Assembly: GCA_022614805.1 (NCBI GenBank)
Contig: JAKEHY010000022.1
Span: 15,903 to 79,902, forward strand
Source: Candidatus Zixiibacteriota bacterium
GTDB lineage: Bacteria > Zixibacteria > MSB-5A5 > DSPP01
Length of the DNA: 64,000 bases
Direction: 5' to 3'
The notes beneath the pieces are model-generated. The model had not been told where the DNA came from. It ran no database searches and saw nothing but the letters and a program-made list of their open reading frames with translations. Positions 1-64,000 of this stretch are shown piece by piece. The position numbers and the translations under genes were made by a program. Position 1 is the first letter of the stretch; each line of letters begins with the position of its first letter.

Positions 1-1604
1 GAATACTTCTTTGGGAAAAATTGGAATCCTCCCCAATTCCGGGAAGCAGGCCTGGTTTTCCAAACCTCTATAAGCTTCGCAAACAACGTTTTTTTCTCAG
101 GCGGGAGGGGGACGCTATCCAACTGCACCTGGGCCACGATAACGGTATTCCCTCTATAAACAATATTCGGAACGACATAGGCAAGGGCCAGGGAGTCTTT
201 AACCCCCGGACCGAAATAAGACCCGAAAATCCCGCCCAGAAAAAGAGGAGTATCCATAATCCAGCGGACCCGCTCCTTGCGCAAATACGCCAGCCCTTCT
301 TTTACTTCATAGTAGGGAATAATTTCATTGTTAACCACCCCGTCCAAGTTTAACACTCTCCGGTCGGTAAAATACTGCAAATATCCAGAGTTAAAGGCTC
401 CCACGCGGTCCCCCGGAGGGATGCGACGATTGATTATATCCAGCATCAAAGGATAGCGGTCAATCATTTGAAAGGGACAAACCCACACCACCCAAGCCCC
501 CAACGCCAAAGCCGCCACTCCCCCCAAGGCAATCCACTTGGGGTTCAGTTTCTCCAAAGCCAGCGCTACCAAGGGCAGCGTCAAAACAAATATCGCTTGA
601 GGATACCACAACCGCCAGGTCCAGCGAACTAGAATGTGAAATGCGGCAAACAAGGCGGCGCCCGCCAAGGTCCAGGCCAGGGGCCGAAACGCGCCGGGCC
701 GTCTTAACATCTGACGAGCCAAAACGGCCGATAGCAAAAGAGTCAACACCCAGTTGCCATAGTGATAGGCATTCAGGACAAAACTTTCATAGGCGACCCG
801 CAAAAGATGGGGAATCAAAGCCCACCGCCAATAGCTGCTATGTTCGCTCAAATATTGCTGGTGATGGTGAAAGGAGGGAAAGGCTCCCGCCGAAGTTTGC
901 AGGACGGTCCCGAAGGTGAAGAAATTGAAGACCAACCAGGGCAAAACCAAAAGCGAAGCCACTGCGGCAATTCGAAGTACCGGGACAAACGCTCTTTCCC
1001 TCCAGAAAAAATACCCGCACAGGGCTCCCACGACGAATACGTTATCCGTGCGCGAAAGCAAGGCAAACCCGCACATCGTTCCCAGTACCGGCCAGCCGGT
1101 TTTAAGCCAATCCGACGTGGCTCGCACGGAAAGATAAACCAAGACAGCCAGAAGGAAACTATTCTGGGCCGTCTCCAGCCCGTTCATCGTATGCAACAGG
1201 CCGTACGGATTGAAAAGATAAAAGGCCGCCGCCCAGAACCCGGCCCGCTTCCGCCCCAACCGCTCCAGGGTTTTGTAAATAAACCAAGCGGCCGCCGTAT
1301 CAAACACGGCCGAGAAGGCAACGGCCCATCGGACGCAAACCCACAGACTCCCTTGAAAAATGAAAAAAATCGGGATAAGGACAAAAAGCCACAGCGGATG
1401 AAAGCCGTTGGTCAGATGAAATCCGTCTACCGACAACATCCCCCGGCTGGTCAAGTTTTTGGCGACGGCAAAGTAATAGTAGGCATCGTCGTAGATGACG
1501 TAGAAAAGATACCGCTCCGGCAACAAGGCCAGAATTAGGCGAAACACAAAGCCACAAATAAAAAGGTACAACAGCCTCTTGGGGATAGAGCTTAGGGGCG
1601 CCAC
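1..1604 (-). CDS. Membrane GT-C superfamily glycosyltransferase (ArnT/PMT-like); 3' end runs off the window
   Basis: Not in the ORF track; translated by hand from GTG at 1604 (both ends and spot checks, not every codon). It gives VAPLSSIPKRLLYLF...YDDAYYYFAVAKNL...DGFHLTNGFHPLW and later VLNLDGVVNNE, with many hydrophobic segments. A DD motif after TM1 is typical of GT-C enzymes. Confidence 0.75.
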   Translation of the reverse strand, partial: MAPLSSIPKRLLYLFICGFVFRLILALLPERYLFYVIYDDAYYYFAVAKNLTSRGMLSVDGFHLTNGFHPLWLFVLIPIFFIFQGSLWVCVRWAVAFSAVFDTAAAWFIYKTLERLGRKRAGFWAAAFYLFNPYGLLHTMNGLETAQNSFLLAVLVYLSVRATSDWLKTGWPVLGTMCGFALLSRTDNVFVVGALCGYFFWRERAFVPVLRIAAVASLLVLPWLVFNFFTFGTVLQTSAGAFPSFHHHQQYLSEHSSYWRWALIPHLLRVAYESFVLNAYHYGNWVLTLLLSAVLARQMLRRPGAFRPLAWTLAGAALFAAFHILVRWTWRLWYPQAIFVLTLPLVALALEKLNPKWIALGGVAALALGAWVVWVCPFQMIDRYPLMLDIINRRIPPGDRVGAFNSGYLQYFTDRRVLNLDGVVNNEIIPYYEVKEGLAYLRKERVRWIMDTPLFLGGIFGSYFGPGVKDSLALAYVVPNIVYRGNTVIVAQVQLDSVPLPPEKKTLFAKLIEVWKTRPASRNWGGFQFFPKKY

Positions 1605-1713
1605 CGGCCCAAGATTGCCTTGCGTCCCTTCGCCGTCAAGTCCACCCTCAATCCCTTGCAGAAAGAAAAAGCGAGGCAACCCCAACAAAACCCGTTATAC
1701 TAAGTATAACTGT

Positions 1714-2460
1714 ATGATGGCAAAGGGGAGATACGGTCTGATTCTCGCAGGGGTCCTTTTGCCGGTGCTTTTGCCGGCCGCTTCCAAGACCCAGGAAAGC
1801 CGGTCTCCCGGTCTTTTCACCATTGCCCGCCTGAAGTACGGCGGCGGGGGGGACTGGTACTGGGGACCTTCGGCCCTCCCCAATCTCTTGACTTTTATCC
1901 GGCAGAACGCCAACGTCAAAACGGCGACCGATGAAGCCCGGGTGGCTATAGCGGACGACAACTTCTTTTCCCACCCTTTTCTTTTTATGACCGGGCACGG
2001 CAACGTCCGCTTTACTGACGAGGAAGTCCGCCGGTTGAGAACTTTTTTAACCAGAGGCGGGTTTTTGCTGGCCAACGATTCCTACGGCCTGGACAAAGCC
2101 TTCCGGCGGGAAATGAAAAAAGTTTTTCCGGAAGAAGAACTGGTGGAACTCCCTTTCCACCATCCGATTTATCATTGTTTTTACGACTTCCCCAACGGAC
2201 TGCCCAAAGTCCACCAGCACGATGCTAACCCCCCCAAGGGGTATGGAATTTTCTACAAAAACCGGCTGGTCGTTTTCTACGCCTACGAGGCCGACATTGG
2301 AGATGGGTGGGAGGACCCGGCCGTCTACAACGACCCGCCGGAAAAGCATCTGGCCGCCTTGAAAATGGGTGCCAATGTGGTGCTGTACGCTTTAACGGGA
2401 AAAACCGAGAAAGTCAAAGACCTGGGGCAAAGTCGGAAGGTTGAAGGGACGTCAAAATGA
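1714..2460 (+). CDS. DUF4159 domain protein (exported)
   Basis: IARLKYGGGGDWY, PFLFMTGHGN, GGFLLAND and DIGDGWED motifs; signal peptide after ATG at 1714. Confidence 0.85.
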   Translation: MMAKGRYGLILAGVLLPVLLPAASKTQESRSPGLFTIARLKYGGGGDWYWGPSALPNLLTFIRQNANVKTATDEARVAIADDNFFSHPFLFMTGHGNVRFTDEEVRRLRTFLTRGGFLLANDSYGLDKAFRREMKKVFPEEELVELPFHHPIYHCFYDFPNGLPKVHQHDANPPKGYGIFYKNRLVVFYAYEADIGDGWEDPAVYNDPPEKHLAALKMGANVVLYALTGKTEKVKDLGQSRKVEGTSK

Positions 2461-5400
2461 GCGAACGCTATTTATCCGAACTGGCGGCCAGACTGTGGGC
2501 CCTTTATAAAAAGGAACGCAATCTCTCCGCCTTGCAGGGTGTTTTCCTCTTGGCAACGCTCTGGGCCTCCCTTTTCGTTTTTGGCTTTCTTTTATCCTTG
2601 ATTTTCGTCACCACCGGCTGGGCCAAGTTTCTGTTCCTGGCCGGGGCGGCCGGCAGCCTGGTTGTGGCGGGCCGCTTTCTCCTCCTTCCGAGCATCAGAA
2701 AACCGAGCGCTCCCCTTTTGGCCAAAAAAGCGGAGGCCGGTTTCCCGGAGTTGGAAGACCGGCTGATTTCCGCTTTCGAGCTGGCCCCCTGCCTGCAAAA
2801 TCCCAGGGGCTTTTCCCCCCAATTGGTCGAAGCGGTCATCGGCGAGGCGTATCAAAAAGCATCCGGCAAGGATTTCACCCGTCTGGTTGACCGCCGGCCA
2901 TTGAAAAAAGCGGCCCGCACCGCCATCCTTTCTTTCTTAGTGACGGGGCTCCTCTCGCTCGCTTCTTGGCCCGTCTTCAAACTGACCTTGACGGCCTTGG
3001 CCCATCCCTTCTCCTCCGTTGAAGAGGTGCTCCCCTACCAGCTTTTTGCAAAGCCGGAAGGAGGCAAGGTGCCCAGGATGAAGGACTTGGAAGTCCGGCT
3101 TTTCGCCGTCGGAAAAAATTTGCCCGGGAAAAGCACCCTCCACTACCGCTATGAAGGGGGCAGCTGGCACCCGGTGGCGTTGAAGCTGGAAAAGACCAAG
3201 GGAGGTTTGAGTCCGGTTGCGGCCGAATCCGCCCGGGCTGCCTATGTTTTCAAGGAGCTCCGCCGCGACATCGAATTCTATTTCGCCTCCAGCCGCGCTA
3301 AGACCAAAAGCTATCGGGTGGAAGTGGTGGACGTTCCCTACCTCACCCACCTGCGTGCCAGCGTCAGATTCCCCGCCTACACCGGCCTGCCGGTGCGGGA
3401 AGGAACCGACAACGACGGCAACATCGGCGCATTGACCGGCAGCAAAGTTACCTTGAGCTTCGAGGCCCAAAAGCCCCTGAAAGATGCCCGATTGGTTTTT
3501 GGCGACGGCAAAACCCTCCCGGCCAGGGTGGAGAACCGAAAAGGAGCGGTCGAATTTGCGCTGACCCAAGCCGGCCGCTACAAAGTGGTGGTGGTCGACC
3601 GGGACGGTAACGCCAACGTCGACCCAATCGAATACGAAATCCGCCTCCTTCCGGACGAGGTCCCGCAGGTGGAAATCACACAACCGGGCGCCGACCGGGA
3701 CTTGACCGAACAACTGCTCGAGACTTTGACCATTGAGGCCAAAGACGACTTCGGCTTCTCCGCGCTCAAACTTTTCTTCGCCATCACCTCCGAACGCGCA
3801 CCCGAGCGGAAGAAATTCCTGAATCTTGCGATACCCGAGGCCGCTGGGAACGGGTTTGTTCTGGGCTATGGATGGGACCTTTCCGGCTTGCGCTTGAATC
3901 CGGGGGACGTCGTCTCCTACTATGCGGAGGCGGCCGACAACGACCGGATCTCCGGCCCGAAAAAGGCCCAAAGTCAGACCTACCGCTTCCGGCTGCCGAG
4001 CCTGGACGAAATGATTGCCGAAGCGGCCCAAAACACCGAAGAAAATCTGGGCGTACTGGCAGAGGCCGCCGCCCGGCAGAAAGAAATTCTGGAAAAATTC
4101 AAACAAAAATCAAAGGAGCTTTTGCAGTCCGGCAAGCTGGACTGGGAAACCAAAAAGCAGCTGGGAGAACTGGCGCAAAAGCAATCGGAAATGGAGGGGC
4201 AGCTGGCCCGGATGGAAAAGGCCTTCGCCGAGAACCTGGAGAAGATGCAGGAAAATCAATTGCTGAACCAGGAGCTGGCGGAGAAAATGCAGGAGTTGGC
4301 CGAGCTCTGGGAAAAAGTGGCCACGCCGGAGATGAAGGAGCGAATGAAAAAGCTCACCGAGGCGCTGGAAAAATTGGACCCGGAGCTTCTCCAGCGGGCC
4401 CTGGAGGAGTTGAACCTGACCCAGGAACAGATTTTGAAAAACCTGGAGCGCTCCATCGAGCTTTTGAAGCGGATGGCCTTGGAGCAGAAAATGGACGCCC
4501 TTTTGAAGCAGGCCGAACGAGTGCTGGAAGAGCAAAGGAAAGCGAACAAAGAAGCGGAAGGCCAGCCCCAAAAGCCCGCTTCCGAACTGGCTCAAATGGA
4601 AAAAAAAGTGAAAGAGGACCTGGAAAAGCTCGAAAAGAAGGCCGCCGAGTTGAAAAAGGAGTTGGACGAAAAGCCGCTTTTCGACCCGGCCGCCTCCGAT
4701 AAACTGACTGGCGCCCCCTCCCAATCCGGCGCCAAAGAAAAAGTGGCTGAAACCGTCACCAACTTCGCCGCCGGCCGAAAAAAGGAAGGGGAAAAGTCCG
4801 GAGCCGAAGCAGAAGACCGCCTGGAACAAATGCTGTCGGATATGCGGGCTGCCAAGGAGCGGCTGGACCAGTCCGAAAAGGACAAAATGTTGGCGGAAAT
4901 GAACCAACGCTTAAACGACTTGTTGACCCTTTCCGAACGTCAGGAGGAATTATCCAAAAAACTGGAAGAGCGTTCGCGGGTGGAGGGAGCCAGTTTCAAC
5001 GAAACGGCCCAGGAGCAAAAGGAACTGGCCGAACAGGCCCAGAAAGTTTCCGCCGAGATTGAAAAGCTGGCCAAAAAAACGCTCTTTCTTGCACCCGAAA
5101 AAAACGCTCCTTCGTCCCAATGCCTGAACAGCATGAACCAGGCCGTCCGCAACCTGAACGGCCGCAATCCGACGGGAGCCATCCAGAATCAAAAAGAGGC
5201 CTACTACCAGTTGAACCAGGCCGCCCGCCAGATGGTGGAATCGATGAAGCAGTGCCAGTCCGGCCAAACTGGCTCCGGAATGAAGGAAACGATGCAAAAA
5301 ATGCAGGGGATGTGCGATAAGCAGGGAGGAATCAACGCCGAATCGGAGAAGCTGATGCAGGGTAGGGGGGAAAAGCCGACGCTCTCTCCCGAAGAGCTGG

Positions 5401-5843
5401 GGGCCTACGGCCGTCTGCGGGTGCAGGAACGGGAAATCCAGCGGGACTTGGACGAACTTAGACGCCAGTATCAGGAGCGCAAAAACGTTTTGGGCCGGCT
5501 GGATGAACTCGCCACCGACTTCGACAAGTTGGTAGAAGAAATGGAGCGCGGGCCGGCCGAAGGGTTGTTGAAAAGACAGGCCCGCGTTCTGAACCGGATG
5601 CTGGATTTCCAGCGCTCCTTGCAAACGCAACGGGAAGAGGAGCGCCGAAAGGCCCAGAAAGCGGTCGACGTTTTCCACCTTTCACCCGCGGATGTGAGCC
5701 CGGATGCCGGTTGGCGGGCGGCCGAAATGGAAAGCCGGTTGAAGAAGTTTCTCGAAGAGCCCCATCCCCCCGAGTACCAGGAGGCCGTGCGCGACTATTT
5801 CGAGGCGCTCAAGTCCCAGAACCTGCTTGCTCCCGACCGGTAG
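2457..5843 (+). CDS. DUF4175-family membrane protein with Ig-like domains and a long coiled coil
   Basis: Three N-terminal TM helices, AKDDFGF, LNPGDVVSYYAEAADND, Q/E/K-rich coiled coil, C-terminal PPEYQEAVRDYF; ATGA overlap with the DUF4159 gene. Confidence 0.85.
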   Translation: MSERYLSELAARLWALYKKERNLSALQGVFLLATLWASLFVFGFLLSLIFVTTGWAKFLFLAGAAGSLVVAGRFLLLPSIRKPSAPLLAKKAEAGFPELEDRLISAFELAPCLQNPRGFSPQLVEAVIGEAYQKASGKDFTRLVDRRPLKKAARTAILSFLVTGLLSLASWPVFKLTLTALAHPFSSVEEVLPYQLFAKPEGGKVPRMKDLEVRLFAVGKNLPGKSTLHYRYEGGSWHPVALKLEKTKGGLSPVAAESARAAYVFKELRRDIEFYFASSRAKTKSYRVEVVDVPYLTHLRASVRFPAYTGLPVREGTDNDGNIGALTGSKVTLSFEAQKPLKDARLVFGDGKTLPARVENRKGAVEFALTQAGRYKVVVVDRDGNANVDPIEYEIRLLPDEVPQVEITQPGADRDLTEQLLETLTIEAKDDFGFSALKLFFAITSERAPERKKFLNLAIPEAAGNGFVLGYGWDLSGLRLNPGDVVSYYAEAADNDRISGPKKAQSQTYRFRLPSLDEMIAEAAQNTEENLGVLAEAAARQKEILEKFKQKSKELLQSGKLDWETKKQLGELAQKQSEMEGQLARMEKAFAENLEKMQENQLLNQELAEKMQELAELWEKVATPEMKERMKKLTEALEKLDPELLQRALEELNLTQEQILKNLERSIELLKRMALEQKMDALLKQAERVLEEQRKANKEAEGQPQKPASELAQMEKKVKEDLEKLEKKAAELKKELDEKPLFDPAASDKLTGAPSQSGAKEKVAETVTNFAAGRKKEGEKSGAEAEDRLEQMLSDMRAAKERLDQSEKDKMLAEMNQRLNDLLTLSERQEELSKKLEERSRVEGASFNETAQEQKELAEQAQKVSAEIEKLAKKTLFLAPEKNAPSSQCLNSMNQAVRNLNGRNPTGAIQNQKEAYYQLNQAARQMVESMKQCQSGQTGSGMKETMQKMQGMCDKQGGINAESEKLMQGRGEKPTLSPEELGAYGRLRVQEREIQRDLDELRRQYQERKNVLGRLDELATDFDKLVEEMERGPAEGLLKRQARVLNRMLDFQRSLQTQREEERRKAQKAVDVFHLSPADVSPDAGWRAAEMESRLKKFLEEPHPPEYQEAVRDYFEALKSQNLLAPDR

Positions 5844-5850
5844 CGCCCGA

Positions 5851-7653
5851 ATGAAAAAGATTGTAGGGGGACTTATTCTCCTTTCTGGGTTGTCTGCCTC
5901 CTGGGCGCAAACCCAAACCTTTACTCCGCCGGCCCTGGAGCAGCAACTTGCGAGGGTGGAAAACTATCTTTTCAACGACGAGTATGAGAAGGCCGCCCTT
6001 CTGGCCGAGCGGTTATACCCGGAGCACAAAACTAACCGGCGTCTCTACGGTCTGCTTAAGTCCGCCTACCTGGGACTGAAAGAGTTCGTCAAACTGGAGG
6101 GCTTGATGGCCGAACAGCTGGCACTCTCCCCCACAAACAAAGAGCTTTATTTGGACCAGCTGGAAATTCATTTGCGTCAGGGCGCTCCCGAAAAAGCGGA
6201 GGCGGCAGCCAAAACGTATCTGACCTTGGCGGCCAAGGACACCCTTTCCTATCTGAACCTGGCCAACCGCTATCTGGCCGCCGGCTACGCCGAAGAGGCG
6301 ATAAAAATATACCAGTCCGCCCGCAAAACCCTTCTCCAGCCGGCCCTTTTCGCTTCCTCGCTGGCGGAAACCTATCGCTCCCTGCGCCGCTGGCGGGAGG
6401 CGTTGGAAGAATACCTGAACGGGCTGGCGGCCGAACCGGCCAACGGCTCCATTTTGCCGCGCTTGACCTCCCTTATGGGGGACCTGCCTGCCGACGACCC
6501 CGCCATCGGCCCGTTTTTAGACCAGCTCTTGGCCAAAAAACCTTCCCCCCTGCATTACCGGCTGAAAGGGGAGTGGGAACTGCGGCAAGGGCATTACGAC
6601 GGGGCGCTGGCCGCCTACGAGGAAGCCGACCGCCGCGGGGAGAGGGATGGACGCTTGCTTTTGGAGCTGGCCCGCAAAATCAGTTTAACGAACCCGGAAA
6701 AAATGACCTCCCTGTCGGCCAGCTATGAAAGAAGGTATGCCCGAAGCCCCGAGCTGCCGCAGCTATACTTTCTTCTGGCCCGGGCTCAAACCCGGCTCGG
6801 AGATTTTTGGGCCGCCCGCGCCACCTACGAAAAAATCCTGGCAACCACCCCGCTGGCGAATGACAAGGTTCAGGCCAACTTCGAGCTGGCCGGGCTGATG
6901 TTGGATGGCCTCGACCGCCCGGAGTCGGCTTTGGTTTTCATCGAAAAAGTCGGGGACCTTTTCCCGACGGTAAAGGGTCCGGCCTCGCTTCTGCGGGCCA
7001 AGGCCCTGGCCGCCCTGGACCGGTTTGAGGAAGCCCGGCAGCTGCTCTCCCAAATCTCCGGTCAGAGCCCCGCCTGGAGGGAAGAGACCGCCTTTCTTAC
7101 AGCCGAGTGGGATTTTTACTTTTTGAACTTTGCCGAAGCGGAAAGAAAATACACCGCCCTTTTGGACGCCTTCCCGCGCGGCGAGCGGGCCAACGACGCT
7201 TTGCGCCGGCTGGCGCTTTTGAAGAACTTTGGATTGTCGAAGGAATCTTCCCTGTCCCTGTTCGCCCTATTCCTCAAAAATTTGGCCCAATTTAACGAGA
7301 AAGAAGCGGCCGTTCGGATGGCCGGCCTGGAAGGGGCATCGCCGGACCTGGCGGCCGAGGCCAATTACAGTTGGGGAATTTATCTTTCGGGCAAAAAACG
7401 GCTGCCGGAAGCCGAATCCGCTTTTACGAAAATAAAAACGGTTTATGCCAAAACGCCGCAGGCGCCGCTCGCTTTGGAAAAGTTGGGTGAGCTGGCCGAA
7501 GCCTCCCGGCGACCGGAGGCGGCCAAAAGCCAGTACGAAACGGTCTTGGAAAGCTACCCGGACGCCGTAAACGCGGAGAGCGTGCGCGGCAAACTGCGCC
7601 GCCTGCGGGAGCGTACGCCGGAAAAACCCCAAAAAACGGAAGGGAAAAGCTAA
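5851..7653 (+). CDS. Exported tetratricopeptide-repeat protein
   Basis: Signal peptide MKKIVGGLILL..SWA, followed by repeated TPR-like helices (e.g. AKSQYETVLESYPD). Confidence 0.85.
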   Translation: MKKIVGGLILLSGLSASWAQTQTFTPPALEQQLARVENYLFNDEYEKAALLAERLYPEHKTNRRLYGLLKSAYLGLKEFVKLEGLMAEQLALSPTNKELYLDQLEIHLRQGAPEKAEAAAKTYLTLAAKDTLSYLNLANRYLAAGYAEEAIKIYQSARKTLLQPALFASSLAETYRSLRRWREALEEYLNGLAAEPANGSILPRLTSLMGDLPADDPAIGPFLDQLLAKKPSPLHYRLKGEWELRQGHYDGALAAYEEADRRGERDGRLLLELARKISLTNPEKMTSLSASYERRYARSPELPQLYFLLARAQTRLGDFWAARATYEKILATTPLANDKVQANFELAGLMLDGLDRPESALVFIEKVGDLFPTVKGPASLLRAKALAALDRFEEARQLLSQISGQSPAWREETAFLTAEWDFYFLNFAEAERKYTALLDAFPRGERANDALRRLALLKNFGLSKESSLSLFALFLKNLAQFNEKEAAVRMAGLEGASPDLAAEANYSWGIYLSGKKRLPEAESAFTKIKTVYAKTPQAPLALEKLGELAEASRRPEAAKSQYETVLESYPDAVNAESVRGKLRRLRERTPEKPQKTEGKS

Positions 7654-7916
7654 GAGGAGACGCTTTCCCGCCGGGTGGTTTTCCCGTGGCCGGGGTGGCG
7701 CAGGGTCAAAAGCTCGTCCTCCAGCTGTTTAATCCGCTCCATATACCCCTCCACCGTGCGGAGTTTGATTTTGGTGGTGGTCCGGATTAAAAGCCCCAAC
7801 GAAACCAGCATAAACAAAACCGAATTGACCTGCCGGAAAATTTCGCCGTAGTTGAACAGGGAATCCATAAAAGCCAGAACTCCCAGAACGAACAAAACGG
7901 CGCACCAGACTAACAT
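7650..7916 (-). CDS. Small two-TM membrane protein, unknown function
   Basis: 88 aa with two hydrophobic helices and a short coiled coil; strong SD (AAGGAGGGG) just upstream. Confidence 0.75.
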   Translation of the reverse strand: MLVWCAVLFVLGVLAFMDSLFNYGEIFRQVNSVLFMLVSLGLLIRTTTKIKLRTVEGYMERIKQLEDELLTLRHPGHGKTTRRESVSS

Positions 7917-8024
7917 ACCCCCTCCTTTTTATTCCTTGACAAACAATTTCCCCCTTCCTAACCTTTGCCTTCTATGTATCGACCGCCAAACAGGAAAGGT
8001 TAACGCATCCTGGACAAAGAGAAA

Positions 8025-10619
8025 TTGCTTCGCCGGGGATTAGGGGCTTTTGTTTTGGCCGCTGCACTCGCGGCCTACGGGAGAACTGTCGCCCCCACGG
8101 TATCCTTCTGGGATTGCGGCGAATTCATCGCCGCCGCCGCCAGTTTGGGCATTCCCCATCCCCCCGGCGCGCCGCTGTACGTGCTGATTGGGCGGATTTT
8201 CACCCTGCTGCCGCTGGGGGCCGATGTCGGCCACCGCGTTAACCTGATTTCCGTTATCACGTCGGGTTTCACCGGGCTGGTGGGGTATCTAATTGTTCTC
8301 AAACTGTTCGAGCTTTGGAGCTTCGGTGAAAGCCGATTCTGGAAGTACCTGGGAGCTTCCTCGGGGGCCTTGATTATGGCTTTCTCCAGCACCTTCTGGT
8401 CTTCCGCCGTCGAAGCGGAGGTGTACGGCTTGTCGATGTTTTTGATGTTGTTGTTGATTTACCTCACTCTTTGCTGGTACGAGATACGGCAAGCCGCGCT
8501 AAAACCGACCCCCGGGCGAACCGCGCCGACCCCGGAAAACGGTATCCATCCCGACCGCTATCTCATTTTGATTTACTACGTCGGCCTTCTTTCGGTGGCC
8601 GTGCATATGACCACCTTCCTGGTAATGCCTCTGATTTTTTCTTTCGTACTCTGGGCCGACCCCCAGAAACGCTCCGATTTCCGTTTCTGGGTCGCCGGCG
8701 GCTCGCTTTTGATTATTTTGGCCGTGGTCGAACCCTTTCTCATTGCCGCCGGCCTGACCCTTTTGGTTAGCGGCATTGTTTACTTCCTCTACGGCCGCAA
8801 GATCGCTCCCTGGCGGCTTTCCTTTCTGCTTGCGGCCTTCGGGCTTTTGGGTTTCTCTTCTCAACTATATATCCCCATTCGCTCCCTGCAAAATCCCCCC
8901 ATAGACGAGAACAACCCGGAAAATTGGGACCGTTTCAACGATTTTCTGGAGCGCAAGCAGTACGGGCAGGAAAACATGCTCGTCCGGGCTTTGACCCGCC
9001 GGGGGAAATGGGAAAGCCAGCTCGGCCGCTACCCCCGGATGGGCTTTTGGGGTTTCTTCGAGAAACAGTACGGCAGGGGAGGTTGGGCTTTTGCGCCGAT
9101 TTTCCTAATTGGCCTGGCTGGATTGTTCTTGCCCTTCAAACGGGACAAAAAAAGCGCCCTTTTCCTTTTAGCCATTGCCCTGGCCGGCACGGTCGGGCTG
9201 GTTTTTTATATGAACTTCGCCGACGGCACCCGGATGGACAGCTACGGCGAGGCCGGGCTGGAGGTGCGCGACCGGGATTATTTTTGGACTCCCGGCTTTG
9301 TGGTTTTCTCCCTGGCCGTCGGCGCCGGTCTGGGTTTTTTGGGGAGCTTGCTTTCAGCCGAAGGAGCCCGCCGGAGGTTGAACTCTTCCCTGCGCACGGC
9401 GCTCGCGGGGCTGGTGGTGCTGGCAGCGGTGGCAATCCCGGCTTCGGCCTTTAAGACTAATTCCATCCGTAATTCCCGAGCCGGCAACTTCCTGCCGTAC
9501 GATTACGCCTACAACCTGTTGGCTTCGTGCGATAAAGATGCCCTCCTTTTTACCAATGGCGACAACGACACTTTCCCTCTCTGGTGCCTGCAAGAGGCCT
9601 ACGGCTTCCGCAAGGACGTCCGGGTCATAAACTTGAGCCTGATTAACACCGATTGGTACATTCTGCAGCTGAAAAACCAGATGGGGGTGCCGATTTCATT
9701 GGCCGACAGCCAGATTGCAATGAAAGAGCTTCCTCTGCCGGGAACCGGTCAGACTTTTCCCCGGCCGGAGCATCCCTATTTTGACCGGCGACGCGGTCTT
9801 TCCCATTACCTGATGCCCATCCAGCTGGAAGACCAACTCTTGCGCGTGCAGGATTTTATGGTCGAAGAGGTCGTCTTGACCAACGATTTCAAATACCCCC
9901 TCTTTTTCTCCCGTACGGTCCCGGGCTCGGCCCGCGTCGGTCTGGACGCCAATTTGACGACCGAAGCGATGGTTTTGCGGCTCGTTCCGGAAAGAAGGGA
10001 AAACCGCTTTGATTTTGAACGCACCGAAAAGCTGTTGTGGGAGCTCTTTCGTTTCCGGAACTTTGCCAACCCGGAAATCACACTGGACGACAACGACGTC
10101 GGAATGATGATTGTCTATCCGGAAGTGGCCCTCGAGCTGTACGAGAAACACCTCCAAAAAAAGGATTCCTCCGATGCCTGGAAGCATCTCGAACGCTCCG
10201 CCGAAAAATTCCCCTTCTATCCCCGCGCCGCGGTCACGCTTCACAATTATTATAAATCCAGGGGAGAAACCGAAAAAGCAAAACAGGTGGCCGAACGTTC
10301 CCGCCTGCATCTCGAACGGGCGGCCCGCCGCTCGGAAGACAATCCGCTCTGGTGGATGTTTTTGTCCAACCTGTACCAGCTGGAGGGAAAAAAACCGGAG
10401 GCCTATCGGGCCATCCGGACCGCTTGGGAGTTGAACCGCGCGGAGGATTACATCTTCCGCACCTACCTCCAGTATGCCCTGGCGGACCGGCGGACCGACC
10501 TCGTCGTCCAGCTGGCCAACGATTGGCTGGAAAATCATCCTGACGACCCATTCGCCCGGCAGGTTTTGACCCAGTTCGGCGGTCTCCCCCCTCGGCTGCC
10601 GGCTTTGCCGTCCCAATAA
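8025..10619 (+). CDS. DUF2723 / TMEM260-like GT-C membrane glycosyltransferase with C-terminal TPRs
   Basis: TVSFWDCGEFI, GIPHPPGAPLY, AVEAEVY, EVRDRDYF and FTNGDNDTFPLW motifs. Confidence 0.9.
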   Translation: MLRRGLGAFVLAAALAAYGRTVAPTVSFWDCGEFIAAAASLGIPHPPGAPLYVLIGRIFTLLPLGADVGHRVNLISVITSGFTGLVGYLIVLKLFELWSFGESRFWKYLGASSGALIMAFSSTFWSSAVEAEVYGLSMFLMLLLIYLTLCWYEIRQAALKPTPGRTAPTPENGIHPDRYLILIYYVGLLSVAVHMTTFLVMPLIFSFVLWADPQKRSDFRFWVAGGSLLIILAVVEPFLIAAGLTLLVSGIVYFLYGRKIAPWRLSFLLAAFGLLGFSSQLYIPIRSLQNPPIDENNPENWDRFNDFLERKQYGQENMLVRALTRRGKWESQLGRYPRMGFWGFFEKQYGRGGWAFAPIFLIGLAGLFLPFKRDKKSALFLLAIALAGTVGLVFYMNFADGTRMDSYGEAGLEVRDRDYFWTPGFVVFSLAVGAGLGFLGSLLSAEGARRRLNSSLRTALAGLVVLAAVAIPASAFKTNSIRNSRAGNFLPYDYAYNLLASCDKDALLFTNGDNDTFPLWCLQEAYGFRKDVRVINLSLINTDWYILQLKNQMGVPISLADSQIAMKELPLPGTGQTFPRPEHPYFDRRRGLSHYLMPIQLEDQLLRVQDFMVEEVVLTNDFKYPLFFSRTVPGSARVGLDANLTTEAMVLRLVPERRENRFDFERTEKLLWELFRFRNFANPEITLDDNDVGMMIVYPEVALELYEKHLQKKDSSDAWKHLERSAEKFPFYPRAAVTLHNYYKSRGETEKAKQVAERSRLHLERAARRSEDNPLWWMFLSNLYQLEGKKPEAYRAIRTAWELNRAEDYIFRTYLQYALADRRTDLVVQLANDWLENHPDDPFARQVLTQFGGLPPRLPALPSQ

Positions 10620-10712
10620 GCAGGAATGCGCGAAAACCGGGAGTCGGAACGGACGGCCCCTTTTCCGCATTTTCTCTAAGGAAGGAATGAAGCCTAACGG
10701 AGTGGAGTCTCA

Positions 10713-11597
10713 ATGACCTTTCTGGCCATCGTCTTGATGTGCCTTATCTGGGGCTTGACCTGGGTGGCGATAAAAATCGGGCTGGAGGACCTTCCCCCCT
10801 TTCTTTCCGCCGGTGTCCGTTTCGTCATCGCTTCCGCGCTCCTTTGGCCGGCCATCCTCCTTCGCCGGGTTCCCCTTCCAAAAACCTGGCCGGAACTGCG
10901 CAGCATTTTAGTTCCGGGATTCTATTTCTACTCCATAAACTATGCCTTGGTCTATTGGGGAGAGCAGTTCATCGGCGCCGGTCTGGCCGCCATACTTTTT
11001 GCTTCCATCCCGTTTGTAGTCGCCCTTATGGCCCACTATATGCTCGTCAATGAAAAAATAACCTATTCCAAGCTGTTGGGCCTGTCCGTCGGTTTTATCG
11101 GAATCGTCGTAGTATTTTACGGCGGCCTGCACTTCGGCCCGAAAAGTTACTGGGGCATGCTGGCACTTTTAGGTTGCAGTCTTTCCTGCGCCTACGCCAA
11201 TATCTTGGTCAAGCGTGACCTGCATCATACCGACCCGATGCTCGCCACGGCCATTCAGATGACTTTGGGGGCCGTCTCTCTTTTGGGCTTTGGAATGCTG
11301 GCCGAAAGTTGGAAAAATTTCCATTTAACCCCCCGGGCGGTCGGCTCCCTTTTATACCTTTCCATCTTCGGTTCGGCGGTCGCCTTTAGTCTCTACTTTT
11401 GGGCTCTGAAAAAAACCGAAGCGACCAAACTCTCCTCAATCGCCTTCGTGACCCCCTTAGTCGCCCTCGTGGGGGGGCATTTGATTTTGGACGAACCGGT
11501 ATCTGGACGGCTGGCCGCCGGCTCTTTATTGGTATTGGCGGGGATTTTGATAATCAACTACTTCCCGGCGCTCAAAAGGAGACCTCCCGCTACTTAA
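10713..11597 (+). CDS. EamA/DMT family transporter
   Basis: IWGLTWVAIK, PPFLSAGVRF, about 10 TM helices in two repeats. Confidence 0.9.
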   Translation: MTFLAIVLMCLIWGLTWVAIKIGLEDLPPFLSAGVRFVIASALLWPAILLRRVPLPKTWPELRSILVPGFYFYSINYALVYWGEQFIGAGLAAILFASIPFVVALMAHYMLVNEKITYSKLLGLSVGFIGIVVVFYGGLHFGPKSYWGMLALLGCSLSCAYANILVKRDLHHTDPMLATAIQMTLGAVSLLGFGMLAESWKNFHLTPRAVGSLLYLSIFGSAVAFSLYFWALKKTEATKLSSIAFVTPLVALVGGHLILDEPVSGRLAAGSLLVLAGILIINYFPALKRRPPAT

Positions 11598-14176
11598 AAA
11601 TCGTAGCCGACCGAAAAATAAAATCGCCTCCCGTCCAGGTTGGAATGCGCCCAGCCGACGCCCGCCGGCCCGATGGGGGTGGCGATTTCGAGTTCTCCCA
11701 GAACGCCGTAAAAGAAATTCCGCAGGTCAAACTCTTCCGCCGCAGTCCAGCGCTTCTGCAAATCCCAGCGAATGGAAGAATAGACGGACCCCCAAAGCCT
11801 TGCGCGCAGGCCGGTGCCGAGGACTAAAAACTGCCGGGCCACGAACCCGCGCGCCGGACTTCCGGCAAAAAAGTCTTTTCCGCCCAGCCGGAAAAACTCC
11901 GGCTCCGGCAGGGCGCCGGAGGAAAGCCCGGCGCTGACCTGCGGCTCGAAAAAAAGCCGCTTCCCGACCGGCAGAAAATGGGAAAAAAAGGCCTGGGCTT
12001 TCCGATAGTTCAAATTTCCCCCCAAAAAGTCGGAGGCGGTGGAAAGCGTGACTACGTTGTAGGCCCCCCGCCGGGGAAAGGGGTTTTGGTCGCGCGTATC
12101 CACCACGGAGCGAAGTGAAAGGGAGCGGAGTTTGTAAAGCTGCCCGTTGTACGTTTCGTGGCCGTAAACGAAATTCTCCGCCCGGACCTCGAGCGAAACG
12201 GCCCCCAGACGGTAAATCTGCTGCCCCAAGGACCAGAAAGCCCCCCAGCGCCTCTCCCGGTAGGGCCGAAAAACCTCAAAATCGGAGTAGCTTCGCCAGC
12301 GCTCCCGGTACAAAAAGGCTCCCAGCCGCGAGGTGAGATAGGTTTTGAAAATACGGTCGGTTTTCAAAGCCGCCTCATACAGCTGCCGGCGCACCCCGTA
12401 CTGCAGGCGGGTCTTGAACTCGGTGCCGGTGCCGAACAAATTGCCGTCCAGAAAATCGACGAACCCTTCCGATTCGAAATCGGTCTGGTAATGCGCTCCC
12501 AGCCGCACTTGCTCATAGTTTTTTTCCTTCAGCACCAGTTTCAAAACCGGCCCGCCTGCCCCTGGTTCCAAAAGGGCTGAAACCCGTTCAAAAAGCCCGG
12601 TGGCATACACGTCGGTGACGCCGCGGGCGACTTTTTCCGGGCTGAAGAGCATCCCCTCCCGTAGGGGAAAATTCTGCATCACCACCCAGCTTTTCGTGCG
12701 CCGGTTTCCTTCCAGGGCCACCCGTTCGATTTTCGCCTCCCGAAGATGGAACGTCAGCCGGCCCGATGCCTCCAGCCACTCCGGCCGGGGACTTTCCAAA
12801 AGGTTGAAGCCGCGCCCCCGATATTTTTCCTCCAATTTTTGACACGCTCCCGAAAGCTGGCGGTAATTCAGCCTCCCGCCCGGCGGCAGGGAAACGATGG
12901 CCGCCAGTTCGGCGGCGGAAAAAACCGTGTTCCCGCTGAAAGCCACTTCCCTTACCGCCGGCGCCTCCACGCCCCGCACGCTCAAAATTCTTTTCGCCGA
13001 ATCATACTCCGCCGAAAGGCGCGCATACACCCCGCTCGCCAGAAGCGAATCGAGCCGTTCCACCAGCCCGTCAATCGAAAGAGATTCGGAAGCCGGAAGG
13101 GACAACGCTTTTTCCATTTCTTCCGTCGACTCAACCCGGTTCACATGGATTTTTCCGGCGGCGACCGGCGTACGTTTTCCCAAAAGTTGTAAGATGCCCT
13201 CTTTCTTCCCCAAGGCCGCCCGGTATCCCAGCTCATAAAGCCGGGTGGCCAGCGCGAAATCACGGGAACTAAAAGTGCTCAAATCCGGCACGATGACCAA
13301 ATCGGCCGCCGCCAGTTCCTTTCTTTTCCTTTCCAGTGTCAATATGGTGGTGGCCTGGTCAATCACATCGAGGGGCGTTTGCAACTCCCCCGCCTTCAAA
13401 AGGGAAGCGGAGGTGTTGACGGCGATGACGAAATCCGCCCCCATTTTTCTTGTCAGCCCCACCGGGACGGGAACCAAAAGCCCGCCGTCCACCAAAAGCC
13501 TTCCCCCCTTTTCCAAAGGAACGAAAGCCAAGGGGGCCCCCAAGGTGGCCCGCAGCGCTTCCGCCAAATCTCCGGAGGAGAAAATCACCGTGTCGCCGGA
13601 AAGCAAATCCACCGAAAGCGTGCGAAAGGGAACCGGTAGCCGGTCAAAGTCAAAGCCGGCCTTCAAATTGACCGCCGCGGTAAGGTCGGTGAAAAGATTG
13701 GAAACCTTCTGCCCGGAGGTCACCGCCAGCGGAATGTCCGGCTTCAAACCCTCAAACCGGATGGAGAGAAAATGACTTTCGTTCCCCTCCTTTTGAGTGG
13801 AAAAAAGGGTGCTGCGCCTGGGACGGTCGCGGAAAAGCTCCCCCCAGTCGATTCCCATCACAATCCGCTCCAGTTCCTGCGGGGAGTAGCCGCAGGCGTA
13901 AAGTCCCCCAATAACGCCTCCAATCGAGGTTCCGGCGACAGCGTCCACTCGGACGCCCATTTCCTCCAACGCCCTCAAAACGCCGATTTGAGCGAACCCG
14001 CGCGCCCCACCCCCCGAAAGCGCCAGGCCGACTTTGGGCCCACGGGAACGGCCGTCGAGCACTTCTCTGAAATTATCAACCCCCACGCTCCGGTCGTAAT
14101 GAAATGAAGCGGAAAAAACGGGCGAGCAAACGAAAAACCCGAAGATAACCAGGCGGCCTAAGTGTCGTTGGTCCAT
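11594..14176 (-). CDS. Patatin-like phospholipase fused to POTRA domains and an Omp85/BamA barrel (PlpD-like)
   Basis: LSGGGARG, GTSIG, DGG patatin motifs; POTRA (GNRRTK); terminal FYFSVGYDF. Start moved to ATG 14176, which opens a signal peptide. Confidence 0.9.
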   Translation of the reverse strand: MDQRHLGRLVIFGFFVCSPVFSASFHYDRSVGVDNFREVLDGRSRGPKVGLALSGGGARGFAQIGVLRALEEMGVRVDAVAGTSIGGVIGGLYACGYSPQELERIVMGIDWGELFRDRPRRSTLFSTQKEGNESHFLSIRFEGLKPDIPLAVTSGQKVSNLFTDLTAAVNLKAGFDFDRLPVPFRTLSVDLLSGDTVIFSSGDLAEALRATLGAPLAFVPLEKGGRLLVDGGLLVPVPVGLTRKMGADFVIAVNTSASLLKAGELQTPLDVIDQATTILTLERKRKELAAADLVIVPDLSTFSSRDFALATRLYELGYRAALGKKEGILQLLGKRTPVAAGKIHVNRVESTEEMEKALSLPASESLSIDGLVERLDSLLASGVYARLSAEYDSAKRILSVRGVEAPAVREVAFSGNTVFSAAELAAIVSLPPGGRLNYRQLSGACQKLEEKYRGRGFNLLESPRPEWLEASGRLTFHLREAKIERVALEGNRRTKSWVVMQNFPLREGMLFSPEKVARGVTDVYATGLFERVSALLEPGAGGPVLKLVLKEKNYEQVRLGAHYQTDFESEGFVDFLDGNLFGTGTEFKTRLQYGVRRQLYEAALKTDRIFKTYLTSRLGAFLYRERWRSYSDFEVFRPYRERRWGAFWSLGQQIYRLGAVSLEVRAENFVYGHETYNGQLYKLRSLSLRSVVDTRDQNPFPRRGAYNVVTLSTASDFLGGNLNYRKAQAFFSHFLPVGKRLFFEPQVSAGLSSGALPEPEFFRLGGKDFFAGSPARGFVARQFLVLGTGLRARLWGSVYSSIRWDLQKRWTAAEEFDLRNFFYGVLGELEIATPIGPAGVGWAHSNLDGRRFYFSVGYDF

Positions 14177-14360
14177 AAGTAAACCTAAATAATTTCGTTT
14201 TCCGCTAAAAAAGCAAGCCCGGTCGGTCCCTGTCTGGGGAGGGAGTCGGGCTAAACGGTTCCGTGTTTTAACACGACCACGGCAGCCGCGGCTTTGGTCG
14301 CGGAAAATAACTGGCACTGACGGGTCAACTGCCAGGAATACAAATTCGTATATTCTCCCC

Positions 14361-15131
14361 GTGGCGACCCGAAAACAAAAGAAAGTGCTTCGTCAAGCTC
14401 TTTTCAAGAAAACCCGCAAAAAGGCAAATTTCTTCGTGGTGGAAGGGGAACGCCACCTTTCCGAGCTTTTGCAGAGCGACTGGAAAATCCTTAAAATCTT
14501 CGCTACGCCGCAAAAAGCGAAAAAAATAAAATCGCTGATTCCCTTGGAAAGCGCCGCGGAAGTGGAAGAAATCTCCTCGAAGAAATTGACTGAACTGGCC
14601 CAAACCGAAACCCCGTCCGGCGTTTTGGCGCTGGTGGAAAAGCGAAGCTTTGCGTTGGATGCGGTGGCGGCCGAAAAAAGGGTTCTGATTTTGGACAACC
14701 TGCGCGACCCGGGCAACGTCGGCACGCTCTTGCGCACGGCCCGTTCACTCGGCTGGAGCGGGGTCGTGCTATTGAAAGGCACCGTCGAACTGTATTCTCC
14801 CAAAGTCGTCCGCTCCACCGCCGGCGCCCTGTTTCACCTGAAAATTGTCGAAGGCATCACCGCCGGAGAAACCCTAAACATCCTTAAAAAAGTTGGTTTC
14901 ACCGTTTGGGTTGCCGATTCCCATTCCGGCGTTCCTCCGGAAGCGTGTAGGGGTTTGATTAATCAAACCCCTACAAAATTGGCCCTGGTCATCGGCAGCG
15001 AAGCTTCCGGCGTGTCACAAGCGCTGTTGTCCCAAGCGGACCAATTCGTCAGAATCCCTCTTTCCGAAGGGGCGGAAAGCCTGAACGCCTCCGTCTCCGG
15101 CGGAATTTTGATGTGCCTGTTGCGAACGTAA
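14361..15131 (+). CDS. TrmH/SpoU family RNA 2'-O-methyltransferase
   Basis: FVVEG, LDNLRDPGNVGTLLRTA, IGSEASG and ESLNAS SPOUT motifs. Confidence 0.92.
   Translation: MATRKQKKVLRQALFKKTRKKANFFVVEGERHLSELLQSDWKILKIFATPQKAKKIKSLIPLESAAEVEEISSKKLTELAQTETPSGVLALVEKRSFALDAVAAEKRVLILDNLRDPGNVGTLLRTARSLGWSGVVLLKGTVELYSPKVVRSTAGALFHLKIVEGITAGETLNILKKVGFTVWVADSHSGVPPEACRGLINQTPTKLALVIGSEASGVSQALLSQADQFVRIPLSEGAESLNASVSGGILMCLLRT
14946..14975. repeat. REP-like perfect 30-bp palindrome inside the TrmH CDS
   Basis: TGTAGGGGTTTGATT|AATCAAACCCCTACA; a 29-nt identical copy lies intergenically at 61559-61587. Confidence 0.9.
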
Positions 15132-15135
15132 CCTT

Positions 15136-15795
15136 TTAAAGGTTCCTCGGAGGGAAATTCCCTTGCGTCTCTTTTCTCCTCGCCAGTATCGGTTTCAGGT
15201 GGTGGTGAAGATACCAGGCGATGCCCAAAAGTATCAATACCGCCACGGCGTAGTCGAATTTGTGCAGGTACTGCCCGATGGTGTTCCAGTTCTGCCCCAG
15301 TTTTACGCCGATGTAGGTTAAAAGCCAGCACCAGGGAATGGCGCCGATGAAGGAGTAAATGGCAAACGGCCAGAACTTCATCCGGGAAATGCCGGCCGGC
15401 AGGGAAATGAAGGTTCGGACAATGGGGAGCATCCGGGAGATGAACACGGCGGCATTGCCGAAGCGGGCGAAAAACCGGTCGGCGTTGTTCAAGTCCCGTT
15501 CGGAGAAGAGAATGTACTTTCCCCACCGGATGACTGCCGGCCGCCCGCCGTGGTAGCCAATCCAGTAGGTGGCGACCGAACCGATTAAGTTGCCGAAGGC
15601 CCCCGCCAAAGTCGCCCCCCAGATGGAAAAGCGTCCCTCGTGAACCAGAAACCCGGCAAACGGCATTATTATTTCCGACGGCAGGGGAATGCAGGCCGAC
15701 TCAATGGCCATAAACAAACAGACGATGGGATAGCCGCCGGCGGAAATGGCCGAGGTGACCCACCCGGCCAATACTTCCAGAATTTTCGTTATCAT
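15136..15795 (-). CDS. DedA family membrane protein
   Basis: ESACIPLPSEIIMPFAG and SRMLPIVRTFISLPAG motifs. Confidence 0.93.
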   Translation of the reverse strand: MITKILEVLAGWVTSAISAGGYPIVCLFMAIESACIPLPSEIIMPFAGFLVHEGRFSIWGATLAGAFGNLIGSVATYWIGYHGGRPAVIRWGKYILFSERDLNNADRFFARFGNAAVFISRMLPIVRTFISLPAGISRMKFWPFAIYSFIGAIPWCWLLTYIGVKLGQNWNTIGQYLHKFDYAVAVLILLGIAWYLHHHLKPILARRKETQGNFPPRNL

Positions 15796-17075
15796 TTCTT
15801 CCTTTCTACTTCAAGGATGAGCAACCGGTGCCCCCGTTTCTCTTTGACGGTGAATTCCAGCTCCCGGTACGAAATTTTTTCCTCCACGGAGGGAATCCGC
15901 CCCAACTGGTCGATTAAAAATCCTCCCAGCGTTTCATATTCCTCGCTGGGGAGGGAAGCTCCAAAAATGGAATTGAATTTCTCCGGCCGCATCCGCGCCG
16001 TCACGGTGGCCCGATTCGTATCCTGCCAGAGGATTTCCTCCCGCTCGGCGTCGTACTCGTCCTGAATTTCCCCCACGATTTCTTCGATGATGTCCTCGAG
16101 GGTAATCAGCCCGGCGGTCCCCCCGTACTCGTCCAGAACGATGGCCAGATGAATTTGTTTGCGCTGGAAATCGGCCAACAGCTCCCGCACTTTTTTGGTT
16201 TCCGGCACGAAGTAGGGCGGGCGCAGTATGTCTTCCAGAATCACCAGCTCGGCGTTCAAAAGCAGGTTGATGATGTCCTTGGTGTGGATGATTCCGACGA
16301 CATGGTCCAAATCCCCCCTGTAAACCGGGACCCGCGAGTATCCCTCTTCCGCCACGAACTGCAAAAGCTTTTGTCTCGGGGTGGAGATTTCGATGGCCAC
16401 GATATCCGTCCGGGGGGTCATCGCCTTTTTGACCGGCGTGTCGGTGAACTGGAAAACGGAGTAAATCATCGCCTCCTCCATTTTCTCGAAGATCCCCAGC
16501 CGGCTCCCTTCCGAAACGAGATGTTTGATTTCCTCCTCCGTCACGAACGGCGCTTTGGCCTCTTCCTTAAAGCCCAGAAGTTTTAAAATTGCACGCGTGG
16601 AGGCGGTCAAAAGCTTGACCGCCGGGAGCGCGAAAAGATAGAACAACTGCACCGGCCGGGCCACCTGCATGGCGAACCGTTCCGGGTGATACAAGGCCAG
16701 CATCTTGGGCAAAAGCTCGCCAAAGAGGAGCGAAAGAAAGGAGATGGCCAAAGCCACGAGTCCGATGGCTACCGTTTTGGTGACGCCGGAGATGGGGGCC
16801 GCCAGCCGGGTTTCCAGCTCTTCGATTACGGTGGCCCCCCCCAAAACACCCGCCAGCATCCCGACCAAGGTGATGGCCACCTGCACGGTGGCCAAAAACT
16901 TGCCGGGGTCCTCCTGCAGCTGCAAGACCCGTTTGGCGTTGACGTCCCCTTTATTGGCAGCCGAGCGCAGCCGCGCCCGCCGGGCCGAAACCAGGGAAAT
17001 TTCGGCGGCGGCAAAAAAGCCGTTCACCAACACCAAACCGACGATAATGACGATCTCGAGAAGAACGGATTCCAT
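15792..17075 (-). CDS. HlyC/CorC (CNNM + CBS + CorC_HlyC) family transporter-associated protein
   Basis: NGFFAAAEISL, FGELLPK, MTPRTDI, YSRVPVY, DEYGGTAGLITLEDIIEEIVGEI. Confidence 0.93.
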   Translation of the reverse strand: MESVLLEIVIIVGLVLVNGFFAAAEISLVSARRARLRSAANKGDVNAKRVLQLQEDPGKFLATVQVAITLVGMLAGVLGGATVIEELETRLAAPISGVTKTVAIGLVALAISFLSLLFGELLPKMLALYHPERFAMQVARPVQLFYLFALPAVKLLTASTRAILKLLGFKEEAKAPFVTEEEIKHLVSEGSRLGIFEKMEEAMIYSVFQFTDTPVKKAMTPRTDIVAIEISTPRQKLLQFVAEEGYSRVPVYRGDLDHVVGIIHTKDIINLLLNAELVILEDILRPPYFVPETKKVRELLADFQRKQIHLAIVLDEYGGTAGLITLEDIIEEIVGEIQDEYDAEREEILWQDTNRATVTARMRPEKFNSIFGASLPSEEYETLGGFLIDQLGRIPSVEEKISYRELEFTVKEKRGHRLLILEVERKK

Positions 17076-17128
17076 TCCAAGGGATAATAAAAAAATCCCC
17101 GCCCCCCGGCACAGCTTTTTTTAACCCC

Positions 17129-19633
17129 CTATGAGTTTTGGGCAGTGGAAACCTTTAAGTTTCCACCTTTCTTGCGGCGCCTAAAATACAAAACCCCTTC
17201 CACCAAGAAGGTCGAAAAGAGGGCCACGGCTAAAACCTTCAGCCAGTCCTGGAAATGGATGGGGGCCAACTGCATCGCTTGGGCCATCGGGGGTAAGTAG
17301 ATGAAAGACAATAGCACACTTATGGTTAGAACCCTTGTTATCCAGAAAAAGTGGTTTTTCAAAGCGATGGTCACACCCTTTCGCGAAAGCTCGATGGTCA
17401 CGAGAAAGACTTCCGCAATGACAAGACTAGCGACCGCCATCCCGCGAGCCCCGGCGGCCAATGCGCCGGAAGCCAGTTCATACCAGTACAACCCCAAAAC
17501 CGCCAGCCCGATGGAAAGTCCGGTCAATACCGAAATGGTCAGTTCCGAAGCCGGCAGAATGGGGCGGTTCGGGTCAAGCGGCGGCTTTTTCATCGCTTCC
17601 GGGTCTCCTCTGTCGGCCTCAAAAACCAAAGCGACGGTCGGATGCATAATCAGCTCCAGCCAGATGATGACCACTGGTAAAAGCAAGAGGGGCAAACCTA
17701 AAAGGGGCACGGCTACTGCCAGAAAAACAATCGGCGTATGGAAGGTGATAAGGTAGCGGAAGGCCTTTTCAATTTTGGAAAAAATCTGCCGCCCCTCCTT
17801 CACCGCCTCCACAATGGTCTGAAAGTTGTCGTCCAAAAGCACCATCGTGGCCGCCTCCCGGGCCACTTCCGTGCCGCGCACTCCCATCGCCACACCGATG
17901 TGTGCTTCCTTCAAAGCCAGGGCATCATTGATGCCGTCGCCGGTCATCGCCACGATTTCCCCCCGCTTTTTCAATGCCGCCACCAGCCGGTGCTTGTGAT
18001 GGGGCAAAACACGGGCGAAGATGTTGGCTCGTGAAGCCCGGCGGGAAAATTCCTCCTCATTCAACTTTTCCAGTTCTAGTCCGGTCACAATCTGGTCATC
18101 CTCGTGCTCCAACCCAACCGTTTCGGCGATATGGTGGGCTGTCAAGGGATGGTCGCCGGTGACCATAACCACCCGAACTCCTGCCTGGCGGCATTCGGCA
18201 GCCGCGCGAGCTACCTCCGGCCTTGGCGGGTCAGAAAAACCCACCACCCCGAGGCAGGCCAGATGCCTTTCGTTTTCCTCCCGGCTTTCGGAAAAAACCG
18301 GAAGTTGTCCAAAGGCAACGGCAATCACCCGCATTCCGGTGTTCGCCAGCTTTTCATTCTCTTCTTGAAGTTTTTTCCTCCCTTCGCCATTCCCCTCGCA
18401 CCGTGCCAGAATCCCCTCAACGGCCCCCTTGGCGCAGATGACAAACCCGCCGGCGGAGCTCCGCCAGACGTGGGACATATACTTTCCCTTGACATTGAAG
18501 GGATAATCCCGCACCAGCTTCCACTCGTCAAAAATTTCCTTCGGTTCAATGCCGTGTTCCCGGGCATGGGCGACCAACTCTTTTTCCAATTGGTCGGTCG
18601 GATTGGGCTCGCAGGCCATAACGATGGTCTTCCAGAAAAGCTCGTCATTCTCCCCTTCCGGATGTTCTGCCACCGTAAGCTTTCCTTCCGTCAAGGTCCC
18701 GGTTTTGTCGGCGCAGATGACGGTGGTTGCCCCCAAGGTTTCGACGCCGGCCATCCGCCGAATCAATGTTTTTTTTCGGGCCAGTCGGAAAACCCCCATC
18801 GTCAAATACAAGGTAAAAACGACCGGAAACTCTTCCGGCACGGCGGCGATCGCCAAACTGACGGCGAAGAGAAACGACCTCCCCCAGCCGGAACCCCGGT
18901 AAAACTCGATGGCAAAAACCAGAAGACAGACAAAAACCGCCCAAGCCAAAAGCCGAACCACCAGTCGGTCGATTTTTTTCTGCAGGGGGGTGCGCTCTTC
19001 TTTGATTTCGGTCAGAAGGTGGCCGATTTGACCGTAACGAGTTTCTCTCCCCGTTGCCGTAACGTGGGCTTTCCCCTGTCCCGACAGAACCGATGTTCCC
19101 GCATACACGTTGGATGATTCCATGCCGGACGAATCCTTCGGTACGGGAATCGACTCTCCGGTCAAAGGAGATTCATCCATTTCGACATTGTTGGACTCCG
19201 CAAGCACGCCGTCCACCGGCAAAATGTCCCCTTCTTTCATAACTAAGACATCTCCCGGCACCAACGTTTCGGACTGGACAACTTTTTCGACGCCATCCCG
19301 GACGACGAGGGCGGTCGGGGCGGTCAACTCCCGAATTTTCTTCAACGCCCGGCCCGTGCGCGCCTCCAAGGCCAAATCAACTGCGAGTATGGGAACGATG
19401 GAACCGACCAAGACCCAGCCGTCGCGGATTTCGCCCAACAGGAAATAGACCAAAGCGGCCAAAAGCAAAAGCAGAACCATCGGGTCGGCCAAACTTTTCA
19501 GCCCGTGTAAAAGCGCGGCAAACGGCGATTTGGGAATGAGAATGTTCGGCCCGAATTTCAAAAGTTGCTTTTTGGCCTCGTTGGAAGAAAGCCCAATACG
19601 GGGATCGGTCTCGAAAAGAAGCGTATCCGCCAT
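17129..19633 (-). CDS. Cation-translocating P-type ATPase (type II, Ca2+-like)
   Basis: LTGES, PEEFP, DKTGTLT, KGA, TGD and GDGINDA motifs. Confidence 0.95.
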   Translation of the reverse strand: MADTLLFETDPRIGLSSNEAKKQLLKFGPNILIPKSPFAALLHGLKSLADPMVLLLLLAALVYFLLGEIRDGWVLVGSIVPILAVDLALEARTGRALKKIRELTAPTALVVRDGVEKVVQSETLVPGDVLVMKEGDILPVDGVLAESNNVEMDESPLTGESIPVPKDSSGMESSNVYAGTSVLSGQGKAHVTATGRETRYGQIGHLLTEIKEERTPLQKKIDRLVVRLLAWAVFVCLLVFAIEFYRGSGWGRSFLFAVSLAIAAVPEEFPVVFTLYLTMGVFRLARKKTLIRRMAGVETLGATTVICADKTGTLTEGKLTVAEHPEGENDELFWKTIVMACEPNPTDQLEKELVAHAREHGIEPKEIFDEWKLVRDYPFNVKGKYMSHVWRSSAGGFVICAKGAVEGILARCEGNGEGRKKLQEENEKLANTGMRVIAVAFGQLPVFSESREENERHLACLGVVGFSDPPRPEVARAAAECRQAGVRVVMVTGDHPLTAHHIAETVGLEHEDDQIVTGLELEKLNEEEFSRRASRANIFARVLPHHKHRLVAALKKRGEIVAMTGDGINDALALKEAHIGVAMGVRGTEVAREAATMVLLDDNFQTIVEAVKEGRQIFSKIEKAFRYLITFHTPIVFLAVAVPLLGLPLLLLPVVIIWLELIMHPTVALVFEADRGDPEAMKKPPLDPNRPILPASELTISVLTGLSIGLAVLGLYWYELASGALAAGARGMAVASLVIAEVFLVTIELSRKGVTIALKNHFFWITRVLTISVLLSFIYLPPMAQAMQLAPIHFQDWLKVLAVALFSTFLVEGVLYFRRRKKGGNLKVSTAQNS

Positions 19634-19742
19634 TGAAAAGCTAATTAGATATTAGCCGGAAGCTTGTCAAGAAAAAGCTTGCGGCTTCGATCAAGAACTG
19701 CCAAGGTTGACTTTTACAATCAATTTTTAGATTTTCGCCCGA

Positions 19743-20390
19743 GTGGAAAAATCGGGTTTAAGCCGACGGATTTTTGAAAAAATACGCCGGCTGTTTTTGG
19801 CCGGGCTTTTGGTGGTCGTTCCCATCATCGTCACCTTTCTCATTTTGCGCCTCTTGTTCCGCGCCGTCGACGGGCTTTTGGCTCCGGTTATAACCCAGTT
19901 GACCGGCCGCGACCTGCCTGGCATCGGGCTTTTGGCCACCATCGTAATCGTATTTTTGGCCGGTTTTTTCATCTCCTCCGTTTTCGGCTCGCGGCTCTAT
20001 TCCATAGGAGAAGTTTTGTTCATCAAAACCCCCTTGGTGCGCACGGTCTATGGCGGCGCAAAACAGCTGATGGAGTCCATGTTTTTGCCCACGGGAAAAG
20101 CCTTCAAACAGGTGGTCCTGGTCGAATACCCCCGAAAAAACGGCTGGGCTATCGGCTTTGTCGGCGGCGAGTTGGTCGTAAACGGAAAACCCCTGATTTC
20201 GGTATTCGTTCCCTCCACCCCTACCCCTTTCACCGGCTTTGTGATCAACTATCCGTCGGAAGAAGTCATCCCGCTTTCGATTTCGGTGGAGGAAGGGGTA
20301 AAATTCGTCGTCTCCGGCGGCATTGTGGCGCCGGAGAAACTGAAAGCGGCCGGCGCGGGGCCGGTGGAACCTTTGGGAAAATTGGCGTGA
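19743..20390 (+). CDS. DUF502 membrane protein
   Basis: FLAGLLVVVP, VVLVEYPR, VFVPSTPTPFTG, VVSGG. Confidence 0.9.
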   Translation: MEKSGLSRRIFEKIRRLFLAGLLVVVPIIVTFLILRLLFRAVDGLLAPVITQLTGRDLPGIGLLATIVIVFLAGFFISSVFGSRLYSIGEVLFIKTPLVRTVYGGAKQLMESMFLPTGKAFKQVVLVEYPRKNGWAIGFVGGELVVNGKPLISVFVPSTPTPFTGFVINYPSEEVIPLSISVEEGVKFVVSGGIVAPEKLKAAGAGPVEPLGKLA

Positions 20391-21289
20391 AATTGGGCGA
20401 CCTCTTGAGTCCGGAACTGGTCCTCTGCAACCTTTCCGCCTCCACCAAAAAAGAGGCGATTGCCGAGATGTTGAAAAAAATCGGCGAAAGGTACGACCAT
20501 CTGGACACCGATTTGCTTTTGGAATCGGTGATGGAGCGGGAGGAGGTGGAGCCGACCAACCTGGGACGGGGTTTTGCCTTTCCCCATTCCCGCACGGAAG
20601 CGGTGAAGGAGATGATTTTCTCCCTGGCCATCTCGCGGGCCGGCGTTCCCGACAAAACCCCGGACCAAAAACCGGTCAACGTGATATGTCTGTTTCTGAC
20701 TCCCCGCAATATGACCCGGCTTTACTTGCAGGCTTTTTCCGCCCTCGCCACCTTCGCCCGCAAGCCGGGCACTTTGGAGATGATTCTGTCCGCAAAAACG
20801 GTTCCCGAACTCATCGCCGTTTTCTCCAAAAGCGGCATTCTGGTTCGGCGGGAACTGGTGGCCAGGGATATAATGCACCGAAATCTGATAACGGTCCCGC
20901 CGGAAGCGACCCTGAAAGAGATTGCCAATCTGCTCTTTAAGCATAAAATTCCGGGAATGCCGGTGGTGGACAAAGCCGGCCGGGTGTTGGGTGAGGTGAC
21001 CGAAAAGGAATTGATTACGGCGGCGGTTTCACCCGAATACCGCAAGGCCAAAAAGACCAAAAAGATTCTGCCCGACCCGTTTGAAACGCTGGTTTCCAAG
21101 GAGGACGACATCACGGCGCGCGACTTGATGTCCAAAAAATTCGTGACCGCTTCGGAGGCAATGCCCGTGACCGAACTGGCTTACCGGATGCTGGACAACA
21201 ACGTCCGCCGGGTGGAAATTTTAAAGAACGGCAAACTGGTCGGCATCGTCCTCCGCTCCGATATCGTCGGCAAAATCATCCGCGGGTGA
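20387..21289 (+). CDS. PTS EIIA (Ntr/fructose-type) domain fused to a CBS pair
   Basis: EREEVEPTNLGRGFAFPHSR with the phospho-acceptor His, followed by two CBS motifs (ARDIM, ARDLM). Confidence 0.88.
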   Translation: MKLGDLLSPELVLCNLSASTKKEAIAEMLKKIGERYDHLDTDLLLESVMEREEVEPTNLGRGFAFPHSRTEAVKEMIFSLAISRAGVPDKTPDQKPVNVICLFLTPRNMTRLYLQAFSALATFARKPGTLEMILSAKTVPELIAVFSKSGILVRRELVARDIMHRNLITVPPEATLKEIANLLFKHKIPGMPVVDKAGRVLGEVTEKELITAAVSPEYRKAKKTKKILPDPFETLVSKEDDITARDLMSKKFVTASEAMPVTELAYRMLDNNVRRVEILKNGKLVGIVLRSDIVGKIIRG

Positions 21290-21296
21290 GGGGACC

Positions 21297-22481
21297 ATAA
21301 AAGCGCTCTACAAGCTCCAATCCCTGGCCATCTTTACCGCTACGGAATCGCACGCCCAAGCTTGGTCGGCCTTCTATACCTTTCCATCCATCGTCTTTGC
21401 CGCCATTTTGATTGCCTGGGGGGCCGAATCGGCCCAGGTGATTGTTTCGCAGGGGCTGGCTTTGGCCGTTCTGGCTTGGTTGCAGACCTCCCCGGAGTTT
21501 ATGGTGGAGGGGGTCATTGCTTGGCAGCAGGATATCAGTTTGATGACTGCCAATTTCACCGGTGCTTTGCGGCTTTTGGTCGGCTTTGCCTGGCCGATGG
21601 TCTACTTCACCGCCTTCTTCAGCGGCCGCAAAAAGGGGCTGAATTACGAAATCAAATTGGACGGCGAAGATTCCGCCCCGGTGGTCGGCATTCTGCTCCC
21701 CGCCTGCTACGTCCTTTTCATCGCCACCAAGGCCTCCCTCAACCTAATCGACGCCGGCGTGTTGTTGGCGCTGTACGGCGCCTACCTTTTCGTTTTGAAC
21801 CGCTTTCCGGCCAAGCATGAAGACCACGCCGCCGATATGGAGAGAATCCCCCGCTGGATTCTGTCCCATCGCAAGCCGGTGCGCAACATCCTCATTCTTT
21901 CCTGCTTCGTGGTCGGAGGAACGTTGGTTATTCTTCTGGCCGAGCCGTTTGTGGAGAGTTTGAAGGCGCTGGCCCTGGTTTTGGGCGTACAGACCTACTT
22001 TTTCGTGCAATGGGTGGCGCCGTTTCTGTCCGAGTTCCCGGAGTTCGTTTCCGCCTTTTACTGGGCTCGCACGGTGAAAAAAGCGGCAATGTCCTTGATG
22101 AACACGGTCTCCTCCGTGATTGCCGAGCTGACCTTGCTGGTGGCCTTGATTCCCATCGTATACTCCTTTTCTCGCGGCGAGGTCTCCTCCGTTCCGTTCG
22201 ATTACGAGCACCGGCTGGAAATTTATTTGACCGTTGTCCAGTCACTCCTCGGTTTTCTATTTCTGGTCAATATGCGCTTCAGTTTTTACGAAGCGGTCGG
22301 ACTTTTTTCCCTCTGGTTTTTCCAGTTTCTTTTCCCGCATACCCACCGGGAAGTGATTCTGGTTTACCTTTTCTGGATATTGATTGAAACGATTAAGATT
22401 TTTCTGGGCCGCCGTAGGCTGGCCGCCTTTCCCATCTTTTTCGAACTCTGGCGGAAACATATTCTGAAAAGTCACAACTAA
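21297..22481 (+). CDS. Na+/Ca2+ exchanger (CaCA)-like antiporter; probable non-canonical start
   Basis: Two alpha-repeat-like motifs (QTSPEF, SEFPEF) and about 10 TM helices. The frame is open upstream of the TTG at 21408; an ATA at 21297 follows GAGGGG. Confidence 0.8.
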   Translation: MKALYKLQSLAIFTATESHAQAWSAFYTFPSIVFAAILIAWGAESAQVIVSQGLALAVLAWLQTSPEFMVEGVIAWQQDISLMTANFTGALRLLVGFAWPMVYFTAFFSGRKKGLNYEIKLDGEDSAPVVGILLPACYVLFIATKASLNLIDAGVLLALYGAYLFVLNRFPAKHEDHAADMERIPRWILSHRKPVRNILILSCFVVGGTLVILLAEPFVESLKALALVLGVQTYFFVQWVAPFLSEFPEFVSAFYWARTVKKAAMSLMNTVSSVIAELTLLVALIPIVYSFSRGEVSSVPFDYEHRLEIYLTVVQSLLGFLFLVNMRFSFYEAVGLFSLWFFQFLFPHTHREVILVYLFWILIETIKIFLGRRRLAAFPIFFELWRKHILKSHN

Positions 22482-22501
22482 CCCCCTCTTTCATACCCCG
22501 A

Positions 22502-23099
22502 ACCTTCTGTCGAAATTGTACGTCCGGTCCCCAACGGATGAGCCGGGTCGTAAAGGGAAACCGTCAGGAACAGATTGCTTATGACCTCAATCAGCTGTAT
22601 TGTTGCCAGACAAAGGCAACAGACTATGCGATGGCTGGCGCAGTCATTGACCCCATTATCCGGCTCCCACCTTTGGCCGCGGTCTCAATCCCTCTCCTTA
22701 CGGGGAGGAAATAAAGTCGGCGGCTGGCGGTTGGAGGGGAGCTTGATGAAGAGGTTTTCCAATGGGAAACTCCCGGTTTCAAGGTTGACCGGCACTTTTT
22801 TCGCCGAATTTGGTTCAATTCGGCGGAAATTCGCCGACAGCCCGAAGGGGAAACCTGCTTTTCGGTCGCTAAGACATTGATTCAAAATGAATTAGCGCGG
22901 TTTGAGGCGAATGGAAACCAGGCACGATTTTTGTCTACTTTCCTTCGGGTAAACGTGTGTAGAGAGCCGGTATTTTCGAGAAATGTTACGCTTGGCTGTG
23001 TGCTTGCCGTGACTTCAAGTCAATCCACCCGGCAAGTCGGATTGACCTTCCCGGTCATTCCCGTGCAGGGAGATTCAACGACAGGGAAAAGTTGAAGGT
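22502..23099 (+). ncRNA. Candidate large structured non-coding RNA, family unknown
   Basis: No credible ORF. Many helices with G-U pairs favouring the + strand, UUCG/UACG loops, and at least two H-type pseudoknots (see findings). Confidence 0.65.
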
Positions 23100-23249
23100 A
23101 AGGGCCAGATTCTCTCCACAAACACTCCAAAGTCCAATGTAAACCATTTTTTCGGTCCCGGACAGCCGGCACATAGTTTTTCCAACAACCACTCGAAAGC
23201 CCGCCTCAAAGGAGGGTTTATACTCTTCGGCGTTGGACGTTTAATAAGA

Positions 23250-25607
23250 ATGCAACAAGATATACGAGGAAAACCGGCGCTAACGATACTTCTCATCCTG
23301 CTGTCAGCTTCACCCGGCTTTGCCTTCCAGCCGCTTTTTGACACTTGGATGAGCTATGATGTAGGGAGTAGTCCTTACTATACCTGCGCGGCCGATTTGG
23401 ACGGGGACGGGGACCCGGATTTGGCCGTGGCAATTAGTGGCAGCCACTCCGTTTCAATCTTGAAGAACAGCGGGGACGGGACTCTTGCCGCCAAAGTTGA
23501 CTACGGAACCGGGGGCGGCCCTCGCTTTGTTTTTGCTTCCGATTTGGATGGGGACGGGGATTCGGATTTGGCCGTGGCGAATTATGGCAGCAAAAACGTC
23601 TCGGTCTTGAAAAACAACGGGGACGGGACTTTTGCCGCCAAAGTTGACTATGGAACCGGAGGTGGCCCTACCTCCGTTTTCTCCGCCGATTTGGACGGGG
23701 ACGGCGATGGGGATTTGGCCGTTGCGAATTACGATAGCAACACCATCTCGGTCTTGAAAAACAACGGGGACGGGACTTTTTCCCCCAAGATTGATTACGG
23801 GCTCGGGGGCCACCCCCTCTCTGTTATCGCCTCCGATTTGGACGGGGACGGGGATTTAGATTTGGCCGAGGTGAACGACCGCGGCCTCACCGTTTTTGAC
23901 GACAGCGTCTCGGTCTTGAAAAACAACGGCGATGGGACTTTTGCTCCCAAGATTAAATACGGAACCGGGAGCGGCCCTTCCTCCGTCTTTGCCTCCGATT
24001 TGGATGGGGACGGAGATTCGGATCTGGCCGTGGCGAATTTTAACGGCAACAGCGTCTCGGTCTTAAAAAATAACGGCGACGGGACTTTTGCCGCCAGGCG
24101 CGACTACGGGGCAGGGAGAGGCCCGCGCTCCGTTTTTGCCTCCGACTTGGATGGGGACGGGGATTTGGATCTGGCCGTGGCAAATTTTACCAGCAACACC
24201 ATCTCGGTTTTGAAAAACATCGGAGACGGCACTTTTGCCGCCAAATTTGACTATGGAACCGGGGGAGGCCCGCGCTCCGTTTTTGCCTCCGATTTGGACA
24301 GGGACGGGGATTTGGATTTGGCCGTGGCGAATTTTAACAGCAACAGCGTCTCGGCTCTGAAGAACAACGGGGACGGGACTCTTGCCGTCAACGATGACTA
24401 CGGGGTGGGAAGCGGCCCTACCTCCGTATTAGCCTCCGATTTGGACGGGGACGGGGATGGCGACTTGGCCGTGGTCAATCAGGGCGGCAGCAACGTATCG
24501 GTCCTGAAGAACAACGGGGACGGGGCTTTTGGCGCCAAGTTTGACTACGGCGTGGGAAACTTCCCGAGCGACGTCTTCGCCTCCGATTTGGACGGGGACG
24601 GGGATGGTGACCTGGCCGTGGCCAATCAGGGCGGCAGCAACGTATCGGTCCTGAAGAACAACGGGGACGGAACTTTCGCCGCCAAAGTTGACTACGGCGT
24701 GGGAAGTTTCCCGAGTGACATCTTCGCCTCCGATTTGGACGGCGACGGGGATTGGGATTTGGCCGTGGCCAATCTGGCAGGCAACACCGTGTCGGTCTTG
24801 AAGAACAACGGGGACGGGACTTTTGCCGCCAACGATGAATACGGTGTAGGAAGCGGTCCTATTTCTGTTTTTGCCTCCGATTTGGATGGAGATGGGGACC
24901 GGGATTTGGCCGTGGCAAATTACATCAACAACACCGTCTCGGTATCGAAAAACAACGGGGACGGAACTTTCGCCGCCAAACTTGACTACGGAGCCGGGTT
25001 AAGCCCCATCTCTGTTTTTGCCTCCGATTTGGACGGCGACGGAGATCGGGATTTGGCCGTGGGAAACGTTGATGGCGACAACATTTCGGTTTTGGAAAAC
25101 AACGGGGACGGAACTTTCGCCGCCAAACTTGACTACGGAACCGGGTTAAGCCCCACCTCCGTTTTTGCCTCCGATTTGGACGGGGACGGAGATCAGGATT
25201 TAGTCGTAGCAAACAGTAAAGCCAGCGCCGTCTCGGTCTTGGAGAACAAAGGGGACGGAACTTTTGCCGTCAAGGTTGACTACGGAACCGGGTTAAGCCC
25301 TACCTCCGTTTTTGCCTCCGATTTGGACGGGGACGGGGACCGGGATTTGGTTGTGACAAAGACTAATAGCGACACAGTTTCGGTTTTAAGAAACCTGTCT
25401 GATATCTGCGCAATCGATAGAGGAGACATGAATGACGACGGCGGCTTGTCGCTGACGGATATAGTCATAATGTTAAACTGCGTGTTTCTGGAAGAGGGAA
25501 ACTGCGGCCCCTGCTTGGCCGACGTCAACTGCAGCGCGAACTTGTCTGCGGCTGATGTCGTGTGGGAAATTTACGCCGTGTTCTCGAAAATTCCATTTCC
25601 ATGCTGA
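23250..25607 (+). CDS. Secreted FG-GAP/VCBS repeat protein (14 repeats) with C-terminal dockerin-like domain
   Basis: Signal peptide; 14 copies of DLDGDGDxDLAV..VSVLKNNGDGTF; C-terminal GDMNDDGGLSLTDIV...ADVNCSANLSAADVV. Confidence 0.93.
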   Translation: MQQDIRGKPALTILLILLSASPGFAFQPLFDTWMSYDVGSSPYYTCAADLDGDGDPDLAVAISGSHSVSILKNSGDGTLAAKVDYGTGGGPRFVFASDLDGDGDSDLAVANYGSKNVSVLKNNGDGTFAAKVDYGTGGGPTSVFSADLDGDGDGDLAVANYDSNTISVLKNNGDGTFSPKIDYGLGGHPLSVIASDLDGDGDLDLAEVNDRGLTVFDDSVSVLKNNGDGTFAPKIKYGTGSGPSSVFASDLDGDGDSDLAVANFNGNSVSVLKNNGDGTFAARRDYGAGRGPRSVFASDLDGDGDLDLAVANFTSNTISVLKNIGDGTFAAKFDYGTGGGPRSVFASDLDRDGDLDLAVANFNSNSVSALKNNGDGTLAVNDDYGVGSGPTSVLASDLDGDGDGDLAVVNQGGSNVSVLKNNGDGAFGAKFDYGVGNFPSDVFASDLDGDGDGDLAVANQGGSNVSVLKNNGDGTFAAKVDYGVGSFPSDIFASDLDGDGDWDLAVANLAGNTVSVLKNNGDGTFAANDEYGVGSGPISVFASDLDGDGDRDLAVANYINNTVSVSKNNGDGTFAAKLDYGAGLSPISVFASDLDGDGDRDLAVGNVDGDNISVLENNGDGTFAAKLDYGTGLSPTSVFASDLDGDGDQDLVVANSKASAVSVLENKGDGTFAVKVDYGTGLSPTSVFASDLDGDGDRDLVVTKTNSDTVSVLRNLSDICAIDRGDMNDDGGLSLTDIVIMLNCVFLEEGNCGPCLADVNCSANLSAADVVWEIYAVFSKIPFPC
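23390..25400 (+). repeat. Intragenic tandem repeats of about 147 bp encoding FG-GAP blades
   Basis: The GCCTCCGATTTGGACGGGGACGGGGA core recurs about every 147 bp. Confidence 0.9.
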
Positions 25608-25811
25608 AGTGGAAGAGATACGCTATCCCCAGCTTTGACGAAACAAAGGCTGCGACGGCCTGCCGTATATTATCCGATTGAATGGCAAGGGGTTGCGGCG
25701 CGGTTCGATTTTTTAAACTTTTTTGGGCAAATTTGCGTTAAATTATAGTTGAAGGCCCGGGTGGAGCTTTGAATTAAACCGGAAAAACCTTCAGGAGGTA
25801 GATAAACGAAA

Positions 25812-26666
25812 ATGAACTCGTTCAAAACATTCTTTCTTTTCACCCTTTTGACCCTGCTTTTGGTGGCGATTGGCGGCTACTTCGGCGGCCAGCAGGGAAT
25901 GATATTCGCCTTTGTCTTTGCCGGGCTCTTGAACTTTTTCGCCTACTGGTTTTCAGACAAGATGGCTTTGGCGATGTACGGGGCCAAAAAAGTGGAGGAA
26001 GCCGACCTTCCCCAAACCGAAAAGGACCGGCTTGTGCGCATCACCCGCGAACTGGCCCAATCGGCCCGTTTGCCGATGCCCAAGGTGTATGTCATTCCCT
26101 CCCCCCAGCCGAACGCTTTTGCCACCGGCCGGAACCCCGAGCACGCTTCTGTGGCGGCGACGAAGGGGATCCTGCAGCTTTTGAGTGACGACGAGTTGGC
26201 CGGGGTGATGGCCCATGAGCTGGCCCACGTCAAAAACCGCGATATTCTGATTGCCAGCGTGGCCGCCACCATCGCCGGGGCGATTATGATTTTGTCCCGA
26301 AGCGCGATGTTCTTCGGCGGCGGCCGGGACAACAACCGCGGCGGCAATCCCATCGTGATGATTTTGCTTCTGATTCTGGCTCCGATTGCGGCAATGCTCG
26401 TGCAGATGGCGATTTCCCGGCAGCGCGAATTCGGAGCGGATGAGGGAGGAGCCAGAATTTCGCACAAGCCTTTGGCCCTGGCCGAGGCGTTGAAGAAGCT
26501 GCACAGCGGGGTCCAACGCCTGCCGATGCAAAACGCCAACCCCGCCACCGCCCATATGTTCATCGTCGCCCCCTTTTCCGGCAAGCAGGCGTTGAGACTT
26601 TTCTCCACTCACCCGCCCGTGGAAGAGCGCATTGCCCGGCTGTATGAGTTGGCCAAGCATATGTAA
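25812..26666 (+). CDS. htpX: Zinc metalloprotease HtpX (M48)
   Basis: [32 protein letters not shown]; SD AGGAGG upstream. Confidence 0.95.
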
Positions 26667-26703
26667 CACCGTCAGCAGGCGAAATTAATTTCGCCTACAG
26701 AGG

Positions 26704-26733
26704 AAAAAAGCGGGCCGCAAGGCCCGCTTTTTT
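26704..26733 (+). terminator. Rho-independent terminator (potentially bidirectional)
   Basis: A6-GCGGGCC-GCAA-GGCCCGC-T6 downstream of htpX. Confidence 0.9.
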
Positions 26734-26943
26734 ATTGGGTAAAATCTCTTCAAACGCTCTCCTAAATCGCAACGTATGAATAATCGAAAGACAACAATTG
26801 GGAAAACAGCAAAAAAAGTACTAAGTCCATAGGGAGGTATCATTAAGCCTTTTTGCCAAAAAGTCGCTCAAGAGCGTTCATTGCTTCTGGTTGCGGCTAA
26901 TGAAAAGAGAACTGCGAAAAACTTCAGTTGTGGGCTTTGGGGT

Positions 26944-28782
26944 TTGAAAGGGGGATGTAAAAGGTTACATTTCCTATACCTGCTTTTCTTCCTTTTGGCA
27001 AGCACGGCATTTGGAACAGAGCGGGACGGGATAAAAGTGTTGTCTGAAGGAATCGGTAGTCCCCGGTTTGTCTCCCTTCGCAGTCTGGCAGCGGCCGCCG
27101 ATAGCTGCGATACCATAAATTATGCCTGCAATCTCACCTTTTTCCATCCGGTTCCGGACGGCTTTGGGAACATTGAAGAAGGGATGCGTTTTGATAATGC
27201 CGGGCCAAACCCGGTATCGTTGAAACGGGTGCAGGTTCTGCTTTACAACTGGCCGGGCAGTTCCACGGACACCACCAGCAATTGCGTGATAAACGTTTAC
27301 GCAAATGCCAGCCCGGACAGCATCCCGGGGGCGCTTTTGGGCAGCATTACCATTCCGAATCACGTTCTTATCGGTGCCAACTGGCCCCCTAACGGCGTCC
27401 TTCAGGTGGGGGTCGATTTTTCGCCAAACAATCTTACCTTCGACCCCAACGCCCGCTACCATATCGGCGTGGAGTCAAACGGTCCCGGGGAACTTAACGT
27501 GCTTTTGGATAACGGAAATCCTTGTGCTTCCAATCGGTGGGTGGAGGAGGATGCCTTCGGCTGGCATGTGGTAAACGGGGCCTTTCCGGGCAATCCCTAT
27601 AACGTGCACATTTACGCGGAAGCCTGTGCGGCCAACCCCAATCAGCCGCCCGTAATTGTCAACTGCCCACCTGTCGATACGGTCAACCTTGGTGAAACTG
27701 TTACTTATCAATTTCAAGCCCAAGATGACGGCCTTCCCGGCGGGCCGCTAATCTGGCGGAAACTGTATGGGCCGGGTTCATTGGATTCACTTACAGGGCA
27801 GTTTTTTTGGATACCCCAAGTTGAAGATGCGAGATTTGGTGCAGTGGAAGTGGCAGTTAACGATGGGGAGTTGTTTTCCGAGCCCTGTTGGGCTTTTTTC
27901 GACCTTAAAATAGACGACTGCAACCAAAATGGTATAGCCGACTCTATTGACATCGGAACTGGGACAAGCCGGGACTGCGATACGTCTGGGATACCGGACG
28001 AGTGTGAATTTAGATTTGTCGCGGGGGATGTGGATTCTTCGTCACAGGTTGACCTCGCAGATGTTCAATATCTGGCGGATTACATTTTTAAATCGGGGCT
28101 CTGTCCGGATGGGAGTGGCTACAGTGGCGACGTAAATTGCTCGCGGTCGGTAGGTCTGGCAGACGTAGTTTACCTTGCAAAATACGTCTTCCAGGGCGGT
28201 CCTGAACCCTGTGATGCTTGCCAAATCGCCTACCCGACGTTGGCCGGTCTTTGCCTCGGCTATCAAGATAAATCAACGCTGTATTTAGACCCCATAGACA
28301 CCGGGCCAAGTGGCCAGAATATTGACATTACAGTCGACGACGACTTCTACGTCTTCCAAGGTGCCCACGAATTCACAAATGTTAAAGAGCTGATAGAAGC
28401 AATTTGCAAAAAGAAGGAGAAGCTAAAACGTCAAATCAGAGTTCTGGTAGATACCCATGGGATAAAGGAAGGCGGGACCATATTAGTCGGGACCGCCGAA
28501 CCCAAAGATGCGAAAGGTGGGACTGGTGATAATGGCGACTTTGCCGGTGTCACTAAGCTTGATAAAGACAACGCCCAAGCTTTTGCCGACAAGATAAAGG
28601 ACAAAGTGGAGACTATAACCTTCGTTGCCTGCAATGCTGCCAAAGGGGAAGACGGAGCGGCACTCCTGGAAGCGATGGGTAGCGCAGAACTCACGGTATG
28701 GATGTTTGATGGGGTGGTCTGTAGCAGCGCCAAAGGTTTCGCCCCTGAAAAAGATTCAAATATGAAGTGTGATGCGGACTAA
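26944..28782 (+). CDS. Secreted multidomain protein: beta-sandwich, Ig/cadherin-like, Ca-binding repeats, dockerin and C-terminal DUF4347/caspase-fold-like domain
   Basis: Signal peptide (start uncertain: TTG 26944 or 26881); NQPP..QAQDD Ig-like segment; DCNQNGIAD/DCDTSGIPDECE; GDVDSS..GDVNCS dockerin pair; VDTHG...FVACN putative His/Cys dyad. Confidence 0.8.
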   Translation: MKGGCKRLHFLYLLFFLLASTAFGTERDGIKVLSEGIGSPRFVSLRSLAAAADSCDTINYACNLTFFHPVPDGFGNIEEGMRFDNAGPNPVSLKRVQVLLYNWPGSSTDTTSNCVINVYANASPDSIPGALLGSITIPNHVLIGANWPPNGVLQVGVDFSPNNLTFDPNARYHIGVESNGPGELNVLLDNGNPCASNRWVEEDAFGWHVVNGAFPGNPYNVHIYAEACAANPNQPPVIVNCPPVDTVNLGETVTYQFQAQDDGLPGGPLIWRKLYGPGSLDSLTGQFFWIPQVEDARFGAVEVAVNDGELFSEPCWAFFDLKIDDCNQNGIADSIDIGTGTSRDCDTSGIPDECEFRFVAGDVDSSSQVDLADVQYLADYIFKSGLCPDGSGYSGDVNCSRSVGLADVVYLAKYVFQGGPEPCDACQIAYPTLAGLCLGYQDKSTLYLDPIDTGPSGQNIDITVDDDFYVFQGAHEFTNVKELIEAICKKKEKLKRQIRVLVDTHGIKEGGTILVGTAEPKDAKGGTGDNGDFAGVTKLDKDNAQAFADKIKDKVETITFVACNAAKGEDGAALLEAMGSAELTVWMFDGVVCSSAKGFAPEKDSNMKCDAD

Positions 28783-28862
28783 CAGTGCACTCGACGTACC
28801 GACGTGGCATGGGGCCACCGACAAATGGCTAATGGTCACGTGTGCCTAAGAAGGTGGGGATA

Positions 28863-29621
28863 ATGAGACTATCCAGAGTAGCTGCGATGATGGCATTGAG
28901 TTTGGGGTTAGTGGAAGTTCCCTGTAAAGCCCAAAGCGCGATTGATACGGTTCGGTTTACGGATGTCTCCTTCTTCGATAGCACGGTAGAGTGGAATATC
29001 TGCGATGCCTCCTCCGGAGTCGTTTCGGTATCTTTGTATAATGATGAATGGCTTGCAGGGATTGTGGTACCCTTTCAGTTTAGCGACACAATCGTTAATA
29101 TAGATTCTATTTCTTTCGCGGCATCGCGCGTTTCAAGCTCTTTGGGTCCAACTGGCACTCTCCTTCCTGACCTCCGAAGTGGTATCATCGGTTTTGTTGA
29201 TATTAATCCGCCCGAGTTCGATAGCCTTGCCCCAGGGGACGGATTGATAGCGAGAATTTACTTTACTCAAAGGTCTGGCGTCGGAAACTTTCCAAGTACA
29301 ATTGGTATCGACACAACGGCCTCACTTAACGCGGCCGCACTGGAGGTCGTTACGCCCGAACCACTAGCGAGTACCGTGGTGTCGAAACCCGCATTCATTC
29401 ATCCGGTAGCCTTCAGGGGCGATATGAACGCCAGCGGCAATTATTCGGCCGCCGACATCGTTGCGGAAATCAACTGCGTCTTCTCTCAAACGGGAAATTG
29501 CTACTTCTGCTATGCAGACATCAACTGCAGTGGAAACTTGTCCGCGGCGGACATCGTGCTTTTGATTGGCCGGGTCTTTAACGAAGTGTGCGGCCCCACC
29601 TGGTGCGGCCCCTGCCCGTAG
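28863..29621 (+). CDS. Secreted cohesin-like plus dockerin-like protein
   Basis: Signal peptide MRLSRVAAMMALSL..; cohesin-like LAGIVVPFQF..IDSISF..LAPGDGLIARIYF; C-terminal GDMNASGNYSAADIV..ADINCSGNLSAADIV. Confidence 0.78.
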   Translation: MRLSRVAAMMALSLGLVEVPCKAQSAIDTVRFTDVSFFDSTVEWNICDASSGVVSVSLYNDEWLAGIVVPFQFSDTIVNIDSISFAASRVSSSLGPTGTLLPDLRSGIIGFVDINPPEFDSLAPGDGLIARIYFTQRSGVGNFPSTIGIDTTASLNAAALEVVTPEPLASTVVSKPAFIHPVAFRGDMNASGNYSAADIVAEINCVFSQTGNCYFCYADINCSGNLSAADIVLLIGRVFNEVCGPTWCGPCP

Positions 29622-29679
29622 CTTCGGCCACCTGCATCGCTAAAGACAAAAGGGCAACGAGGAGGCCGGTTTTTTTCAT
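29578..29679 (-). pseudogene. Possible 5' remnant (signal peptide only) of a truncated secreted-protein gene
   Basis: MKKTGLLVALLSLAMQVAEA begins with an ATGA overlap on the Zn-ribbon gene stop, then runs into the 3' end of the convergent gene. Confidence 0.4.
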
Positions 29680-29801
29680 TTCCGTTCTTTTCTGATTTTC
29701 TGAAAGCGGATTTTTCCGCAGGAAGGACATTTCCACTTCCGGTTTTTGTGGAAACTTCGCCGCTCCTCCCGCATCGGCCCTCCGCAGCGCGGGCAGGTCA
29801 T
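29676..29801 (-). CDS. 41-aa zinc-ribbon microprotein
   Basis: Hand translation: MTCPRCGGPMREERRSFHKNRKWKCPSCGKIRFQKIRKERK*, with two CxxC motifs. Confidence 0.7.
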   Translation of the reverse strand: MTCPRCGGPMREERRSFHKNRKWKCPSCGKIRFQKIRKERK

Positions 29802-29813
29802 TGGATTGCAATT

Positions 29814-29841
29814 GTAGGGGCGGTTCGTGAACCGCCCTTAC
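29814..29841. repeat. GTAG-type REP palindrome
   Basis: GTAGGGGCGGTTC-GT-GAACCGCCCTTAC. Confidence 0.85.
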
Positions 29842-29859
29842 ACAAAAAAAAGAAAAAGC

Positions 29860-30453
29860 TCACTTTATTAGTCCAAGAAAATCCCCAAAGAGAAATTCCA
29901 GCCGTCCAATCAACAAAGAAATGCGGGACATCACCGTGTTGCCAAAGGTGGCGCCGAAGAAAATCATCAAATACCAGGTGCCGATGGTGGCCAGCTTCCC
30001 CCACCAGCCCTTATGCTCACGGGAGAAGAAAAAGTAAACGAGGGTCGTTATGACTCCAACAAGGATGAAAATGTTGGCGGCTGAATTGAGCGGTTTCATG
30101 GTGGCCGAGAGTTGAACCAGAATGCGGGCTTGCAGAAGGGCCGGAACGGCGACCCCGGCACCCGCGCCGATGATTAATGCCAGAGGAATCCGGGAGGCGG
30201 GGCGGGTTTTTTCGGTCAAACGGCCCAGGATAAGAATTATCAAAATGAATGGAACAACCACCCACCAGTCCCCGGCTTGTAACGGCTCCAAAACCTTCGG
30301 AACGAGCGTTCCCTGGACGGCAATCACGGTAAAATAACCGGCGGAAAGCCCCACCAAAAGATGCTCGGCCAAGCGGAAGAAAGGATTTTCGCGATAGAGG
30401 AAGCTGAAAATGGCCAAAGTGAGAATGGCGGCGGCGAAATTCCCGGCCGTCAT
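29860..30453 (-). CDS. Conserved uncharacterised multi-TM protein (DUF6754-associated operon)
   Basis: FSFLYRENPFFRLAEHLLVG and FGATFGNTVMSRISLLIGR; 5-6 TM helices. Confidence 0.8.
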   Translation of the reverse strand: MTAGNFAAAILTLAIFSFLYRENPFFRLAEHLLVGLSAGYFTVIAVQGTLVPKVLEPLQAGDWWVVVPFILIILILGRLTEKTRPASRIPLALIIGAGAGVAVPALLQARILVQLSATMKPLNSAANIFILVGVITTLVYFFFSREHKGWWGKLATIGTWYLMIFFGATFGNTVMSRISLLIGRLEFLFGDFLGLIK

Positions 30454-31247
30454 TTCTTTCTCCCCCACCAATAAGCCGCGTTTCCCCCCAGAATCAAGAG
30501 TAAAATCACGGCGTGCGCCATCGATTGGGCGTCCATGCTGCGGATGGCCGCTCCCGGTTTGTCCAAGAGCCGTTCGTAGTCGGCCGCCCCCTTTAGACCG
30601 TTGACCAGCCCCGAGAGCTGGCCGGAGGCGTAAAGGGGCATATAGCTGGCGACCATCACGGCCGTCAGCATGGCGGACACCCGCGCGTGGTAGCGGGTGT
30701 AGGCGTAATCCACCCAGGCATATCCCAGATCCCCGTCCGCCACCGAAACCACCAGGGCGATTTGAGAATAGTTGAAAACCTCTTTTAAGAGCGGAAGCTC
30801 GGAAGTGGTTTTACCGTAATAGTCGCGTGGAAAAACGTTGGTTATGCTTTCTCCCATACCTAAAATGGCTGCCTGAAACTGCGGGCGGAAGCCCAAAAAA
30901 ACCCAATCCTGGCCGTATTTTTTTCCGTATTCCTCCGCCACGAGCGACAAAACCTGGTTGCCGATGGCCGTTCCTTCGGCAAAAAGGGACAATCCGATGA
31001 TTTTGACGTCGCGGGAAAAAAGATGGCGCGCCAGGACGGTGGCCAGGGGGCGCACTTCGGCAACGGTGGAGGCTTCGTGGTCAAAGGAAACCATCACCAC
31101 CGAACCGGCCGGGATGGAGTCGATCAAGGCCTTGAACTTTACCGCCTCCGGCGATACCCGGTCGGAAATGTTCAAAGGATGCAAAAGCGGAAAAGTGACG
31201 GCGGCAAAAACGGCCAAAAAAGCGAACGCGCGGCGCGGCAGTCTCAT
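30450..31247 (-). CDS. Conserved uncharacterised membrane-anchored protein (DUF6754-like)
   Basis: N- and C-terminal TM helices; KKYGQDWVFLGF, SGQLSGLVNGLKGAADYE, MDAQS. Confidence 0.8.
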   Translation of the reverse strand: MRLPRRAFAFLAVFAAVTFPLLHPLNISDRVSPEAVKFKALIDSIPAGSVVMVSFDHEASTVAEVRPLATVLARHLFSRDVKIIGLSLFAEGTAIGNQVLSLVAEEYGKKYGQDWVFLGFRPQFQAAILGMGESITNVFPRDYYGKTTSELPLLKEVFNYSQIALVVSVADGDLGYAWVDYAYTRYHARVSAMLTAVMVASYMPLYASGQLSGLVNGLKGAADYERLLDKPGAAIRSMDAQSMAHAVILLLILGGNAAYWWGRKK

Positions 31248-31741
31248 ACCCGGCCGGAGGCCATCCCGCTCTCCTTGGAAGGGAGGTAGGTGTAGTGAAA
31301 ATGCACGGCCTTCCAGCCCGTAGGGGTCGAACGGAAAAGCTCGGATGCCTTGCCGGAGCGCTCGAAAGGCTTCTCCCCCATTTTTCCTTTTTCGATGAAA
31401 TGATAGGTCGCCAGAACCCAGCCCCCCTCCCAGGCGGTGAACTTTTCCTGCAGGACGGAGCGCTCATCCAGGGTGGCCTCGTCAAAAAAGTTCTCCAAAA
31501 GGGCAATGAAGTTCCGTTTGTTGTCGATGCGGTAGGGGGAATCCAGAAAGGCGGAGAAATCGTCCGCCAGGGCCGCCGAAATGACCTTCAGCTCCTTGGC
31601 CCGGTAAGCGCCGGAGAGGGAAAAAACGAGATTTTTTACGTCTTCCGTCTCCTTTTCATGCTTCGGCCCTTTTTGCTTCAAAAGCAAATAGGCCAGATAC
31701 CCGGATAAAAGCGCGAATAGAACGACTAAAATCCAGCTCAT
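31244..31741 (-). CDS. Membrane-anchored NTF2/SnoaL-like (DUF4440) protein
   Basis: N-terminal TM helix; LADDFSAF and C-terminal GWKAVHFHYT. Confidence 0.75.
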   Translation of the reverse strand: MSWILVVLFALLSGYLAYLLLKQKGPKHEKETEDVKNLVFSLSGAYRAKELKVISAALADDFSAFLDSPYRIDNKRNFIALLENFFDEATLDERSVLQEKFTAWEGGWVLATYHFIEKGKMGEKPFERSGKASELFRSTPTGWKAVHFHYTYLPSKESGMASGRV

Positions 31742-32352
31742 ACTTTCCTCCCGAAAAAGCCCCGTTCAATTCCTAAAATCACCCGCAGCGAGGTCGCCAC
31801 GGAACCCAGCCCGATGCCGATGAGTATCCCCCGGCGGGCCGCCACGCTGGGGATGTCCAAAAGGGCCTGGGACCAGGCCGGAAAATCAAAATAAAGTTTG
31901 GTGCCGATGGGAACCCGCCCCAGCATCACGATGGCCGCCGAGACCAGAAGCAAAAATGCCGGCAGCGAGCGGGCCCGGAAGCCGCGGAAGGCGGCCGAGG
32001 CGACAAAGAAGGCCAGAAGCGAAAAGACGGTGGACTGCATCGGCACCTGCATATTGTTAAAGAGCCAGAAAAAAACCGAGCTCTCTCCCGTCCCCCAAAA
32101 GGCGGCCACGGGCATAGCCACAAGACCGGCAACCGTAACCAGACTGTATCCCCAGCCGGAGCTTAGCGTGCTCACCTTTCTCAAGTGTTGCAAACCCAGG
32201 GCGATGACCCCGACTAAAAGCGAGGAAAGATAAATCACCTGCATCCAGTCCAGCACTTTCCGATACGCCCCCCCCACAACCGGAATGAAAAACTGAAAGA
32301 GCATAAAAACCCCGAAGCTCAAGGTTATCCAGAAAACCAGTCGCCGGGTCAT
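31738..32352 (-). CDS. Conserved uncharacterised multi-TM protein (DUF6754-associated operon)
   Basis: PMQSTVFSLLAFFVASAAFRGFRARS and RRGILIGIGLG..LRVILGIER. Confidence 0.8.
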   Translation of the reverse strand: MTRRLVFWITLSFGVFMLFQFFIPVVGGAYRKVLDWMQVIYLSSLLVGVIALGLQHLRKVSTLSSGWGYSLVTVAGLVAMPVAAFWGTGESSVFFWLFNNMQVPMQSTVFSLLAFFVASAAFRGFRARSLPAFLLLVSAAIVMLGRVPIGTKLYFDFPAWSQALLDIPSVAARRGILIGIGLGSVATSLRVILGIERGFFGRKV

Positions 32353-33125
32353 AGGCGGGAGGCCAGGTTAAAGGTGGTGAAAGTCGCCAGGATGGCGCCG
32401 ACCAGCAAAAGCAGAATCACGGCCGCCTTCAGCCAGTCCTGGGCGACGATGGAACCCAACACCTCCTGGTCGCCGGAAAGGGAACCCCCGGCGGCGAAGA
32501 GCTCCTCCCCTATCAGCGTGTAGTCGCAGGCGACCAGAAAGAAAGCCAGTTGGATGGTGGAATCGGTGGCGGCGATTTGGATGGCCCCCTGGGCAAAGCC
32601 GGTTTCGGCTAAAATGAGCGACTCCCCCTCAAAGGTGCCGAAATACAAAGTAGCCGCCGGCTTCAAGCGCTCCATCAAGCCGGAGGCGTGGGCCGTGTAG
32701 CCAAACTGGCTTTTGGTGACGAAGAAAACGTTTTCCGGTTTGTACGCTTCGGGGTGCCCGGCCTTGCTGGCAGCTTCCGAGACTACTTCCTGCGCCACGG
32801 TGGCGACCACCGGGTCGTTGTTGGGATAAAAAAGCGGCGTGCCGTACTGGGCGGTCTTGTAGGCCACTTCGCCAAGGACGGACAAAGCCGCCAAAGTCGC
32901 CATCCGGTCGATTTCCCCCGTGCCGGAAGTGAAAAAGACAGGTTTTCCCATTTCGGTCGCCCGGCCGATGGCCTCCTCGATGGCCGAAGCGCCGGGCAGG
33001 GCGCGGATTTTGAAGCTTTTCCCCTTTCGTTTCAAAAGAAAAACCCCAAGGAGAGCAGCCGCAACGCACAGGAACGCAATTAAAACCGGTATTTTTTCGG
33101 CGGGCAACCAGATGAGGGTGTTCAT
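32349..33125 (-). CDS. DUF6754 domain membrane protein
   Basis: IRALPG..AIEEAIGRATEMGKPV, ESLILAETG, GAIQIA, ACDYTLIGEELFAAG; start moved to ATG 33125. Confidence 0.8.
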   Translation of the reverse strand: MNTLIWLPAEKIPVLIAFLCVAAALLGVFLLKRKGKSFKIRALPGASAIEEAIGRATEMGKPVFFTSGTGEIDRMATLAALSVLGEVAYKTAQYGTPLFYPNNDPVVATVAQEVVSEAASKAGHPEAYKPENVFFVTKSQFGYTAHASGLMERLKPAATLYFGTFEGESLILAETGFAQGAIQIAATDSTIQLAFFLVACDYTLIGEELFAAGGSLSGDQEVLGSIVAQDWLKAAVILLLLVGAILATFTTFNLASRL

Positions 33126-33190
33126 CGGTTGGCCGTAAGCTACGCCCGCCAAAACTTTTGTCAAGGAAAAACCTCGCGTCTGCGTTTTTT

Positions 33191-33254
33191 GTAGGGGCCC
33201 AACACCGTTGTGCCCGTCCCTCTCCACGGTGTGGAAAGGGACCGCCGGGTGAGG
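33191..33254. repeat. Composite REP element (GTAG hairpin + CCCTCTCC..GGGTGAGG hairpin)
   Basis: Same architecture as 62451-62513. Confidence 0.75.
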
Positions 33255-33299
33255 CGATTAAAGTTGACATTGAAGCAGCGCAAGATTTTATTCTCGCCG

Positions 33300-34508
33300 A
33301 TGCGAAACTTCGCTCTCTTCGCGATACTTCTGATTTCCTCCTGTTCCAAAAGAGAGACCGGCACTCTGACTTGGTGGCAGTTCTGGACCGACCCGCAGAC
33401 CAAGCCGCTCGTAGCCGAGCTCGTCGTCAAATTTGAAAAAGAAAACCCCGGCGCCAAAGTGGAGGTGACCGACCTGACCTGGGCCGATGGGCACGAAAAA
33501 ATCACGGTCGCCTTTTCCGCCGGCCAGCCGCCGGACGTTTTAGAGCTCGGGTCGGACTGGATTTACGAATACGCCTCCAACAAGCTTCTTCTCAATCTAA
33601 CTTCCAAGACTGACAGCTTGAAAAAGGATTTGGTATTCTGGCAACCCGCGCTGCTGGGGGAAAAAACTTTCGCCGTTCCCTGGATTTTGGGAACCCGGGT
33701 GATGTTTTACAACCTCAACCTGCTAAAAAAGGCCGGGCTGGACGATGTGCCGGCCGCCTGGAACCAGCTGGCGCAACTGAACCAAAAAATGGCAAAATTC
33801 AAACCGAAAACTTATGGTTTCGGAGCCAACGCTTCCGAGCGCCACCGCTTGTACAAAAAGTTTCTCCCTTTCTTCTGGAGCGCCGGAGCCCGGATTTTTT
33901 CGGCCGATGGCAAAATCTGCCTGCTCAACTCGCCGGAAGGGGTAAAAGCGCTGGAATATTACGCCGACTTGTGCCAGGATGCCTTGCTGGCCACGCAGGC
34001 CAATCTGGACGACGCCTTTCTGCAGGGAAAAGTGGCGGGGGTGATTTCCGGCGATTGGCTGCTGAAAAAGTTGAAAAATGCGCCCCCGAAATTCGATTAT
34101 ACGACCGATTTGATGCCTTCATCCGACGGGAAACTGCCGAACCGGACCTCCTTCGCCGGCGGCGAATTTCTGGCCGTTCCCGCCAAGTCAAAGAAAAGGG
34201 AGCTGGCCTGGCGATTCGTGCAGTTTTTGGTGCGGCCGGACAATCAGGTCTATTTTTGTCGGAACGCCGTGATACCGACCCCTTCTTCTGTGGCCGCGCA
34301 GGCGGATACCTTTTTCCTTTCCGACCCCAATTACAGAACCTTTATCGAGCAGCTGCAGCTGGCCCAGAGCCCCCCTCCCCACCCTCACTGGGTGGAAATC
34401 GAGCAGGCCATTGAAGAAGCGGTGGAGCAGGCGATGTACAAGAAAAAAACGCCCAAAGCAGCGTTGGATGAAGCCGCCAACAAAATAAACGCTCTTTTAC
34501 GAACTTAA
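33300..34508 (+). CDS. Carbohydrate ABC transporter substrate-binding lipoprotein
   Basis: Lipobox-like LISSC; PPDVLELGSDW, FYNLNLL, FAGGEFLAV. Confidence 0.92.
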   Translation: MRNFALFAILLISSCSKRETGTLTWWQFWTDPQTKPLVAELVVKFEKENPGAKVEVTDLTWADGHEKITVAFSAGQPPDVLELGSDWIYEYASNKLLLNLTSKTDSLKKDLVFWQPALLGEKTFAVPWILGTRVMFYNLNLLKKAGLDDVPAAWNQLAQLNQKMAKFKPKTYGFGANASERHRLYKKFLPFFWSAGARIFSADGKICLLNSPEGVKALEYYADLCQDALLATQANLDDAFLQGKVAGVISGDWLLKKLKNAPPKFDYTTDLMPSSDGKLPNRTSFAGGEFLAVPAKSKKRELAWRFVQFLVRPDNQVYFCRNAVIPTPSSVAAQADTFFLSDPNYRTFIEQLQLAQSPPPHPHWVEIEQAIEEAVEQAMYKKKTPKAALDEAANKINALLRT

Positions 34509-34519
34509 GGGAGGCACGT

Positions 34520-34861
34520 ATGGAGAACGGCGTAAAGTACAGAAATATGTGGGCGCAAGTGGGTTTGGTCATCATCACTTTGGGGATTTACGTCTTCTAC
34601 TGGTTTTATCAAACCGCCAAGGAGCTGAAGTTCCTTGCCAACGACCCGAACGCCAGCCCCGGCTTGTGGACGGTCCTGCTTTTTATTCCCTTCGGCGCCC
34701 TTTATTCCTACTACAAGTATGGGGAGCTTTTTCAGGCGGTCAGCGCGGAAAAACTGAACCGCTGGATAATTTTTATCTTGTGGATTGTCTTTTCGCCGGC
34801 GGTCTGGTTCATCGTGCAGACGGAGCTTAACCGCCGGGCCACCTATAACCGTCCCAGTTAG
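34520..34861 (+). CDS. DUF4234-like small membrane protein
   Basis: IITLGIYVFYWFYQTAKEL and C-terminal VQTELN; SD GGGAGG. Confidence 0.8.
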   Translation: MENGVKYRNMWAQVGLVIITLGIYVFYWFYQTAKELKFLANDPNASPGLWTVLLFIPFGALYSYYKYGELFQAVSAEKLNRWIIFILWIVFSPAVWFIVQTELNRRATYNRPS

Positions 34862-34867
34862 CCTTTG

Positions 34868-35755
34868 ATGGCCCAAACCAAGGCCGGATTTCTTCTTCCC
34901 CTCCCCTGGACGCTGACCCTTCTTGTCATCTGGATATTCCCCCTGCTTTGGTCACTGGTGCTGGCCTTTGCGGATTACAACCTCCTCTCGGGAGAGTTGG
35001 AATGGATTGGCACGGAGAACTTCAAAAGACTTTTCAGCGACCCGAACTTCCTGCAGGCGCTTAAAAACACCTTCGTTTTCGTAATAGGCACCCTCCCCTT
35101 CACCACCCTTTTCGCCCTGCTTCTGGCGATGGCCCTAAACCGGCCGGTCTGGGGGAAGAATTTCTTTAAGGCTGCCTTTTTCATCCCCACCATCACTTCG
35201 CTGGTGGTGGTAGCCCTGATATTCACCCAGCTTTATTCGGAGGGAAGCTGGCTGTACCGATTTTTAGGACGATTCTTCAATCTCCCATCCGGCGGGTTCT
35301 TGCTTTCGGAAAAAGCTGCCTTGCCCTCGATAATGATAATGGATATCTGGGCCGCCATCGGCTATTACATCCTGCTTTTCTTGGTCGCCCTGCAAAACGT
35401 GCCGCAGGAGCTGTACGAAGCGGCCCGTGTGGAGGGGGCCGGCCCCTGGCAGACCTTCTGGGCGGTCACTTTTCCCTCCATCAAGCCGATGCTTTTTTTC
35501 ATCGTCACCCTGAACACTATCAAATCGTTCCAGGTATTTACCGAGGTTTTCGTAATGACCAAGGGGGGCCCGCTCGGCTCGACGGCAACCGCCGTCTATT
35601 TCATCTACGAGGAGGGGCTGCACCGCTTCAAAATGGGCTACGCCTCGGCCGCCGCCTATCTTCTGTTTGGAATAATAGCCCTCTTTTCCTATTTCCTGTT
35701 TAAGAGTTTCAAATCGGAAGCGGAGGTCTTGACTCCGGCACAGACGAAGGCTTGA
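34868..35755 (+). CDS. Carbohydrate ABC transporter permease (MalF-like)
   Basis: EAA motif (LYEAARVEGA), MTKGGP, GYASA. Confidence 0.93.
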   Translation: MAQTKAGFLLPLPWTLTLLVIWIFPLLWSLVLAFADYNLLSGELEWIGTENFKRLFSDPNFLQALKNTFVFVIGTLPFTTLFALLLAMALNRPVWGKNFFKAAFFIPTITSLVVVALIFTQLYSEGSWLYRFLGRFFNLPSGGFLLSEKAALPSIMIMDIWAAIGYYILLFLVALQNVPQELYEAARVEGAGPWQTFWAVTFPSIKPMLFFIVTLNTIKSFQVFTEVFVMTKGGPLGSTATAVYFIYEEGLHRFKMGYASAAAYLLFGIIALFSYFLFKSFKSEAEVLTPAQTKA

Positions 35756-36528
35756 TGCGCTCCTCCCTCCTTCCGACTTTTCTGCTCCTGACCATCCTTG
35801 CCATAATTTTCCTTTTCCCTTTCTTCTGGATGTTTTACGTCGCCTGCTCCCCCGGCTGGACGCTGGATAACTTCAGAGACGTGCTGGGGCAAAAGATTTT
35901 TTCGCGGGCCTTTCTGAATTCGGTTTTCGTCACCGGCGTGATAACGCTCGGTAATCTGGTCTTTGCCCTGCTCGCCGGTTATGGTCTCGCCCGCTATTCT
36001 TCCCTCTCCAATCGATTTCTGTTCGTCTCGATTCTGGCCGTTCTGGCCGTGCCGACGCACGTGGTGATAATCCCTCTTTTCCTATTGGTCCGAAGCCTCG
36101 GCTGGTACGACACCTACTGGGCTTTGATTATTCCCTTTCTCGTTTCCCCCCTCGGGATTTTGCTTTTGCGGCAGTACATCCTTTCGCTGCCGGTGGAACT
36201 GGAGGAAGCCGCCCGGCTGGATGGCGCGGGAGAATTACGAATCATCTTCTCCATCGTTGCCCCACTGGCCAAGCCGGCCCTGGCGGCTCTGGCGATTCAA
36301 TCTTTCTGGGTCAACTGGAACAATTTCCTCTTTCCCTTCCTGTTCACATCATCGGAGAACCTCCGAGTCCTGCCCGTGGCCTTGGCAATGTATCAAAGCT
36401 ATCAGGCCATCGACTGGCCCCATCTGTTTGCCGCCTCGGCCGTGGCCACCATCCCGGTCCTTTTGGTTTTTATGGTTTTGCAGAAACAGATTATTGCCGG
36501 GCTGACCGCCGGCGCGCTGAAACAATGA
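35755..36528 (+). CDS. Carbohydrate ABC transporter permease (MalG-like)
   Basis: LEEAARLDGA, WNNFLFP, GLTAGALK. Confidence 0.93.
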   Translation: MRSSLLPTFLLLTILAIIFLFPFFWMFYVACSPGWTLDNFRDVLGQKIFSRAFLNSVFVTGVITLGNLVFALLAGYGLARYSSLSNRFLFVSILAVLAVPTHVVIIPLFLLVRSLGWYDTYWALIIPFLVSPLGILLLRQYILSLPVELEEAARLDGAGELRIIFSIVAPLAKPALAALAIQSFWVNWNNFLFPFLFTSSENLRVLPVALAMYQSYQAIDWPHLFAASAVATIPVLLVFMVLQKQIIAGLTAGALKQ

Positions 36529-36551
36529 CTCCTAAATAAAATCGTAGAGGG

Positions 36552-36578
36552 GTAGGGGCTCAATATATCGAGCCCTAC
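36552..36578. repeat. GTAG-type REP palindrome overlapping the amidase stop codon
   Basis: GTAGGGGCTC-AATATATC-GAGCCCTAC. Confidence 0.8.
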
Positions 36579-38440
36579 TTCTTGGTGCTCAACCGCAAAT
36601 AATCGGCAATCCCGTCCGCAATCGCCTTCGCCGCTTTTTTGTGAAACTGTTTGGAGCGGAGCATCTCCTCCTGCCGGGGAATCATCATAAAGACCGCCTC
36701 ACACAAAATGGCGGGATACTGGGGCGGGCGGACGACGACGAAGTTGCCGAAATATAACCCCTGGTCCCGCAGGCGCGTGGCTTTCAATAGCTGCCGATGG
36801 ACGGCGCGGGCCAACTCTTGGGAATGAACGTGATAGTAATAGACCGAGGTGCCGTTGTTGACGAACGGGTTCACGCCATCCGGGTGGGCGTTGTTGTGGA
36901 TGGAAACGAACAGGTCGGCTTCGGCCGCTTTGGCAATCTGGGGGCGGTCGTACAGGGCAACCGCTTCGGTCCCCTTGCGGGTCAAAACCACCTTCGCCCT
37001 CCGGCTTTCCAATATCTTTTTTAATTCCAGGGCAATCAACAAATTCGCCTCCCGTTCCTCCAACCCGGTCGGCCCTTTGGCGCCGGTCTCGGCGGGGGTG
37101 TTGGTGTGTCCCGCATCCACCGCGATGGTAAGCCCTTTCAGCCAGGCCCCCTTGGCGGGCGGCTTTTTGACCAGAAACACGAGGTTGTTCCCCTCAAAGA
37201 AGGCATCGTAGCCCCACAAAGCCGCCGAACGCAAATCGACGTCGGCCCGAAAAATGTCCGTTTCCGGCTGGGACCAGCGGACGTTCCGAATCAGGTCGGT
37301 GGCATTATCGTAGCGAATCCAGTCGGCCCGGGTTTGGGCGCCGAAGACAAAAAGGGAAAGCCGGGCCAAAACGGGGTCCTCCTCCACCCGAAAGGCCATT
37401 TTGCGGGAAGTGGTGAAGACGATTTTCACCCATTTGGTGCTGTCGTAGGTGCGTATGTAAGAAACCGAACCGGGCGGAAGAACGCTTCCCGGCGGCAGCT
37501 CGGTTACCAGCGTATCCGGCGCCCAGACCGACTGTGTTTCCGCCAATTTGAGCTTGACGTAACGCCCAATCCGGGCGGAAAGGTAGGCGCGGATTCCCTT
37601 CGGCTGAAAGACGGCGACGTAGCCCGCATTGGGGGCGCTGCGCAGAACCGAAACGGAATCATCCAGTTCGGCCACCCTCGGAACGAGCGGGTTCCAGACG
37701 GTAAGCGTCGCCCGCAAGGTCTCGGCGGCACAGCGGGTCATACTGGCCAGGCCGACAACGGGAGGGAAAAGACGGGGCTCCATTTGCGGAAGGAGGCAGC
37801 CGGTATCGCTTTTGGTCAGGTAAACGGCAATCCGGGAACCCTCCAACTTTTTTTCCGGCACCCGCAGGACTCCGGTGTAAAAGCCGGAGCCGGTGGACTC
37901 CGGCAGATTTCCTTCTCCCAAAAGGACGTTCCCGGAATCATTTCGAGATGGCAGGACCGTCTCGGCCATGGGAAACTCCCCCTCCAGGCCGGCAACGGTG
38001 AAAAATGCGGAAAGCCCGGGCGTGCCCGAAAAAGAGAGGGTGACCAGTTCCCCCGGATAGGTGAAAATCGAATCGGTCGGCGTGCTGGAGCCATAGCGGA
38101 TGGCCAAACTGTCGGGCGGTATCGGCCGGGGCTTGGGGGAAACGAAAACCGGCCAATCGAACGCGACTTTTTGACCGTTCTTCTCCGCTTCCAGCCGGTA
38201 ATAAAAATTTCCTTCCGCCACCGGCAGAAAAGCCAAAAACCCGCCGGTTTTATAAACTTCGACCGGCGTGCCGTTGATGGTCAGTTTGGCGCCGGGGGTA
38301 ACCGAGCCGAAAATGAAGTTGGAATCGACCGGTGGAATGACCTGCATCGTTTCGGGATAAACGACTTTAATGAGCAATTCTTCGGCGTGAAGTGGAACAC
38401 AAAAAAGAATCGCCCCAAAGAGAAAAACATGCTTTTTCAT
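36575..38440 (-). CDS. N-acetylmuramoyl-L-alanine amidase (Amidase_3) with a long N-terminal region
   Basis: Signal peptide; VDAGH, EREANL, FVSIHNNA and ILCE Zn ligands. Confidence 0.92.
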   Translation of the reverse strand: MKKHVFLFGAILFCVPLHAEELLIKVVYPETMQVIPPVDSNFIFGSVTPGAKLTINGTPVEVYKTGGFLAFLPVAEGNFYYRLEAEKNGQKVAFDWPVFVSPKPRPIPPDSLAIRYGSSTPTDSIFTYPGELVTLSFSGTPGLSAFFTVAGLEGEFPMAETVLPSRNDSGNVLLGEGNLPESTGSGFYTGVLRVPEKKLEGSRIAVYLTKSDTGCLLPQMEPRLFPPVVGLASMTRCAAETLRATLTVWNPLVPRVAELDDSVSVLRSAPNAGYVAVFQPKGIRAYLSARIGRYVKLKLAETQSVWAPDTLVTELPPGSVLPPGSVSYIRTYDSTKWVKIVFTTSRKMAFRVEEDPVLARLSLFVFGAQTRADWIRYDNATDLIRNVRWSQPETDIFRADVDLRSAALWGYDAFFEGNNLVFLVKKPPAKGAWLKGLTIAVDAGHTNTPAETGAKGPTGLEEREANLLIALELKKILESRRAKVVLTRKGTEAVALYDRPQIAKAAEADLFVSIHNNAHPDGVNPFVNNGTSVYYYHVHSQELARAVHRQLLKATRLRDQGLYFGNFVVVRPPQYPAILCEAVFMMIPRQEEMLRSKQFHKKAAKAIADGIADYLRLSTKK

Positions 38441-39438
38441 TTCCGGCTCACTCCCAGCCCAAAGCCGGTGGGGAGCTGCCAGCTTCCGGCGGAAAGAACC
38501 AACCCTTCATATGGGTCGTTGGTGACCAAAAGATTCCCATCCAGGTCAATATAATCGCAAACCGAAGCGAAATGACAGCCGGCGGCGATGCCGACTGTGG
38601 ATTCCACCATACAGCCCAGCATCACCCCCATCCCCATACCCCGGGCCAGATAGGCGGCCTCCAGAGCCGGCTTGATGCCTCCCATTTTCTGGATTTTCAA
38701 AACCACGCCGGCGACCAATCCTTTGAACTTCTTTAAATCCTCGGCCGTGATTGCCGATTCATCCACCCAGACGGGCAAAGCCGCTTGCCTGGACAATTGA
38801 CGATACCCCTCAAAGTCATCCTTGGCCAGCGGTTGTTCGACAAACTCGACCCCCAATTTTTTCAGCTCTTTTATTTTTTCCACGGCCTCGTCCAATTTCC
38901 ACCCCCCGTTGGCATCGACGCGGATGGCTTGAGTGCTAACCCGGCGAACGGTTTCGACCCGCTCCAGGTCCCCTTCCACCCCCACTTTCAGTTTCAAAGC
39001 CGAAAATTCGGAAGCCTCTTTGGCCCGCGCCGCCATCTCTTCGGGGGAGGCCAAGGCAATCGTCATCGAGGTTTTAATGGCCGCCGGTTTGGAAAGGCCG
39101 AGAAAAGCATAAAGCGGGCGGCCGAGCGACCGGGCCGAATGGTCGAGCAGGGCCATCTCGAGTGCGGCTTGGGCCGATTTGACGCCGCCGGCCAGCTCTT
39201 CGACCAGACGGCGGTTTTTCTCGAAGGCATAAGGATTTTCCGAGAGTTTTCCCTCCGCCTGTTCAAAGACGGCAAGGACTTTTTCGCGCGTTTCGCCGTA
39301 ATAAGCGGAATACGAAGCCTCGCCGACCCCTTGGCCGAAGCGAACGAAGATGGTTTTCCGCTCCTCGATGACGGAACGGGAAATGCGGAAGGGATATTTA
39401 AGTTTGAGCGGGAAGGATTCCCATTCCAACTGCTTCAC
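38437..39438 (-). CDS. L-Ala-D/L-Glu dipeptide epimerase (enolase superfamily, YkfB/YcjG-like)
   Basis: KLKVG, DANGG, EQP, DES, KIQKMGG and DLDG motifs. Confidence 0.92.
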   Translation of the reverse strand: MKQLEWESFPLKLKYPFRISRSVIEERKTIFVRFGQGVGEASYSAYYGETREKVLAVFEQAEGKLSENPYAFEKNRRLVEELAGGVKSAQAALEMALLDHSARSLGRPLYAFLGLSKPAAIKTSMTIALASPEEMAARAKEASEFSALKLKVGVEGDLERVETVRRVSTQAIRVDANGGWKLDEAVEKIKELKKLGVEFVEQPLAKDDFEGYRQLSRQAALPVWVDESAITAEDLKKFKGLVAGVVLKIQKMGGIKPALEAAYLARGMGMGVMLGCMVESTVGIAAGCHFASVCDYIDLDGNLLVTNDPYEGLVLSAGSWQLPTGFGLGVSRK

Positions 39439-40361
39439 ACCACTCCCCCTTCTTGTAAAATCAAGCTCCCCTTTCCGGAGTCCAGGACGGCTTGAACCCC
39501 CAATGGTAGGGTGAATATGTTGCCGGAATGTCCGAAGGGAAAACCGAGCGCCACCGGAAAGGGCGCCCGGCCGAAGAAGTCCTCAAAAATTCTTCTCAAA
39601 GGCATCCGGACGCCGGGTCGCGGCGACCGCTCGCAATCCTTGAAATCGGCCAATATCAAACCGGCTATCTGGTCGAATACCCTGGCCAGGCGAAGCTGGG
39701 CCAAATAGCCGTCGATGCGGTGCGGGTATTCCCCGACATCTTCGAGAAAGAGAATCGCTCCCTTGAAAGAAGGCTGGTAGGGCGTGCCGAAAAGCTTGAC
39801 GATTAAAGACAAATTCCCCCCCAGAAGCGGCCCGGCCGCAACTCCGCGACGCATAAATCGGGGCCGCAGATTTTTTGGAAAGGGAACTTTGCCAGCGGGC
39901 ATTTTGGAGGAAAGCATACGCAGCAGATTCTGCCGGTTATAGGCCGTGCCGAAATCGGCCGCCATCGGGCCGTGAAAAGAAGACAAGCCGGTCTTTTTGT
40001 AAAGGGCCAGGTGTATGGCGGTGATGTCCGAAAAACCGACGAAAATTTTGGGGTGCCGGTGGACGAAATCAAAATCGATTTTATCCAGCATACGCAAGGC
40101 GCCGTAACCGCCCCGGGCGCAGATTACGGCATCCACTTCGGGGTCGGCAAAGGCCCGGTTGAAAAGCCGGGCCCGCACAAAGTCCGGCCCGGAAAGGAAG
40201 CCGTATTTCTGTTTTGGGGATAAAAAAAGCCTGACCTTAAAACCGGTTTTTGCGAGCCATTTCAACCCCCGTCGCAGCCGGGCGTCCTTTGCCCATGAGG
40301 AAGGCGCGATGATGCCGATGGTGGCGCCGGGAAAAAGAGCCTTGGGCTTTAATAATTTCAT
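39435..40361 (-). CDS. ldcA: LD-carboxypeptidase (S66)
   Basis: ARGGYG, GFSDIT, FLED and FGH catalytic-triad motifs. Confidence 0.92.
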   Translation of the reverse strand: MKLLKPKALFPGATIGIIAPSSWAKDARLRRGLKWLAKTGFKVRLFLSPKQKYGFLSGPDFVRARLFNRAFADPEVDAVICARGGYGALRMLDKIDFDFVHRHPKIFVGFSDITAIHLALYKKTGLSSFHGPMAADFGTAYNRQNLLRMLSSKMPAGKVPFPKNLRPRFMRRGVAAGPLLGGNLSLIVKLFGTPYQPSFKGAILFLEDVGEYPHRIDGYLAQLRLARVFDQIAGLILADFKDCERSPRPGVRMPLRRIFEDFFGRAPFPVALGFPFGHSGNIFTLPLGVQAVLDSGKGSLILQEGGVV

Positions 40362-41122
40362 ACGATCCGCTTGACACAGGTCAGCTTCTCGATAACCGGA
40401 TTGTAATTCTTGTCCGATTTTCGGATGGAGTCCAGCGTTACGCCGCCCCCGCGCAAATTGGCGTGCAGGATTTTATTCCGGCCGGCAAAGAGGGCCACGT
40501 GGCCGGGGAAAAAGAAAAAATCCCCCGGCTTGGCTTTTTCGACAGGAATTTCCTCTCCGATTTTTATCTGTTGAGATGTATCGCGGGGAATCTTCTTGCC
40601 GAAATAGTCAAACAGAGTGAACAAAAAGCCGGAGCAGTCGAATCCGAAGGGGGAAATGCCGCCCCAGAGATACGGAGTTCCGAAAAACTCCATCCCTTTC
40701 CTTGTTAAATCTCCAATGGAAAAACGAACCTTATCGGGTTCAATTAACCCCTCCTTCTTGACCCACCCCAAAATTTTTTCATTGGAGCCGGCCGAAACCC
40801 AGCTTCCGGATTGACGGAATGCTCGAACGCGCGTATTGAAAGTTAAAACCGAGATTTTCATTTTACGGTCGGCGGCGTAAACGGGCAAAAATGGGACTTT
40901 AACTTTCAAGTTTTTGTCTGAAACGGGCATTGAAGCCGGGTAAATCAGATGTTTTTTTTGCATCCAACCAGTATAGCCGTCCGGAAGTACAGCTGAAATA
41001 TGGTCATCTCTTTCCTCCCCCAATTCGACGGGGGTGTTGAATAATGCCTGACTCACCCGCTCCGACCGGAAGCTCGGCTCCCGCCGCAAATCGGCGACCG
41101 GTATGTTCACTACTCCGCGCAT
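40358..41122 (-). CDS. SH3b + NlpC/P60 gamma-D-glutamyl peptidase (YkfC-like)
   Basis: SQALF..DGYTGW SH3-like region; PYLWGG..GFDCSG..GHVA..LHA. Confidence 0.9.
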   Translation of the reverse strand: MRGVVNIPVADLRREPSFRSERVSQALFNTPVELGEERDDHISAVLPDGYTGWMQKKHLIYPASMPVSDKNLKVKVPFLPVYAADRKMKISVLTFNTRVRAFRQSGSWVSAGSNEKILGWVKKEGLIEPDKVRFSIGDLTRKGMEFFGTPYLWGGISPFGFDCSGFLFTLFDYFGKKIPRDTSQQIKIGEEIPVEKAKPGDFFFFPGHVALFAGRNKILHANLRGGGVTLDSIRKSDKNYNPVIEKLTCVKRIV

Positions 41123-42285
41123 TATGCGAATCCCAATTTACGCGCCATCTTGCCGGTGTATTCAATGGGCAAACGGACCCCCATTCTCGTGATAATTTCG
41201 TAGGGCGAAGTCCCAATCCAGCCCGCCAAATCCTCTGCGGTTATTTTTTCCGCTCCCATCTCTCCCATTAAAACCACCCGGTCGCCGGCCCGCACCCTTG
41301 GAACTTCGGTAACGTCGACCATTATGGCATCCATTGCAATCCGTCCCACCACCGGGGCCCGTTTCCCCCGCACCAAAACCCACCCCTTGTTTCCCAGATG
41401 CCGGGGATAGCCGTCCGAAAACCCGAGTGGAAGGGTGGCGATAAGCCGTTCACTTGACGCCCCAAATTCCCGCCCGTAGCCGACCGTCTCCCCAGGCCCG
41501 ATGGTTTTCAACTGGGCAATCCGGCTCTCCAAAAACATCACCGGTTTGGCCGGCAGGGAGCCTCCCGCTGCCGTCCGGGAAGGATAGCCGAAAAGCAAAA
41601 CGCCGACCCGCACTAGATTGAAATACCCCTCCGGCAAATCCAGAACCGCGCCGCTGTTGGCCAGACTGGTGTAGCGGGGATAAATTCCGGCCTTCTCGAA
41701 AAGTGCCCGAGCATCCTTCAATCGCTGAACCTGCAGTCGGGCGAATTCAATGTCCTCTTCGCTGGCGGTCGCGAGATGGGAGGAAAGCTCCCACAGTAGA
41801 GCCCCCCGGTGACGTAAAAGGGATTGAGTCAGGCGCACGGCCTCCTCCGCCGAAACTCCGTATCGGTTCAAACCGGTCTCGATTTTAACCGCAAACGGGA
41901 TTCTCTTTCGGCGCAGTTTTTTGGAGGCCCGGACGTACGCCCGGGCGAATTTCTCGTCGATTACGGTCGGAATCAAATCGTGGCGGACAAAAAACTCCGC
42001 CCGTTCGGGGAAATCGGGATATAAAACGGAAATCGGAACGTCGATTCCGGTCTTGCGCAAAACGATTCCCTCCTCGACCAGGGCCACGCCGAGGAAATTT
42101 GCACCGGCAACCAGGGCCGCCTTCGCCACTGGCAGAGCCCCGTGACCGTAACCGTCCGCCTTGACCACGGCCATCAAACCAACTTCCCGGCCGAGCCGTT
42201 TTTTGAGCAAACGGACGTTTTGCGCCAGCCGGTCCAGGTCAATTTTCAAAAAACTCGGCCGGAGGAAGCGGTTCTTTCTCTCCAT
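41122..42285 (-). CDS. alr: Alanine racemase
   Basis: AVVKADGYGHG (PLP Lys), TVGYG (catalytic Tyr), GRIAMD. Confidence 0.93.
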   Translation of the reverse strand: MERKNRFLRPSFLKIDLDRLAQNVRLLKKRLGREVGLMAVVKADGYGHGALPVAKAALVAGANFLGVALVEEGIVLRKTGIDVPISVLYPDFPERAEFFVRHDLIPTVIDEKFARAYVRASKKLRRKRIPFAVKIETGLNRYGVSAEEAVRLTQSLLRHRGALLWELSSHLATASEEDIEFARLQVQRLKDARALFEKAGIYPRYTSLANSGAVLDLPEGYFNLVRVGVLLFGYPSRTAAGGSLPAKPVMFLESRIAQLKTIGPGETVGYGREFGASSERLIATLPLGFSDGYPRHLGNKGWVLVRGKRAPVVGRIAMDAIMVDVTEVPRVRAGDRVVLMGEMGAEKITAEDLAGWIGTSPYEIITRMGVRLPIEYTGKMARKLGFA

Positions 42286-43721
42286 TACGGAAGCTGGCGG
42301 GCCGCCGCCAGGCAAAGCCGGTCCACGGCGTCATCGATGGTGCGGATGTTCAGTTTCCGTCCGTTGACCAGAACCGAAAAGCAGTACAGCTTGCCGCTTT
42401 GGGATTTGAAGTAACCGGAAAGCGTGCGGGCGCCGGAAATCCAGCCGGTCTTGACCCGGAAGTTGTCGGAAAGGGCATCCCCTTTTTTCCGGTTTTTCAC
42501 GGACTTGTCCAATCCCGGAATGGCCATCGATTCGTAGTAATGGGAAAAGTGAGGGGAGTCATACATATTCCGCAACAGCTTGATAAAGCCGGCCGCCGTA
42601 AAGCGGTTTTTGGCCGAAAGCCCGCTGCCGTCCACCAGATAGAAATCCCCCGTGGAAAGCCCGGCGTTCAGCAGAAAATTGCGCACAGCCTCCAATCCGG
42701 CGTCGAAACTTCCCTTCCCTTCGATTTCCTTCCCCAGCGTGCGCACCAACTGCTCGGCGTAAAAGTTCTGGCTGTTCTTGTTGACCACTTTGAGAATGTT
42801 GGCAAGCGGGTCGGAGCGCCAGACGAACAGTTTTTTTAAGCTATCCTCAACCAGCCCCGATTTTTCCCAGTACATCGCGCCAGAGGCCACCGGAATCCCC
42901 TTCCGTTTCCAGATTTCCCGGGCGGTGTGGGCCAGATAAAAAGCCGGCTCGTGCACGGAAACGTAATCCGTCCGGCCGGTATCGGAAATCGGGATTCTGC
43001 CGAAGAAAGTGACCGTGTTGGTTCCCGGCTTGCGGCGGTAATCCTCGTCTAACGTGTATTTGCTCCTCCGCGGCCCGGTGCGGGAACGGTTGACGGCCTT
43101 CAGGTAGCCGAAATCCGGCTCCAGAATGATGCGGGCCGGCGCCCCTACCTTTCGCGCGGGATAAAACCGCACAAAAACGCAGTTGTCTTCAAAGGATAAA
43201 GCCGACGTCTGGGCCGCATACCAGAAGGAAAGTTCGCGGGCCGGCCAGCTTTCCACCAGGTTTGGCCCCTCAAAATAGCGGTTGTCCAAAACGAGGCGGC
43301 CGATTTTTTTGACCCCCCGCGCGGCCAAAGAATCGGCCCAGAATTCCAGGATTTCGTAAGGAGACGGCCGGTCCCGCCCGGAGATGGAGGGGTCCCCCGT
43401 GCCCCGGATGATCAGAACGGAGACGGAGGAATCTCCTTCTTCTTCCCTTTTGACCCAAAAGGAGGTCTCAAAGCGGAAATCCGGTTTCAGATAATGCAGG
43501 GCCGCCGCCGAGGTGGCCAGCTTGGCGTTGGAGGCGGGAATCAAGGGAACGGTCAGGTTTTTGGAATAGACCGAAACCCCTTCCGAAAGGGAATAGAAGG
43601 CGGCCGCGACTTTGGCCGTCCGGAAGGTGGCGGAGGAGAAAATGGTGTCGGCCAAAGCCGAAAAGCTCTGGGCCTTGAGCTCTCCCGTTATCAAAAGGAA
43701 GGCAAAAAGAAGTTTTCTCAA
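42285..43721 (-). CDS. dacB: D-Ala-D-Ala carboxypeptidase/endopeptidase (PBP4, S13)
   Basis: PASNAK (SxxK), SQN and KTG motifs; TTG at 43721 overlaps the upstream stop. Confidence 0.92.
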   Translation of the reverse strand: MRKLLFAFLLITGELKAQSFSALADTIFSSATFRTAKVAAAFYSLSEGVSVYSKNLTVPLIPASNAKLATSAAALHYLKPDFRFETSFWVKREEEGDSSVSVLIIRGTGDPSISGRDRPSPYEILEFWADSLAARGVKKIGRLVLDNRYFEGPNLVESWPARELSFWYAAQTSALSFEDNCVFVRFYPARKVGAPARIILEPDFGYLKAVNRSRTGPRRSKYTLDEDYRRKPGTNTVTFFGRIPISDTGRTDYVSVHEPAFYLAHTAREIWKRKGIPVASGAMYWEKSGLVEDSLKKLFVWRSDPLANILKVVNKNSQNFYAEQLVRTLGKEIEGKGSFDAGLEAVRNFLLNAGLSTGDFYLVDGSGLSAKNRFTAAGFIKLLRNMYDSPHFSHYYESMAIPGLDKSVKNRKKGDALSDNFRVKTGWISGARTLSGYFKSQSGKLYCFSVLVNGRKLNIRTIDDAVDRLCLAAARQLP

Positions 43722-44896
43722 ACTTTTTCGAGGGCGGTTTTGATTTTCTCCAAAGCCCGGCAAATGTTTTCCTGCGAATTGGCGTAGGAGAAACGGATGT
43801 ATCCTTCGCCGAATCGTCCGAAGGCGGTTCCGGAAAGACAGGCGACCCCGGCCCCTTCCAATAAGTAATCGGCCATTTCCCTGGAAGATTTGCCGAATTT
43901 TTTTATGGAGGGAAACACGTAAAAAGCCCCCTGCGGCTCCGTGATCGAAAGACGCGGAATTTGCTTCAGGCCGGAAACGATTAGGTCCCGCCGGGCTTTG
44001 AACTCCGCCACCATCTTATCCACCTCATCCTGCGGGCCGGAGAGAGCCGCTTCAATGGCTTTCTGCCCGAAGCCGGAGGTGCAGGAAAAATCGTTGATGG
44101 CCAGTTTGGTGACCGCCTGCGCCAACGCATCCGGCATTGCGCCAAATCCCAGCCGCCAGCCGGTCATCGCGTACGCCTTGGACATTCCGTCCAGAACGAT
44201 GGTGCGTTCCGCCATTCCGGGAAAGGAAGCGATGGAAATATGCGTTCCGCTGTACAAGCCGCGCGAATAAATCTCATCCGACAGAACCCAGATATCCTCC
44301 CGGTTTTTGATGACCTCAAAAATTCCCTCCAACTCTTTTTTACCCAAAACCGTGCCGGTCGGATTGTGCGGGGAGTTTAGAATCAGCATTCGGGTTTTAT
44401 TGGTGAGTAACTTTTTCAACCTCTCCCCCTCCATTCGGAAGCCGTTCTGCTCCTCAAGTGGATACGGCACGGCTTTGCCGCCGACGAAGTTGACCGCCGA
44501 CTCGTAGATGGGGAACCCCGGGTTGGGATAAATCACCTCGTTCCCCGTTTCAATCAAAGCCAGAATCGATAAAAACATAATCGGCTTGGCTCCCGGGGTG
44601 ATCACAATGTTTTCCGGCTTAAAGGGGACGCCTATTTTTTTGGAGAGATGGTCGGCAACGACTTTCCGAACTTCCGGCAGCCCCGCCGCCGGAGTGTAGT
44701 GGGTAAAGCCGGCATCCATCGCCTTTTGAGCGGCCTTGCGGATGAACTCCGGCGTGTCGAAATCCGGCTCCCCGATTTCGAGATGGATGATTTCCCTTCC
44801 GGAGGCTTCCAAGGCCCGCGCCCGCGCCAGAACTTCAAAAGCGGTCTCCGTTCCCAGCCGGGACATCCGTTCGGCTAATCGCAGCTTGGCTCCCAA
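43718..44896 (-). CDS. PLP-dependent aminotransferase class I/II (aspartate aminotransferase-like)
   Basis: IGEPDF, NSPHNPTG, DEIY, SKAYAMTGWRLG. Confidence 0.93.
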   Translation of the reverse strand: MGAKLRLAERMSRLGTETAFEVLARARALEASGREIIHLEIGEPDFDTPEFIRKAAQKAMDAGFTHYTPAAGLPEVRKVVADHLSKKIGVPFKPENIVITPGAKPIMFLSILALIETGNEVIYPNPGFPIYESAVNFVGGKAVPYPLEEQNGFRMEGERLKKLLTNKTRMLILNSPHNPTGTVLGKKELEGIFEVIKNREDIWVLSDEIYSRGLYSGTHISIASFPGMAERTIVLDGMSKAYAMTGWRLGFGAMPDALAQAVTKLAINDFSCTSGFGQKAIEAALSGPQDEVDKMVAEFKARRDLIVSGLKQIPRLSITEPQGAFYVFPSIKKFGKSSREMADYLLEGAGVACLSGTAFGRFGEGYIRFSYANSQENICRALEKIKTALEKV

Positions 44897-44914
44897 GGTC
44901 TCTCCATCTCTTCC

Positions 44915-45799
44915 TTACGCCGTTGCGGCCGGCCCGGTTGCCGGGAGCCGGTCTCGCATCCTCCAGAAGATATAGCCGGCTATAATGGACACAATAGCCA
45001 AAGCCGCTCCGAACTCATCGATGAAATACTTCGTTTTGCCAGTATCCGCCGTCAGGGGGGTGAAGATCTCCTGCACGAAAAGGTTATGGCTGGCGTGTAA
45101 AAATGCTCCCGTCCATAAGTTTCCTGACTTCAACCGCATCCATGCAAAAATGAAGCTCATTCCCAAAACCATGACCGTAAAACAAAATAAACGATACCAG
45201 GTTGGCGTGTATGTGTTGTATTTCAGAAATAGTAAAAGTGGATAATGCCACATTGCCCATACAGTACCGCTAAGCAAAGCTGTCGTAGTAAAAGACGTGG
45301 CCTTTGCCAGCTCTGGTACCAAAAAACCCCGCCACCCGATTTCTTCTCCCAAAGCAAAACCGGTGTTACGGATGATGCCAAGCGTTCCCGTTAAAATCAC
45401 CATTAAAAATAGGACCAAACCGGCCGGCAACCCTTCCCAGCGGAAATCCTGCACCGCGGACTGCACGAACTCCGGATTGTAGAATCCTCCCAATCCAGAG
45501 AGCCAGACCGCCAGGTATGCAACCAGTGCGTAGGCCAATGGAATTAGATAGCTGGCAATTTGATATTTTGTCTTTCCCCATCCCCAACCCAGTTCGGAAA
45601 TGCTTTTTCCGCACAATTTGCAGGTAATTAATGCCGCCACGCCGGGGCACCACATAAGCCCAAGAACATAGTTTATCCGCCCAGAGGCGCCAGAACCAGT
45701 TGTGCTAATTAATAAATAATAAAAAACTGCACTAAGCCCAAAGTTGATAAGAAGAAAAATTAAGATCCTTTTCCAAATTATCTTGTTCGTTTCCTCCAT
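44915..45799 (-). CDS. CPBP/Abi (CAAX) intramembrane metalloprotease
   Basis: GEEIGWRG, WAMWH, HASHN motifs. Confidence 0.92.
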   Translation of the reverse strand: MEETNKIIWKRILIFLLINFGLSAVFYYLLISTTGSGASGRINYVLGLMWCPGVAALITCKLCGKSISELGWGWGKTKYQIASYLIPLAYALVAYLAVWLSGLGGFYNPEFVQSAVQDFRWEGLPAGLVLFLMVILTGTLGIIRNTGFALGEEIGWRGFLVPELAKATSFTTTALLSGTVWAMWHYPLLLFLKYNTYTPTWYRLFCFTVMVLGMSFIFAWMRLKSGNLWTGAFLHASHNLFVQEIFTPLTADTGKTKYFIDEFGAALAIVSIIAGYIFWRMRDRLPATGPAATA

Positions 45800-45881
45800 C
45801 GGTTCCCCTCCGTCACGCTAAAAAAAATACCCCGCTCAAGGACGGGGCTGCCTTCACGATTATCCACGGGCCTCAACTTCT

Positions 45882-45938
45882 CCTGTCCCCCTTGACAAGG
45901 GGGACAGACCCCGACTCACAGTCGGGGTCAGGGGGTCT
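45882..45938. repeat. REP-like double hairpin
   Basis: TGTCCCCCTT-GAC-AAGGGGGACA followed by GACCCCGAC-TCACA-GTCGGGGTC; related copy at about 63524-63546. Confidence 0.75.
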
Positions 45939-45958
45939 AAGAATCGTTCGCCGATAAA

Positions 45959-46924
45959 CTACTTCCCATTCCCCCTGTGGTCTCTTCGCCGCAAGGCCTT
46001 TCTGGCTTTTTCGACGATATTGGTCGATTTCATCCCGAAGGCGACCAAAAGCTCCTCCGGCTTGCCGGACTGGCCGAACCGGTCCCACATCGCCACCATC
46101 TCCACCGGCACGGGATGGTACCAGGCGGTAACCTGCGCCACGGCCGCGCCCAGCCCGCCGTAGATTTGGTGCTCCTCGGCCGTGACCAGAGAGCCGCAGT
46201 CACGCGCGGCCTGGATGATAATTCCCTCGTCCAGTGGCTTGAGTGTATGCATATTGATGACCCGCGCCTCCACTCTGTCTTCGCGCGCCAGAACCTCCGC
46301 CGCTTCCAATGCCTCATAAACCATAATCCCGCAGCCGATAATGGCCAAATCCTTCCCCTCCCGCATCACCAGCGCTTTGCCGAACTCAAAGGGAGTATTC
46401 TCGTCCGTGACGACCGGCACGTCCTCCCGCCCCATCCGCAGATAGCAGGGCCCCCAAATCTCCGCTATCGCCAAAGTCGCCTTCTTGGTTTCCCAATAAT
46501 CGCACGGGCAAACCACCTTCATATTCGGCAGCGAGCGCATAATGGCGAACTCTTCCAAGGCCTGATGGGTGGCGCCGTCCGGCCCCACCGAAATTCCGCC
46601 GTGCGCCCCGCCGATTTTGACGTTCAGGTTGGAATAACAGGTGGTCACCCGAATCATATCCAAATCCCGGCAGGCGGCAAAAGCGCCGTAGGTGGCGAAA
46701 AAAGGAATTTTGCCGGTGAGGGAAAGCCCCGCCGCCACGTTGGACATATTCTGCTCCGCCACCCCCATCTGGAAAAAGCGCTGGGGAAATTTCTGGGCGA
46801 AAAAGTGCACCATCGTGGAGGAGGCCAAATCGCCGACTAAAACCACGACGTTCGGATTGGTCTCCCCCAGCTCCGCCAAGGCATGTCCGAACCCTTCGCG
46901 GGTTTTTTTCATTTGCACAGGCAT
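45959..46924 (-). CDS. tkt: Transketolase, C-terminal subunit
   Basis: MGVAEQN, GPDGATHQ, EEHQIYGGLG; ATG in a TAATG overlap with the upstream subunit. Confidence 0.93.
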   Translation of the reverse strand: MPVQMKKTREGFGHALAELGETNPNVVVLVGDLASSTMVHFFAQKFPQRFFQMGVAEQNMSNVAAGLSLTGKIPFFATYGAFAACRDLDMIRVTTCYSNLNVKIGGAHGGISVGPDGATHQALEEFAIMRSLPNMKVVCPCDYWETKKATLAIAEIWGPCYLRMGREDVPVVTDENTPFEFGKALVMREGKDLAIIGCGIMVYEALEAAEVLAREDRVEARVINMHTLKPLDEGIIIQAARDCGSLVTAEEHQIYGGLGAAVAQVTAWYHPVPVEMVAMWDRFGQSGKPEELLVAFGMKSTNIVEKARKALRRRDHRGNGK

Positions 46925-47832
46925 TAAGCCAGAACTCCCGCCGGCTTTTGCGGATACGCCGGCTCGGTGGAAGTTGCCAGATGATTGTGCCACTCGTCAA
47001 AAGTGGTGCCGAGTTCGGCCAATGCTTTCTCCGCCTGCTCTTTCGTAGGCGGCTTGCCGTGCCACTCGTATTTATCGTGCATAAAGGAAACCCCCTGCCC
47101 CATTATGGTATGGGCCAGAATAACGGTCGGCTTCCCCTTGGTATGGCGGGCTTCATCCAAAGCCCCCAGGATTTCCTCAAAGTTGTGCCCGTCCACTTCG
47201 ATGACGTGCCAGCGAAAGGCCCGGTATTTATCCGCCAGGGGAGAGATTCCCATTATATCCTCCACCCGGCCGTCGATTTGGGCCTGGTTGTAGTCGATGA
47301 GGCCGCAGAGATTATCCAATTTGTAATGTCCGGCCGACATCGCCGCCTCCCAGATGGCCCCTTCCTGCTGTTCCCCGTCGGACATTAAAGCATAGATGCG
47401 GCGGGAATGGCCGTCCAGACGGGAACCGAGCGCCGCGCCGACGGCAATCGAAAGCCCCTGGCCGAGCGAGCCGGAGGAAACCTCCACGCCGGGGGTGTCG
47501 AGGGAAGAAGGATGTCCCTGCAAATGCCCGTCGAATTGGCGGAATTTGAGCAGGTCGCATTTCGGGAAAAAACCGGCCTCGGCCAAAAGCGAATAATGGA
47601 CGGGGGTGACGTGGCCGAAAGACCAGAACCACATATCCCGCCCCTCCCACTTGGGATGGCGCGGGTCAAAGGTCAATTCGTGAAAAAACAAAGTTGTGCC
47701 GACGTCGGCAAAGGAAAGCGGCCCGCCGGTATGCCCCGATTTGGCCGGCACCAGCATCGTGATGATATCCCGCCGGATTTCCAGCGCCTTCTGCTTCAGT
47801 TCGAGTATCGAAAGATTATACGGATTCGCCAA
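46924..47832 (-). CDS. tkt: Transketolase, N-terminal subunit
   Basis: SGHTGG, LQGHP, GSLGQG and DGEQQEG TPP-binding motif. Confidence 0.93.
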   Translation of the reverse strand: MANPYNLSILELKQKALEIRRDIITMLVPAKSGHTGGPLSFADVGTTLFFHELTFDPRHPKWEGRDMWFWSFGHVTPVHYSLLAEAGFFPKCDLLKFRQFDGHLQGHPSSLDTPGVEVSSGSLGQGLSIAVGAALGSRLDGHSRRIYALMSDGEQQEGAIWEAAMSAGHYKLDNLCGLIDYNQAQIDGRVEDIMGISPLADKYRAFRWHVIEVDGHNFEEILGALDEARHTKGKPTVILAHTIMGQGVSFMHDKYEWHGKPPTKEQAEKALAELGTTFDEWHNHLATSTEPAYPQKPAGVLA

Positions 47833-47855
47833 AGCTGCTCCTTTTCGCCATCACT

Positions 47856-47883
47856 GTAGGGGCACAATATATTGTGCCCTTGC
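47856..47883. repeat. GTAG-type REP palindrome
   Basis: GTAGGGGCACAATAT|ATTGTGCCCTTGC. Confidence 0.85.
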
Positions 47884-48022
47884 CATTCCAAAAACGGGCA
47901 ATATACCTTGCCTCCCTTTGCTGTCAAATCCTCTCACCCTCTCAAGATAATAATTTTAAAAATGCAATCCAAGCCCCATTTGTGAAAAAAATCACAGAGG
48001 GAAGATTGTCCCCAACAATGAA

Positions 48023-48709
48023 TCATAAAATTTGGATTAAAAAGATTGTCCATCGTTTCTCAGCAACCCGATGCGACTTTAACACGACTGAAAATGAAGA
48101 AAAGGCCTCTTGTTTTTTCCCCCATAGTTTCTTAACCGAACTACGTTCCTCCTTAAGGTAATCTTCCTCAAAATGGATTTTTGAAGGTGTCTGTTGCCCA
48201 AAAAGATCTTCAAGCCATTTCCTCTCCTTAACTGCTAGGTATTTCTTCCAACCTAATGCGTCAAATGCCACCAAAACATATCGATTTTTCGGAATTTCCT
48301 TAGCCACCGATAACCTCCACATATCCATTAATAACTTCCCTACATTTTCAACTTTTGTGACAGTACCTTTCCCTGTTATACGAAAGCATTTTGCCTCGAC
48401 AGCAAGTCCAGAGAATTTATCATCCTTTTCCACTAACAAGTCTAGCTTTAGTCTTTCCTTTGAATCTTGCGATTTTGTACTCGTGCGCTCGTCATACGGC
48501 AAATTTATATAGGCTTGTTGGAGCCAATCAGTTATTGAGGTCATGCCTATAGATTGGTAAAGGCAGATTAAAAAATGTGTCAATAAGGTTTGTTCGGTAA
48601 TTCGAGAAAGTTGATTACTTTTCTCGACGACACTTGGGTATTGGTCCATAACTAGTTTCAAGGAATCCATAGCTTCTTCAAGGATAGTATCAAGATCGTT
48701 CAATGGCAC
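48023..48709 (-). CDS. Hypothetical PD-(D/E)XK nuclease-like protein, AT-rich
   Basis: TEQTL helix, KLDLLV and AVEAK motifs; DNA visibly more AT-rich than its neighbours. Confidence 0.65.
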   Translation of the reverse strand: MPLNDLDTILEEAMDSLKLVMDQYPSVVEKSNQLSRITEQTLLTHFLICLYQSIGMTSITDWLQQAYINLPYDERTSTKSQDSKERLKLDLLVEKDDKFSGLAVEAKCFRITGKGTVTKVENVGKLLMDMWRLSVAKEIPKNRYVLVAFDALGWKKYLAVKERKWLEDLFGQQTPSKIHFEEDYLKEERSSVKKLWGKKQEAFSSFSVVLKSHRVAEKRWTIFLIQIL

Positions 48710-48718
48710 CTCGGAACC

Positions 48719-49315
48719 CTACAGTGAAACCGACTTCTCCCAAATCCTTCGGGCGTTTTTCTCCAAATCAGCCACACTGCCATCATTCACCAAAACTCCA
48801 TCCGAAACCCGCCGCCTTTGTTTGTAAGGCATTTGAGAAGAGATACGCCGCAGGGCCTGCGCGCGGGAAAACCCCTTGGCCAAGAGGCGTTTCAACTGGA
48901 TTTTTTTGGGAGCGTGCACCATCAGCAAAAAGTCAAGTTTGACGGGGATTCTCCACTCGGCTAAAAGCGCGGCATCTATGACAATGGCTTTGCATTTTTT
49001 CTTCCGGGTACGGGCGGCTTCTTTTTTGAGCAGTGCCAAAAGCGGAGGATGAACGATGCGGTTGAAACGGGCAAGAGTTTTTTTATTGGCAAAGACTCTC
49101 GGCCCCAAAACTTTGCGGTTGATTTCTCCCTTGGAGAGAACGTCTGCACCGAATAAAGCTGCAAGCTTTTTCTGGACAGATATGTTCTGCAAAACCTGCC
49201 AGCCGAGCTCATCCCCGGAAATGATGCAAGCGCCCCACCTTTTGAAAAAAATGGCGACCGTGGTTTTGCCGGAGGCGATTCCCCCGGTCAGGCCGATGAC
49301 GGGGACTTTGGCTAT
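48719..49315 (-). CDS. coaE: Dephospho-CoA kinase; probable ATA start
   Basis: The P-loop IGLTGGIASGKTT lies upstream of the ORF-track start; INRKVLG, IVHP, RISSQMP; follows polA. Confidence 0.9.
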   Translation of the reverse strand: MAKVPVIGLTGGIASGKTTVAIFFKRWGACIISGDELGWQVLQNISVQKKLAALFGADVLSKGEINRKVLGPRVFANKKTLARFNRIVHPPLLALLKKEAARTRKKKCKAIVIDAALLAEWRIPVKLDFLLMVHAPKKIQLKRLLAKGFSRAQALRRISSQMPYKQRRRVSDGVLVNDGSVADLEKNARRIWEKSVSL

Positions 49316-52011
49316 GCCTTTGCCTCCAGCCAGTTCGGCCCGACTCCGACGTCCACCTTCAAAGGAACTTTCAACTTGATGACCCCCTCCATTTTCTCCT
49401 TCACCATTTCCTTCACCCAGTCCAACTCCGAGCGGTGCGCGTCGAAAACCAATTCATCGTGAACTTGCAGAATCATCTTGGACTTTTTCCCCACCATTTC
49501 GGCATCCACGGCAATCATCGCCGCTTTGATGACGTCTGCCGCCGAGCCCTGCAGCGGGGTGTTGATGGCCGTCCGCTCGGCAAAGCTCCGCAGTTGAAAG
49601 TTTTCGGAATTGATTTCCGGAATGAAGCGCCGCCGCCCCATCAAGGTGGTGACGAATCCCTCCTCCCGCGCCTGGGCAATGGCCTTTTGCTGAAATTCCT
49701 TCACTCCCGGATAGCGGGCGAAATAGGTTTCCATAAATAGCTTGGCGTCCTTGGGGTCCATTTCGGTCTGCTGCGCCAGCCCATAGGCCGACCCGCCGTA
49801 AACGATGGAAAAATTGGCGATTTTCGCCACCCGCCTCTGTTCGGGGTTGATTTTGTCCGGGAGAACGCCAAAAACCTCCGCCGCCGTGCGGGCGTGAATG
49901 TCTTCATCCCGGTGAAAGGCTGCTATCATCGCCTCATCTTCCGCATAGTGGGCCAAAAGTCGCAGCTCGATTTGGGAATAGTCGGCGGATAAAATTTGAT
50001 AATCCGGCCCGGAGGGAACAAACGCCTTGCGGATTTCCCCTCCCCGCTCGGTGCGGATGGGAATGTTTTGCAGATTCGGCTCCACCGACGAAAGCCGCCC
50101 GGTGGCGGCGATGGTCTGGTTGTAAGAGGTGTGCAGTCGTCCCGTCGAAGATTTGACGGAGGCCGGCAAAGCATCCACGTAGGTCGATTTCAGCTTGAAA
50201 AGGGAACGGTACTCCAAAAGCAGCCGGGGAAGTTCATGCTCCTTGGCCAACTCCTCCAAAACGCCGACGTCGGTGGACAAAGCGGTCTTTTTGGCCGTCT
50301 TGCGTTTGGACTTGAGCCGCAGTTCTTCAAATAGAACCTTCCCCAACTGCTGGGGAGAGTTGATGTTGAATTCATGCCCGGCCAAATCACAAATCTTGGC
50401 CGCCAGCCGGTTCAAATCCCTTTGCAGTTCGGCCGACATCTCCGTCAGAAGCCCGGTATCCAGCTTTACGCCGTTGGCCTCCACCCGCACCAGAACCGGA
50501 ATCAAGGGGGCCTCGATATTCCAATACAGTTCTTCCAACTTCGCTTCCTTTAATTTTGGAGCCAAAGCCACCTCCAACCGCAGGGTGAAATCGGCGTCCT
50601 CGGCCGAGTATTCAGTCGCTTGGGCGATGTTTGTTTCCGCGAACGACTTCTGTTTCTTGCCGGAGCCGATTAAATCGGAAATCGGAATCATTTTGTGGTT
50701 GAAATATTTCAAAGCCATGAAATCCAGCCCGTGCTGGCGGCTGGTGGGGTCCAAAAGATAGGAAGCCAGCATCGTGTCAAACAGCCGGTTTTTTATCTCC
50801 CCCCCGGCCCGCCGCATCACCTGATAATCATATTTGATGTTCTGCCCCACCATTGTGAGCGCCGGATTGGATAACACCGGCTGTAAAACGGAGAGCGCCT
50901 CCTTTAGGGAAAGATTCTTCCCTTCCCGGTGCCCCACCGGAACGTAAAAAGCCTCTTTCTCCCGGACGGCCAAAGAAAGGCCGACCAGCTCGGCCTCCAG
51001 CGGGTCCAAAGCGGTGGTCTCGGTGTCAAAGCCGAACTTTTTCTCTTTCTCGATCCATTCCACCAGTCCCTTCAAGGCGGACAGAGTCTCGACCGTTTCG
51101 TAGCGGACTTTCTCCTTCTTCTCCGGCAGTTCCCCCACGAATTTCAAAAGGGCGCGAAATTCCATCCCGATGAAAAAATCCTTCAATTCGACCGGGTCGA
51201 AGGGGCGCCGCTCGAAATCCTCTAATTTCCAGTCAAACGGCACATTCGTGTCGATGGTCACCAGCTGACGGGACAAGATAGCGCTCTCTTTATGAGTCAG
51301 CACGTTCTCCCGCAGCTTTTCTTTCTTGATGGAGCCGGCTTTTTCTAAAAGCTTTTCGGCGCTGCCGTATTCCTTTATCAAATCAATTGCCGTCTTGGGC
51401 CCCACGCCGGGAATGCCGGGAACGTTGTCGGAAGTGTCCCCCATCAAGGATAGAAGGTCGATGATTCGTTCCGGCGGCACCCCCATTTTTTGCTCCACCC
51501 CGCCCTCGTCCAAAAATTCCATCTCCTCTCCCCCCTTCTGCGGCACCATCATCACGATGCCGTCCCCCACCAGCTGCATAAAATCCTTGTCCCCCGCCAC
51601 GATGACGGTCCGCACCTTCTTTTTGGACGCTTCGAGGGCAATGGTGCCGATAAGGTCGTCAGCCTCGTAACCGTCCCGTTCGACCAAAGGCAGATTCATC
51701 TTTTCCACCAGTTCCCGGATTTTGGGCAGTTGGGTGACCATATCCTCCGGCATCTTCAGCCGGGTCGATTTGTATTCCGGATAAATTTTATGCCGGAAGG
51801 TGGGGGCCTTGGTGTCGAAAACCACCGCCAGATAGTCCGGTTTCTGCTCGTTTAGGATTTTAAAAAGGGAGTTGGCGAAGCCGAAAACGGCCGAGGTATT
51901 CTCCCCGCGCGAGTTGATTAAGGGGTTGCGGATGAAGGCAAAGTAGGAGCGGTAGGCCAGAGCCGAGCCGTCCACCAAAAAAAGCCGGGGGCGCTTCTCC
52001 ATCCAGGCCAA
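49312..52011 (-). CDS. polA: DNA polymerase I
   Basis: 5'-3' exonuclease (VDGS..YRSY), 3'-5' exonuclease (FDTET), polymerase motifs DYSQIELR and QVHDEL. Confidence 0.98.
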   Translation of the reverse strand: MAWMEKRPRLFLVDGSALAYRSYFAFIRNPLINSRGENTSAVFGFANSLFKILNEQKPDYLAVVFDTKAPTFRHKIYPEYKSTRLKMPEDMVTQLPKIRELVEKMNLPLVERDGYEADDLIGTIALEASKKKVRTVIVAGDKDFMQLVGDGIVMMVPQKGGEEMEFLDEGGVEQKMGVPPERIIDLLSLMGDTSDNVPGIPGVGPKTAIDLIKEYGSAEKLLEKAGSIKKEKLRENVLTHKESAILSRQLVTIDTNVPFDWKLEDFERRPFDPVELKDFFIGMEFRALLKFVGELPEKKEKVRYETVETLSALKGLVEWIEKEKKFGFDTETTALDPLEAELVGLSLAVREKEAFYVPVGHREGKNLSLKEALSVLQPVLSNPALTMVGQNIKYDYQVMRRAGGEIKNRLFDTMLASYLLDPTSRQHGLDFMALKYFNHKMIPISDLIGSGKKQKSFAETNIAQATEYSAEDADFTLRLEVALAPKLKEAKLEELYWNIEAPLIPVLVRVEANGVKLDTGLLTEMSAELQRDLNRLAAKICDLAGHEFNINSPQQLGKVLFEELRLKSKRKTAKKTALSTDVGVLEELAKEHELPRLLLEYRSLFKLKSTYVDALPASVKSSTGRLHTSYNQTIAATGRLSSVEPNLQNIPIRTERGGEIRKAFVPSGPDYQILSADYSQIELRLLAHYAEDEAMIAAFHRDEDIHARTAAEVFGVLPDKINPEQRRVAKIANFSIVYGGSAYGLAQQTEMDPKDAKLFMETYFARYPGVKEFQQKAIAQAREEGFVTTLMGRRRFIPEINSENFQLRSFAERTAINTPLQGSAADVIKAAMIAVDAEMVGKKSKMILQVHDELVFDAHRSELDWVKEMVKEKMEGVIKLKVPLKVDVGVGPNWLEAKA

Positions 52012-52036
52012 TATAAGAAAAATGCCTTCCGAAAAG

Positions 52037-52067
52037 AAAAAAGCCGCCCGGAACGGGCGGTTTTTTT
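52037..52067. terminator. Rho-independent terminator (bidirectional shape)
   Basis: A-run, GCCGCCCG-GAA-CGGGCGGT, T-run. Confidence 0.85.
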
Positions 52068-52087
52068 AAAACTTGTCGAGGAAAAAC

Positions 52088-52279
52088 CTACGGATTTACC
52101 AGCGATTTGCGGGCCGGGCCGGGAGGATTGGTCTTTTGAAACTCGTTCAGCTTTTGCACGGCTTCGTCCATCCGCTTGATTTTGCGGTGGGCCTCGTCCA
52201 ATTTTTCATTAACCTTGATCACCGCATACGCCAAAGCGATGACCGAAAGCGCAATCGCAACCGAGGTGACGTCACCCAT
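52088..52279 (-). CDS. Small single-TM coiled-coil protein
   Basis: 63 aa; SD AAGGAG upstream; terminator downstream. Confidence 0.65.
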   Translation of the reverse strand: MGDVTSVAIALSVIALAYAVIKVNEKLDEAHRKIKRMDEAVQKLNEFQKTNPPGPARKSLVNP

Positions 52280-52292
52280 TCTCTCTCCTTTT

Positions 52293-52469
52293 ATTGACCC
52301 CTCAATCCAATCATCGGCCGCCCCGGCGGTTTCCTTAACCCGAAAAAGGCGGATGGTGACTGCGCGAGCCGCCCCAATCGGGCTAAACTCAAGGGGATTT
52401 TTAGCCGTAGTGGAAGAATGAGGATGATAAAAACTCCGTCCGCTTCAAAAGTTCCTGTCGGGGGTCAAT
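52293..52469 (+). ncRNA. Candidate ~180-nt structured RNA
   Basis: 9-bp closing stem ATTGACCCC/GGGGTCAAT, with nested GCGGATGG/CCGTCCGC and GGCTAAA/TTTAGCC helices. Confidence 0.4.
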
Positions 52470-52540
52470 TTATGGCCAAAACCGGGCCGGTCAACTTTTT
52501 AGTTGACAGAACGGCCAAAAAGATGTAAATATTGTAGCCT

Positions 52541-53233
52541 ATGCCGCGATGGCTGGATGCCGCCTTGGCCGTTTTTTTCCTCATACTGACTGCCCCCTTG
52601 TGGCTCTTTTTGATTCTCTGGATTAAGCTGGACAGCCGCGGCCCCGCTTTTTTCCGCCAGTTGCGGGTCGGAAAGGAAGGGCGGCTTTTCTGGCTGTGGA
52701 AATTCCGCGGAATGGTGGAAAACGGCTCCAACGGCAACGGCTACCATTCCAACATCACGGTCAAAAACGACCCGCGGGTCTCCCGCGCGGGCCGTTTTCT
52801 GCGGGCCACCAAAATGGACGAACTCCCCCAGTTGATTAACATCTTGAAGGGGGAAATGACCTTTGTCGGCCCCCGGCCGGAAGTGCCTGAAATGATACAA
52901 AAATATCCGCCCCGCGCCCTGGACGTGCTGACCTTCAAACCCGGTCTCACCTGCCCGGGAACCCTTACCTATGTCTTGCAGATGGAGCAATACCTCCCCG
53001 CCAACGGAGAGGCGGAGGAATTCTATTTGAAAAACCTGGTGGAAAAAAAGGCCCGGCTGGACCTGATGTATTTGCAGAAGCGGGACGTCGCTACCGACCT
53101 GCGCTTGATATTCGTTTCCACCCCCTGGGCGATTGCCAAGCGGGTCAGCCGCCAGCTTTTCCGGCCGCCCAAAAAGCTTTCGCTTCCGCTGGAAGTGCCC
53201 GAACCCCGCCTCGAAGAAAAAGTTTCCGCCTAA
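52541..53233 (+). CDS. Bacterial sugar transferase (priming phosphoglycosyltransferase)
   Basis: DSRGP, KFRGM, DPRV, KMDELPQLINILKGEMTFVGPRPE. Confidence 0.93.
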   Translation: MPRWLDAALAVFFLILTAPLWLFLILWIKLDSRGPAFFRQLRVGKEGRLFWLWKFRGMVENGSNGNGYHSNITVKNDPRVSRAGRFLRATKMDELPQLINILKGEMTFVGPRPEVPEMIQKYPPRALDVLTFKPGLTCPGTLTYVLQMEQYLPANGEAEEFYLKNLVEKKARLDLMYLQKRDVATDLRLIFVSTPWAIAKRVSRQLFRPPKKLSLPLEVPEPRLEEKVSA

Positions 53234-54066
53234 AACGATTCCACGTAAATCAGCCGCAGCTCCCGGCCGAAGCTCCCCACCCCGGTGCGGTTTTGAAACA
53301 TATCCCTGAAATCCGCCTCCAGCCACAAATTCTCGGAAAAAAGCCAGCGCACGCCCAAATTCAAATACCCCCAGCCCCTCCCGAACTGCTTTTGGTTTTT
53401 GTCGTCGTCGAAGGCAAAGTCATATTCCGCCAGCAAAGCGACGTAGTTGGAAATGCGGGTGTCCTGGCCGATGAAAAAACTGGGGCTTTGGTCGCCGTCC
53501 TTTTCCCCTTCAAACGGGTTGTAATTTACCCCTCCGTGAAAGCCGGCCGCCAGCCCCGACAGGCTGTAGGTTTTGGTGGCGACGGCGAAAAAACCTTTTG
53601 ATTTGATGAGGTAGCGGTCCAGGCTGTCGATGTAAGGGCCGAACCCCTGCCGCTCGTACCCCAGGGCAACCGCTGGCATGTACCAGTTCTCGTCGAAAAT
53701 TTTGTACTTGGCGAAAAACTCCACCCGCGGGTTCCACTCGGGCGGCTCGTCGCTGACCAGGTTCTGGGCCCCGTAGGCGATGCCGAACATAAACCGGCTG
53801 AAAACACCGACGTTTAACGCCAGTTGCGCCCCGCCGGAGGGGTAAACCCGGCCGTCCACTTCGAAAACTCCCCGCGGCAGGCTGGACGCGGTGGGAGCGT
53901 CAATGACCCGCCGGGGCTCCAGCAAATTGGTGCGCGGGTAGCGCTCGGACGGCGAATCTATCCTTTTGGTGTCGGCCCGGCTGCCGTTGGGAAAGCAAAG
54001 GAAAACCAGAGCGGCTGAAGCGAAAATTCCCCCCCAAATCCTATTTTGGTACCGGCGCGCCTTCAT
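53230..54066 (-). CDS. YjbH-like outer-membrane beta-barrel protein
   Basis: Signal peptide; IDAPTA, amphipathic strands, terminal Phe; SD GAGGAGG. Confidence 0.7.
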   Translation of the reverse strand: MKARRYQNRIWGGIFASAALVFLCFPNGSRADTKRIDSPSERYPRTNLLEPRRVIDAPTASSLPRGVFEVDGRVYPSGGAQLALNVGVFSRFMFGIAYGAQNLVSDEPPEWNPRVEFFAKYKIFDENWYMPAVALGYERQGFGPYIDSLDRYLIKSKGFFAVATKTYSLSGLAAGFHGGVNYNPFEGEKDGDQSPSFFIGQDTRISNYVALLAEYDFAFDDDKNQKQFGRGWGYLNLGVRWLFSENLWLEADFRDMFQNRTGVGSFGRELRLIYVESF

Positions 54067-54186
54067 TTTCATCCCTCCTCGCCTTAAAGCGATGCTTAAA
54101 TAGAAGCGCCCGAACCGGTTTGTCAACAAAAATTTAAGCTTGTGAAAAAAATATTTTCTCCCCCAAAGTGGAGACGGTCAAAAAAC

Positions 54187-54858
54187 CTACTCCACTCGCC
54201 GATAGAGCCGCTTTGTCCGGATATACCGCTCCACCCCCTCCGGAACCAGGTAGCGGACGCTCTGCCCGACCCGAATGCGCCGACGCAAATCGGTGGATGA
54301 AATTTCCAGCCGGGGATTGGAAAGCCAGTAGGCACGCTCCATCCAGACGGGGACTTTTTCACTTGTTCCGAGCGTTGTCGAGGAATCCGTCCGGGGGCGG
54401 TGGGCAAAGACCGGCGTGGCCATTGAAAAAACTTTTTCCGGCTCCTTCCAGGAGCGCAGTTCCGATAAATTGTCCGACCCCAAAAGCAGGAAAAACCGGG
54501 TCTTCGGATGTTTTTTTCGCAAAAGCGGCAAAGTCTCCACCGTGTAGGAAACCCCTCCCTTTTCTTTTTCGATGGTCAAAACCTTGAAACGGGGATTTAC
54601 CAAAACGGCCAGCCGAACCATCTCCAGCCGGTGCCGGAAAGAAGTTATCCGCCGTCCCTGTTTGTGGGGCGGCCGCAAAGCGGGGAGAAACCAGACCTCG
54701 TCTAATTTTAATTCCTCCAGGGCGCTTTGGGCCAAAACGAGATGGGCCTGGTGGGGCGGGTCGAAAGTCCCTCCCAAAAGCCCGATTTTGTTGAAAACCC
54801 CGAGCGACTTGTCCCGGCTGAAATGGAGGGAAGCCGGGGGGCGGCGGGCTTTGGGCAT
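54187..54858 (-). CDS. nadD: Nicotinate-nucleotide adenylyltransferase
   Basis: GGTFDPPHQAH, SYTVET, LGSD, ISSTDLR. Confidence 0.95.
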   Translation of the reverse strand: MPKARRPPASLHFSRDKSLGVFNKIGLLGGTFDPPHQAHLVLAQSALEELKLDEVWFLPALRPPHKQGRRITSFRHRLEMVRLAVLVNPRFKVLTIEKEKGGVSYTVETLPLLRKKHPKTRFFLLLGSDNLSELRSWKEPEKVFSMATPVFAHRPRTDSSTTLGTSEKVPVWMERAYWLSNPRLEISSTDLRRRIRVGQSVRYLVPEGVERYIRTKRLYRRVE

Positions 54859-55635
54859 TTACTTTTTGGCGGCTTCGAGGGCGGCTAAATCAGAGTTTTT
54901 TTTTAGCCTTTCCCGCACCTCGCCGGAATGCTTGTGGCCGGGATAGAGGGACAAAAAGGCCTCGTATTTGGCGCGTGCTTCGGCGAACTTTTTTTCTTTT
55001 TCCAAGGACAGGGCAAAAAGGTACAGCGCTTCCGCTCCGAAGTTGGACTCGCCATACTCGTCGATGACCCCCTGCAAATAAATCCGGGCCGCCGTATAGT
55101 CTCCCATTTTGAAATACAGACGGCCGATGGAAAAATCCTTCTTGGCCAGCCGGTCCAGAGCCATTGCCAGAAGCGCCCGGGCCGAATCGGCATAGGCGCA
55201 GCCGGCCCATTCTTCGAGAAAGCCGCGCAACGCCTCCACCGCCGCGGCGGCATCCTTCTGGTCGTAGGCCGGATTTTTGGGGGCCAGGAGAAATTGAGAG
55301 TAATGGGTGTAATATTCCGCTTGGCAGGCCAGGGGGCTGGAGGGAAAATTCCGGTTGATTTTTCTGAACTCCTCCGCCGCCAGAATGAACAGCTCCTGCC
55401 GAAAGTAGGTGACGCCCAGCATAAACTGGGCCGTGTCGATGGCCGGATGGCCGGGATAGTTCAAAATCATCTTGGACAGCTCGGACGAGGCCTTGGCCCA
55501 CTTTTTCTTTTCGAAAAGCTGCCGGCAGCGGGTCATCTGCTCCGGCGCCGGCAAAACCGCTTCCTCTTTTTCATCCCGGGCGCCTCCGCAACCCAAGGCC
55601 AGCAAAAGCAAAAAAAGAAGGGTAAGCGGCCTCAA
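54859..55635 (-). CDS. bamD: Outer-membrane protein assembly factor BamD
   Basis: Lipobox LALGC, TPRs, YDQ..A, LAKKDFSIGRLY. Confidence 0.85.
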   Translation of the reverse strand: MRPLTLLFLLLLALGCGGARDEKEEAVLPAPEQMTRCRQLFEKKKWAKASSELSKMILNYPGHPAIDTAQFMLGVTYFRQELFILAAEEFRKINRNFPSSPLACQAEYYTHYSQFLLAPKNPAYDQKDAAAAVEALRGFLEEWAGCAYADSARALLAMALDRLAKKDFSIGRLYFKMGDYTAARIYLQGVIDEYGESNFGAEALYLFALSLEKEKKFAEARAKYEAFLSLYPGHKHSGEVRERLKKNSDLAALEAAKK

Positions 55636-55638
55636 TCC

Positions 55639-56367
55639 CTATCCTTCCGCCAGAACCGGATACCGGCGCGCCAGCCGCCCGTACTGGGCTTTCACTTTTC
55701 CGGAAAAATCTTGGGGAAGAGGGGTCCCGGCGGCCAGCCAGCGGGCCACCTGTTCCTCCCCGTAATTGTAGGCGGTCAACGTCGCATCAATCTCTTTGAA
55801 CCTTCTGCCCAACTCCCAGAGATAATACCCGGCCAAATTGATGTTCGTTTCCGGCTCGTGCAAACGCTCGAGGGCCTCCCACGACAGCCGGTGGCGCAAA
55901 ATGATTCCGAACGCCACCGACGGTTTGACCTGCAGCAAGCCCACCGCCCCCTTCTCGGAAACCGCCCCGTTTTTAAACGAGCTTTCGGTCATAATCAAAG
56001 CAAAAATCCAGAGGGGCGAAACCTCCAAATTCTGCGACCAGTTCCAGACCGCCTGGGCGATTTTCTCTTTCTCCGGCAGGGAAAAACCATAGGAAAGCTC
56101 CTCCACCGTGCGGAAGGTCTCCAGCCGCAACTCCAGCTCCCGGATGCGCCCCTCGTTGATTAAAAGCTTCCGTTCCAGCCCGATTCGCCCGTAAATCAAA
56201 AAACCCAATGCCGCGGTCTCCAGCAAATAGACCGCCAGACCGAAAAAGAAAACCGGCAGCGGGAGCCGCAGCAGCCGGCGCCTTTTCTTTTTGGGGAAAG
56301 CCGGACGGACGGAAAAAACCGCTTCCGCCGTCTGTCCGATTTTGTCTTTCACCCGTCCGATACGCAT
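55639..56367 (-). CDS. Lytic transglycosylase (SLT domain)
   Basis: TESSF, GAVGLLQV, AYNYG; N-terminal TM helix. Confidence 0.9.
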   Translation of the reverse strand: MRIGRVKDKIGQTAEAVFSVRPAFPKKKRRRLLRLPLPVFFFGLAVYLLETAALGFLIYGRIGLERKLLINEGRIRELELRLETFRTVEELSYGFSLPEKEKIAQAVWNWSQNLEVSPLWIFALIMTESSFKNGAVSEKGAVGLLQVKPSVAFGIILRHRLSWEALERLHEPETNINLAGYYLWELGRRFKEIDATLTAYNYGEEQVARWLAAGTPLPQDFSGKVKAQYGRLARRYPVLAEG

Positions 56368-56436
56368 AGGCTTTTTATCCAGAGGCCAAAGAGGCTCCCC
56401 CCCATTATAGGTCGGTAATCCGGCCCCGTCCATTCA

Positions 56437-57054
56437 CTAAAGCGAAAGGTCGGTCACCTTCACGCCGGCCGGTACTTCAAAGGCGAACTTTTTGGGGTTT
56501 ATTTTGAGGTTTCGGGCGGTGCGCAAAAATTTCACCGTCACCGAATCCCCCGCCTCCTCCCAGCTCATCGAGCTGATAAGAAAGCTTTTGGGATGAAAGG
56601 CCAAAACCACCGGCGCTCCGGCCGCGTCCCGGGCTTTCGGCACCAGCCGCAAAACGACGGAGCCGGAGTTTTGCTTCACCAGTTCCCCCCGGAATTCCCT
56701 TTTCAACCGGTCTAAAATTTCCTTGGGGCGGAAAGGCGTTTGCGCCCGCGCCCGTTTCTGTTTTTGGACTTCCTTTTCAGAGGGGGAATACACCCACAGG
56801 TAGGCCCCGTCGTACACTTCCACCCGGCCGGGGACAGCCAGCCGCCAGCGCCCCGCATCCGCCCAGAACTCCCCCCGCCAGATTTCCGCTTTCTTGAAAA
56901 CCGCGTGCACGGTTTTTTGCTCAAAGCGGACGTACAGCCGTTCGGCTTCGTCGTAGTGCCGGTAGAGCCGGTCCAGCCATTCGCCGGACGTGGCCGCGCC
57001 CGTGCCGCCGGCAGCGGTCAAAAACAAAATCGAAGCCAAAAACGCCTTTTTCAT
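56437..57054 (-). CDS. lolA: Outer-membrane lipoprotein carrier LolA
   Basis: Signal peptide; FEQ, YDG..LWVY, FAFEVPAGV; directly downstream of ftsK. Confidence 0.82.
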   Translation of the reverse strand: MKKAFLASILFLTAAGGTGAATSGEWLDRLYRHYDEAERLYVRFEQKTVHAVFKKAEIWRGEFWADAGRWRLAVPGRVEVYDGAYLWVYSPSEKEVQKQKRARAQTPFRPKEILDRLKREFRGELVKQNSGSVVLRLVPKARDAAGAPVVLAFHPKSFLISSMSWEEAGDSVTVKFLRTARNLKINPKKFAFEVPAGVKVTDLSL

Positions 57055-57055
57055 C

Positions 57056-59524
57056 TCAATTCGCCGACCCGAGCGGGGCCGCCCCCTTTTCGAGATAATC
57101 CTTCCCCACCAGAACTTCGCGCGCCTTGGAGCCGTCATACGGCCCCACGATGCCGGCCGCCTCCAGCTGGTCGATGAGCCGGGCGGCCCGCTGGTAGCCG
57201 ATTCCCAATCGACGCTGCAAAAGCGAAACCGAGCCCTGCCGGTGGCGCACCACCAACTCAATGGCCTGGCGGAAAAGGTCGTCGGGCTGATCGTCGTTCT
57301 CCTCCTCATCCAGTTCGGCCTCCGGCGTCACCACAAAGTTATCCATCGGCGGCACCTCGTAGTTTTGAGCTTTGAGGAATCCGACCAGCCCTTCCGTCTC
57401 CGCGCCGGAGATGAAGGCCCCGTGAATCCGCTCCGCCTCCGGCCGGCCGGTGTACATAAAGAGCATGTCGCCGGAGCCCAAAAGCTTCTCCGCCCCGTTG
57501 GCGTCCAGGATGGTGCGGGAATCCACCTTGGAGGCAACCTGAAAGGCGATGCGGGAGGAAAAGTTGGCCTTGATTAAACCGGTGATGACGTCCACGGACG
57601 GCCTTTGCGTGGCCAAAACGAGGTGAATGCCGACCGCCCGCGCCATCTGCGCCAGCCGGGTGATTAACGTCTCCGTGCGGGTGGAAACGGTGGACATCAT
57701 CAAATCCGCCAGCTCGTCCACCACCAGGACCAAGTACGGCAGCCGCTCGGCCGCCTTCTTTTTCCGGTTGTAATCCTCGATGTTCCGCACGGAAGCCTTG
57801 GCCAAGGCCCGGTAGCGCTCCTCCATTTCGACGACGGCGTCCGCCAAAACCTTTTCGGCTATCCGGGGCGAGGTCACCACGGCCCGCTCCAGGTGCGGGA
57901 TGCCGGAGTAAACCGAAAGCTCCAGCATTTTCGGGTCGATGAAAATGAAGCGCAGCTCGGCCGGGTGTTTGCGGTAAAGCAGGCTGGTAATCAGGGCGTT
58001 CAGACAGACGCTTTTGCCGCTGCCGGTGGCCCCCGCGATTAAAAGATGCGGCATTCTGGCCAGATCGTGGGCGACCGGCTCCCCCGAAATCGACTTTCCG
58101 AAGGCCATTGGCAGCCGCATCGACTCATTTGCAAAGGCACTTGAAGCCAGAATTTCCTTTAAATAAACGGTCTGGGGGTTCGGGTTGGGAACCTCGATGC
58201 CGACCGCCGCCTTCCCCGGGATGGGAGCGACCACGCGGATTCGCTTGGCCTGCAGGGCCAGGGCCAAATCATCCGCCAAAGAGACTATCTGGTTGATTTT
58301 CACCCCCGCCGCCGGTTTGAACTCGAAGCGGGTGATGATAGGTCCGGGGTGGGCTTCAATCTGGTCTTCAACCGCCACCCCGAAGGTCGCCAAAGTCTTT
58401 TCCAAAGTGTCCGAAAGCCGCCCGATTTCTTCCCGGCTTATGCCGCGCGGGCCCGCCGGCGGGTCCGCCAAAAGGGCGAGGGATGGATATTCATACTTCC
58501 CCAGATCCGGGTCGTGGGTTTTGACGACTTTAAGCGTGTCGGAAAGTTCTTTGAAAAAGCTTTCTTGATGAACGGGGATCCCCCCGCCGGCCGGTTTTTT
58601 CTTCGCTGCTTCCGCCGGCCGCTCCATCTCCCCTCCCTCTGACGAAGCCGCCGGTTCCACCGGCGCCGTTTGGGGCCAGTCCCGCTGGCGGGTTCGGTCA
58701 ATCTCCACCTTGCCGAAATCTTTAAGCTTTCCCCATAATGTTTTCAAGCCCGATTCCTTCTTTTGAGCGGGAACCGGACGACCCCTCCCGAAGCTGGTCG
58801 AGGGAACCGGCCGCTCGCCCGGCACGGACGAGCTTGCCGTAGAACCCGTCCCAAAGCCGGGCGAAGGCTCCATTTTGGCCTTGGCGGTTGGAAAACGGAC
58901 GGTGGGGAGGGAGGGTTTCCCCCATTTGAGGTTCAAAAGCCGCGGCTTAAACAAAATAAGGAGAGCCAGCGCTAAAACCAGCAAAAACACCACCGCGCCG
59001 ACCGGTCCGATGAGGGCCGAAAGAAAAGCGGCGGTGGCGAAGGAAAAATGTCCGCCGAAGGAGGGGGTGCCGTCAAACTCGTACGCTTCCTGGTGCAAAA
59101 CGGTGTCGACCATAACGGCAAAAAGAACATAATAGGCGGCCAACGGCAAAACTTTGAAGTAGAGCCGGCTCCAATTCTTTTTAAGAAAAAGCTGGCTGCC
59201 GAGCACCAGCGCGAAAACGCCCAAAACGAATGCAAAAAACCCGGTCTGTGCGTAAAAATTGTACGCCAGCCAGGCCCCCAAGATTCCGGCCTTGTTGACG
59301 GTGACCACTTCCGCGGGATGGAAAAGTGCCCCGAAGGAGAAGCGGGGGAGTTTTTGGTTGTCGGACGCCTCGTAGGTGGCCAGAGAAATGAGCAACAAAA
59401 GCCCGAAGAAAACCCCCAAAAGCCCCAGAACCTCCCAGCGGAAAAGGGGGGCAAAGAGGCGCCCGATTCTGGCGCTGTTTTCCCTGGTCTTTCTGAAGAA
59501 TCCTTTTCTGCTTTTTTCAGGCAT
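57056..59524 (-). CDS. ftsK: DNA translocase FtsK
   Basis: 4-TM N-terminus, GATGSGKS, DELADLM, ATQRPSVDV, gamma domain LQRRLGIGYQRAAR. Confidence 0.97.
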   Translation of the reverse strand: MPEKSRKGFFRKTRENSARIGRLFAPLFRWEVLGLLGVFFGLLLLISLATYEASDNQKLPRFSFGALFHPAEVVTVNKAGILGAWLAYNFYAQTGFFAFVLGVFALVLGSQLFLKKNWSRLYFKVLPLAAYYVLFAVMVDTVLHQEAYEFDGTPSFGGHFSFATAAFLSALIGPVGAVVFLLVLALALLILFKPRLLNLKWGKPSLPTVRFPTAKAKMEPSPGFGTGSTASSSVPGERPVPSTSFGRGRPVPAQKKESGLKTLWGKLKDFGKVEIDRTRQRDWPQTAPVEPAASSEGGEMERPAEAAKKKPAGGGIPVHQESFFKELSDTLKVVKTHDPDLGKYEYPSLALLADPPAGPRGISREEIGRLSDTLEKTLATFGVAVEDQIEAHPGPIITRFEFKPAAGVKINQIVSLADDLALALQAKRIRVVAPIPGKAAVGIEVPNPNPQTVYLKEILASSAFANESMRLPMAFGKSISGEPVAHDLARMPHLLIAGATGSGKSVCLNALITSLLYRKHPAELRFIFIDPKMLELSVYSGIPHLERAVVTSPRIAEKVLADAVVEMEERYRALAKASVRNIEDYNRKKKAAERLPYLVLVVDELADLMMSTVSTRTETLITRLAQMARAVGIHLVLATQRPSVDVITGLIKANFSSRIAFQVASKVDSRTILDANGAEKLLGSGDMLFMYTGRPEAERIHGAFISGAETEGLVGFLKAQNYEVPPMDNFVVTPEAELDEEENDDQPDDLFRQAIELVVRHRQGSVSLLQRRLGIGYQRAARLIDQLEAAGIVGPYDGSKAREVLVGKDYLEKGAAPLGSAN

Positions 59525-59589
59525 AAATATTATACGGAGCTAAACAGCCCCACGCTGACGAGATGTCGAGCCTTCCCCATTCCCTCTCG

Positions 59590-59618
59590 AATGTAACACC
59601 CGTTACTATTTTCGTCAA
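59590..59618 (-). promoter_or_regulatory. Putative sigma70 promoter for the ftsK operon
   Basis: TTGACG-17 nt-TACATT on the minus strand upstream of ftsK. Confidence 0.5.
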
Positions 59619-59738
59619 TTAAAATTGGCCTCTTTAGAGACCAAAATCCGGGGGAAAAATCGCTCGTCAAGGATGGACCGCCGCGAATGATAAATGAGGG
59701 GTGGATGGACAATAATCCCGCCCTTGAAACCGCTCAAA

Positions 59739-61475
59739 TTACTTCAAAAACCCGTCGTAATTTTCCAAAGTCAGCCGCAGTTCCGCGGGCTGGGTGTCCA
59801 GCGTTTTGGCGATGAGGGCGTGGCTTTTCAAAACCGCCTCCCGCTTGTCCTTCAATTTTTTGTCGTTCTGTAAAATGGTGTTCAGGCTGTAGCACCCCGC
59901 CGCCTGGTGCATCACCCGGAAAAGCTCGAACTCCTGATAGAGCGTGTCCGGTTTCCCGTCCGTGGCGGTATACAAATCGTAATACGAGCCGCCCAGCTTC
60001 CCGCCGTTTTGCAGTTCGATGCGGTCGATGAAAGCTTTTTCTTCGGAATCATCCACGGCCCGGTAGGCGTTGTAGGCAATCTCTCTTTTTTTGTCCGGCG
60101 TTTCGCCGATTAACAGCTTGGCCATAAAAAGCGAAAGCGGCAGGGATAAGAGAACGTCACTGGAGTTGAAATCCCGCTTCAAAAGCATAATGTTCGCCAG
60201 CCGCACCGGCTCCATCGGGTTGGAAAAGACCCGGTCTTCGCCAAAGACTTTTTTGATGTCCAGCATCGCCCGGGCGTTGTCAAAGGCGTACAACCGGGCG
60301 ACCAGTTGGGACAAACGCTCCGGCTCGATGGAGCGGAAATATTTTTTCAGCTCGCCCTCTTCCAGATTCTGCAGCCGATTGACAATGCCGGCCACCGTTT
60401 CCCTTTCCGCCTCCATAAAAGCCGGCATTACTTCGGGGCAGTTTTCCAGCTTCGATTGCAGAATCGGATAGGCGGTCTCGGCAAAGCTTTCCACCAGGTT
60501 GGAGCGCAGATAAAAAACTTTTTCGGAGGTGTAGGCGTGCGCCTCTATCGGTTGGGAAAAATCGATGTTGGCCAGCTTCGCTTTGACCATTTCTCCCTTC
60601 AAATTCATTCCGGAAATTTCCGTATCCGTTTTGGAACGATTCTCCTCCAGCCAGCGGTACACTTGGAAGCCGACGGCAACTTCTCTCCCGGAAACAGTGA
60701 TTTTCATCGGGCAGATGAGATTTCCGTTCTTCAGCCGGTAGGCGTAGCGGACGTACACCCAGTCGTCGGAGTGGAACCGGGAACCCGGCGTCCCCATCAG
60801 CCCGTAGGAGGAGGTCGATTTCCCCGTCCCGGTCGGCGCAATGTAGAGAATTCCTTTTTTATTCCGCTCCACACACGCCCCGTGAATGGAATGAATGCCG
60901 AACTCCTCCGCGAGTACGCGCCCGACCGCCCCCAAAACCCAACTTTTCAACTGGCCGTAGTAGGAGGTGTTGAAAAAAACGATGGTGTTCTGTTTTCGGC
61001 TGTAGTAGGCCGCTTCTTCTTCGTTTTCAACACCTCCGAAGGCATAAACCATTATTTTCGGCTCCGCCGGCGGCTTCTGCCCGGTCAGGTTTTCCCATTC
61101 GGAAACGGAATACCAGTTGTCCATCCAGTAATCGAAAAGATGTTGGGAGTTTGTGACCGCCCGTACCCGAATGCCGTGAATGATTACGTCATGCCGGAGG
61201 GGATTCTGCGGCTGGGATTGGCGGATGGCCCCCTCCACGGAAGCCAAAAGCTTTTCCAATTTCCCCGGCGTTTTGTCCACCACCTTGTCGTGGAGTTTGG
61301 TCCGCCCCTTGGTTCGGGTGACCGAGTTGGAAGCCCCTATCGGTGCTCCCGCCCATTCCACCGCCGAAGCAAAAGGCGGCGGATTAAACGTGTATTTTAC
61401 TTCCTCTTTAGGTTTGACCACCCCGCTTGCTTTCACGCCAATCTCTGCCTGCACGTCCGGCATTTTCTCCTCCAT
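59739..61475 (-). CDS. Uncharacterised HPr-kinase/PEPCK-like P-loop protein
   Basis: IHGACV, APTGTGKST (Walker A) and SDDW motifs. Confidence 0.75.
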   Translation of the reverse strand: MEEKMPDVQAEIGVKASGVVKPKEEVKYTFNPPPFASAVEWAGAPIGASNSVTRTKGRTKLHDKVVDKTPGKLEKLLASVEGAIRQSQPQNPLRHDVIIHGIRVRAVTNSQHLFDYWMDNWYSVSEWENLTGQKPPAEPKIMVYAFGGVENEEEAAYYSRKQNTIVFFNTSYYGQLKSWVLGAVGRVLAEEFGIHSIHGACVERNKKGILYIAPTGTGKSTSSYGLMGTPGSRFHSDDWVYVRYAYRLKNGNLICPMKITVSGREVAVGFQVYRWLEENRSKTDTEISGMNLKGEMVKAKLANIDFSQPIEAHAYTSEKVFYLRSNLVESFAETAYPILQSKLENCPEVMPAFMEAERETVAGIVNRLQNLEEGELKKYFRSIEPERLSQLVARLYAFDNARAMLDIKKVFGEDRVFSNPMEPVRLANIMLLKRDFNSSDVLLSLPLSLFMAKLLIGETPDKKREIAYNAYRAVDDSEEKAFIDRIELQNGGKLGGSYYDLYTATDGKPDTLYQEFELFRVMHQAAGCYSLNTILQNDKKLKDKREAVLKSHALIAKTLDTQPAELRLTLENYDGFLK

Positions 61476-61559
61476 ATTCGCATTTCAAAACGACAAAAAC
61501 GAAAATTACCCAATCGGTGCCAAATCCGCAAGCCCGCCAATTGCCTTTAAAATGTCTTT

Positions 61560-61587
61560 GTAGGGGTTTGATTAATCAAACCCCTAC
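61560..61587. repeat. GTAG-type REP perfect palindrome
   Basis: GTAGGGGTTTGATTAATCAAACCCCTAC, identical to the copy within trmH. Confidence 0.9.
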
Positions 61588-61591
61588 TAAA

Positions 61592-62425
61592 TTAATAATT
61601 AAAAACCTGGTCCAGCTTCCCCTGTTTCCGGGCGATGTATTCAATCCCGCGGTTGATAAGAACCGAAAGAACAATCGAGAGAAGGGTGGTCATTGCCAAA
61701 ATCAAAAGCAGTTTTTCATCCGACCAGGAAGCAAAAATTTTTGAAACCGGCTCCGCCATCATCCCTCTTCTTAACGCTTCTAACCAATAAGTGATGGGAA
61801 AAGCGAGTGCTGCCGGCTCCATCCAGTCCGGCAGAACCTCGATGGGAAAAACCGCCCCGGAAACGAGGTAGAAAACCCCCGCCGTCCCCTCGGTCATAAA
61901 AAATCCGTGCCGCGCCGTCAACAACGTCAACGAAGCGAGGGCGATTCCCAAAGCAATCGTGGCGATGATGCCCAAAGGAAAACTCAAAATCATAAGCGGC
62001 CAATGCCCGAAGACAAGCTTGAGGTCGAAAATCCACACCCCCATAACCACCGTGACGATTACCGCAAGTGTGGTGATGACGAGCTTGGGGATGCACCGTC
62101 CCAGCATATAAAAGTAGGTGACAATGGGGGCGAGATAGATGTACTTCAACATCTCGTACCGCTCCCTGTCCTCGTGGATGACAATGCCCACCCCCGCCAA
62201 AACGTTGGCCGTGTACATAAAGAAAGCGTTACCCAAATAGATGTAAGCGAACAATGCCGTCGAGATTTGCCCGCCCGCGACCACTTTGTACATCAGAACG
62301 AGAATCAAAGTGGAAAAAATCGGCCGAGTGATGGCGTAGGCGATGAAGGTGAACGGCTCCGCCCAGTTCGCCTCAATCTGCCAGCCCAGCCATCCGGCCG
62401 TCTTTATAGTCCGCCAAAGACCCAT
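61592..62425 (-). CDS. ABC-2 type exporter permease
   Basis: Six TM helices; SGAVFPIEVLP, PITYWLEALR. Confidence 0.9.
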   Translation of the reverse strand: MGLWRTIKTAGWLGWQIEANWAEPFTFIAYAITRPIFSTLILVLMYKVVAGGQISTALFAYIYLGNAFFMYTANVLAGVGIVIHEDRERYEMLKYIYLAPIVTYFYMLGRCIPKLVITTLAVIVTVVMGVWIFDLKLVFGHWPLMILSFPLGIIATIALGIALASLTLLTARHGFFMTEGTAGVFYLVSGAVFPIEVLPDWMEPAALAFPITYWLEALRRGMMAEPVSKIFASWSDEKLLLILAMTTLLSIVLSVLINRGIEYIARKQGKLDQVFNY

Positions 62426-62450
62426 ATTATTTATTCCCCTCTGTTTTTCC

Positions 62451-62513
62451 GTAGGGGCGAACGGCGTTCGCCCTCTCCCCTCTCCACTCGGTGGAGAGGG
62501 GTCGGGGGTGAGG
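62451..62513. repeat. Composite REP element
   Basis: GTAGGGGCGAAC-GGC-GTTCGCCCT followed by CCCCTCTCCAC..GTGGAGAGGGG..GGGGTGAGG. Confidence 0.85.
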
Positions 62514-62515
62514 TG

Positions 62516-63334
62516 TCACTGCCACCGCAACGTCAACCGCCCCTCTTTTTTCCCCAAATTTTCCATCTTCAAAAGGGCTTTGTTCGCCAGCCATAGAAAT
62601 ACAACCGAAAGAACTGCCAGAATCAGAATCTCCCACCCAATCGGCAAGAAGGCGTGCGTCCGTCCGGCTTCAAAAAACAACTGCCGCATCGCGTCGATGC
62701 CCAAGGTCAAGGGAATGAGCGAGGCGATGGTGCCGAGGGTGAATCCGAACGATTTTATCGGAAAATAAAAACCCGAAAAAACGTAAATGGGTTCCTGCAG
62801 CAAAGTCGAAATCTGCCAGGCGTCCCGCCCGAACATCAAAAAAACGGAGGAGGCCAGCATCCCCAGCCCGTAGAGCGCAACCATACAGAGCAAAAAGACC
62901 AAAACCAAAAGCGGCCAGGAAGAGGGCACCATCGTCACGTCAAAAAGCCAGATGCCGCCAAGGAGAATTACCACCGCCCGCGTAGTGGACATGAAAAGCC
63001 CGCCGAGCGCCATCCCTAACAAAATCGACATCCGCGAAATCGGCGCGATCAGATACAGCTCCAAATTTCCGGTTTCCTTTTCCCAGTAAAACTGCGAGGC
63101 CATCGACCAGAGCACGTTCAGCCAGTAGGCGGTCATAATCCCGCCCAAGATGACGAACCCGGTGAACTCCTTCGGTGCGCCGAGCGCCCGATAGACAAAA
63201 ACGTAGGTCGCCACCGCCAGAAGCGGCATCATGATTTCAAAAAGTATCCACGACGGCTCCCGCTGCGCGCCGACGACGCGCACGTACGCCCTCCCCCAAA
63301 TCGCCCGCAGGTTGGTTTTAAGCTCCGTCTTCAT
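62516..63334 (-). CDS. ABC-2 type exporter permease
   Basis: EKETGNLE..APISR, SGFYFP, PLTLGIDAMR. Confidence 0.9.
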   Translation of the reverse strand: MKTELKTNLRAIWGRAYVRVVGAQREPSWILFEIMMPLLAVATYVFVYRALGAPKEFTGFVILGGIMTAYWLNVLWSMASQFYWEKETGNLELYLIAPISRMSILLGMALGGLFMSTTRAVVILLGGIWLFDVTMVPSSWPLLVLVFLLCMVALYGLGMLASSVFLMFGRDAWQISTLLQEPIYVFSGFYFPIKSFGFTLGTIASLIPLTLGIDAMRQLFFEAGRTHAFLPIGWEILILAVLSVVFLWLANKALLKMENLGKKEGRLTLRWQ

Positions 63335-63353
63335 CTAATTTTTCTCTGTCTTT

Positions 63354-63810
63354 GTAGGGGCAGGTCTTGCTTGCCCCGAGCGCAGTCGAGGGGTGCCTGC
63401 CCGCTTTTATGTTTCGTTTTTGTAGGGGCGCATTGCATGCGCCCTTCCCCTTCCCGTATCGGGAAGGGGTCAGGGGTTAGGTCATCTTTGTAGAGGCAGA
63501 CCTCCGTGTCTGCCCTGTCTTTTCTGTCCCCCTTACCAAGGGGGACGAGGTCCGACTTGTCCCGAGCGAAGTCGAGGGAAGCACCGGAGGGGGTGTTTCG
63601 TAGGAGCACAACACTGTTGTGCCCTTCCTCCCTCTCTGTTTTACGAAGAGGGGGCCAGAGGGCTTGCCCCGAACGTAGTCGGGGGGTGAGGTCATCCCCC
63701 ATTTTCCCCCAATCCCCTCCCCACCAGCGCTACAAAAACATCCTCCAGCGACGGCTCCCGTTCCATCTCCCCTGTCATTCCGAGCAAAGCGAGGAATCTG
63801 GGTGGCGGGG
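63354..63810. repeat. BIME-like cluster of several REP types
   Basis: GTAG hairpins at 63354, 63422, 63490 and 63600; CCCGAGCGNAGTCGAGGG-type units; GTCATTCCGAGC..GCGAGGAATCT at about 63774-63799. Confidence 0.85.
63692..63760 (-). pseudogene. Duplicated 3' end of the ABC ATPase gene
   Basis: Encodes REPSLEDVFVALVGRGLGENGG*, compared with REPSLEDVFVALVGRGLSENGT* at 63835-63903. Confidence 0.8.
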
Positions 63811-63834
63811 TGCAGGGTCATCTTTTCCGCGACC

Positions 63835-64000
63835 TTAAGTTCCGTTCTCACTCAATCCTCGTCCGACAAGTGCTACAAAAACGTCCTCCAGCGACGGCTC
63901 CCGCTTGGAAAGCGAGCGAATCTTCGACCCCGAATGCTCCACTAACTTCGTCACCTTGGAAATTCCCGCCTCATCCTTCAAAATGATTTTCAAAACCGTT
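63835..64000 (-). CDS. ABC exporter ATP-binding subunit, C-terminal part (5' end outside the window)
   Basis: Hand translation: ...KIRSLSKREPSLEDVFVALVGRGLSENGT*. The PSLEDVF motif is typical of DrrA-like ATPases; it lies upstream of two ABC-2 permeases. Confidence 0.85.
   Translation of the reverse strand, partial: TVLKIILKDEAGISKVTKLVEHSGSKIRSLSKREPSLEDVFVALVGRGLSENGT

Follow-up and report, generated by a model that had tools for sequence, protein, structure and literature searches.

A dockerin protein with a DUF4347-like tail and a predicted cohesin-fold adaptor in a Zixiibacteriota genome

The two neighboring genes described here form an unusual version of a kind of cohesin-dockerin display, not directed at cellulose, that has been inferred in related bacteria. 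They lie within a 64,000-nucleotide stretch of DNA (the window) from an uncultured Candidatus Zixiibacteriota bacterium of sediment. Gene 1 reads as an apparently exported mosaic in which an N-terminal region, a DCNxNG motif, and a type-I-like dockerin are followed by a tail that resembles DUF4347 and Tce1, while gene 2 is modeled as a small adaptor that joins one cohesin-fold socket to one dockerin plug. A modest balance of probability favors a reading in which the pair is part of a genome-wide, non-cellulolytic cohesin-dockerin surface display, with the C-terminal domain of gene 1 (the C-domain) acting on other proteins as a displayed cysteine protease. The features are as follows.

23250..25607, + strand: FG-GAP repeat protein with a C-terminal dockerin (context)
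26745..29672, no strand: strain-specific islet with genes 1 and 2; boundaries approximate, from same-genus synteny
26881..28782, + strand: gene 1, 633 aa, mosaic secreted protein (from the ORF list), with an alternative TTG start at 26944
26944..27015, + strand: probable signal peptide of gene 1
27016..27912, + strand: N-terminal region of gene 1, aa 46–344, no family match
27913..28008, + strand: DCNxNGIxD...DCxxxGIPDECE motif of gene 1, aa 345–376
28012..28209, + strand: dockerin module of gene 1, aa 378–443, ending in ...GGPEPC (own-genome HMM and alignment A6)
28210..28335, + strand: Cys-rich linker of gene 1, aa 444–485, common to the relatives P0076 and P0078 (alignment A1)
28336..28779, + strand: DUF4347/Tce1-like (clan-CD-type) His-Cys domain, aa 486–633, from profile and model
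28456..28458, + strand: codon of His526 (VLVDTHG)
28630..28632, + strand: codon of Cys584 (ITFVACN)
28842..29621, + strand: gene 2, longest ORF, 259 aa from GTG (ORF list)
28863..29621, + strand: gene 2 from its likely ATG start, with signal peptide, cohesin-fold domain, and dockerin
28929..29411, + strand: cohesin-fold domain of gene 2 (AF2 model, Foldseek, Atlas lead)
29418..29618, + strand: dockerin of gene 2, at the protein C-terminus (own-genome HMM)

The gene pair and its islet

The islet that holds both genes is about 2.9 kb long and is flanked by the terminator hairpin of an M48 peptidase gene on one side and a conserved convergent downstream region on the other. It is missing from the syntenic slot of both same-genus genomes, G025 and G026; the M48 gene is followed after about 196 bp by the convergent membrane-protein gene in G025, and the slot is occupied by a different 410-aa ORF in G026. 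The genes flanking the islet are 65–92% identical to those of the same-genus genomes, and the upstream FG-GAP protein is also absent from its syntenic place in both. On the favored reading the two genes are a recently acquired pair and are probably co-transcribed; the 59-nt gap between them, counted to the GTG at 28842, holds no terminator-like site. A search for RNA data sets holding the stretch listed none. Judging from the sequence, the ATG at 28863, which is preceded by an aaggtgg ribosome-binding site, is more likely the true start of gene 2 than this GTG, and it gives the gap of about 80 nt reported by the first-pass annotation.

That annotation also treated the genes as a two-gene module, to be found linked in relatives, and this did not hold up: the pair is absent from G025 and G026, and where relatives of the C-domain occur, none of the loci screened shows a neighbor resembling gene 2. 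Neither a gene-2-like gene nor a shared small gene lies downstream of the relatives in L001, L002, and L004, and L003, screened with cohesin and dockerin profiles, has no gene-2-like neighbor. Genome profile searches find the gene 2 family class-wide, independent of the C-domain.

Translated from the in-frame TTG at 26944, gene 1 opens with MKGGCKRLHFLYLLFFLLASTAFG, which has the look of a signal peptide by eye, as first proposed, and is probably one. The region that follows, for which the first-pass annotation suggested a beta-sandwich and an Ig-like domain, is poor in recognizable relatives, with nothing in Pfam at E ≤ 10 and a best PDB sequence match of E 1.2 for aa 46–375, and NCBIfam gives zero matches for gene 1 or gene 2. 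Residues 32–227 share 34% identity with a 297-aa ORF of G026 that, unlike gene 1, terminates in a hydrophobic anchor. The DCNxNGIxD motif noted earlier is present as DDCNQNGIADSIDIGTGTSRDCDTSGIPDECE and is 69% identical over 32 aa to a motif that recurs in P0010, a protein labeled at its source as a thrombospondin type 3 repeat protein. Two recorded contigs, one of 509,772 bases, encode an identical protein of 633 aa; a full-length homolog was not found, the 73 other matches covering just 5–19% of the protein.

The dockerins and the domain behind one of them

Pfam Dockerin_1 (PF00404, cut-off 22.9 bits) places both dockerins below its threshold, at 10.7 bits (E 0.62) for gene 1 and 19.3 bits (E 0.0014) for gene 2, and its cut-off is passed by only six of the 52 dockerin ORFs outside the window (E ≤ 1e-5). 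An HMM built iteratively inside this genome collects 55 ORFs, among which gene 2 scores 88.3 bits and gene 1 45.9 bits, the second weakest. An alignment of 46 of these modules (A6) displays a duplicated GD.N.DG....D loop-helix with invariant G11, D12, D23, D46, and D57, and both D.N.DG....D.V segments of the calcium-binding repeat are found in gene 1 and in gene 2, which bears out the dockerin pair first described in gene 1. The dockerin is terminal in 54 of the 55 ORFs, with 6–20 residues behind it (median over all 55, eight), and a Cys lies within the last five residues in 53. Gene 1 alone has a domain behind its dockerin: its ...GGPEPC end resembles the terminal dockerins of the same genome, after which 196 more residues follow. 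The dockerin-tagged proteins of the genome include S8, M4, M6, and C11 peptidases, the phosphatase PhoD, GSDH, and FG-GAP and BNR propeller proteins; no glycoside hydrolase family is found among them at E ≤ 1e-5, in agreement with the earlier view of a system free of carbohydrate-active enzymes.

By its sequence, the C-domain bears the His-Gly...Cys dyad pattern of clan CD cysteine peptidases. True relatives are rare, amounting to four among 1.84e9 representatives, and in the resulting alignment of five sequences (A1) H87, G88, and C145 are invariant; H87 and C145 correspond to His526 and Cys584, the two residues singled out in the first-pass annotation by their codons at 28456 and 28630. A further candidate, P0077, matched the Cys-rich linker alone through five repeated stretches and was excluded from A1 as a compositional or repeat match. 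The gene 1 domain goes unmatched by Pfam DUF4347 (PF14252, cut-off 24.6 bits) at E ≤ 10, also in the own-genome search, and its relatives approach that cut-off to varying degrees (P0078, 24.1 bits, E 3.3e-5; P0079, 19.2; P0075, 18.0; P0076, none). When A1 is compared using hhalign with A7, a set of five DUF4347 domains above the Pfam cut-off from five genomes of the same phylum, the result is 94.9% with E 4.2e-8 over 60 columns, pairing VLVDTHG with LHFRGHG and ITFVACN with IYLWGCH. The domain is thus homologous at the profile level to certified DUF4347 members, His526 aligning with their HG motif and Cys584 with their GC motif, and the strand-HG...strand-xC pattern recognized at first sight finds its counterpart there. 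Cys584 also aligns with the "VGCS" of MARTX CPD chains, whose Cys we take to be the CPD catalytic residue.

The AF2 model of the C-domain has an alpha/beta core and a predicted fold like that of Tce1, a solved DUF4347 member; its linker end is poorly ordered (pLDDT <50, domain residues 1–43). A Foldseek search of the PDB with this model returns zero matches at E ≤ 0.001, and its weak rows mix CPDs, caspases, TcdA/B, pyridoxal kinases, and ClpP. Protein Atlas scores for the domain are all <0.9, so that DUF4347 (rank 8) and C80 (rank 26) are leads only, and against Pfam Peptidase C80 (PF11713, the CPD family, cut-off 23.8 bits) P0075 reaches 15.0 bits and P0078 13.0, with none for gene 1. Among 285 genomes of the phylum the C-domain profile matches two, including the genome under study (G000). 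The other match is weak (E 0.0065) and falls in G239, of the same class, on a certified DUF4347 domain of about 35.4–36.9 bits, which belongs to a 319-aa protein made up of a signal peptide, the DUF4347 domain, and a C-terminal dockerin-like duplicated segment. Both here and in G239, DUF4347 thus shares an exported protein with a dockerin, which suggests an extracellular, scaffold-bound role. In the relatives, where no dockerin precedes it, the domain ends lipoproteins, sits on a PEP-CTERM protein, or makes up almost the whole protein.

Cohesin-fold modules across the genome

The N-terminal domain of gene 2 is a cohesin beta-sandwich fold according to its AF2 model (37 sequences; pLDDT 77.7, pTM 0.76). 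Foldseek finds 25 matches in the PDB at E ≤ 0.001, with cohesins in the top rows at E 1.2e-5 to 1e-3; the best 21 of the 25 comprise 20 cohesins or cohesin-containing complexes and one cellulose-binding domain (TM 0.45–0.62), and the nearest solved structures show cohesins bound to dockerins. Together with its dockerin, this agrees with the cohesin-dockerin protein proposed for gene 2 at the outset. Sequence searches are silent, as Pfam Cohesin (PF00963, cut-off 24.1 bits) gives nothing at E ≤ 1 for gene 2 or the eight members of A3, a single-sequence search of a collection of 5.8 billion proteins finds no match to gene 2, and against the PDB both phmmer and the profiles A3 and A5 return zero matches. 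No protein in the genome reaches the Pfam Cohesin cut-off, the best being 21.1 bits elsewhere, on C15. Of the 151 genomes searched in the class, 138 hold the gene 2 domain family. Members of the family also occur fused to a dockerin, a T9SS sorting domain, or a Lys-rich tail.

The genome has four cohesin-fold genes, two of which carry a Por_Secre_tail above the cut-off of 27 (29.3 bits in a 304-aa protein on C5 and 31.2 bits in a 667-aa protein on C33). There are 34 T9SS sorting-domain matches, and SprA is present (SprA_N, 45.4 bits in a 2193-aa ORF), so that cohesin-fold proteins with sorting domains and the secretion system to which those belong occur in one genome. All four cohesin-fold genes lie near another dockerin ORF, at distances of 54, 252, 415, and 2974 bp, as compared with 6.0% of random segments having a dockerin ORF within 300 bp and 12.5% within 3000 bp. 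The paralogs on C25 (224 aa) and C5 keep their dockerin-gene neighborhood in G025 and G026. Class-wide, 27 of the 30 best cohesin-fold loci have no dockerin gene inside the ~1.5 kb fetched per side, a sample chosen by a profile dominated by one subfamily. Fold and neighborhood are what point to cohesin-dockerin pairing in this genome.

With these components, surface display could proceed in the following way. After export, dockerins would plug into cohesin-fold modules, and the two cohesin-fold paralogs with T9SS sorting domains would hold the assembly at the outer membrane. Gene 2 would take up one dockerin protein, most simply that of its neighbor gene 1, and its own dockerin would dock onto an anchored cohesin. 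The C-domain of gene 1 would then be displayed as a cysteine protease that cuts other proteins.

Alternative readings and known systems

The position of the C-domain, beyond a ...PEPC end at which the other 54 dockerin proteins all but stop, also fits a cis-acting, self-cleaving processing domain resembling the CPD that MARTX and large clostridial toxins carry. A cut behind the usual end of the dockerin would free a C-terminal dockerin, or release the protein from its scaffold. CPDs are autoprocessing domains, and the C-domain family is related to those of the C80 type; however, relatives have the domain with no preceding dockerin, and in the G239 protein DUF4347 lies ahead of the dockerin as the sole cargo. 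The C-domain is also acidic (pI 4.9), unlike an InsP6-type activation site, which is expected to be basic, but this is a weak point. Self-processing is on these grounds unlikely. It is improbable, too, that the class-wide cohesin-fold family, the terminal-Cys dockerins, and the T9SS make up a general outer-surface docking for proteases and adhesins in which the DUF4347-like tail of gene 1 is a self-cleaving switch, whereby self-cleavage would time either the exposure of the dockerin as a free terminal plug or the release of the docked protein. If true, DUF4347 would gain its first function beyond type VI secretion; to our knowledge, the family is widespread and without a tested function, and its studied members are all type VI secretion cargo.

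The dockerin-like modules might instead serve in sorting or anchoring, as calcium-binding tags at the C-terminus that end in a Cys, in which case the cohesin fold would have an unrelated role and the two genes would be merely adjacent. The strictly terminal position and the P-x-P-C end in nearly all of them are as in sorting signals, the 55 tags are as common as the T9SS sorting domains of the same genome, no cohesin here attains the Pfam cut-off, and the cohesin-fold genes of the class mostly lack dockerin neighbors. We nevertheless find this rather improbable, given that the gene 2 domain is structurally closest to cohesins solved with dockerins, that all four cohesin-fold genes lie near dockerin genes (with two neighborhoods kept in G025 and G026), and that six of 52 tags pass Pfam Dockerin_1. 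A polymorphic toxin, in which gene 1 supplies an exchangeable C-terminal toxin domain and gene 2 the immunity protein or partner, could be imagined from a C-domain that is added onto an otherwise complete dockerin protein in a variable islet, resembles the type VI effectors Tce1 and Tce2, and is followed by a small gene. This effector/partner alternative of the first-pass annotation is very unlikely: at the loci screened no small downstream gene travels with the C-domain, whose family is matched in so few genomes of the phylum, and gene 2 encodes an export signal along with a cohesin fold and a dockerin, its domain family being present in most of the genomes searched in the class. Least credible is an artefact, whether a chimeric assembly at the repeated dockerin or a decaying, functionless gene fusion, for which one could cite the uniqueness of gene 1, its low-scoring dockerin, and the lack of gene 2 from the protein collection searched. 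Three further runs, made on other samples from this study, yielded contigs that agree with 0 differences, and one bridges 27870–29159, crossing the dockerin, the C-domain, and the start of gene 2; together with the recorded identical protein this rejects a chimera and makes the domain behind the dockerin, as first described, a real one. The reading frame is uninterrupted, and gene 1 retains the catalytic-type residues and the Cys pattern of the family.

Turning to known systems, our literature search found nothing linking Zixibacteria with dockerins, and nothing linking a dockerin with a cysteine protease domain and autoprocessing. In xylanases of Clostridium thermocellum the dockerin is internal and a catalytic module comes after it at the C-terminus, and gene 1 similarly places its dockerin mid-protein with an enzyme-type domain after it, but their cargo is a carbohydrate esterase or glycoside hydrolase, whereas that of gene 1 is a clan-CD-type domain. 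The adaptor scaffoldins of cellulosomes (Acetivibrio cellulolyticus, Ruminococcus flavefaciens) combine one or more cohesins with a dockerin. Gene 2 likewise joins a cohesin-fold module to a C-terminal dockerin, but unlike them it has just one cohesin, which Pfam Cohesin does not detect and whose binding is putative; unlike cellulosome hosts, the bacterium is of Gram-negative type with T9SS anchors, and carries no carbohydrate-active cargo at E ≤ 1e-5.

For the C-domain, the Peptidase C80 CPDs (MARTX, TcdA/TcdB) are a distant comparison, as all similarity scores are weak and the CPD host proteins are toxins, whereas gene 1 comes from an environmental bacterium. Two papers report that Tce1 (PA0256) carries DUF4347 (PMC8262886), that its His186 and Cys240 align with the TcdB CPD dyad, that Tce1 itself is a putative protease only, and that Tce2 toxicity was assayed in yeast using a C115S variant (PMC13323088). 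The C-terminal domain of Tce1 of Pseudomonas aeruginosa (PDB 9qpe chain G) is 17% identical to the C-domain, and Tce1 is a cytoplasmic T6SS cargo inside Hcp3 rings, in contrast to a domain that sits on a dockerin protein presumably exported by Sec; gene 1 further differs by its Cys-rich linker, by probable disulfides, one of them predicted to join the Cys of AIC to the Cys of VVC, and by a score below the Pfam DUF4347 threshold.

The closest parallel is the cellulosome-like system inferred for Ca. Stygibacter (Cloacimonadota), with a dockerin-tagged chitinase, amylase, and S8 and C25 peptidases, along with a cohesin scaffoldin of 3,755 aa that has a T9SS C-terminal domain (PMC8542988). The general arrangement is thus already published, and the system is not new in kind. 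Both are known from genomes alone and share dockerin-tagged peptidases and other exoenzymes, T9SS-fixed cohesins, and an FCB-group phylum; they differ in that the cohesins here are single and on small proteins instead of on one large scaffoldin, and in that this genome has a cohesin-dockerin adaptor as well as a dockerin with a DUF4347-like domain behind it. Most of the sockets, the cohesin-fold modules, escape current family models, and the locus adds evidence that T9SS-anchored cohesin-dockerin docking in uncultured FCB-group bacteria serves proteases and adhesins, not cellulases.

Gene order and the variable slot

Gene 1, which encodes a dockerin protein with a His-Cys C-terminal domain (the C-domain, residues 486–633), and gene 2, which encodes a small protein with a cohesin fold and a dockerin, have the following surroundings.

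M48 peptidase gene, upstream of the gene pair
23250..25607, FG-GAP repeat protein gene with a C-terminal dockerin, upstream of the pair
26881..28782, same strand as gene 2, gene 1, 633 aa in the ORF list
28842..29621, same strand as gene 1, gene 2, 259 aa in the ORF list, counted from GTG
about 26667–26745 and 29672–29860, edges of the variable slot downstream of the M48 gene, from comparison with loci L060 and L061
25389–25604 and 29406–29618, examples of dockerin modules in the window, with further ones at loci L062–L113

The first-pass annotation began gene 1 at an in-frame TTG (26944), from which the N-terminus appears by eye to be typically signal-peptide-like. Gene 2 more likely starts at ATG 28863 than at GTG 28842; this ATG has an aaggtgg site 5' of it and lies 80 nt from the gene 1 stop, in agreement with the spacing of about 80 bp originally proposed. 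A simple scan of the gap found no terminator-like site between the two genes.

The genes flanking the slot are 65–92% identical among the same-genus genomes, and the slot between them is hypervariable across the genus. In G025 it is empty, the terminator hairpin of the M48 gene being directly followed by convergent downstream genes; in G026 it is occupied by another secreted ORF, of 410 aa; here it contains genes 1 and 2. Both genomes also lack the FG-GAP-dockerin gene at the syntenic position. The two genes had been expected to be linked in relatives, which is not what we find, as the pair is absent from G025 and G026 and no cohesin-like or shared small neighbour stands beside the relatives of the C-domain. 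The two genes thus make up a strain-specific islet of 2.9 kb (about 26745–29672).

The domain behind the dockerin of gene 1

Gene 1 is a mosaic with no full-length relative in a collection of 5.8 billion proteins. Its 73 matches other than itself each span just 5–19% of the protein and are confined to the dockerin and a motif at residues 345–376, which is 69% identical to the repeated DCNxNGIPDECE motif of P0010, a protein annotated by its source as a thrombospondin type 3 repeat protein. For residues 46–344, Pfam gives no family at E<=10, and the best match to a solved structure has E 1.2; the search brought up just one relative, an ORF of 297 aa in G026, whose C-terminus is a hydrophobic anchor instead.

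A search with the last 194 residues against 1.84 billion representative proteins matched five others, four of which are true relatives of the C-domain: a 118-aa ORF from an Acidobacteriota MAG (P0075); two proteins of ~510 aa, one of them from a Krumholzibacteriota MAG, with N-termini that look lipoprotein-like by eye; and a protein of 341 aa that matches PEP-CTERM weakly. The fifth, P0077, was dropped, its match being limited to the Cys-rich linker, in repeated stretches. In-frame sequence upstream of P0075 (L001:5839–6435) resembles the N-terminal part of the family (…ELIEKIC) as far back as stop codons that lie further 5', and this ORF adjoins three ORFs labelled patatin-like by eye.

His526, Gly527 and Cys584 do not vary among the five C-domain sequences. 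The cysteines of 'AIC' and 'VVC' occur as a pair, both being missing from P0079, which points to a possible disulfide between them. The copy in gene 1 has no Pfam match, its relative P0078 scores 24.1 bits against a DUF4347 cut-off of 24.6, and Pfam C80 matches among the relatives are faint. Against the PDB, the family profile ranks the cysteine protease domains (CPDs) of MARTX toxins first, with a weak E of 0.12 and with the Cys in register. Genuine DUF4347 domains occur in five genomes of the same phylum, and a profile–profile comparison with these gives 94.9% probability (E 4.2e-8), aligning the HG and the C of one family with those of the other. Tce1 (PA0256) of Pseudomonas aeruginosa contains DUF4347 (PMC8262886), and its C-terminal domain is described as a putative cysteine protease, with His186 and Cys240 matching the TcdB dyad in alignment (PMC13323088). 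Taken together, these lines of evidence support the earlier description of the tail as clan CD, CPD/DUF4347-like as regards fold and superfamily, while the Pfam DUF4347 threshold is missed. The C-domain is a putative cysteine protease, as is Tce1 itself. A structure model built from only five sequences is moderately reliable at best: pLDDT averages 59.9 and is 67–90 in the core blocks, and the first 43 residues are disordered. Foldseek returns no match to it at E<=0.001.

Across 285 genomes of the phylum, the C-domain profile matches, besides this genome, a single other one, weakly, in a same-class genome (G239):

L118:1327–2286, 319-aa protein with signal peptide, certified DUF4347 and C-terminal duplicated dockerin-like segment

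Its DUF4347 scores 35.4 bits; the dockerin-like segment is detected at E 6.5e-4 by the dockerin HMM described below and by no Pfam family at E<=0.1. Because DUF4347 is the only cargo before the tag, this arrangement favours the domain being a displayed unit rather than a processing device.

Gene 2 and the dockerin-tagged proteins

As a single sequence, the N-terminal domain of gene 2 has no match among the 5.8 billion proteins. Gene 2 (28842–29621) may not be called as a gene in that collection, as it was not among its own matches, while gene 1 and a paralogue on contig C25 were. The domain has three paralogues in this genome, and its family occurs in 138 of the 151 genomes of the class that were searched, several copies each, fused to a dockerin, a T9SS sorting domain or a Lys-rich tail. 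Members across the class (e.g. L028–L057) are mostly secreted proteins of ~190–260 aa with charged tails. Pfam Cohesin does not match the family. A model from 37 sequences (pLDDT 77.7, pTM 0.76) has 25 Foldseek matches in the PDB at E<=0.001, and 20 of the best 21 listed are cohesins or cohesin-containing complexes; in an Atlas search, 20 of 30 matches fall in clusters with Pfam Cohesin on 13–19% of members. On these matches, and in agreement with the first-pass annotation, gene 2 combines a cohesin-fold module with a dockerin, in the manner of an adaptor scaffoldin.

The dockerins of both genes score under the Pfam Dockerin_1 cut-off. An HMM grown from the gene 2 module within this genome finds 55 dockerin ORFs, with two loop-helix repeats clearly visible in their alignment; outside the window, six of 52 (E<=1e-5) pass the Pfam cut-off. 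Only 6–20 residues follow the module in 54 of the 55 ORFs (median over all 55, 8), and a Cys lies within the last five residues in 53. This terminal Cys could be a disulfide clasp or an attachment site. Gene 1 is the sole exception to the terminal position, and its dockerin, ending at about residue 443, scores second lowest of the 55 (45.9 bits).

Tagged peptidases comprise two S8 subtilases, an M4, an M6 and a C11, accompanied by a PhoD phosphatase, a glucose/sorbosone dehydrogenase homologue, a beta-helix protein and many FG-GAP and BNR propellers. No glycoside hydrolase family is found in the tagged set at E<=1e-5, consistent with the proposed lack of carbohydrate-active enzymes. The genome encodes SprA and 34 sorting-domain matches, and two of its four cohesin-fold proteins carry a T9SS sorting domain above cut-off. 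Measured from the four cohesin-fold genes, the nearest other dockerin ORF is at 54, 252, 415 and 2974 bp; for random segments, a dockerin ORF falls within 300 bp in 6.0% of cases and within 3000 bp in 12.5%. The arrangements of the C25 and C5 paralogues recur in both same-genus genomes. That on C5 is as follows.

C5:54140–63167 (L108, L114, L109), 1328-aa C11 clostripain-family protein with dockerin, then 304-aa cohesin-fold protein with T9SS sorting domain, then S8 subtilase with dockerin

This is a second neighbourhood in which a clan CD peptidase with a dockerin precedes a cohesin, and it is kept in G025. Across the class, 27 of the 30 best-matching cohesin-fold loci, selected by a profile dominated by one subfamily, have no dockerin gene within the ~1.5 kb fetched per side, which counts against a general rule of cohesins near dockerins. 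At C15:43412–45951 (L005, L006), two ORFs of 1747 and 300 aa, both carrying a T9SS sorting domain, have weak, below-cut-off Pfam Cohesin scores of 14.6 and 21.1 bits and are candidates for additional divergent cohesins.

Readings of the pair and known systems

On balance, we find it probable that gene 1 is a docked cargo of cysteine-protease type and gene 2 its own adaptor, the two plugging into a T9SS-anchored cohesin-dockerin display system. It is unlikely that the C-domain is instead a self-cleaving tail that would free a terminal dockerin; a cut behind the dockerin ending of gene 1 (...GGPEPC, like the usual one) would detach the 196 residues that follow it, but in G239 the DUF4347 stands before the tag. 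Somewhat less likely still, the tags would be a sorting signal unrelated to the cohesin-fold proteins, an idea that draws on their near-universal terminal position and usual ...P-x-P-C ending. A toxin–immunity pair is very improbable, as the C-domain relatives share no small neighbour. That the pair is an artefact is hardly credible: a contig from another sample spans 27870–29159 with 0 differences and an identical gene 1 protein occurs on two contigs, which rules out assembly error as the source of the islet.

The docked cargo and adaptor we prefer would follow a known general arrangement. Cohesin and dockerin modules have long been known outside cellulosomes, and are reportedly reviewed by Peer et al. 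(2009). We found no paper that connects dockerins with Zixibacteria or with CPD-type domains. The novelty is limited to a DUF4347-like domain fused with a dockerin, which it follows in gene 1, and to a class-wide cohesin-fold family missed by family libraries. The system inferred for Cloacimonadota (PMC8542988) shares with this one both dockerin-tagged peptidases and T9SS-anchored cohesins.
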